A stretch of 46,591 bases of DNA, taken from positions 1 to 46,591 of the forward strand of contig MCFE01000681.1 of assembly GCA_002104905.1 (NCBI GenBank), in the 5' to 3' direction. Below are positions 1-46,591 of the stretch, piece after piece. Position 1 is the stretch's first letter; each line of letters starts with the position of its first letter. The notes beneath the pieces were generated by a model. The model did no database searches. It was not told where the DNA came from and saw only the letters and a program-made list of their open reading frames with translations. The position numbers and the translations under genes were made by a program. This DNA comes from Basidiobolus meristosporus CBS 931.73 (Eukaryota; Fungi; Basidiobolomycota).

Positions 1-1495
1 GTCTGTTTGCTAGCTCATTCAACTCAGCATATGTCAGTGATAGGCCGTCAAACACCAAAGCGGTGGCCTGCGGAGTGCGCTCGACCTGTTGCTCAAAGAG
101 ATGATGGATGCACAACTCCGATGGATAGTCCTGTTGAGTGTCATTCCACTTTCCGAGCACAAGCTCTCGCTCAGCGGGAGACAGTAGGTCTACCGACATT
201 GCAAGTCGATCTACGTCTACCGCCATTTCCCGAAGCATCGAACATAGGTACCCTACATGTCGCTCCACCGTCACGCGATCAAAGAGAGCTGTCGAGTACG
301 ACATGCTTCCCATGATTCCATCCTCCGACTCAAATAGCCCCAGCGTCAAGTCAAACTTTGCAACATCGTAGCCTGTATCGACATTTGTTATCTCAAGCCC
401 AGGCAGTTGAAAGTCTGTCGTCTCATTGTTCTGCAACACGAACATCACTTGGAACAGTGGGGAGTGGCTGAGGCTTCGTGGCGGCTGCACAATGTCAACA
501 ACCTGCTCGAACGGCAAATCCTGGTGATTCTGAGCATCAAGAGACGTCTTCCGCACTCTTTCAAGAAGCTGGCGCATTGTTGCGTTTCCTGACAGGTCAA
601 TTCGTAGTGCAAGTGTGTTGACAAAGAATCCAATCAGTGACTCGATCTCTCGGTGATTGCGGTTGGCCGAGGGTGATCCAATGATAATGTCATCCTGTCC
701 TGACATCCGCGACAGAACACAACTCCAAGCAGTGAGGATGGCCATGTACAATGTCACTCCAACCTTTTGACACAACTGTTTGAGTTCTCGTGTGAGATGT
801 AAATCCAGATGGATGGATACACTATCCCCTGCAAATGACTGCTGAGGCGGTCGTGGTCGGTCGGTCGGTAGGCTGAGGAGGACAGGAGCATTCGCCATGA
901 CTGTCTTCCAGTATGTTGTGTGAGTCTCAAGCCGATCTCCACTCAGCCACTGCTTCTGCCACGCAGCGTAGTCAGGATACTGGATAGTCAGAGGAGGTAG
1001 CGGATTGGGCTTGCCATTGCAGTATGCGCTGTACAGTGTACTCAACTCGCGATTGAAGATTGACGATGACCAGCCATCGGATATGATATGGTGTTGGGTG
1101 ACCATGAAGACATGCTCATTTTTGTCAAGCTGGACCATGAGAGCTCGAATTAAAGGTCCGTTCGCCAAGTCAAATGGATTAGATGCCTCCTTCGTTGTTA
1201 ATTGCTCTAGCCGTGATTCGGCTTCTGGCGAGTCTTGAAGATCCTCCCAGTGGATCGGCAAGCCTGAATGTGCACGCAATAGTCTCACATGAGACTGGCC
1301 ATCAATTGCAACAAACACTGAACGTAGAGCTTCGTGTCGAGCGAAAATTGTGTCTAACGCACGTAGCCAGGCATCCCGATTCAGACCCCCACGGAGACGA
1401 ATGGCGCACGGCATGTTGTATATCTCGCTTGTGCCTTCGATCTGAGCAAGAAACCACATGCGCTGTTGGGCGAAGGAAAGTGGTAGATCTCCATC
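1..1495 (-). other. NRPS module 5 (partial): LCL-type C and start of A5
   Basis: Nucleotide sequence nearly identical to 3287-4780; ends in ...LTYAELNELANR at the window edge. Confidence 0.88.
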
Positions 1496-2224
1496 GCGAG
1501 AAACTGGGCGAATAGTAGTGTGGGTTGCCATTTCTTTGTCCATGTGTCGTCTCACGGATTCGGCGAATGATGAGAGGGTTGGTGAGGTGAAAATAGATGA
1601 CAATGGTGGCGGGGCACCGAAAGAGGCTATGCGATTCATCAAGCGCACAGCCAGGAGTGAATGGCCTCCCAGTGCAAAAAAGTCATCATGTCGACTCACA
1701 TGATCGATGTTGAGTACCTCGGCCCAGATTTTGGCAACTGCTACCTCGATCTCGCCTTGTGGCTGCTCATAGGCCTCACGAGCGTAGGCGTCAGTATCCG
1801 GTGCAGGAAGAGCCTTACGGTCGAGCTTTCCATTGGAGTTCAGTGGCAGTGAATCCAATCGGACAATGGCGGCTGGAACCATGTATTCTGGTAAACATGA
1901 CGTGAGGTGTGAACGTAGAGTGTTCATCAGATTATCATCTGCCTTGGAAACCACATATCCGACTAGCCTCTTGTCAGACCCTTCACCTACTGTGACGACA
2001 ACAGCTTTATCTACAAGTGGATGGTCAACAAGTCGTGCTTCAATCTCACCAAGCTCAATTCGGAATCCTCGGATCTTGACTTGATGATCATTGCGACCAA
2101 GGATGATGATGTTTCCATCTGGAAGATACCGTGCCAGATCACCTGTCTTGTACATTCTTGCATTTTTATCTTCCGAGAATGGATCTGGAATGAACGACTT
2201 GGCCGTCAACTCTGGTCGATTGAG
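1..2224. repeat. Intragenic direct repeat R1, copy a (partner 3287-5510, offset 3286)
   Basis: Line-by-line identity with only scattered substitutions; mirrored antisense ORFs in the track (7/3293, 138/3424, 2021/5307). Confidence 0.95.
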
Positions 2225-5200
2225 GTAGCCTCTTGCAATTCCAATCCCTCCAAGGTAAAGCTCTCCTGCTGCTCCCATTGGTACTGGTTGCTGATAAGCA
2301 TCAAGAAGATATATTGTTCTGTTGGGAATAGGTCGACCAATCGGGATGTTTTCACCTTGGTAATTCTTTGGACACTTCCAAATCGTTGTGGCGACTGTGG
2401 CCTCTGTTGGTCCGTATTCGTTGATTATCTTTCCATTGGGTACCAATTTATGCACTTGAGCAGTCAGAGCTGCTGGCAGAGTCTCACCCATGATTACAAA
2501 TGTCAGTGGGGTCTTCAACGATGGCAAGCACATGCTGTCGTGGAGGAGAGTCGGAGTGATGCTGGTGTGGCTGATTGAATGCCGCTCAAAGTATTCCCAC
2601 AACTTGGGTCGATCTAGTCGGATCTCGTCCTTAACTAAGTGGAGGCATGCTCCTCCTGTCAGAGCTGAGAAGATTTCCGAAACACTATGATCGAAGCTCA
2701 ATGACGTGAATAGCAAGGCGTGACTAGTAATCGAAATGCCAAATGACTCGGGTCTTCCATGGATCAAGTTGACGACCCCTTTGTGCTCAATCATCACTCC
2801 CTTGGGCTTGCCTGTCGATCCCGAGGTATAGATAATATAAGCCAAATGTGATGAAGTCAACCCAGACACATTAGGATTTCGCACAAACTGGCTTGATGCA
2901 ATGCTTTCCAATAAATTCCTACGAACAATATCAAGAAATTAGGCAAGCCGGATTCGTATGAGTATCAACATAACTATCTGATCAAATTAGTTACCTCGGT
3001 AGTCTGTGAACTGGATCCTCAGGTCTATTAGGGTCCACTACTGTCATAAAAGCTATTGCTTCACCAAGAACCGTTTGTCCAATCAGATCTGCAATTATGA
3101 TACGCGGTGAAGCATCAACCAGAATGTCTTCGAGACGTCTGCTGGCATAAGAAGGATCGAGTGGGATGTAGGCTCCGCCTGCCTTGAGGATAGCAAGTAC
3201 TCCTGCGACCATGGCAACTGAGCGTTCGACGCAGATAGCCACAACACTCTCAGGCTGAACACCCAATGTGATGAGCTGGTGAGCCAGTCTGTTTGCTAGC
3301 TCATTCAACTCAGCATATGTCAGTGATAGGCCGTCAAACACCAAAGCGGTGGCCTGCGGAGTGCGCTCGACCTGTTGCTCAAAGAGATGATGGATGCACA
3401 ACTCCGATGGATAGTCCTGTTGAGTGTCATTCCACTTTCCGAGCACAAGCTCTCGCTCAGCGGGAGACAGCAGGTCTACCGACATTGCAAGTCGATCTAC
3501 GTCTACCGCCATTTCCCGAAGCATCGAACATAGGTACCCTACATGTCGCTCCACCGTCACGCGATCAAAGAGAGCTGTCGAGTACGACATGCTTCCCGTG
3601 ATTCCATCCTCCGACTCAAATAGCCCCAGCGTCAAGTCAAACTTTGCAACATCGTAGCCTGTATCGACATTTGTTATCTCAAGCCCAGGCAGTTGCAAGT
3701 CTGTCGTCTCATTGTTCTGCAACACGAACATCACTTGGAACAGTGGGGAGTGGCTGAGGCTTCGTGGCGGCTGCACAATGTCAACAACCTGCTCGAACGG
3801 CAAATCCTGGTGATTCTGAGCATCAAGAGACGTCTTCCGCACTCTTTCAAGAAGCTGGCGCATTGTTGCGCTTCCTGACAGGTCAATTCGTAGTGCAAGT
3901 GTGTTGACAAAGAATCCAATCAGTGACTCGATCTCTCGGTGATTGCGGTTGGCCGAGGGTGATCCAATGATAATGTCATCCTGTCCTGACATCCGCGACA
4001 GAACACAACTCCAAGCAGTGAGGATGGCCATGTACAATGTCACTCCAACCTTTTGACACAACTGTTTGAGTTCTCGTGTGAGATGTAAATCCAGATGGAT
4101 GGATACACTATCCCCTGCAAATGACTGCTGAGGCGGTCGTGGTCGGTCGGTCGGTAGGCTGAGGAGGACAGGAGCATTCGCCATGACTGTCTTCCAGTAT
4201 GTTGTGTGAGTCTCAAGCCGATCTCCACTCAGCCACTGCTTCTGCCACGCAGCGTAGTCAGGATACTGGATAGTCAGAGGAGGTAGCGGATTGGGCTTGC
4301 CATTGCAGTATGCGCTGTACAGTGTACTCAACTCGCGATTGAAGATTGACGATGACCAGCCATCGGATATGATATGGTGTTGGGTGACCATGAAGACATG
4401 CTCATTTTTGTCAAGCTGGACCATGAGAGCTCGAATTAAAGGTCCGTTCGCCAAGTCAAATGGATTAGATGCCTCCTTCGTTGTTAATTGCTCTAGCCGT
4501 GATTCGGCTTCTGGCGAGTCTTGAAGATCCTCCCAGTGGATCGGCAAGCCTGAATGTGCACGCAATAGTCTCACATGAGACTGGCCATCAACTGCAACAA
4601 ACACTGAACGTAGAGCTTCGTGTCGAGCGAAAATTGTGTCTAACGCACGTAGCCAGGCATCCCGATTCAGACCCCCACGGAGACGAATGGCGCACGGCAT
4701 GTTGTATATCTCGCTTGTGCCTTCGATCTGAGCAAGAAACCACATGCGCTGTTGGGCGAAGGAAAGTGGTAAATCTCCATCGCGAGAAACTGGGCGAATA
4801 GTAGTGTGGGTTGCCATTTCTTTGTCCATGTGTCGTCTCACGGATTCGGCGAATGATGAGAGGGTTGGTGAGGTGAAAATAGATGACAATGGTGGCGGGG
4901 CACCGAAAGAGGCTATGCGATTCATCAAGCGCACAGCCAGGAGTGAATGGCCTCCCAGTGCAAAAAAGTCATCATGTCGACTCACATGATCGATGTTGAG
5001 TACCTCGGCCCAGATTTTGGCAACTGCTACCTCGATCTCGCCTTGTGGCTGCTCATAGGCCTCACGAGCGTAGGCGTCAATATCCGGTGCAGGAAGAGCC
5101 TTACGGTCGAGCTTTCCATTGGAGTTCAGTGGCAGTGAATCCAATCGGACAATGGCGGCTGGAACCATGTATTCTGGTAAACATGACGTGAGGTGTGAAC

Positions 5201-8200
5201 GTAGAGTGTTCATCAGATTATCATCTGCCTTGGAAACCACATATCCGACTAGCCTCTTGTCAGACCCTTCACCTACTGTGACGACAACAGCTTTATCTAC
5301 AAGTGGATGGTCAACAAGTCGTGCTTCAATCTCACCAAGCTCAATTCGGAATCCTCGGATCTTGACTTGATGATCATTGCGACCAAGGATGATGATGTTT
5401 CCATCTGGAAGATACCGTGCCAGATCACCTGTCTTGTACATTCTTGCATTTTTATCTTCCGAGAATGGATCTGGAATGAACGACTTGGCCGTCAACTCTG
5501 GTCGATTGAGATATCCTCTTGCAATTCCAACCCCTCCAATATATATCTCGCCTATTGTTCCCAGAGGAACAGGAATCCTATGCAAGTCCAATATATATAT
5601 CCTTACATTGGCGATCGGGCGGCCAATTGGTACAAGGTCACCTTTGAAACTGGACTTACATTTCCATCGAGTCGCTGTAATGGTAGCTTCTGTTGGTCCG
5701 TATTCGTTGATAATCGCGGAACCCATAGGGAGCAACTGATGGAGTGCATGAAGCAAACCTGGTGGGAGAATTTCACCAACGAACGTCAGGCGCAATGGCG
5801 TTCTGAGTGGCGAAAGATTTTTGATGTCCTGAAGTACTGTTGGCGTCATTGCTGTGTGAGTGATGGAATTCTCCTGTATATAGTTCCACAGACCAGGCAT
5901 ATCTCGCCTGGCATCTTCCTGCAGTATATGGAGACTAGCACCAGAGCACAGTGTTGTGAAAATATCCAACACACTCACATCGAAACTCAGAGGTGTGAAC
6001 TGTAGGAATCGACTGGTTGTGCTGAGGCTATGTTCCTGCACACGGGACACGACGCCTTGATGCTCAATCATTACTCCTTTTGGCATTCCTGTCGAACCAG
6101 AGGTATAGATGATGTACGCAAGGTCTCGTGATGTAAGGCTAGGTACCCTTGGGTTCGAGCTGAAGAGCGATGGTATATCATTTGGATCTATTATCAAAGG
6201 ACAAGCAATTTCTATACAAAGGAATATTAAAAGTGAGTACAGATGTTCGTAGAAAAAAACATTAGTGATTACAATCCGTACCACGCAAATTACCACTCTT
6301 GTACGAGCACAGAACACCTATCTTTTGGAGCATGGAACGTCCGATGGTGTCAATTATAATGACCGTAGGTAGTGAGTCTTCCAAAATGCTCTCTAAACGG
6401 ATCTTTGGATTAGTCGGGTCGAGTGGGATGTATGTACCTCCTGCCTTCAGAATGGCTAGTATTCCCACAATTACAGCAAGAGAGCGATTCGTGCAAATCG
6501 CCACACGAATTTCAGGTTTAACACCCAGTCCAATAAGATGGTGTGCCAGTTTGTTTGCCCGCTCATTCAACTCTGCATATGTCAGTGATTGACCATTGAA
6601 CACCAAAGCCGATGCCAGAGGAGTGCGCTCAGCTTGTTGTTCAAAAATATGGTGAATACACAAGTGAGCAGGATAATCCAATTGAGTCATATTCCATGTG
6701 CGGAGCAGTAGCTCCTGTTCATGCTGTGGTAGAATGTTTAATCTCCCAGCAGTCATGTATGGCGTATCCTCAAGAGCAGAAGCCAAGCTCTCAAGTGCCT
6801 GTTGCATGTATCCGCAAACTCGTGACGGACTAAACGGCTGCACTACTTCGGCTGTAAGACTGAGTGATTGGCCATAATCATCCACTGATAGAGTGAAAGG
6901 GTAGTTTGTGCGCTCTTGACCTTCCAGGTATTCAATGCCTGTATCAACCAAAATGGCATTAGATGATGCAGTGTTGTGTCTGTAGTTCAGCATCGCACTA
7001 AACAGTGGAGTGCCTTGTGGAACACTGCTGCACCGCTGGGCGAGGACCAACGAGGCGTGTTCATGCTCGAGTAACGATGCAAGCCTTTCATGTGTCTGCA
7101 GTACAGCTTCGTAGACACTTCCAGCTAGGTCAACGCGTAGTGGCAGAGTATTGATGAACAAACCCATTGCACTGTCCGACCCTTGTCCAGAGTCCATTCT
7201 TCCGAATAGAACTGTGCCAAATACAACACGGTCCTCTCCACTTGTGCGCGATATCACCTGTCCCCACGCCACATGGCATAGAGTTGCAACACTCACTCCA
7301 AGTTGTTTGGCCTGTTGTCGCAGCCGGTCATTTAGGCCTTGTGGTAATGGCTGGCGCGATGTGATGGCATTGTCCCCGTGGCGGTGTACGTCCTTCAGTC
7401 CGAATGGCAGTGAAGGCCTATCGATGTCCATCAGCATGCTCTTAAAGAACTTCTCGTGGTAATCCTGGCGGCGATTCAGCATTGCATGCGCGATAAGGTT
7501 GCGGAAAGGCTGAGGTGCGGGCAATGTGTGGCCCAGGCCATCCATAAATGCCTTGGTCTCCATGGAAACAACCTCAAGAGTAGAATGATCACCAATCAAG
7601 TGGTGCATCAGTTCTGCGAGTATCCACCTACCGTCAGAGTCTTGAGCAACAGTGAACCTTAATAATGGTGCCAGGGTGAGATCGATGCGATGCTTTCGAG
7701 GATCAAGTATACGCTTCAGCTGATCCAAAGTAGGCCCATTCGATGGATCCAAATTAAGCTCCGTGACTGAAATTGAAGCTTGTCGCCAAACAACCTGTGC
7801 TGGCGTGGAGATATTTTCATGCACTATCGATGTACGCAAGATATCGTGCCTGTTCACCACCATTTGCACAGCTTTGATATAACTGTCCAGTAGCGGACGA
7901 GTCTCAAACGCCATTATGGAGATGAGTAGATAAGGGTCGCCTTCAGTTGCCAGAAGGTGGTGAAAAAGGATGCCTTCTTGTAGGGGAGACAAGGCATAGA
8001 TATCTTGGATGTTAGACACTCCACCAGGAACACGATGAACAACATGATCAATATCTGTCTGTGAGAGTGAGATGAGCGGCAGCACTTCCGGTGTAATTGT
8101 AGAAGTGTCTGGTGTGATGAGGTTGGTCGGCACATCAAACGAAGTGTGAGAATCCAGCGATCGTGCCAATGCACTGAGGGTAGGAGTGCTGAACAAATCG

Positions 8201-11200
8201 CGAATGGTGAGAGTCAGACCAACGCATCGCAAGCGCTCAATTAGCTGAACCGCAAGCAGGGAGTGGCCGCCCAGCGAAAAGAAATTGTCATGCCGGCTTA
8301 CTACATCAAGATGCAAGAGCTCGGACCATATCCTCGCCATAGTAGTTTCGACCTCACCATGCGGTTCCTCGTGGAAATGGTGGGCAAATGCTTCATTATC
8401 AGGTGCAGGGAGTACCTTACGATCGAGTTTGCCATTCGAGTTGAGTGGAAGAGAATCGAGTCGGACAAATGCGGCTGGAACCATGTAATCCGGTAGACAC
8501 GATCTGAGGTACGAACGCAGAGTGTGGACGAGCTGATCATCGTGCTTAGCAACAACATAGGCCACAAGTTTCCTGGCGCTTTCTTCGCCCATCGCAATCA
8601 CAGCCGCCGAGTGGACTAGCATATGCTCAGTGAGTCGGGCCTCAATCTCACCTAGCTCAATCCGGAATCCTCGAATCTTCACTTGATGGTCGTTGCGACC
8701 TAGGAAAACGACGTTGCCATCGGCGAGGTACCTCGCTTGATCGCCTGTCTTGTACATTCTCGCGTCTTGCTCACCTGAAAATGGATCCCGGAGGAACACC
8801 TGGGCAGTCAGATCGGGCCGATTCAGGTATCCCCTTGCCACTCCTGCTCCGCCGATGTACAACTCTCCAGCCGCTCCTAGGGGAACTAGTTGTCGATGCT
8901 CGTCGAGGATGTAAATACACTTGTTGGCTATGGGGCGACCAATTGGTACTACGTCTCCGCTGAAGCCCTCTGGACATCTCCATGTCAGTGAGCTCACTGT
9001 CGCTTCCGTTGGCCCATAGTCATTCACGATGCGGCCGTTCGGGATCAACGGTTGCAGGCTATGAATCAGTGATGCTGGGAATGATTCTCCCCCCAATATC
9101 AGCGTCAGAGAAGTGGAGAGCTGCGGCAGGTGCTTGGCTCCTTGGAAGATCGCGGGGGGCAAGAGTGCCTGCGTGATCGCGTTCTGCTCAAGATAGTCCC
9201 ACAGATGTCGCTGATTGTACCGGATAGCATCAGGAAGGATATGCAGACTGGCACCGGAACACAAAGTCGAGAATGTATCCATGACACACCCGTCGAAGGC
9301 GAATGAAAAGAACTGCAGTACGCGGCTTGACGTTTGGATCCCGTAGACTTCGTGTCGTGTCACGACAAGGTTGGACAATCCTCTATGCTCTACCATCACT
9401 CCCTTGGGCTTCCCGGTAGATCCGGAAGTGTAGATGATGTAGGCCAAATTGGATGAGGTCAACCCTGTCACCTGCGGGTTGGCGAGTGAATTGTCCGATT
9501 TACCACTACTGAATTGTGGTTGATATGAGCTAGCTGTTAGCTTCAATGTAAGATGATAAGATAGCTTTGTAAATCATGTTTACCTGTTTGAGCGAGGTTC
9601 TGCCGCCAACTTGTTTGGATCCACCACTGTCATGGAGGAGAGGATCCCCTCTCCTAGCGCTTGTTGTCCCAGGGTATCTGCAATCACGATGTGTGGACTA
9701 GAGTCCAGCAAGATGTCCCTTAGTCGATCACTTGCGTATGATGGATCGAGTGGGATATAGGCTCCGCCTGCCTTGAGGATAGCAAGTACTCCTGCGACCA
9801 TGGCAACTGAGCGTTCGACGCAGATAGCCACAACACTCTCAGGCTGAACACCCAATGTGATGAGCTGGTGAGCCAGTCTGTTTGCTAGCTCATTCAACTC
9901 AGCATATGTCAGTGATTGGCCGTCAAACACCTAAAGCGGTGGCCTGCGGAGTGCGCTCGACCTGTTGCTCAAAGAGATGATGGATGCACAACTCCGATGG
10001 ATAGTCCTGTTGAGTGTCATTCCACTTTCCGAGCACAAGCTCTCGCTCAGCGGGAGACAGTAGGTCTACCGACATTGCAAGTCGATCTACGTCTACCGCC
10101 ATTTCCCGAAGCATCGAACATAGGTACCCTACATGTCGCTCCACCGTCACGCGATCACAGAGAGCTGTCGAGTACGACATGCTTCCCGTGATTCCATCCT
10201 CCGACTCAAATAGCCCCAGCGTCAAGTCAAACTTTGCAACATCGTAGCCTGTATCGACATTTGTTATCTCAAGCCCAGGCAGTTGCAAGTCTGTCGTCTC
10301 ATTGTTCTGCAACACGAACATCACTTGGAACAGTGGGGAGTGGCTGAGGCTTCGTGGCGGCTGCACAATGTCAACAACCTGCTCGAACGGCAAATCCTGG
10401 TGATTCTGAGCATCAAGAGACGTCTTCCGCACTCTTTCAAGAAGCTGGCGCATTGTTGCGCTTCCTGACAGGTCAATTCGTAGTGCAAGTGTGTTGACAA
10501 AGAATCCAATCAGTGACTCGATCTCTCGGTGATTGCGGTTGGCCGAGGGTGATCCAATGATAATGTCATCCTGTCCTGACATCCGCGACAGAACACAACT
10601 CCAAGCAGTGAGTATGGCCATGTACAATGTCACTCCAACCTTTTGACACAGCTGTTTGAGTTCTCGTGTGAGATGTAAATCCAGATGGATGGATACACTA
10701 TCCCCTGCAAATGACTGCTGAGGCGGTCGTGGTCGGTCGGTCGGTAGGCTGAGGAGGACAGGAGCATTTGCCATGACTGCCTTCCAGTATGTTGTGTGAG
10801 TCTCAAGCCGATCTCCACTCAGCCACTGCTTCTGCCACGCAGCGTAGTCAGGATACTGGATAGTCAGAGGAGGTAGCGGATTGGGCTTGCCATTGCAGTA
10901 TGCGCTGTACAGTGTACTCAACTCGCGATTGAAGATTGACGATGACCAGCCATCGGATATGATATGGTGTTGGGTGACCATGAAGACATGCTCATTTTTG
11001 TCAAGCTGGACCATAAGAACGCGAATTAAGGGTCCGCGTGCTAAATCGAACGGGTTCATAGACATATTGCTACACATTTGCTTTAGCTGTGATACCCTGT
11101 CTGGAGTGCTGCTAAGATCCTTCCAGTTAATTGGCATATTTGAATCAGCTTGCAAGAGTCGCACTTGAGGTTGTCCGTTTACTGTTACAAACTCGGATCG

Positions 11201-14200
11201 TAGTACTTCGTGTCTTGAAAACATTGTATTCAGTGCGCACTGCCACGCGTCACGATTGAGGCTTCCGCGAAAATGAACAGCCGTTGGTAGGTGGTACATC
11301 TCGCTTGTACCTTCGATCTGTGCAAGGAACCAAATGCGCTTCTGGGAAAAAGAGAGTGGTAGATCCCCTACGCGAGGTATAGGCTCGATTGTTGAATATG
11401 CGGTTATCTTCTGGTCCATAAATTTACCCACTGATGCAGCAAATGATGATAGTGTGGGTGAGGCAAATATGGACGAAAGCGGCAGCTCAACACCCAGAGT
11501 GGCGACACGGTTCAACAGACGCACTACGAAAAGCGAATGACCACCGAGTGCAAAGAAGTTGTCGTTACGACTAACACGATCGACATTGAGCACCTCAGCC
11601 CAGATGTTAGCAATTGCAATTTCAGCAATGCCTTGTGGTTCCTCGTAGATTTCTCGAGCATAAGCAGCACTATCCGGGGCAGGGAGAGCCTTACGATCGA
11701 GTTTGCCATTCGAGTTGAGTGGAAGAGAATCGAGTCGGACAAATGCGGCTGGAACCATGTAATCCGGTAGACACGATCTGAGGTACGAACGCAGAGTGTG
11801 GACGAGCTGATCATCGTGCTTAGCAACAACATAGGCCACAAGTTTCCTGGCGCTTTCTTCGCCCATCGCAATCACAGCCGCCGAGTGGACTAGCATATGC
11901 TCAGTGAGTCGGGCCTCAATCTCACCTAGCTCAATCCGGAATCCTCGAATCTTCACTTGATGGTCGTTGCGACCTAGGAAAACGACGTTGCCATCGGCGA
12001 GGTACCTCGCTTGATCGCCTGTCTTGTACATTCTCGCGTCTTGCTCACCTGAAAATGGATCCCGGAGGAACACCTGGGCGGTCAGATCGGGCCGATTCAG
12101 GTATCCCCTTGCCACTCCTGCTCCGCCGATGTACAACTCTCCAGCCGCTCCTAGGGGAACTAGTTGTCGACGCTCGTCGAGGATGTAAATACACTTGTTG
12201 GCTATGGGGCGACCAATTGGTACTACGTCTCCGCTGAAGCCCTCCGGACATCTCCATGTCAGTGAGCTCACTGTCGCTTCCGTTGGCCCATAGTCATTCA
12301 CGATGCGGCCGTTCGGGATCAACGGTTGCAGGCTATGAATCAGTGATGCTGGGAATGATTCTCCCCCCAATATCAGCGTCAGAGAAGTGGAGAGCTGCGG
12401 CAGGTGTTTGGCTCCTTGGAAGATCGCGGGGGCAAGAGTGCTTGAGTGATCGCGTTCTGCTCAAGATAGTCCCACAGATGTCGCTGATTGTACCGGATAG
12501 CATCAGGAAGGATATGCAGACTGGCACCGGAACACAAAGTCGAGAATGTATCCATGACGCACCCGTCGAAGGCGAATGAAAAGAACTGCAGTACGCGGCT
12601 TGACGTGCGGATCCCGTAGACTTCGTGTCGTGTCACGACAAGGTTGGACAAGCCTCTATGCTCCACCATCACTCCCTTGGGCTTCCCGGTAGATCCGGAA
12701 GTGTAGATGATGTAGGCCAAATTGGATGAGGTCAACCCTGTCACCTGCGGGTTGGCGAGTGAATTGTCCGATTTACCACTACTGAATTGTGGTTGATATG
12801 AGCTAGCTGTTAGCTTCAATGTAAAATGATAAGATAGCTTTGTAAATCATGTTTACCTGTTTGAGCGAGGTTCTGCCGCCAACTTGTTTGGATCCACCAC
12901 TGTCATGGAGGAGAGGATCCCCTCTCCTAGCGCTTGTTGTCCCAGGGTATCTGCAATCACGATGTGTGGACTAGAGTCCAGCAAGATGTCCCTTAGTCGA
13001 TCACTTGCGTATGATGGATCGAGTGGGATATAGGCTCCGCCTGCCTTGAGGATAGCAAGTACTCCTGCGACCATGGCAACTGAGCGTTCGACGCAGATAG
13101 CCACAACACTCTCAGGCTGAACACCCAATGTGATGAGCTGGTGAGCCAGTCTGTTTGCTAGCTCATTCAACTCAGCATATGTCAGTGATTGGCCGTCAAA
13201 CACTAAAGCGGTGGCCTGCGGAGTGCGCTCAACCTGTTGCTCAAAGAGATGATGAATGCACAGCTCCGATGGATAGTCCTGTTGGGTGTCATTCCACTTT
13301 TTGAGTACAAGATCTCGTTCAGCTTGTGAGAGCAGATCCACGGACATAATCGGTTGATTTACGTTCACAGTCATTGCCTGGAGCACTGAATGCAGATATT
13401 TCACATGCTGCTTAATGGCATCAGGGTTGTACAAGTCCGAAGAATAATGCATGTCTCCCACAACCTTGTCTTCCTGTTGTTGAAGCCGCATATTTAGATC
13501 AACCAGGATCGATGTGGCAGAGTGTAAGGATTTTTTGTTATTCCATTGAAGCACAACCCGGATCAACGGTAAGGCACCGATCTTGATGATACTGTCTATT
13601 GGGATGTCATGGCGACCCATTGAAACTGTAGCGATTTTTCGCACGCGCTGTAGAAGCTGTGAAAAGTTTGGTTCGCCAGAAAGATCCAGTCGTAGGGGAA
13701 GGATGCTTGTGTCTGTCTGTTTGTCACAAATCTGGCTATCTGAGCCATTATGTTGAAACCCGATAACAATATCATCTTGGCCTGAGAGTCGAGCCAGAAC
13801 AGAACTCCAGCCAGTAATCACAACCATACTCAAGTCCATGTCGTACTCTATGGCAATCTTTTTTAGTGACTGCACCAATGGTGTGTCGAGTAAAATAGGG
13901 ATATTCGATTCATTGGTGGATTGATGAGAAACCCGAGATCGATTTGTGGGTAGGTCAAGTATAGCAGGAGCACCAACCAGGGTCTTTCTCCAAAAGTCAT
14001 ACTCGACCTGGGTGAGTGGCAGATTCAGTTTCTCATGTGCATTCGAGGATGTCGAGGGAAAAGGAGTGATATTTCTATTGTTATTGTGTAAAAACGCCAA
14101 GGTTATCAAAAAGCGGTTAAGAACAAGCGCGCGCTTCACTTCAAGACTTTCGTTTTGTTATCTCTTACCCAATCGACTGTCGTTCAATTACCGGTTCTTC

Positions 14201-14552
14201 AGAAACGTAGAGCTGTGCCGCATCGTCCGTTTTAGAGGTGTGTGTGATAACGGGTGGTTCGGCTGGATCCAACAATATGTTGTGAGATAACGATTAAATG
14301 GATATGTCAGTTTTGTTTGCTCAGGCCGACGATTGCTTGTAGTTGTTCAAGTTAGTAGTGGATCTATTCTTACCGCTAAGAGTACTTCCGCTTGCACTTA
14401 GCGCACCTTCATCCAAGGGGTGCTGTACTTTAGGTACAGGAATGCTGTAGGGCAACTTACAAGGTGAACCACGGGGTTAATCGTCAGAAGTCAGCTCAAC
14501 ACGAGTGTATCGCAGTATGTATCATACATACCTGACTATCCTGCTTGGCCAT
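1..14552 (-). CDS. Multimodular non-ribosomal peptide synthetase (3' end outside window); about 4,640 aa within the window
   Basis: Hand-built model with phase-consistent GT-AG introns: exons 14552-14532 (MAKQDSQ), 14455-14374, 14262-14169, 14074-12857, 12781-9584, 9508-6318, 6211-2995, 2918-<1 (last exon is missing from the ORF track because it is open at the window edge). Motifs: AYIIYTSGSTG, N[DE]YGPTE, YKTGD, GRNDHQVKIRGFRIELGEIE, FF[AS]LGGHSL, HHIISDGWS. Two 1-bp frameshifts in exon 5 (~12430 and ~9930). The three small 5' exons are less certain than the rest. Confidence 0.93.
1575..4780 (-). other. NRPS module 4: LCL-type C, A4, T4
   Basis: LPLSFAQQRMWF, HHIISDGWS; A4 core translated by hand from 2918 downwards: AYIIYTSGSTGKPKG, FDHSVSEIF, HTSITPTLL, FVIMGETLP, NEYGPTEATVA. 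Confidence 0.88.
3154..4424. repeat. Intragenic direct repeat R2 (partner ~9743-11014)
   Basis: Near-identical sequence at offset 6589/6590; covers the second half of C plus the A N-terminus. Confidence 0.93.
4860..8000 (-). other. NRPS module 3: dual epimerisation/condensation domain, A3, T3
   Basis: [25 protein letters not shown] plus HHLIGDHST and RTNYPFTLSVDD are the dual E/C signatures; A3 core FDVSVLDIF / NEYGPTEATIT. Confidence 0.9.
8190..11370 (-). other. NRPS module 2: LCL-type C, A2 (near-identical to A1), T2
   Basis: LPLSFSQKRIWF, HHIISDGWS, FDLTL; A2 core FAFDGCVMDTF / NDYGPTEATVS; T2 FFSLGGHSL. Confidence 0.9.
8416..10027. repeat. Intragenic direct repeat R3 (partner ~11690-13300): whole A1/A2 domain including its intron
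   Basis: Near-identical sequence at offset ~3273-3274; introns 9509-9583 and 12782-12856 are both 75 nt with one difference seen. Confidence 0.95.
11480..14030 (-). other. NRPS module 1: truncated (C-terminal half) condensation domain, A1, T1
   Basis: FWRKTLVGAPAILDLPT...LARLSGQDDIVIG aligns to the second half of the LCL C domains; no HHxxxDG; A1 motifs; T1 FFALGGHSL. Borders approximate. Confidence 0.85.
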
Positions 14553-15239
14553 TGCTTTGTTCACTTTGAGGAAGGAGTGAGTGTTCAAGATGAATGAAGC
14601 CGGGTATGAGGAGTGTTGAGCTGAGAAATAGGGGAGTGGCCAGCCCCCTTATACCTATTTGTAGTCTACTGGTTGCGTGTAAGAGGTACAGGAGTGTGTC
14701 TTTTTCCTTCTGTATGTTGAACCCCAGTTTTTTTGTTTTTGGACAATGGCCCCCACTGGGATGCATCCCTTGACAAGCTAATAATCCTGTATGCCAACGT
14801 TGTAGTCAACCCCACCCCCCCCCCTTGTTGCAATCCACCAGATACACTTAATAAGGTGTCATCCAGTTCCTTGGGCAACCATTTATTTGTGGTGGTGGAT
14901 CGGGTTGAATACCCCTCACACACACCTTGATGGGATAGGGTTGCGAATGCGTGCGGAGACAAATTTCTACGGGGCTCTGACTCCATGTTGATACCGTGCG
15001 AGTCGCCTAGTTGCCTAGTTGCAATCCCTTTTATCGTTCTGATTATTGATCTCCTATGCTCAAGTCCAATGGTATCGATAAACTCATGTATGACACTCTT
15101 CCTGCATAATTCCTCGATCGATTAAGTCATCACTTATCTGGTTACAAGGAGATGTCAATATAGGAAGGTTACCGATCGTAAAATAGTAAACTGGTAAAGT
15201 GGAGCGGTGCGTCTATACGGTGTCTCTTTCATGTTTAAG

Positions 15240-15665
15240 ACCGTTTATATATGCCATTATAAAGACTACTCTTTGAACCAATTGATTTGTAAAAATCGGA
15301 GTAATCTTGGCGGGTTGTGCTCCGAATTGACAACATCAATTCTTGCTCAATATCTGGCTTGATACTATATCAGGAGCATGTTCAAGAGCAGTTACCACTG
15401 CTGCACGTATCCACAAATTCGGTTGGGCTAAGTGACTGCACTACATCCGTTGTGAGGCCTGCTGCTGCCTATCGTACGATTTTGCCTGTGCGCCGAGATT
15501 ACAGAACGGCTGAGGTGCAGGTAATGTATGACCAGATCATACATCAATGCTTTAATTTCAACGATGGATGTATCAGAAATCATGTAGTAGCTGATCAAGT
15601 GGTAACGCAGACATGTGAGTTTGCAATGACTATTAGCGTCTTGTGCAATGATGAGCCTTAGCAAA
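15240..15665 (-). pseudogene. Decayed NRPS fragment (dual E/C domain pieces and start of an A domain)
   Basis: Across frames: LRLIIAQDANSHCKLTCLRYHLISYYMISDTSIVEIKAL / GHTLPAPQPFCNLGAQA / AVVTALEHAPD / IEQELMLSIRSTTRQDY, matching module 3 LLRFTVAQDSDGRWILAELMHHLIGDHSTLEVVSMETKAF / GHTLPAPQPFRNLIAHA / SLASALEDTP / HEQELLLRTWNMTQLDY. Frameshifts, stops and a large internal deletion. Confidence 0.8.
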
Positions 15666-16113
15666 TTAACCCTTTCGCTGCTTTTCTGTCCCTCTCAATA
15701 TGTGATAACGCTAATAGTAGTATGAATAGTGGAAGGTCAATATATGGTCATCATCGCAAGGAGTTCAATATTTACTCTTCTCTAGAATTTCAAAGACTTA
15801 TTGGGAGAATTGGTGGGTATACTCATCCAGGGTGAAACATAGGGGAAAGAGAGTGATCTGGAAGAAATGCTGCTTTGAACTTGTGGTCAAGGAGCTTGGT
15901 AATCACAACATGGACTTGTAGCAAAATTATGTGTATTGGTATAGTTAAGAATCTTTTTTTGTCCCTTGAATTTGTATTCAATTAATCACTTGGAATTCTT
16001 TATATTAACATTACTCTTTCTTGACTGAACTCTTTCTGCAGCATCTAATAGAACTCCCTATATCAGAATTCTAAAAATAAAATATTTCTCAGATTTCACA
16101 CATATGCTTCATG

Positions 16114-16500
16114 TGTTGTAAGAGTCTTGGAGATATTGGAAGTGATTGGAAGAACTGGTATATTATGTGGTTTTCACTTAATGATTTATTGAATGTAAAA
16201 GTAGTATTTATACTTTTACAAGGTCTTGGCATAACAAACACAAAGAATAGGTTTAGGAAGGTCATATAGTATTTTAATGGCATTCAGCTGGTGTTTTTAC
16301 TGTATGCAGTCAGCTGTAAATACTTGTAGAAGTAGTATGTTGCTTATCACTGACATTGGTATAAATGATAGTTAGCCTATTCTCCTACTGGAAAGTGTGT
16401 CTACTTGTCTGCCAAATAACCAGAACATAAGATACTGATAGTTGTAGGTTTAGAAAATCTTGGAACTTTGCTGATATTGTACTGGTATTATGTGATCAAT
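16114..16500 (+). repeat. Non-coding repeat family, copy 1 (segment A ~16114-16270, segment B ~16270-16500)
   Basis: Segment A (tgttgtaagagtcttggagatattggaagtgattgg...ttttcacttaatga...aatgtaaaagtagtatt) recurs at 18107, 18341 and 44756; segment B matches the reverse complement of ~44285-44520. Confidence 0.8.
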
Positions 16501-16542
16501 TAGTAAACTATTCTTCACTATTTTCAAGATATATAGCAGTAG

Positions 16543-18106
16543 TTACTGATTCCACTCAAAATGATAAGACAATTTCTGATCATGGATCATGTATCTTGCC
16601 ATATCAATAATTGATCTGTTTGCACATTCTGACACTTCATTTTGCTGCAGGGAGTGTGTTACAGTGGTCTCTTGTGTCATCCCATGAATTTTGCAGAAGT
16701 AGATGCACATTTTTGAGGCATATTCACTACCATTATCAGGGCAAATTTTCTTGATTCTTTTGCAGGTTTCTGTCTCCACCATGGCTTCAAAGTCCCTGAG
16801 CTTGTATAGTGATTCTTCTTCTCTCTCCTTGAAGTAGACCCACAAGTATCTTATATAATCATAAATAAATGTAATTAAATACTCTTCTCTGTTTAGGGAC
16901 AAACTTTGCATAGGTCTAAATGAATGCAGATGAATTAAATCTGATTTTTTCTTATTTCTGATTTGCTAAGTGCTCTTAGCAGTTGCCTGGCTTGATTTCC
17001 ATGTATGCAGACCTACAATGCTCCAAGTTAGCTGGGGATCAATTTTCCACCTGAAATCTGCTGATTTCTGATCATTTTGCTCATATAGTCAAAATTAATA
17101 TGTCCAAATCTTCTGTGACAGAGCACTGATGTTTCCTCATTGAAGTTACTTATATTCCAGATATGATGGTATATAAGCTAACTAGTATAGACTCTGAGCT
17201 CTGATACCCAGGGCAATATGGGTGCCATTTAGATCAGTGGTCCTGCATTCATTATTGTCAAAACTGGCACTGATTCCTTCTGATATAGTCTTGCTTACAG
17301 AAAATAGGATCTTGGCTCTTTTGGTACATGGAGTACTTCACTGAAGGTAAGTAAATGGCTTCCTTTATTATTTTTGAGACTTATTTGGGTGGTGCCCTGT
17401 CCAACTACATTAAGTGTTCTATGAATCCTTGTGAAAACCTTCTTAATTATAGTTTACCTAAGGAGGTTGAAAGTTTGTTTTGATGGGTATAGTGTTACTA
17501 TTCTGCAAAGTCCATTTTCCGCATCCATAATTCCATGTTTGCTACCATACTGCATGTATAGATGTATAGTCTATCTTTAGTGGTTGTGGTTTTCCTTGTT
17601 TGACTTTTTCAGCTGATGATCTTTCTTTTTGAAGCACTGGTCTGATGTATATCCTTCCCTTTTCCAAAAGCTGCAAGAAAGGTTGCTGTTGCCTTAAAAG
17701 GGTCTTGAGAGCCTTCTTTGGTGGTTATCATTTCCTGTGAAAGCATTGATGTTTTCTTTCTTCATGGAACTAGATTCACTTAATTATTCATGTAGCATCT
17801 TTGTGATAAAATATTTTTGCTTAAAGTAAATTACCTCAGCAGCCAAACAGGAGTGGTAGGTAACTTCTAATGGCTTCCAGGCACTATTTGCTATTTTTAC
17901 CTTTGAACATGGGCATTGAATTAGCATTTTGTCTTTAACACATATGTATACAAAGTTAAAGGCACTTGGTTCTTACTTGTGGTAACTCAAGGCTTCTTCT
18001 CCTACATCTTTAGGAGGGCCATTTTCTCACATGACAACATCCCAAAGGCCTTGTTTCTATAATAGCCACTTCACCTTCACCTTCACCTTCCAGACTTGGT
18101 GGTTAA
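16543..18106 (-). mobile_element. Degenerate Ty1/Copia LTR retrotransposon fragment (gag, zinc knuckle, GAG-pre-integrase, integrase core)
   Basis: NHQVWKVKVKVKWLL*KQGLWDVV (gag N-terminus, ~18030-18105); CSFWKREGYTSDQC (decayed CCHC knuckle, 17634-17675); LCHRRFGHINF...VCIHG (GAG-pre-integrase, ~17010-17125); YLITFIYDYIRYLWVYF...DNGSEY...QQNEVSECANRSIIDMAR (rve). Many stops; no RT found. Confidence 0.88.
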
Positions 18107-18690
18107 TGTTGTGAGAGTTTTGAGATAATGGAAGTGATTGGGAGAACAAGTAGATTATGTTGTTTTCACTTGATGATTTTTAAATGTAAAAGTAGTATTC
18201 CTTTTTTTGCATAGCCTTGGCAAAAAAACACATAGAATATATTTGGGAATGTCCCAAAAACACATTGACAAAGCTTAGGGCTGTTTGGACCACTTTCAGA
18301 AATCAAGTTCTAGTGAGTGTCAGGTGGGGGCTCATATTCCGTTGTAAGAGTATTGGAGATACTGGAGGTGATATGAAGAACAAATAGGGTAGGTGGTCTT
18401 CACTAGGTGATATATTGAATATAAAGTGATATGTATACATTGACATGGACTTAGTAAGCCCAACATTTAAAGTATGCTAGGAGAGACCTAATAGTGTGTT
18501 TCAGAGCTTGAGAGTCCTGGGATAGCTTTTGAGCTTCTCACTCCCTGGGTTACTGATACTTTGGTAAGTATTAAAGGACCAGACACAAAAATTGGGCAAA
18601 AATCCTGTGGGATTTGTAGGCTATGTGCCAGGTGACTAGGCTAATGAAGTATTTGGGTTAACTTATGTAAATTTGACAGCATTCTTGGAT
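18107..18690 (+). repeat. Non-coding repeat family, two tandem copies (~18107-18330 and ~18341-18690)
   Basis: Similar to 16114 and 44756 copies; ~18550-18680 also resembles ~44965-45090 (ctggg..ctgat...ggatttgta...gtgacta...tattt). Confidence 0.75.
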
Positions 18691-19757
18691 TTCTTTTAGA
18701 TACTATGCTATCTATTACTATATACTGTAGGCTGCACAGGGTTTTCATTTTATCTAGTGATCCAGTAAGATTAGCTGGCAGATCTAGATATGGGTCTTTC
18801 AGGAACTACACATATATCTCTAGCATAGAGCTTCTGCAGCATCTCAACTTTTGATATTTCTTTACTATTTTCTTGTCATACTTCACCTCCTGGGATATCA
18901 GTAGGCCTTCTCAGAGCTTCTCAAAGGCCAACTCACTAGCAAGCATTGCCTTACATCATTCAAGCGCAAATCATATCAGTAATCATCTTGTGATACAGTA
19001 TATTGAAGCCAAATTTTATTCTTGACTTTGTAGTACAGTGAATACCTGTATATTTGTTACAATGCACATGACACATGGAAAAACTCGCACAATCCAACCT
19101 CTACTAGTAAATAATGCAAATTACTACTTGTACCACATTATTGTTAGTACTTTAGAATACAATTGAGCAAGTAGCTTTACTAGTAACTTCAGGAATCCAA
19201 AAAAGCTGTGCTATACACAATGCATCGTGGAAAGCTAGATCTAAAGGAGGGTATCATGGCATCTAGTTAATGCTGATTATTCACAATTTTACTATCATAT
19301 ACGGCAAGTAGCTTGCAATAATTAATCCACGGAAATCTAGCAACCTCATCTGCTAAAAACCTGCGCCTACGGAACAATACCCATCTACCATTTATTTTTG
19401 CTTAAACACACAAGGTTTCAGAATGAATCTTTCCTTGCAACAATTACCTACTGGCCCCAAAGCAATACAAACCATTGCCTAATATTTGCTTATACTCCAG
19501 GGAAAGGCTATTTTAAGCTAGTGTGACCTTCTATTGGAAATTTCGTTAACATAGGATTCTGGTTGAGCTCCTCGACCCGAGCCAAATAGTTATGTTGTTG
19601 CTAGAGTAATTAGGCTCACTGTAGTCTAATTCAATCAAGGATATTTGAATGACTCTTGAAACCGTACTACATTTGAATTTCACATCCGAGTAATACATGC
19701 GCTTATATAATCTGCCAAGACTCTTGAGAAGCCATCAACAACTTCATACTTTCAACA

Positions 19758-20043
19758 ATGTACATTAAACTTGGCACCTTCTGTTTCTTTGCAATATTCC
19801 GTCAGGTAGTCTTTGGCAGACCAATCGTGCTTGAGGCTTCTGATGTGTCTTGTCTTCCGCAATGCATCGGTAGACCGTATCTAGATAGCTGGATTCTACA
19901 GCTAGAAAGGGTTGTTGATTATAAGCCAGTCGATGAATAAGAAGAAAATGAGTTCGAAGACTTTGTTGCTAACTACTCTCTTTGCTCCCCGGAGGATCTG
20001 AATTCATCCAAAATCAAGAGGTGGATGGAAAATAATCATTGAT
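19758..20043 (+). pseudogene. Disrupted paralogue of the 20894 small secreted acidic protein
   Basis: QLERVVDYKPVDE*EENEFEDFVANYS aligns with QLEQVEYKPGDEYEEDQFEEYANDYS; TAA replaces a Tyr codon at 19938-19940 and a probable frameshift follows; hydrophobic N-terminus; TATA-like element ~19704. Confidence 0.7.
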
Positions 20044-20893
20044 GACAAAATACCTGATATCCGGATATCTCTCGGTGGCTTGAGGACTGGTCACCCATTT
20101 TCCATGATGATGCAGGCTTACCTCAAGGACTTCGCCACCAATAACACACTGAATTGAACTGCTGATAGCTGAATAATATAGATACATTTATGTATGAACC
20201 AACTCGATATTCTTTCCTGCCATATATATGCAGTATTAAACGAACATCGAAGTGCCTGTAAATAACTAACCATATTCCGATTCGTAGCTTCCAAGCTATG
20301 TCAGATTTGCCTTAGATCGTTCTCGGTAAACCGGCTGATGAGGCCAAGAGTGGATTATTTTAGAAGTTGAGGTGGTTGCCATTTCATGGATCCTTTCTTG
20401 GCAGCCGTTAAATCCAGCGAAGCCAAATATAGTGTTGCAGTGATGGTGCACCTTGTGTATGGTGAACTAACCTAGGGGCTAAATTTCTTTGACCACACCA
20501 GGCTAAACTTATTGACCAATTTTGGTACTGCGAGCTCTTAAACATTCCGTACACTATGACTTATTGGGTGTTGTCAGAGTAAGAGCTCCTGCCCATGATG
20601 TCATAGGTGTCAGGCAATAGCTACACATCATTATTATATCCAATTCTTGACTAGTTGTACGTGATGATCAGAATGGGATTCGGATGAGTCAACATGATCC
20701 TGATGCTTTCGCTGCTAACCGATTACTGGTCCAAGCGCGGGGTATGTACTTTGCCAACTACCTCATATTTCCCTTTACTAATACATACATCACATTCCTG
20801 AAATGTCACGAAAAGCCATGATGGTATAAAAGGACCTGACTCGGCTAATCTAATAACAAGTAAAAGCCCTCCCAATTATCTGACAAGCACATT

Positions 20894-21160
20894 ATGCAAC
20901 TAAAGTCATTCGCCTTACTCTTTGTTATCAGTGCACTCGCAATAGCGCAGCCAATTCCCTACAATGAACCAAGCCCGTCCGTCAGTAAAAACTCTTTTGA
21001 AGAACAAGGTGAATCCTGGCAAGAGCAATTGGAACAAGTGGAATATAAGCCTGGTGACGAGTACGAAGAAGACCAATTTGAGGAGTATGCAAATGATTAC
21101 TCTCTTCTTTTGCCCGATCCTCATCACCCTGCAGAAGCCAACCCTGATGCTCGCGTTTAA
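20894..21160 (+). CDS. Small secreted acidic protein, unknown function (88 aa)
   Basis: ATG start, signal-peptide-like MQLKSFALLFVISALAIA/QP, TATAAAA at ~20825, AT-rich 3' flank, paralogue at 19758. Confidence 0.75.
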   Translation: MQLKSFALLFVISALAIAQPIPYNEPSPSVSKNSFEEQGESWQEQLEQVEYKPGDEYEEDQFEEYANDYSLLLPDPHHPAEANPDARV

Positions 21161-21315
21161 CCCACTAAATTCGCTCAAGACACACCAACCACGATCGTTA
21201 ATCCTCTCCCGTTAATCAAGTTATAATATCATGACTGTCATCGAATTTTCACCTTTTCTCCACTTTAACCTGTGCGTTGTAAATTATTTTTATACTTGTG
21301 ATAACCATGTCATAG

Positions 21316-21332
21316 TATATATATATATATAT
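21316..21332. repeat. (TA)n microsatellite
   Basis: Direct reading. Confidence 0.9.
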
Positions 21333-21936
21333 TTTACTATTTAAAGATTAAAGGGCCTTTGACCTCTTTGTATTTTTACCTACCAGCCTCCTGTCAATCA
21401 ACATTTTTTCAGATACACAAGCTATTCGACCAAGCTCTGGTTTTGAGGACGTGTGGTGCTAGTATGGGAAATTTACGCAGGTTTTGGCCCGCTCTGCAAT
21501 ATTCAATATTCATTATTGTAATTGTGAAGCGTGTGTCACAAGACCAAATACGTATTGACCGGCCTGAATGTGTACCAATTCTGTTTCTCCTTTAATGTGA
21601 AAGGATCTCGAACATTTATTGCTGGTCCTTAGTCACGTGATAGGGCACAAACTGTTAAATCAAATAGCCGACTCTTCCCAATTATTGTTGTCATACTGAT
21701 ACTCAACACTTCGGGTATCATTTTGTGCTAATCCATGAACTGTTTCACTCGTATCCATATACGTGCTTATGCCGACCATATCAGTTACTGATAAGAGGAT
21801 TTCTTCAGTCACTATGCGATCACCCATTGCTTATAAATAAATTCCATTATAGGAAAGAGCCCAACACCCATATATAATCCCTGATTACGAGTCATGCCGC
21901 TCATCTACCCTCTGAATCAACATTCATTCCAAGCCA

Positions 21937-22769
21937 ATGAGTCAACAACCAAGCTCAACTGTATTGAAAGCCAAGGCCATCATATTTGATCTTGATGGTA
22001 CGCTTCTTGATACTACACCTTTGGTCGAACGTCACTGGCGAAATTTCGCACGTGAGCATGGCCTGGATGGCGATAAAGTGTTTGTCCAAGATAAACTAAG
22101 TCCCTTGCTCCTTTCTTACTGACATACTCGAACGTAACTTAGATCCTTGAGACCTCCCATGGTCGTCGCACTATCGAGACCATTGGTATGTGGGTGCCGG
22201 AAAAGGCGACACCCGAAATAGCGAATGAATATGAGCGAAAGCTGTGTCTCGAAACCGATGGATTGGTTGTTTTGCCAGGTGTAAAAGAGCTGCTTGCAAC
22301 AATCCCCAAAAACAAATGTGCCATATGCACTGCTGGTACTCATTACCATGCAGCGACCCGTTTAGATCAATGTGGAATCGAGAAGCCTGATGTCATGGCA
22401 ACTGGTGACAAGGTATAGAGTATATGCTTGCTTATTTGTTGTATACCTGACACCATGGATCTGCCCGACTGATTGAGATATTTGATATCGATTAAGGTGC
22501 TACAAGGAAAGCCTCATCCAGAAGGTTATCTCCTGGCAGCTAAGCAGCTCGGTGTATCCCCAGAAGAATGTGTTGTCTTTGAAGATGCACCACTTGGCAT
22601 TCGTGCTGCACGTGCCGCCGGTATGACATGTATTGCGTGTACTACCACCCACCCAATTCAACAGTTGCGGGAATCCAATGCGAACTACATCGTCGAATAT
22701 CTAACCGATATAAAGGTAACAGTGTTGCCCGATGAAAGTCTCGAGATCCTTGTTAGCAACGAGTTATAG
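21937..22769 (+). CDS. HAD-superfamily sugar/glycerol-phosphate phosphatase (GPP/DOG/YfbT-like)
   Basis: Exons 21937-22077, 22143-22412, 22497-22769; motifs DLDGTLLDT, SHGRRT, GKPHPEGY, VFEDAPLGIRAA. Confidence 0.92.
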
Positions 22770-23299
22770 AGTGCGATAGAATGGTGTAAGCCACCTAGAG
22801 TAGCACAGATCATAGTCTATTGACTATTCGCCATCGTTCCTAATCATTTTTCCGATATAAAGCAATGTGATGTGTGCCCAGTGACAAATATATCCATAGA
22901 ATTGTGCAAAGATGAATAGCTTTACATGACTGATGTTTTCTTGACAGATGACCATCACTTTACAACATCCATTTTAGTAAGGCTTGGATATTTTCCCTAG
23001 GTTTCGGGTGGATGAAGTAATTTTGGAAGCGTGGAAATGGACAGGATTCTATCAAGAAATTCTTACTGGGTATAGAGTATCTACCCAAATAGCCACAAGC
23101 TTTAAGACTGAAGTTAGGGCTATGTCCTGCTAAACTAGTTGCTTGGCACATACGTATCCGTTTATCTGGATTTCATAGTTGCTGATGCCGATCAACTCGA
23201 ACATATCTTGTGTCTTTGAACCACCTTGACAAGTATTCAGAATTTCCGAAATGAACCTAAGCCCCTCACTTGACCCAGCATACTAGGGCTTTCCGGATT

Positions 23300-23750
23300 A
23301 CCACAAAATATGGCTGGATTGTTCAAATAGCCTTAGATCGATGATGAGGAACTGTCTAGATGGATTTTCCTGGGATGCCAAGTTTAATTGCTTTTGATTT
23401 TCCGCCACCATCCGATGATTCGCTAGGCTTCTCGTTGACAGTTCTTCACACCACAAGAGATACCCCTTATATGATGAGAACAGTTTCCAACCAATAGACG
23501 CTTCGGCAAATCGGGTGATCTTTATCTCCTATTACGAAGTTAAGGTGCACACGTAATCGTTCCCGGAACATCTAAGGTATTTTAGGATGCTGGATCACTG
23601 CATATCATTGTCAATCAACTTCTCTAGACAAAATTTGAAGTGTAGAGTTTTGGCACACTTATATGGACTGTATCCATATGGAGCTAGACAGGAGCCAAGA
23701 AATAATAGCTGGAGCAAGTTCAGGAATGTTAAACAACTGTAAAAGCTACA
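23300..23750 (-). pseudogene. Possible decayed F-box-like coding remnant
   Basis: One frame reads LFNIPELAPAIISWLLSSSIW...VCQ...FRERLRVHLNFVIGDKDHPICRSVYWLETVLII with scattered stops; family assignment is only a resemblance. Confidence 0.3.
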
Positions 23751-25784
23751 CCTGCTGGAAGCTTCTACATATTTGATATTTTGAAAGAAAATCGTCTTGG
23801 GATAAGATTTGCTTTCCCAGTCAAATAATGGAAACAGCCATGAATATTATTTAAAAGCTGTACAAAAGCTACAGACTGATTTTTACATGTGAGATGCATG
23901 CTCATGATATTGTTTGTAGCATGATTTTGGGAAGCTTGGGAGATGGCTTGAAAGACCAAGTAAATTTGTCTTTTTATTTGATGAGTAATATATCAAGTTC
24001 AATCGAAGAACTAATTCAAGTGAAACTCTCTTAAAAGTTAAGTGAATCAATTGTAACACCAATGTGGTGTTGATCAGAGATTTCTACTAGAGCAAATCTA
24101 ATTTAGGATCCAAATTATTTATTTACTGGAAAGACTAAGGAGCAGTAATGGATGATTCTGAAAGCTACAGATCATTGATAAACTTCACTGTTTTTGATAG
24201 CAGGACTTCACATTCAGAAACTCACTGCAAGTAAATATCGTAATACCAAAGGGATGAGGTGCTTCCAAATCAAGCAAATTGTGTACCTGGGAGCGTATCT
24301 GCTTTGAATTTATATGAATACCTAAATACACCAATCTTCAGAGTAGCTAGTCTGTTTGTCAGAATGTACGTTGGATTTGTGAAATTTTGTCAGATAATAG
24401 ACCAAAGTAATAGTTCTTAACTAAAGAACGATTAGGTGTAGTTCTATTTATTTATAACAGCTTTGGTATTATTCAAAAGTTCTAGTCATTACCCGTACCG
24501 TGTGGAAAGTGGAAGTGAGATCCTGGATGTGATTTGGTATATGTACAAAAATGCGTGGTTTTCATTTTTGATTTATTGGGTTGAAATAAAGTATTGGTAC
24601 TTTTAGGTGAATCCGGTCAAAATAAAGGTTGGGATACCTTGTGGAAATATTGAAAGTTACCCGCAATTTCAAACATGTCGCAAACTTTGCGCAGCGAAAT
24701 TCCTGGGCCTGTCCACGATGTCAGAAAATTAGTGAATAAATCCACAAACCTCAATTTTACATAGATGAAAGCACCATCTCTAAATATACGAGTCATTAGG
24801 TCCGAAGCTAATTATTGGCAACATACCAACAATCTACCATACGCCTGGTTGCACCACATTCGGCAAAGTGAGGGTGCATCGAGGCTATTAATAGGGTATT
24901 TGACTTCAAACAATTTATTAGCGATCATGCAGTATTCAGGCTAGCTAATCACGATGTCTGGAAAAGTGAAATTCAAAAGCGTGGTACCAAGGTGCAGAGT
25001 CAATGGGTAGGTAGTAATTTGTGGATGGTGTTTCGATGTCTGATACTGAATTGTTTTACGGCAAGATGCATATCTTCTCAGTTTTACAGGTAGCATGCTT
25101 GATTGGTTATCCAATTGAAAGCGAAGCAAATTTTGCTGAATGTAAATCTCTTGACATACTTCTATCGAATCATTACTTAGTAGTCAAGCTCACCAACTAC
25201 ACTTTGATACAGATACGTGGTGAGTTACAGAAACAAACATATGCAAGACATGTTCTAAACCAAAGCAGATGATTCCCTATCTACATTGATGCATGCATAA
25301 GATGGTAATTTGAAGGTTTGGAAGTAGTCATGTGCAACTGTATCTAGAAGGTATAATCATTGATGGGGTCATTTTGAGGGCCTACCAACCCCATTATTTC
25401 ATAAGATGAGTAATGATTCCTTTATATGCAAATCGACCTTAGAGTCTAAATATGGTAAGCTTTGCAAAGCTACACGTCGACTCCACTATAAGCTGAGAAG
25501 TAAAGGCACCAATTATGGAATTCATGATTTTGATATATCATCAGATAGGATTCCCATGAATTCACATGAGAACTATGATTTGGTTCATTGCGTAATTGTC
25601 GTCATCTCCAAACTCTACTATCGGTATTGGTGGATTGCTGTGGAAAGCCCGGGTATATAAGCGTAGATTAGTTGACCAGTACATCCAAGATACTATATGC
25701 GACTTCGCTTTGCAACCATTATTCCAGTAAATACCCCTTAGAACACTCAGGCGCTGAATTCGACCGACCCACATATCCATTACA

Positions 25785-26243
25785 ATGACCCCTTTACTTC
25801 GCCAAAATACTCGAGAGCTGTGGGTTCCTGTGGGAAAGAATAACTCAATCCATTCGCAAGAGGTAGCCCCTATAGTCGTGACAGCTGAACTGGCTTTCCC
25901 TGAAATGGAATCCCGTCTTAGTGGACGGCCTAGTGTAGATCATTTATGTAAATATGCCACAAACGAATGCTTGCATCCCAAAAGAAGAGCAGCCACTGTG
26001 ACTACTGAATACACCTCTTTTCCGCATCATTTTGATCAAGACATCTCGAATAATGTCGCGACTACTGTGGTGAATAGCGGAAAACCTCCCAATAGGTTGG
26101 AATATACATCATTCCCAGCCCCATTAACCGAAAGATCAGCTACTGAGCCTGTAGCATTCGGCTTGGATCACCGTTTGGAACGCCCAGAGCGCAATGAATT
26201 TCGAACCACCTCCCTTCCAGACCTACACAAGATGGAGCGTTAG
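25785..26243 (+). CDS. Hypothetical protein (152 aa), probably disordered, with repeated EYTSFP motif
   Basis: ATG-started ORF of 459 nt in AT-rich surroundings; TATATAA at ~25654; no recognised domain. Confidence 0.5.
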   Translation: MTPLLRQNTRELWVPVGKNNSIHSQEVAPIVVTAELAFPEMESRLSGRPSVDHLCKYATNECLHPKRRAATVTTEYTSFPHHFDQDISNNVATTVVNSGKPPNRLEYTSFPAPLTERSATEPVAFGLDHRLERPERNEFRTTSLPDLHKMER

Positions 26244-26750
26244 GCTCTCCGAGATGTTGTAATTGTAGTATAGGTATGTCCAATCTGGTCTCTTAAGTCA
26301 CGCCATTGGTTCAAGTGGTTATTCTGGCCCTGCTATATATTGTTTATAAATTCCCTCGCTGTTGATGGCATGTACAAATCTCCAATACTGTGTGACTCCT
26401 GATGCATATTTGTAGTTGCGATTTCAAAATAAACCGCTACTTTGCCATCAGAAATTCTATGGGGTATATATATATGGAGTGGCAACACAATATCGCTACG
26501 TTTATTCTGTATCAAATTTAGCTAGTGTTTCGTCGGAACCAACATGCTCACTTCACATTTGTTATTTATCACCAAGAGATGAATACCTATTTTTGTGCTG
26601 CTACTTCTAGCTCATATCTTACTTCGCTGCAAATGATCCACATCTAATTCACTGGAAGAAAATCGTTCGAACAAATTTCGATTAGACAAGCGGTTTATTG
26701 TAGATGTTCGAAAGGGACAGATTTACATATGGATTGCAGCACAGACACTA

Positions 26751-28456
<1,706 letters not shown>

Positions 28457-29323
28457 AGCTGACCAATAAGTAGGGATGGAGGTATCTAGTGTAGGGGGAT
28501 ATGCAGTTTGCTGAAGCCTCACGTACCTTGGTATCGATTTTTATACTTTCCTCCGACATGGAAGGCATTATCAGTGACGCATGACAACTACCCGTTTAAT
28601 CTGATACTTGGGCTACTTTCAATCAGCGACATTGGCAACGTCATGGCATACCACATATCAGGATACCATCATCAGAAAATGTAGGTGTAGTTTCGCCTTT
28701 TCCGGATTAGATGAGTTCCTTTTGTGACGTCAAGCTAAGTGGACGGATATGGCATAACTTCGTCTGAATAGATCATAAACAGGCCTTGTGTTGCACGAGG
28801 TTCCCTTTTGCTTTGCGCTTTGTCAGACTTCATTTAGTCGGGTCTCACAATAAACAAGCGTTACCACTGGAAAGGGTATTCATTTACTTGAATCCACTAA
28901 CGATCTGATTTCTGATAGCAAGTCTGTGATCCATGAAACAAATCCGATTGCGCTGAATTGATGACTCTCCCGAAGCCATTGCCTCGAATGTTAAAAACCC
29001 ACGTTTCTTGTTTGGTATAGTGTGCGCTACACCAAGGGAAATGGCAATTGGCATCAAGAATCGATGTGCCAAATTACTCAACCAAAAAGAGCGCTCATTC
29101 CTTGTGTGAATGCTGTGTACAAAGATGTGTATGAAATGGGCTCCATCACAATGCTCCTACTCTGCTGTGCAATCAGCGGGCATTCTGCATGCATGAAAGA
29201 CTCTAGAATGCAACCAACATTCAAACAAAGACGGCACATCTAATCATATTTATTAACTCGGCTTTATGGCTCATCACTCATAATATATGATTAGTATGAA
29301 GTGTGCATGACCTTGGATTTCGT

Positions 29324-31034
29324 TTAGGCCACGGCAAACTTGGGCCGGATATCAATAGGAATGTCGACCAATTTTTTCAGCGCCAGTGCTGCATAGTCCC
29401 GATTAATACCGTATGTATTCAGGAATTGCTCTGCTTTGGATTTATCCCCATTTCCTTGGATAATCATGATTTCCCGTACAAGCGACTCCACTGCATGATC
29501 GATTTTGTCGAAGTTCACGCGGAACAGCTCAGCTGTGGAATCATAGACGAATCCCCCTTGGTCAATCAGGTAGTTTAGCTGTGCAGCTTGGCCACGTCCG
29601 TGAGCCTCGTTTAGGCCAAACCTTATCGATCTAAATGCACTTGCCAAATAGGTCACATAGAAGCTTTCCATGCTGACGTGTTTGAACGAGCCTTTGTCCG
29701 ACAGTAATTTAGCAGCGAAAAGGCCGGTGATATCGGCCTTCGCCTCCTCAAGGGTAGAATGGTACTCCTGAAGTTTGCTTCGAATCGGCACGACCGGTTC
29801 TTGGACGGTTTCGTGTGGCCCGTTTGAGTGGGATACCTCATGAAGCAAAATGTGATTGAAGAAAGCTTCAAAATCAATATATTGCCTTTGCTTGGGGTCA
29901 ATCAATATTTCGGATATTTTCACCAGGATGCTCTGGAACTTTTGTTCTTGCACATTCTTAATGATGACCAGTTTGGATCCGCCTCGTTTGATAGCCTGTT
30001 CATCATTGGGGAGATTGTATGCTGCTGTCATCGGAACTGTAGCATCGCCTCCACTGTATAGTTCGTTCACAACAACGATTGGTGTGGCTCGAAGGTGTTT
30101 GTTCTTGTACGCATCATCGATTGGGAGATGAGCCTCCACTTCAGGTAACGACTCTTCAAATACTTTTAGCAAAGCCGAGGATTCAAAATCTCTAGCATGT
30201 ATAAACATTTCAAACGAAGCCTTGTATGAGTTCATCTTGTCATCGTAGGTTTCATAAGGCCCAACAGTAACTAGATATATGTAACGTTAGCTCGCCTACC
30301 AAGTGGCTTTGGCAAAGTGGTGCATTCTACTTACTCTCCAACGGGCTTTTATCGCTTATATTAATCCAATCGAGCTCACTTTCCAAGTATTCGTTGCTTA
30401 TGAAACTCTTTGCTCTGGAACTTAAAAACTTGCTCAAGCTCTTGTCGGAAACCAAATTTGCAGCTTCTTGAAGCAGCTTTGAAGCAGGCTCGAGTAAGTC
30501 TCTGTACTCCTCCGAATATGGAACCAAGTATAGAGCCCCTTTGTCGTCACGTTTTACAACGTGATAAAAGCCCTTGGCTTGCTCTTTTTGCTCTTGACTC
30601 AAAGTTTCCAACCAGGCTTCGAACTCAGCCTTATCCAAGTCGACGGGATAGAAATTGGCGGTATCTGGGCGAGGCTTAACACCTGCTATAAAGGGCTTCT
30701 CTTCATCGACTAGATCCCAGGGCCCTTTGAATAATTTATACAATTCCAATAGCTCAGGCTCTTCCTTTGAGCAACTGGAAAGTTTTTCATAGAGCTCCTC
30801 GTTACCAGGTGAGACTTGTCTGATATAGATCCTATCTAGCAAGTGAGCTACCTCTACTAACTTACTGACTGCTTTTCTATCTCCCTCTGTTAAACGGCTC
30901 AGATCTCCAGACAACTCAACTTTTTCAAAGCGAGATAAACGCTCTTTCAAAGTTAGAGGACTACCCTTGGCAGGTGCAGGGCAACCATTCTGTAGTTCAG
31001 AAGTGCGTAAAATGGAAGATAAAGAATTACTCAT
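29324..31034 (-). CDS. Peptidase family M49 dipeptidyl peptidase III, HEXXH type (like the peptidase domain of plant Nudix hydrolase 3 and bacterial DPP III)
   Basis: Exons 31034-30335 and 30270-29324 (intron 30271-30334 gives SPLEITVGPYETYDD); AYNLPND, LHEVSHSNGP, EEAKAD, FRSIRFG...EAHG. No Nudix box seen. Confidence 0.92.
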
Positions 31035-31269
31035 AATAAAGCCAATATCAGTTAATGGTAAAGAAACAATGTGCTGTTTATGCTATATACATACGCTCAC
31101 GTGTCTGATGCCATTCTGATTTTGCGTAATCGAATTTGTAAAGAGTGCAATGCTATGCGGTCAAATGAGTCGGATCAGTGAGACAGTGACTGATCGCGAT
31201 TAATGGAAAAACTTGATCACATCAGCTATCATGATCGAAATTTTCAAACCCGCACCTTATTTTGACAGT

Positions 31270-32840
31270 TAGTTAGGAAATCACACATATATCAGGAATT
31301 CAGTTGAAATAATTATCAACATGGCAAAAACCTGCAAGGTGGTATACCTAAGTGCACATCTTGATCAGCGCCAGTCTTTTGGAATACTCTACATAGTGTT
31401 GGCAAAGTAAACACAAAGAATGTGCTAAAGGAGATCCCAAGAACATGTATGCAGAGCTGGAGGCTCTTTGCACAACTCTGAATTTCACTACCACTAAGAT
31501 GAAATATTAATCAAAGAGTAATAGGAAACCATCATAATACTAGTTGAGATTAAGGTCTCTCTAAAGTTATAGCTCTTGCTTTCTCAGGTACTAGCTATTT
31601 GGCTGACAATCAGATTTATTCCCCCGGAGGAGACTAGGCCAACTGGCACACACATCAAATTTGATAATCAGCTACCTACCACTTCCACAGGAGTTGTGAC
31701 TAGAAGCTTGAAGCCAGCTGAATGCCAGTAAAATACCTTAAGAATGCCTGCAGAATACCAGCTGTTTCTTAGATGAGTTCTAAACTTGGACTTTTCATAG
31801 GGTACTGGTGGACTTGGGTTTTTATCAAATAAGGCATCCCTGAGCTTGCTCAGCTACTTTGCTTTGATATTGTAGGGCTTATTACCCTGATGCAGATTTC
31901 AATAGCTCAAGTATATATTTGTCACTCTTTGGGTTATATTTTGACTGATTTACAGGCATTATGTAAGCATATACAGAGCAGGTATAGTGTATGGGGTGCC
32001 CTGTATTCAGCTTATATCAATAGCATGCCTCAAATGAGTTTGCAGCATAAAATATTCTGATATTGCTGCCTTTTGGTGTGGAGATATAATGGAATATAAG
32101 TCAACTTGTTTGGGTTCTGATCCCTGATACCCAAGGCAGTTCAACTGTTGCTTGAAAAGTGGTTTGATATTCCGAGTTGTGAAAATGAAACTGATATTCC
32201 AAACAAATCCCAACAGGGAATCTGGGCAAAAATGCTCCAAGATTTGTAGTATGTGATCTAAGTGACTATGTTGGTTGAATAATTTTTGGTGTAGTTACAA
32301 AGTTCACAATAATAAACAGGTGTAAGTATTAGATTTACTGCAAACACAGTATGAATAATCAAGTACTGTATGTTGTTGCATGTCACTTAATATAAGACTA
32401 AGCTTTGTTATAGCAGTATTGATCATCAGGTACTTACCATGCAATAAAGTGCTTTAATGACAGGGGTACTGATAAACTAGTTATGATGGGTAACAATACC
32501 AATCAAAAAATCTAACGTTGTATCTGGGCTCTCAAGTTTTCTTGTCTTTTAAATGAAGTGTGCAGGTATATTGTTAGTTGACACTCTCTCACACCTATTG
32601 CCATTCAATACACTGTCACCTAATGAGCTGCGAGCAAATGGCACAACCATCAAAATAACTAATGCTAAAAAGAACATTGGTCCCCTGTACCTCTGATGGG
32701 AGGTACAATATATAGCATGCTTTTGTTTCCATCCCCTTCAGTACACAATATACATTGGAAATACACTTGAAGATAACCAACCTTATTCATGTTTGGATAT
32801 CTACTTGACTCTTTTTACAGCAATCAGTTGACTCAAAAAT
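31270..32840. other. CpG-depleted, AT-rich segment, probably a decayed repeat or transposon
   Basis: About five CG dinucleotides seen in ~1.55 kb, against CpG-normal flanks; no recognisable domain. Confidence 0.45.
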
Positions 32841-34942
32841 ACGAATCCGCCCATATCATGAGCACGGAGCACTAAAGCCTTACCCCACGTTACTTTTTGA
32901 TGGCTTCCAGACGACTAACAGCAGGAGTTATCTTCATAGAGTTCCCTCAGTTGGCGGGGTATTTTCAACTCAGGAAAGCAGCCTTTAGAGGGTGATATTC
33001 GAATTTTCTTGTGGATATTAATTTCTTCATGTATTACCCAAGTGCCCAATAAGGCAGATTTGCGCGGTTCATCGGACATAACTACGAATCTGGCACTACC
33101 AAACGTAATGTCGGTTATAAAACAATCATTCGAAACGTGATAATACTTCAGCAAATTGCTGTATCACTACAACCAGCTTTCCAGCACCGTTGATTGGAGG
33201 AGAATTCAACTCTCTCACGCCATGAGGGTCAGTTAACCCTAAGATGCACAATAAATAGACCGAAGCGGCGAAGACTGGTATTATTCAAAAGAGTAGAATA
33301 AATACGAATTACACCACAGGATTGGAGAGCTGTATCCCGGGCGATATGACAAGAGTATATTTTTGCGCTCGTCCGCATCAAATCATTCGCGCTAAGATGC
33401 AGAGGTATCCACAATAGCATCGAATCATAGGACTTGTGGGCATATTTTCAGTATCCCAAGTATCCGCTCACTTACCACGATTTTTATGAGCCTGGTGCCA
33501 TTTAGCGCAGCAGAATGGTGAAAGCGGGTCGTCACGGGCTAGCGATGGAATAATACTGGAATTGGCATCGGGCCCGGCCTCTAACCAGAGAGCGGTGTAG
33601 GCTATTGGTAAAATTGGCTCGAGGCCACTCTGCTTTCTAGAATTGATGCGGTTTTCTAGATTGAGGAAGTATGACATGGGAAGGGTGACTGAAACCAAAT
33701 CTAGGTGGCAAATACGTTCATTCCGATTTTATGCCGAAAAGAACGTCGCTGATAAACATCATGCCTCGGTTCAGCCGCCCGCTGATTGGCTGGGCCATCA
33801 GCCCGTATACTCGATTGCTTCGAGAACCAAGCCTGCTCCCTTTTACAACATCGATTCCATCCCAATAGCATTCATGTGAAGACGAGCGGAGAATGCTCGG
33901 CTAGTGTGAGATTCGCAGCGCAATAGTGATGCTTCGCCAAGAAAATCCATCAAACCTTATTTCGTATCACGGAGTTCCAAATACAGACACCGGACGGAGT
34001 CGGCGAAAGGGGATTTTGGGAACACCTCGATTTCTTGCTGTATTTTGCCGATCAGCCATTGGTCGGCAGCGCGGTGCGAGATGGAGGTTTGCTTAATTTC
34101 AATCAAGGTACGACCCTTTAAGTGGGCACTTCCATTGCCATTGGATTGCTGGGGCTGATCGAGTAACCTTATGAGGCGGAATAGGTTAGGTTAGAGTAGT
34201 TGCTGGATGCCCCGGCCTGGGCCAATAGGCACCGAGGGGCCCTTTGACTCACTCTATCCATCTACAAGCAAGGTCATTTGATCCAAGACCGTTTCTAGCT
34301 GCCCTTCATGTGCCTTGTCCATCGCACCTAGTGCTTATTATTACGCGATGATGAGACCGATGAATCATCCAGCTGGGTCGGTGGCCTCAACCACACGCAG
34401 CTTAGACCTCTGGCTGATTTTCGCTCAGGAAACAGTATGTCAATGGGATTGGATTACCATACACAGGCGCTTTGTGAGTAGCCCTGGGCGAATCACAGCC
34501 GGCCTTCCAGCTCGCAATGGAATCCGAGTTATTCAAGGATGTGGTTTTCTTCATGATACAACTAATTTCTTGGCCATTTAGGATAGAACAGTCCAAATCT
34601 AGAAATTAAAATAGAATGAGAAGGTGCGCTTGAATAACAGGCGGTCGAAATGGTTGGTTCAGAGTCACAGTAGAGTGATCGGGCGTGAAATTTTGTGGTG
34701 GGGAGAGGGGTTGGATTAAATTTACTTAAAAACGGCATATCGCTACATTTCCTCAAAGTCCCTTTTTGATATCACCGCCCGGTTTACTGGGTGATTATTC
34801 GTTTCAGCCATTGATTTAATTCACGTATATCCTTTAACTCGCCTCGCTCCTTCCAACACCCCCTCGGTTGTAGTACTATAATCCTATCAGTTACCCGTAG
34901 TACACCTTGCACAGACATATTGGGTCTCGTACTTTTCTCCCA

Positions 34943-35993
34943 ATGATGACCACAATCGGAAGATCTTGGGAGACTGCGGAAACCAGATTGCTCATCGACC
35001 TCCGGAGAATCATGGAGGGGGAGTTCGCCAGTATGAAGCGAAACGCCCCGCTTTGGAAAAAGATTTCCGACCAAATGAAGAATGGTGGCTTTCACAGAAC
35101 GGACAAGCAGTGTAAAGAAAAATGGAAAAATCTACTGTCTGAATTTAAAGTACGTGTGCTCTCTGAAGTTTGTTAGATTCCACTTGTCTTCATGATATAT
35201 CCGCCCCCACTTTTTTTGAACGTATCCGATAGTTCTTTTGCGCTATAATAATGCTTGTTGGTTATCTTACCAGAGAGTGGAGTCTCAAAAGGAGGTGGTG
35301 CCACGAAACTTCCCATTTTACGATATATTGAAGGATGTCGTCTCAAAGCAAAGCTCACTGCATGACTCCCCAATCCATTCGAGGGAAGAATCCATGCATG
35401 CTTCGTATCCACCCTCACCTACTCCGGTCAACAAGTCCATCAACGACCATGGTCCTGTAATGGTTACCCTTCCCCACCATACCAATGTACTCCCGCCCGT
35501 AAGCTATACCACTGGGATGCATGTCTATTCACCTCCACTTCCACATTCCATCAGTCACTCTTCCCAACGTCCAAATGTGCATATTCCTACCCCCGTATTC
35601 AAGCCACTACAACAAGAACCTGCGAGTGCGGAAAGTAGAACCACGCCAAACAACAAACGCAGAAGAGAATCAGAAGATGATAATAGTCCACCCAGTGCTC
35701 TTCTTACCGAAATCGTGGATCTATTGAGAAGGGAAATACGTGAGCGTAGGCGATGGGAAGAGAGGCTTGAACAAAGCCGATTTGAAATCGAACGTCGTCG
35801 AGAACGCCAAGAGCGACGCCGAGAGCGCCGAGAGCGCGAAAGAATTGAGAGGCAACGAGGACAAACCCTACTGCTGGTGGCGATTGCTTCTAGGATTATG
35901 CCCAATGTCTCGGACATGATCGCGTCAACAAACTTCCGTGAAGCAGAAAGCTCAGATTCCGACCGAAGCGACGGCATGTCCGAATCAAGTTAG
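34943..35993 (+). CDS. Trihelix (GT-1-like, Myb/SANT-like) DNA-binding protein with C-terminal Arg/Glu-rich coiled coil
   Basis: Exons 34943-35149 and 35274-35993; RSWETAETRLLIDLR...LWKKISDQM...RTDKQCKEKWKNL...FPFYD; Pro/Ser-rich linker; NKRRR possible NLS; E/R-rich helix. Confidence 0.9.
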
Positions 35994-38298
35994 AACCATA
36001 TTGCCTAGATGCCATCAAATCCACTCATCTTTTTCGCATCGATCTATTTCATTCTAGCATAGAGCTCCACCTTGGTGAAACTATTCATTTCAGAGAATTC
36101 CTGTTCTGTAAACATCTTGTCTGTTAGGGGTTCCCATATTACCTTTTTGTTATTTCTAAAAGTTCTAATTTTGTGATTCTCGAGTCTTGATGATCTGTCG
36201 CTATATTTTAGTAGTGTTTTCCTTGCAATTATTCTTTTACCTTATAGTTTAAGTCATGTTGACGCATTAATCTCCTCACCTCGAAAACTATAAAACACCT
36301 AAACTGTGGTGCACAAGTGTATTTTGGAATTGACATCTTTGCGCCCAACCCCATTCAATCCTTTGTATACACCAAGCTGAATAGCGTTGATCATGAGCTT
36401 AGATGTAAAGGTTGCTGTGACTGATGTCCATCTATTAAAATATAATAAGTTTAATTAACCCTCCCTCACCAATTCATTTAACCCGAATGTGTCACCACGA
36501 GGTTACCTACCCACTCTGACACGACTGGAGGGCTGTAACGTGATACATCTTTGGCCCTACAAACTGTGAGTTGGATGGATAGTGCTAGTCAACGGAAGCT
36601 ATGGCAATATAACCGTATTTGCCTCACCCCATTCCATAAACCCCCTCATCCAATAAGCAAGTCAGTCCATAAAGAGCAACACTGTTTAAAAGAGAGAATG
36701 TAGTGTTGATGATGTAACTTGACAACAGAGTGAGTTGTACTTCACAATGGAATCCAATTCCTGCGGACATTGAAAGCCACTTGAGCTCTTCGATAGAATC
36801 GGTTTCATAGCGGAATCCAGTTTAAAAATCCAGCCTAATCCGGATAACTCAAGGAGATGTATCGCAACATACTCTCCATATCCAGATGGCGATAATCTCC
36901 GGTCGCCCATGAAGATTAGCATTTCCAGCCAGAAATGACATGTCACTTTGAAGATCATATATATATGGGCCACATAAACTGATCGAGTTATTGCCTACCG
37001 GCGCACGAAAAAGAATTCCTTATCGAGATTACAGAGCGATTGCTGAATCGATGATTTAGTAACCCATTGTAAACTGTATTATAATGCCACTAATTCGGAT
37101 GAATCATCCACATGTAACTCGTTGCAAATAGGTGTGTCACAGAAACCAAGAACGGACCTAAAAGATTCTAGATTCAATGGACGATGAAACAAGGTCAACC
37201 TAGAATAATCAATACCCGAGTGATACAAAGGTCCGGTTTTTAGTTTGATACGTCACTCACCGACCTGGGCACAAGCATGTAGATGCAAAATACGACCGAG
37301 TGATGTAAAGTTCGCCCAAGAATTCCTTTTGGAAATTGAGATTGGCGATGATAGAAATCCGTTTTTATCTTCTGGTCGTCCTTATCGTGTTTTCTGATCG
37401 CTATGCAGTAAATTCGCTTGGAGGTACCATCGGAGGGTCTGCCGCCTACCGCTGTTGCTATCATCACATAAGCATTGATGAGGAAGAGGGGATGATTGCG
37501 ACCAAGAAGTCAATAGGATGACCAAGTACAATCTAATGGATTCGGGCATCAACAAGATGGGGAATTTTCCTCACCACTGATTGTACAGTATGCTTTCCGT
37601 TTGGTTCTGCAAGCATGAGATTAAGCGCTTTTCTAATTAGATTCCCCTAATGTATACTGGCAAGTGCGGTTATTGGATATGAACATTGGACTTTGGCCAC
37701 ATTGAATCCCATATTTATATATTTAGTATTCACTGATGGATGCTAAAACTCGTACGCCTTAACAAATCATTATCGTGGTGGCCTAAACTCTAGCAGGTCA
37801 GTGGCCTAATGTAGAAATATTCATCCGTACAAAAGCAATGAAATTATGCCATTTTGTATATATTACTCGTGGTTTAAACTATCTCGACCAGCAGGGACCT
37901 ATAAGAGTCCTGTCCAAGTATCAAATAATTTGAAATAGGTGTTGGTGGAAACACCACTGCTCTAGTGATGAGCCGCAACGACTGCAAACTCGCAGCCACC
38001 ATGTCTGGAAAATTCTCCCAGAGAACCCTCTCAGTCCAAATGCTCTACAATGTAGTATGAATGTATGCTTTAGTGAAACTTCAAGCGTAACATGTATTTT
38101 TATCCATAGATTCCTTGGCCGGTTATTCCATGAGACTACTGATTCACAAGCGATGTTCTCAAACAAACGCTCGTGGATTTAGAAGTGTTGGGCTGCAGTT
38201 GCAATTCGAGTTTCAGGAGGGGCCATCTGGGAAAATTATAAATAGAAAGAGCGCATCTATTAAGCAGCATCGCAATAGCATCTGCCGCCGGGAAAACC

Positions 38299-38520
38299 AT
38301 GTCTTTTGTCGCTCTTCTTTTGTCAATACTTTATTACAACTCATGCGTTCTGGGCAATAGGCAAATCCTATTCGCCCGAGCTAGATCCCCAACACCTACC
38401 ATACCCGCAACACCTATCTACAGTGGGGTGTACTCGTCAAGTACCTATGAGACATCAAGGTACCACATACCTACCGGATTGCTTAGTGCAAAGGTTACCC
38501 CCTTTGGGATGCTTTCATAA
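38299..38520 (+). CDS. Candidate small secreted peptide (73 aa)
   Basis: ATG start, hydrophobic MSFVALLLSILYYNSCVLG, TATAAATA ~55-60 nt upstream, AT-rich 3' flank; no homology evidence. Confidence 0.4.
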   Translation: MSFVALLLSILYYNSCVLGNRQILFARARSPTPTIPATPIYSGVYSSSTYETSRYHIPTGLLSAKVTPFGMLS

Positions 38521-39868
38521 TATCCACGGCACCGTATGCTTAGGAGCTCGTCGTCTAACCCACCTTCAATTGATTTAATGTAATATTCTTTGTTTCAGCA
38601 TACTTCATGTAATATTAAATTAGAAATTTCCTAGTTGTACTTAAGCCTAAGAGGCCTTTCTAATAGAAACCCACTTGACTGCTTTCCTTCTGAATTGTCC
38701 ACTTGAATTGAGTATATCATTTAACGTGGGATTATCATCCATTGGCTCCTGGGATTGCACAAATTATCCAACCTGCCAAGCAGATCACTTTTATATTCAT
38801 GGGAAAGTACCCATTGCCTTTCACCGCCAATGAGTGCCTCGGTTGACCTTATCGACCTCCTGAGTTTGCCATATAATTGATCACAGTAAAAATTGCCTTT
38901 TGCATGAAACGTTCACGCCGTTGTGTACACAGCTGTTACGAAATACCGCCTCAACTATAGTGGTGCATCATTCTGCCCAGACTTCAGTCGTGTGATTTAT
39001 TAGGTCAAACGTCAGGCCATGACGATATGGTTGATTCTGTCCAGTTTCACATCAGTACGAACTGGAGAATTCTCTATGTATAGCCAAGGAACAAACACCA
39101 AGCCCTTCGGGGCTGTGGATAAGTGGGGCAGATTTCTGGTTTTAGAATATGACCATCTTAATCTTGATATTTGAGTGTGTATTTTGAATGATCCATTTCC
39201 CTCCCTGGCATCATCAGTCAAAAGAACGCTGTCGACAGCTCGCTAGATCCTGATAAACCTGCACAGGGCGGGATAGGGTAAACCTTATTCTGATATTTAT
39301 GTGCAAGCATGGAGCCATAAGCTGGTACAGTTTAAGCGTGCGATTTCTAGAGTGGATTACCACTTGTTATAGTACCGAACGTTCTACAAGCTCCAATTTG
39401 ATAAACAATGTTTAGTAAATGCCAACAAAGTTCCATGCGATTGGATGGTTGTGTTCAGGACGATACTATTAAGCCACTGGAAGAATTAAGATCACAAGAA
39501 AAAAATAAACAAGTTGCTGTTGCTCCGTCTATCAGATATGGCCTTATCATTCCATTTTCTATTTAAATGAGACACTCTGCCCTACCTTGAGCTTTGCTCC
39601 CCACGATCAATCCATTCGTCCGAATAGATTCGCTTTACAATGACCATCTTTACTTGGGTATCATCTACTAAGAAATGCGAGAAGGTCATTGTTGGAAGCT
39701 CAAGTGCTCGTTTCAATGATCTTAGAGCAAAGCTCCCGCCAGCAATATCCCGGATCGGCCACCATCACATCCTGAGACAAAGAAGGCAGTCGGATGATGA
39801 GTTAGAGCACATTACCAGACTCATCCAGAAGAGTGAGCGTCATAGATTAGTAAACCAGGAATACGCCT

Positions 39869-41016
39869 TTGTCTAGTATTAGAGTAAATTTAATCCACCC
39901 ACTTGATAGCCTTGTACAGACCCCTCCATATAAATCTCTTCCCGCAACACCCGATGTCTTGCCCCTTTTCATAAATAAAAGATTCTGGAAGACATACTCC
40001 AGAGGCCAGTCATATCCCGGGAATCCCATTCTTAACTTTGCCTCTCGATTGTATCTTTCCAAAGGTGCCGGACATTCGATGATGCTGCGATTGAAGCGAG
40101 GCCCTATTTTTGCCTATCACTACAATCAGGGCGGAGCAAGTTGGCTAGTTGTCCGATTTCACTGATACAATGCTACTTGCCTCATTTTGTGTTGGGTCTT
40201 ACTTCATAAGAGGCGAGAAACGATCTTCTGCATATGATCTGTTTTAGGGAAATGGGAAGGTAGCCCTTGTTGTGCTGTGTTTCATATTGGCCGACTTCAT
40301 TCCTGCGAGCCCTCGGAACGCTCGATCACTCCAATGCTATTCCAAAAACAAACAATATATGAAATTCTCGAAACCGCTGGTATTGAAGAGGAATACGTTG
40401 TTGTTTGACTGGGTAACACCGGTGTTCCATGAAACCACACTGCAGTTATATGCTGAATCAGTGGCAAGTTGGTTTGACGAATTTCTCAAGTGTAAGACAA
40501 ATTTATCACTTTGGGAGGTTGTTGCTAGCAAGACATACAAAGGTGCTACGTTGTATGCATGCTCAACTTGCATGCCCCACAACATGGCCTTAACCAAGGC
40601 ATAGGAGCTTTTCAATCTCGTCGGGAAACAACAGGAAAATGTGAGGCGCGTGTCCAATCAAATCCAAGATGGGTTGAAGTTGAGAATCACAGCCACATGT
40701 CTAGGGAAGTGTAATTTCCCGCAAAAGGGAATCTATCTTCACAGATTTCCCTGCTGCCTAGCACAAAACGGTGTGGTGTTCGGAAAACCCACGCTCTGAT
40801 GAAACATATCAGGATTCTGTTGATATTGCTGAGATTCCGGGAAGCCTGCCAATTCCTGTCCCATCAGATTTTCCTATCAACCAAATCAACTCTGGGTTGT
40901 TCATGCAATCTAAACTTACAGTGATCTACTCCTCAGAACAGCCATACACTGTGTGGGCTCTGTGTCAGTTATTCGTGGTATTCGAACGATTCTCGAGGCT
41001 GGAATCTCTTGGGTAA
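39869..41016 (+). pseudogene. Possible decayed protein-coding gene of unknown family
   Basis: One frame stays protein-like for ~800 nt (e.g. SITPMLFQKQTIYEILETAGIEEEYVVV*LGNTGVP) but is punctuated mainly by TGA stops; overlapping partial ORFs continue to 41016. Confidence 0.3.
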
Positions 41017-42433
41017 GTGTCAAAGCTTCCAGCGAAGCCCCCCGCTCCTCGGTTGAAATAGTAAGCACCATACGAACCTTCACCTGGTTTAGTAGTTAGT
41101 ATCAAGCTAGTGATACCTGGCCTACTAAAGGATTGTTTGGATTCTCACACTAAGTCGAATTCTCAAAAACCGTAGTTGAGCCAAGAAATAACATGGGAAA
41201 ACGGCGAGAGGGAAACATCAGGATGAATTACACCATCTAGCACTGTTTTCGTTTCAGGTAACAAGAATGATCAAATTTTATTCGTGGCAATGGGGCGCCT
41301 TGCATGGGCTTAGTGACTTGATTATTGCCAGGCTTTGATATATACAGTTGAGAACCATTGCTTGGTAGCACCCAAGATCCCATTAGTCCTATATACGATC
41401 AGTTCTAGAAGCAGGGTTCGAAGCCAAGTCAACCTGCGCCCGACTAAACCTGTTTGACGATAAGGAAAAGATCGCTACCTATCTATCGTAGCATTCAGAG
41501 AATGGCGTTCCATGTTCGGTCTTTCCTTGTGTAATTTTGTTAAACTACCCATTGAGACAGGATGAGATGATATAACAGTTGGAGAATTCAGTTGCTACTT
41601 GGCACAGTAAATCACGTTTAGTGACTGGCATGCACGAGGGAATCACATTCTTGGGATACTGCAGTCGATTCGCTCTTATGATCAAAAAGGCATTATGTGG
41701 GGTAATCTCGGAACAAAAGCAAGCGAAATATAAGATTTTCTAGTTACAATTGGAAGACGACATGACTGCACTAGGGTAACGGATCCACTCACCCCACGGA
41801 TGCAAGAGATTGCATTTATCCGCGGATGAATTCATGCACGACTAGCCAAGGCGCTACTTGTGTAGTTCCATACAACATACAAAAGCTCTTTGTAAAGCAG
41901 GAGGCGTCAGGTGCAGCAGATCGAAGGTGCAATTAAACCTGGCTTGGTGTGGAATCGTTGACAAGTACCAATGCACGATGCTCAACATGATGCAAGGTTC
42001 CATAGCTGCTTAGTCAAAATCCCCGCCTTTTTTCGTCACTCTACCGAAGCTCTTCATTTGGAACCACATGCTTATTTCTACTACTTGGTTTTTGGTTACT
42101 AGCGCTTCGCCTACTATCCTAATAACTCCCGTTGACTCCCACTAGTACTAATCGACATTCCCGGCTCTTCGAGGAACCCGATTAGCGCTAGGTAGACTGC
42201 CGCATGGATTATCAAACCATCAACAATAAACCTGAGAAGTGTCATACCATTGTTCCCCACCAAAAGTCTTAATCTTCAATACGCAGCACAAGCAACTGGT
42301 ACTTCAAGGCAACCGATGAGTGTGAGCACAGTACATCTAAGCGGAAGATTTCTGATTGATTCAGAAATGGTCCGGCGTCTAATATAAACCCAATGTGGTA
42401 AATGAGTCCTCACAATAATATCTTCACTCATTT

Positions 42434-42718
42434 ATGGTTGCCTTCAACATCTCTAACTTGGTTTCCCTTGGCTTTCCCAAAGTAAATAAGAACTGTGGTC
42501 AATGTCGTAACAGGCGCCTATGCAAACAATGTAGAGGAGCGTACAATGACTTAGATAAGTTCCTCACCACCTGCCGGGAACTCCAGTATCAAAGCCAAAG
42601 AGTACACGTTACCCCTAAGAAGCTGCTAGAAATGGAAATGGCCAAACTCGCCACCCTATTCAAGAAACCGAGTTATCAGCGTTATAATGACCAGGATTTC
42701 GTGCCAATCACGAATTAA
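42434..42718 (+). CDS. Hypothetical small protein (94 aa) with CxxC-x6-CxxC motif
   Basis: ATG start, TATAAA at ~42383, CGQCRNRRLCKQC. Confidence 0.5.
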   Translation: MVAFNISNLVSLGFPKVNKNCGQCRNRRLCKQCRGAYNDLDKFLTTCRELQYQSQRVHVTPKKLLEMEMAKLATLFKKPSYQRYNDQDFVPITN

Positions 42719-44284
42719 ATCATTCAGTCCTATCCACATTCCGACCGAATCAACCTATTCAGATAGGTGGAATGTGCTAGTTAGATGAATCCATTCTCTA
42801 TCCGTATTCCCATCTTTATCATTAGAACTCGCTCGTCCTGCTCAGCTTACTATTTAGTCGAATAAATCCTGGATACACTTGGGCTCATTCTTGTCCTTCA
42901 AAGAACACAACCGTTTCTCACGTATATACTGTGCAGATTTCTAATCATGTCCATGCATGTCTATTTAGCCACATCCGTTCATGACTGGTCGCAGTGTCAC
43001 TGGATTGAAATAATCCAGCGAGTTGGCCAATTGCCCCCACTTCTCACCAATGAAGCAACCCTGGAATTTTTCTCATACGTAGATGATTTTCAGTTAGCAG
43101 GTGAATTCACATGGATTAACCTGTTTCCATGGATTCTGTGTTACTGAGGATCAGGTTGACTTGTAAGATTTTAGCAAAGTGCATATTTTCACGATGACCA
43201 GCAAATTACTATAATTGTTGGATACAACATCAATGAGAATCAACCATTTGTATAGTCATACAAACGAAAAGTTTTCTGGCTATAAACTCAGAACTCCGGT
43301 TGGAAAGCGCTTGTGCCTTCAACTGGCTTCAGATGCGTGTTCTGCACTGAGGTTAGCCCTCGCCGCTAATTTACTCAGCAGGTGTAATATCACGTAAAAT
43401 ACATATATGACACACATATAGGGAGTTGTATCACATGGCGAATGCTTCATTGAAAACGCAAGGGTCTTCAGAAAGGTCATATGGATTCAAGGTACTTGAG
43501 TTAATTCTAGATTTCAATATAAATGAAGATTTCTGTGGGGATTGAAGAAATGTTCGCAGGTACGAATGAACACATACTATCAGTAGTAATACTATATGAA
43601 GCTATATCACATGCACACTAACTAGTAAAGCAGCGATAGATTTATGAAATCCAAAGCACGGAGTGTCTCTTTGCTGGCTCGGATAAATACTTGAATAGGC
43701 TACCAAGCACCCCATCCCCAGACAACTCTTGATCTATGTAGTACTATTCATCAGATGTACTAATTTTCAATAATTGAATTAAGCGAACGTTGGCTAGCCA
43801 AAGGCTCCAATGTGCCGAAATAGCTACATTGGGTCTGTTGCATGTGTTCGCATTCAATTAATCAACTCACAGCCTTAAAACGCTGGATCCACTGGTCTTT
43901 TTGGGAGGGATTTTCATATGCGCAGCCAATGGATTGTTACAATATTTTGAAAAGTAATGGCGATCATGCTAAGATTTGATATTTTTGGCATACTTTATTG
44001 TAGGCTGAGGGCGTCTGTGGTATATCGAAACATGTATTTTGGTGTTTCGAGCTTCTTGCTCGCGTGAGGTGCGATGATAAATCTGAGCAGTGACTGGCAC
44101 TTCAAATACCCCAATCAAATGTCTTGTTGTGGGTTATTGTGAATGCGAAACCTGATTGCTGATAAACTAACTATAAAATTTATCATTTGCATCTTTAGTA
44201 GTAATTATTAACTTGGATTCTGGTTGATGTTTTTATTGAGGTTGTTTTGTTAAAAAGTTGTGCCATTACCCTAAGAAAAAAAAA

Positions 44285-45100
44285 TTGATTAAAGGTTAGC
44301 AGAATACCAACATAATATACGCTGAGTTCCAAGTTTCTCTAAACTTACAACTCACAATATCTCAGGTATTTGCTATTTGGCAGTCAAGCAGACACTTATC
44401 AGGAGACTAGGATAAATAGCGCTCATAGCAAGTTTGGTAAAAAGCTACTCACTACAACAAAGGTTTACAACTAAAAATTTGAAGGAAAAACACCAGCTGA
44501 AAGCCAGCAAAATACCATTAGAATACCAGTAAGATACCAGCAGATTATCAGATGTATTCCAAGTATATAATTTCTCATAGGACTAGTGTACTCTAAGCTT
44601 TTTTGGTATGTATGTAAGTTAAATATAGTATATGGCTAATTTATCAAAGTTATTATGATAATCAAGTGTGCCTAAGTGACTCCATAATTTACATATGGCT
44701 TTCTGGGATCTCCCTTAGAGCATTTGTATACTTATATACCTATATTTGTAACTTCTGTTTTAAGAGTTTTGGAGATTTTGGAAGTGATTGAGAGAACATG
44801 TTAATTATGTGGTTTTCACTTAATGCTTTATTGAATGTAAAAGTAGTATTTATGCTTTTACATGGTCTTGGCAAAGGAGCATGTAAAATATCTTTAGGAA
44901 GGGTCCCAAAAACATGTGTGCAAAGTTTGGGGCTGTTTGGACAGCTTTAAGAATTTTCATGTTCTGGGTACCTGATGTTTTAGTGACAATATTGTAAGTT
45001 AATCCCGACAAGGAATTTGGTCAGTATTCTCTAGGATTTGTACGTAATGATCCAAGTGACTAAGTTAGGTGAATATTTAGGTGGAATTACAAGTTTTTAG
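44285..45100. repeat. Non-coding repeat family, copy with inverted segment B (~44285-44520) and segment A (~44756-45100)
   Basis: Visual alignment with 16114-16500 and 18107-18690; CpG-poor; short ATACCAG-type sub-repeats at 44505-44545. Confidence 0.75.
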
Positions 45101-45514
45101 AATCAGATCTCCTGTAGGCTTAGTTACATTATTTGCATTCAGTTTTATAGGTGAATATCGTATAAGCTTTCTGGCTCTCCAAATAATCATCAATGCTCCC
45201 CAGGATATTACCACTATCTTGATTATACATGTAATGCTAATTATGATGGGATTCTACTCTATTAGATCAAAATTTGGTAACGCTCATAGTTTCTTAAAGG
45301 ACAATTGGCTATAGCTCATATTTTGCAGCATGCCCTAGTACTATTATACACCAAAATAACACTGGTTAATGAGCTACTTAAGCACAATGCTTGATAACTT
45401 TGCATACACATTTTGATAATCGTCAGAATATTCCATGCATACAAGCCAGTAGAATACCAGGATCAAAGAAAAGATTCATATAGTATACATTACTCTCTAT
45501 GATCTTCAACTTAT

Positions 45515-45531
45515 TATATATATATATATAT
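45515..45531. repeat. (TA)n microsatellite
   Basis: Direct reading. Confidence 0.9.
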
Positions 45532-45839
45532 TATATGAAAAATATCATCCTTGGATTTCATGTTGCATTTTCCAGGTATTTTACTGATATTCCTCTGGTG
45601 ATCTGCTGGTATTTTCTGCAAATTTCAAAGTGCATAAATCACTTGAGTCAATATGCTTACTATTACCATATTTCGCATGAGACTCGCTCAGGCACAATAC
45701 TGTCCAGGGCATATGCCTGCTTGTTCCCACAAAAGATTGAACCTTCAACATTGAAAGTTGTAATATATAGAAATGAGATTCTGGCTAGTGTTATGCTGGC
45801 CTTCTGTAGTTGTTTATCATAGGGTACAGTGCTTGCTTA

Positions 45840-46520
45840 TTCTGCTATACTTGATACTGTTGTGGAATCCTTTAGAATTGAAGATGTGCTGGAAAAATAG
45901 GGAAACCTGTGGCGTTGGAATGTCGTAGGTGGATCTTCCGAGTCAATTGATTGGATGTGACTATTGTGAGGAGGGTGCATTCTGTGGAGAGTGCTTACAC
46001 CAGGTCTTGATCTATGAGATGGATACCGTTCGCATGTCTCACCCAGCGATGTAATTAATTTTGTACTGCCTGCTATCAAATAAAACTTTCTACCCGATAA
46101 ACTACTTGGTGTGGAAGCATGGTCTATAGCGTTCTCCAGATTTCACTAACTGATCTCATCCATGCCGGCGGCTTTGTCAGCAATACACAAGTCTCGAAGG
46201 GACTCGAGTAATGCCTACAATTCCACACCATGGCTCAAATCAACCCCCTACAACCTTTCTTCACTTCGCAGAAAGCGCAAAGTCACGGCGAAATTCGATA
46301 AGATTGCACTATGGTAATAATTGGTGTGTATTTCACTTTATGACACTAGTTGAATATAGCTCTCTATCAGACAGCAATCTTGTATGATCTAATTCCGAAG
46401 AACGCAAATTACTCGACCAAATGATAGATCGGTGGATAGAATTCAGCTATATGGTCAAAGTACTGCTTAAAATAAGAGTCTGTAGGGGTATCCTGCACTC
46501 TTGATTCGGAACAAGTACAT
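45840..46520 (-). pseudogene. Possible decayed leucine-rich (RNI/LRR-like) coding remnant
   Basis: LQTLILSSTLTI*LNSIHRSIIWSSNLRSSELDH and VTLRFLRSEERL*GVDLSHGVEL*ALLESLRDLCIA in two frames with TAG stops. Confidence 0.25.
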
Positions 46521-46591
46521 GACTGCACTGTATGAGACCAAGAGTAAAGCAATGAAAAAGATCACTGCTAATCTTTGTTTGGTTTCGGTCA

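Follow-up and report, generated by a model that had tools for sequence, protein, structure and literature searches.

Concerted evolution of modules by internal recombination is known from NRPS and PKS assembly lines, among them those for daptomycin/CDA/A54145, syringopeptin and mycolactone (Medema et al., 2014; PMC4256081). Exchange of the A-domain core, or flavodoxin subdomain, has been described in bacteria (Baunach et al., 2021, PMC8097286; Booth et al., 2022, PMC9205934), and both papers cite Crüsemann 2013 and Kries 2015 for A-core exchange engineering. In fungi, the bacterial-like NRPSs MpcA, MpbA and MalA have been reported from Mortierella alpina (Wurlitzer et al., bioRxiv 10.1101/2020.08.21.262279; PMC9365243). 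In Basidiobolus, a "surfactin-like clade" of NRPSs with eight gene models and 32 A domains was catalogued from a PacBio-sequenced strain (Tabima et al., 2020; PMC7466969). The words duplication, recombination and gene conversion are absent from the Mortierella papers (bioRxiv 10.1101/2020.08.21.262279; PMC9365243), and inter-module recombination or gene conversion is not mentioned by Tabima et al. (2020). The gene analysed here comes from the same genome as those of Tabima et al. (2020) and belongs to the same bacterial-like A-domain clade. It is a fungal example of a kind of event already known (Medema et al., 2014; Baunach et al., 2021; Booth et al., 2022).

Domain organization and surroundings of the NRPS gene

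The window, the whole stretch of DNA that was analysed, is 46,591 nt long and corresponds to the entire contig MCFE01000681.1 (GCA_002104905.1) of Basidiobolus meristosporus CBS 931.73. An NRPS gene runs off its end at position 1. Since the window is the entire contig, the gene is truncated there, within a repeat. The following features, all on the minus strand, were identified in and near the gene:

1 to 14157, minus strand: NRPS gene fragment, in stop-free minus-strand pieces with Pfam Condensation, AMP-binding, AMP-binding_C and PP-binding on each
2919 to 2994, minus strand: predicted A4 intron, 76 nt, GT-AG
6212 to 6293, minus strand: predicted A3 intron, 82 nt, GT-AG
6406 to 8415, minus strand: T2, dual E/C-type C3 and A3 N-terminus, unhomogenised, 40-80% identity to other modules
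9509 to 9583, minus strand: predicted A2 intron, 75 nt, near-identical to the A1 intron
9928 to 9932, minus strand: frame break where the A2 N-terminus has one base more than those of A1, A4 and A5, in the overlap of two homogenised blocks
11015 to 11689, minus strand: unique sequence comprising T1 and the N-terminal quarter of C2; 67% identity to the module 3/4 counterpart in a global alignment
12427 to 12433, minus strand: A1 core interrupted by a frame break, five consecutive C against six in the 99% identical A2 copy (comparison with the sister copy)
12782 to 12856, minus strand: predicted A1 intron, 75 nt, GT-AG, between motifs A2 and A3
13301 to 14157, minus strand: Cs, a truncated starter-like C domain covering Pfam positions 190-453 only, unique sequence
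15465 to 15664, minus strand: upstream of the NRPS gene, a weak remnant of a C3-like condensation domain (N-terminal part; tblastn, E = 1e-6)

The module order on the minus strand is Cs-A1-T1-C2-A2-T2-C3(dual E/C)-A3-T3-C4-A4-T4-C5-A5', where A5' comprises the first ~60 codons of A5, and the tandem modules are 3.27-3.29 kb long. The multi-modular NRPS that had been predicted for this fungal genome is thus present. The locus would represent roughly the 5' two thirds of an NRPS gene that is bacterial in type, carries introns and belongs to an early-diverging fungus. Its readable part stops in A5, and a TE or other release domain is not within it. A plus-strand reading was rejected because the long open frames and domains are all on the minus strand.

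AMP-binding and AMP-binding_C were identified in every module, together with the A-domain core motifs A2 to A10 (LAYIIYTSGSTG, YGPTE, GELYIGG..ARGYLNRP and NGKLDRK). The PDB matches are the A domains of LgrA and GrsA (E = 1e-161 to 1e-77). Pocket codes were read from motif anchors and are approximate. PP-binding matches were obtained, with the GGHS phosphopantetheine site in T1, T2 and T3, and T4 sits in a block 99.7% identical to the T3 block. C2 and C4 have the HHIISDG active site, as does C5 by identity. C3 carries HHLIGDH plus an N-terminal HHLLATEGD, as in dual E/C domains, and clusters with the soil C domains Y0 and Xprev. The truncated first C domain lacks the HHxxxDG motif, and its open frame (13301 to 14157) contains no ATG, leaving the NRPS gene without an obvious start codon.

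The four predicted GT-AG introns (75-82 nt, one per A domain) are located at a homologous site, and the related loci L001 and L002 have the same spacing and frame change there. These introns are probably spliceosomal and acquired in a gene of bacterial type. An interpretation of all six frame changes in the gene as introns was rejected for those at ~12430 and ~9930, where an intron would not fit and the sister copies differ by a 1-nt indel. The two 1-nt frame breaks are possibly PacBio errors.

The best protein matches are from Mortierellaceae (Benniella, Mortierella spp. and Modicella, 56-76% identity), followed by Burkholderia/Mycetohabitans (55-60%). The gene shares with MpcA, MpbA and MalA a truncated starter C domain (MpcA and MpbA), a mix of LCL and dual E/C domains, and introns in a gene of bacterial ancestry, but is only 55-76% identical to its Mortierellaceae matches at the amino acid level. 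An exact look-up of six window ORFs returned a single match, one unnamed 152-aa protein. The neighbours of the NRPS gene are a decayed retroelement, a HAD hydrolase, an alpha-amylase, a peptidase M49 and a Myb protein, and no biosynthetic cluster context was found among them in the window.

Near-identical blocks and their borders

Repeats were located by self-BLAST, a repeat finder and global alignments. These recovered the three near-identical repeats of the original prediction at their predicted positions, with 50-67% identity alongside. The blocks and the cores between them are as follows:

1 to 2224, minus strand: A4 from motif A6, T4, C5 and A5 N-terminus; a copy of 3287-5510 that reaches the contig end
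2225 to 3153, minus strand: unique stretch of the window with the A4 core (from past motif A2 up to motif A6) and its intron; orthologous to the second core of soil gene Y
3154 to 4424, minus strand: C-terminal three quarters of C4 and the A4 N-terminus; member of the three-copy block
3287 to 5510, minus strand: A3 from motif A6, T3, C4 and the start of the A4 N-terminus; partner of 1-2224
5511 to 6405, minus strand: A3 core with intron, unique; ortholog of the first core of soil gene Y
8416 to 10027, minus strand: whole A2, partner of the A1 block
9743 to 11014, minus strand: C2 from ~15 residues before HHIISDG, and the A2 N-terminus to "PLDPSYA"; member of the three-copy block (99.1-99.3%)
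11690 to 13300, minus strand: whole A1 from the C-A junction "LVLKKWNDT" to motif A10 "NGKLDRK", intron and pocket included; 98.8% copy of A2

The pair 1-2224 and 3287-5510 differs by 7 substitutions and no indels (99.69% identity), whereas the 929 nt directly beyond it (2225-3153 vs 5511-6439) share 55.8% identity. The pair 3154-4424 and 9743-11014 differs by 8 substitutions and one 1-nt indel (99.29%; 67% in the adjoining stretch), and part of this block occurs a third time at 1-1138 (99.12%). The pair 8416-10027 and 11690-13300 differs by 16 substitutions and two 1-nt indels (98.82%; 50% in the adjoining stretch). At the borders, the number of differences per 100 nt leaps from 0-2 to 23-49 in the space of a few bases, far above chance. 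The gene is a mosaic whose breakpoints can be mapped to the nucleotide, and the predicted very recent recombination agrees with these data.

The description of A4 in the original prediction is borne out at the protein level. Up to "PLDPSYA", its N-terminus shares 96.9-100% identity with those of A1, A2 and A5 and only 74% with that of A3 (protein). From "GIARGYLNRP" onward through T and C, it is identical to A3 (protein). The stretch between (2225-3153) is unique and contains the intron and every pocket position except the invariant Lys. In computed alignments the breakpoints bracket the A core of modules 3 and 4 from motif A2 to motif A6, exactly so in A4. Every tract border falls in a conserved motif, the sites being A2, A6, A10, the C-A junction and ~15 residues before HHIISDG. 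The further claim that only the pocket cassette had been exchanged does not hold for the whole gene: in the A1/A2 pair the homogenised block takes in the whole A domain, pocket included, and one homogenised block begins inside a C domain.

The identical parts (C, A-sub and T) are structurally constrained, as would be expected if strong purifying selection had kept the scaffold domains alike without recombination. However, the 99-100% nucleotide identity covers synonymous sites and the A1/A2 intron, which refutes selection as the sole cause, and positional orthologs are only 67-89% identical, with conflicting phylogenies. We give this explanation practically no credence. The G+C content of multi-copy blocks (0.50-0.525) is higher than that of unique blocks (0.445-0.49), which fits GC-biased conversion, although the comparison is confounded by domain type and intron content.

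The blocks could also have been produced by assembly or polishing, with a PacBio mis-join or over-homogenisation inflating module number or identity; the terminal block 1-2224 is the most suspect. The strain was sequenced by PacBio (Tabima et al., 2020), two 1-nt indels lie in repeats, and the contig ends inside a repeat, the first repeat abutting its end. Read-derived (Logan) contigs from two runs (X1 and X2) of one sample bear on this explanation in both directions. They end or branch at 2195, 3149, 4395, 5481 and 5510, with 0-3 differences and no gaps relative to the window. The contigs 2195-3149/3198 (0 differences), 4395-5510 and 5481-6622 break exactly one k-mer within the predicted borders. 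Since they break at the predicted borders, the junctions exist outside the assembly. The copies also hold private substitutions (7, 8 and 9 between copy pairs), of which those at positions 312, 410 and 585 occur only in the contig-terminal copy.

Contig depth is 56-64 for the single-copy cores, 71/67 for the two-copy block and ~100 for the three-copy block, so that the two- and three-copy blocks reach just ~1.1-1.7x single copy, below expectation. Depth was dropped as a measure of copy number, its values being inconsistent. For 3238-4138, the read contigs hold only a 95% variant at ~10x depth and the version in the window is absent, but Logan contigs by design lose minority variants. Variant contigs of the C / A-N-terminus block and of the C3-type block have depths of 560-735, compared with ~60. 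The window copies differ from the abundant variant by ~4.5% plus a 15-nt indel, indicating that they were not polished towards it. On balance, we consider an artefact of this kind improbable.

Conflicting phylogenies of cores and flanks

The relatives available for comparison come from unknown or distant taxa, and "ortholog" denotes a positional homolog only. Positions 8113-14782 of the soil contig L002 are colinear with 1456-8115 of the window, with 76.8% identity over 6.7 kb. Gene Y of this contig, which begins at the C3 homolog, has positional orthologs of the A3 and A4 cores in the same order, with diverged flanks; taken together, three related loci bear out this order of the core orthologs. 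Each core shares 76-83% identity with its positional ortholog, compared with 56-63% between the A3 and A4 cores of the window. In the core tree, A3 groups with the first core of gene Y (Soil_Ya; 100/100), and A4 groups with Soil_Yb and Soil_Xlast (100/99). In the A-sub tree, A3 and A4 of the window group together (100/100), and in the T-C-A N-terminus tree the three window LCL units cluster (98/100), apart from the soil and Benniella units. In AU tests of groups chosen after the trees had been viewed, a forced grouping of A3 with A4 was rejected for the core alignment (p = 1.8e-46), and forced ortholog pairs were rejected for the A-sub alignment (p = 2.5e-7 and 2.7e-11). The phylogenies of cores and flanks therefore conflict.

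The original prediction read the unique A4 core as the result of pocket swapping: after a recent module duplication, one copy would have received a foreign pocket cassette and with it a new specificity. The borders of this core, "PLDPSYA" and "GIARGYLNRP", are where an imported pocket would be expected to end (motif A2 to A5/A6), and A2-to-A6 is the exact recombinant unit of bacterial NRPSs. The flanks of A3 and A4 differ at just 7 of 2224 nt. In addition, an A4-type core is also found in the last A domain (Soil_Xlast) of a second NRPS gene in the soil contig, which shows that this core type moves or duplicates among genes. An imported core, however, should be nearer to a donor than to its positional ortholog, between orthologous flanks, and the opposite pattern is seen. 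The cores group with their orthologs and the flanks within the genome, which argues for overwritten flanks and against imported cores. Gene Y carries both cores in the same order amid diverged flanks. The reads show the A3 and A4 cores at single-copy-like depth and without a second copy, and hence without a donor. Within the same gene, moreover, the C2/C4/C5 tract lacks a pocket and the A1/A2 tract runs straight through one. Pocket swapping thus finds no support, and we regard an imported pocket as unlikely.

Inter-module identity in the relatives is only 67-93%, which makes the near-identity in the window a recent, lineage-specific feature. The two A-sub/T flanks of L002 share 84-93% identity with each other, compared with ~77% to their window orthologs, which suggests that older conversion may have occurred in that lineage as well. 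A comparison of the two L002 flanks ("a" and "b") as indicators of the donor of the A6-to-A2 block gave no clear difference, the identity of the block to each being similar. Because Benniella carries a colinear Cs-A-T-C-A-T gene and gene Y of L002 begins at the C3 homolog, we considered whether a two-module gene had recently been fused to a gene like Y of L002. This was rejected, since the soil contig L006 is colinear across the A2-T2-C3-A3 junction.

Putative gene conversion among modules and its implications

Within-genome paralogs are closer to each other than to positional orthologs, and trees conflict along the sequence, as would be left by concerted evolution of tandem modules. The explanation we favour, and judge to be probable from these sequence comparisons, is that recent gene conversion within the gene has made the scaffold uniform and that the pockets are old and retained, none having been swapped in. 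The comparisons show the mosaic, its borders and the conflicting phylogenies; gene conversion as the mechanism, the reason for the spared cores and any effect on the peptide are inferences. Tandem modules would recombine mutually, by intragenic (ectopic) gene conversion or an equivalent unequal exchange, and scaffold parts of several modules would have been overwritten very recently by sister-module copies in at least three overlapping tracts. The first tract (modules 3/4 to 4/5) would start at motif A6, cover T and C, and take in the N-terminus of the following A domain. The second would extend from just before the HHxxxDG motif of the C domain to the next motif A2 (C2, C4 and C5), and the third (A1/A2) would cover an entire A domain, with its ends at the C-A junction and motif A10. 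The tracts may end in the most conserved motifs because enough paralog identity is left there for strand invasion and resolution. The cores of A3 and A4 would be old orthologous segments rather than newcomers. They are ~55% identical to each other and may have been spared because they are too diverged for conversion or are protected by selection on the product.

As in the systems of Medema et al. (2014), paralogous domains cluster within the synthetase to the exclusion of positional orthologs, and diverged parts escape (their Figure 4 model). Unlike those cases, which are bacterial and at the level of whole domains, this gene has a fungal host, introns and nucleotide-resolved borders inside domains. 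The divergent unit, motif A2 to A5/A6, is the same as in Baunach et al. (2021) and Booth et al. (2022), and the C-A linker and the A-sub/T interface are likewise kept. In those studies, however, the core is incoming and nearer to another module than to its ortholog, whereas here the core appears to be resident and the surroundings incoming. The homogenised A1/A2 block spans a single A domain from the C-A junction to A10. In this it resembles the whole A-domain substitution in pyoverdine-type NRPSs reportedly described by Calcott et al. in 2020.

The gene shows to the nucleotide where nature cuts and pastes NRPS modules, presumably without destroying them, and three of the five border sites match exchange units used or proposed in NRPS engineering. 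It may, as first proposed, be a template for such engineering and a source of a new peptide, although it is truncated, has two frame breaks outside introns and has no obvious start codon. It also corrects the direction of inference: a divergent pocket between identical flanks is not, taken alone, sufficient to demonstrate a pocket swap. For annotation, it is a warning that the repeats in which Basidiobolus NRPS genes lie interrupt contigs and are prone to consensus errors. Concerted evolution of assembly lines, known from bacteria, is extended to an intron-bearing fungal gene of bacterial ancestry. More tentatively, about ten more near-identical C / A-N-terminus and C3-type copies may exist elsewhere in the genome, and an NRPS family spread over several genes might share one interchangeable chassis under ongoing conversion, with only the pocket cores distinct; we hold this to be possible but doubtful. 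If it is true, the shared chassis would be a natural eukaryotic "plug-and-play" NRPS platform, and the intron site shared with Mortierellaceae genes would further suggest that this platform spread between phyla after intron gain.

Domain organization and repeated blocks

Between positions 1 and 14,157 of the window, every long open frame lies on the minus strand, and in a Pfam search the stop-free pieces all match Condensation, AMP-binding, AMP-binding_C or PP-binding. In gene direction, the adenylation (A), carrier (T) and condensation (C) domains follow the order Cs-A1-T1-C2-A2-T2-C3-A3-T3-C4-A4-T4-C5-A5, where Cs is a truncated C domain with no evident start codon and A5 is represented by its first ~60 codons. 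The motifs LSFAQQRMWFL and HHIISDGWS are present in C2, C4 and C5, which we take to be of the LCL type, while C3 carries HHLLATEGD and HHLIGDH and is presumably of the dual E/C type. An exact protein look-up identified the window as the entire contig MCFE01000681.1 of GCA_002104905.1 (46,591 nt); the NRPS gene is thus cut by the contig end at position 1. The gene leaves the contig there within a 2.2-kb repeat, indicating that the assembly broke in this repeat family and that the remaining 3' portion must be sought outside the contig.

The best protein matches of one exon are Mortierellaceae NRPSs (56–76% identity), followed by those of Burkholderia and Mycetohabitans (55–60%), which puts it in the group of bacterial-like NRPSs known from early-diverging fungi. 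No biosynthetic genes were found among the neighbours of the NRPS. Two weak features lie upstream of the gene, the second of them in the AT-rich stretch that adjoins it.

15465–15664, minus strand: weak N-terminal remnant of a C3-like condensation domain, ~1.3 kb upstream of Cs (tblastn, E = 1e-6)
16543–16911: decayed retroelement integrase fragment (rve, under the Pfam cut-off)

Alignments of the block pairs bear out the repeat coordinates and protein landmarks of the original prediction. The block borders fall in the conserved motifs 'PLDPSYA' (A2), 'GIARGYLNRP' (A6) and 'NGKLDRK' (A10), at the C-A junction 'LVLGKWNDT', and at a site ~15 residues before HHIISDG.

Table. Near-identical blocks within the NRPS gene, with the identity of the neighbouring stretch where available.
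1–2224 and 3287–5510: 7 substitutions, 0 indels; 99.69% (neighbouring stretch 55.8%)
3154–4424 and 9743–11014: 8 substitutions, one 1-nt indel; 99.29% (neighbouring stretch 67%)
1–1138 and 9876–11014 (third copy): 9 substitutions, one 1-nt indel; 99.12%
8416–10027 and 11690–13300: 16 substitutions, two 1-nt indels; 98.82% (neighbouring stretch 50%)

It had further been proposed that only the substrate-pocket cassette was exchanged. This description holds for the module 3/4 pair alone, since the A1/A2 block spans the whole A domain, including pocket and intron, and the C2/C4/C5 block begins within the C domain. Because their block includes the pocket, A1 and A2 share the same approximate pocket code (read from motif anchors). 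A3 and A4 each have a code of their own, equally approximate, distinct from that of A1/A2. The G+C content in 1–14157 is 0.50–0.525 in multi-copy blocks versus 0.445–0.49 in unique blocks, a contrast that GC-biased gene conversion could produce, although the blocks also differ in domain type and in intron content, which confounds the comparison.

Introns and frame breaks

One GT-AG intron was predicted in each of A1 to A4, placed between motifs A2 and A3, with splice phase tested locally from 20 codons on either side.

12782–12856, minus strand: A1 intron, 75 nt, GT-AG
9509–9583, minus strand: A2 intron, 75 nt, GT-AG
6212–6293, minus strand: A3 intron, 82 nt, GT-AG
2919–2994, minus strand: A4 intron, 76 nt, GT-AG

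A motif A2-to-A3 distance of 283 nt with a frame change is found in A3 of the window (6087–6426), and both a Benniella genome contig (L001, 13707–14046) and a soil-metagenome contig (L002, 9802–10141) have a single A domain with the same arrangement. The same spacing and frame change in three loci suggest that the A-domain intron is older than the divergence of these genes. The nucleotide identity between the Basidiobolus gene and the Mortierellaceae or soil genes, ~71–77%, seems high for vertical descent between phyla.

Two other candidate introns were rejected. The one at ~12430 (12427–12433, minus strand, A1 core) is a 1-nt indel, with five C against six in the 99% identical A2. The one at ~9930 (9928–9932, minus strand, A2 N-terminus) is one extra base relative to the N-termini of A1, A4 and A5: at the break A2 reads 'TTTAGGTG', A1 'TTTAGTG', and A4 and A5 'TTTGGTG'. 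Both indels disrupt the reading frame and could reflect either genuine lesions or errors in the PacBio consensus; Basidiobolus meristosporus CBS 931.73, to which the assembly is assigned, was sequenced with PacBio (Tabima, 2020). The break at 9928–9932 sits exactly at the overlap of two homogenised blocks.

Support from sequencing reads

Window positions 1801–7800 were compared with read-derived contigs from runs X1 and X2, which come from one sample, possibly of the source strain. These contigs span 2195–3149/3198 with zero differences, as well as 4395–5510 and 5481–6622, and stop one k-mer inside every predicted border. The sharp transitions are therefore present in the reads and not just in the assembly.

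Contig depths are out of line with simple copy numbers: 71/67 for the two-copy block (4395–5510), ~100 for the three-copy block and 56–64 for the single-copy cores. The two-copy block is close in depth to the single-copy cores, though the k-mer graph joins both cores to it. For 3238–4138 (C4/A4 N-terminus block), the sole matching contigs, at a depth of 560–725, are ~95% identical to the window and lack 15 nt; this part of the three-copy block has no independent read-contig match to the window version. Another variant resembles parts of C3 at 6770–7800 (~95% identity, depth 735). The variant contigs of both types, from the reads of X1–X3, reach 9–13 times the single-copy depth, suggesting that the genome carries about ten more modules of nearly identical sequence at other sites and that the contig builder dropped the window's minority version.

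Related loci and origin of the mosaic

The related loci used for comparison were the Benniella contig L001 and the soil-metagenome contigs L002/L003, L006 and L007. The window at 1456–8115, covering C3, A3, T3, C4, A4 and T4, is colinear with L002 8113–14782 (76.8% identity). The A3 and A4 cores (motif A2 to A6) are 76–83% identical to their positional L002 counterparts and 56–63% to one another, and the window flanks share 99–100% mutual identity and 63–89% with either L002 flank. Another soil contig, L006, is colinear from A1 to the A3 N-terminus (70.8%), with an A1-type core where the window has A2, implying that module 2, C3 and module 3 were joined long ago.

Several other arrangements were observed in these loci. 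L002 contains two tandem NRPS genes (1–4511 and 8113–14909); in the first, the final A domain bears an A4-type core, and the second opens with a C domain of the dual E/C type, a homologue of the internal C3 of the window. The Benniella gene (L001 9368–15389), Cs-A-T-C-A-T, is colinear with the window from Cs to the A2 N-terminus; the core of its second A domain is of the A3 type, as though everything from the A2 core to the A3 N-terminus were missing there. This gene is flanked on both sides by 6.5-kb direct repeats (L001 1–6478 and 18085–24483) that are 90% identical.

In the maximum-likelihood core tree, cores cluster by position across genomes (support 100/100 and 100/99), whereas in the A-sub and T-C-A N-terminus trees segments cluster by genome (100/100 and 98/100). 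These topologies conflict, and AU tests rejected the alternative groupings (p = 1.8e-46, 2.5e-7 and 2.7e-11), the groups having been named after the trees were seen. Block divergence is 0.3–1.2% inside the window versus about 23% to L002. Since modules of the relatives are only 67–93% identical to each other, the near-identity of the window blocks is probably recent and specific to its lineage. The pocket core had been regarded as the incoming piece, but this defining feature of an A-core swap was not found, as cores follow position and flanks follow genome. In the simplest reading, the A3 and A4 cores would be old, retained parts, and the scaffold surrounding them would have been overwritten through intragenic gene conversion or an equivalent unequal exchange.

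The A2-to-A5/A6 unit is a common recombinant unit in bacterial A domains (Baunach et al., 2021, PMC8097286; Booth et al., 2022, PMC9205934); there the core is incoming, unlike in the window gene. Recombination or gene conversion between modules is not mentioned in the Mortierella and Basidiobolus NRPS papers searched. The window gene matches the model of concerted evolution of NRPS modules by internal recombination (Medema et al., 2014, PMC4256081), here at sub-domain resolution, and would be a fungal case of a known kind of event.
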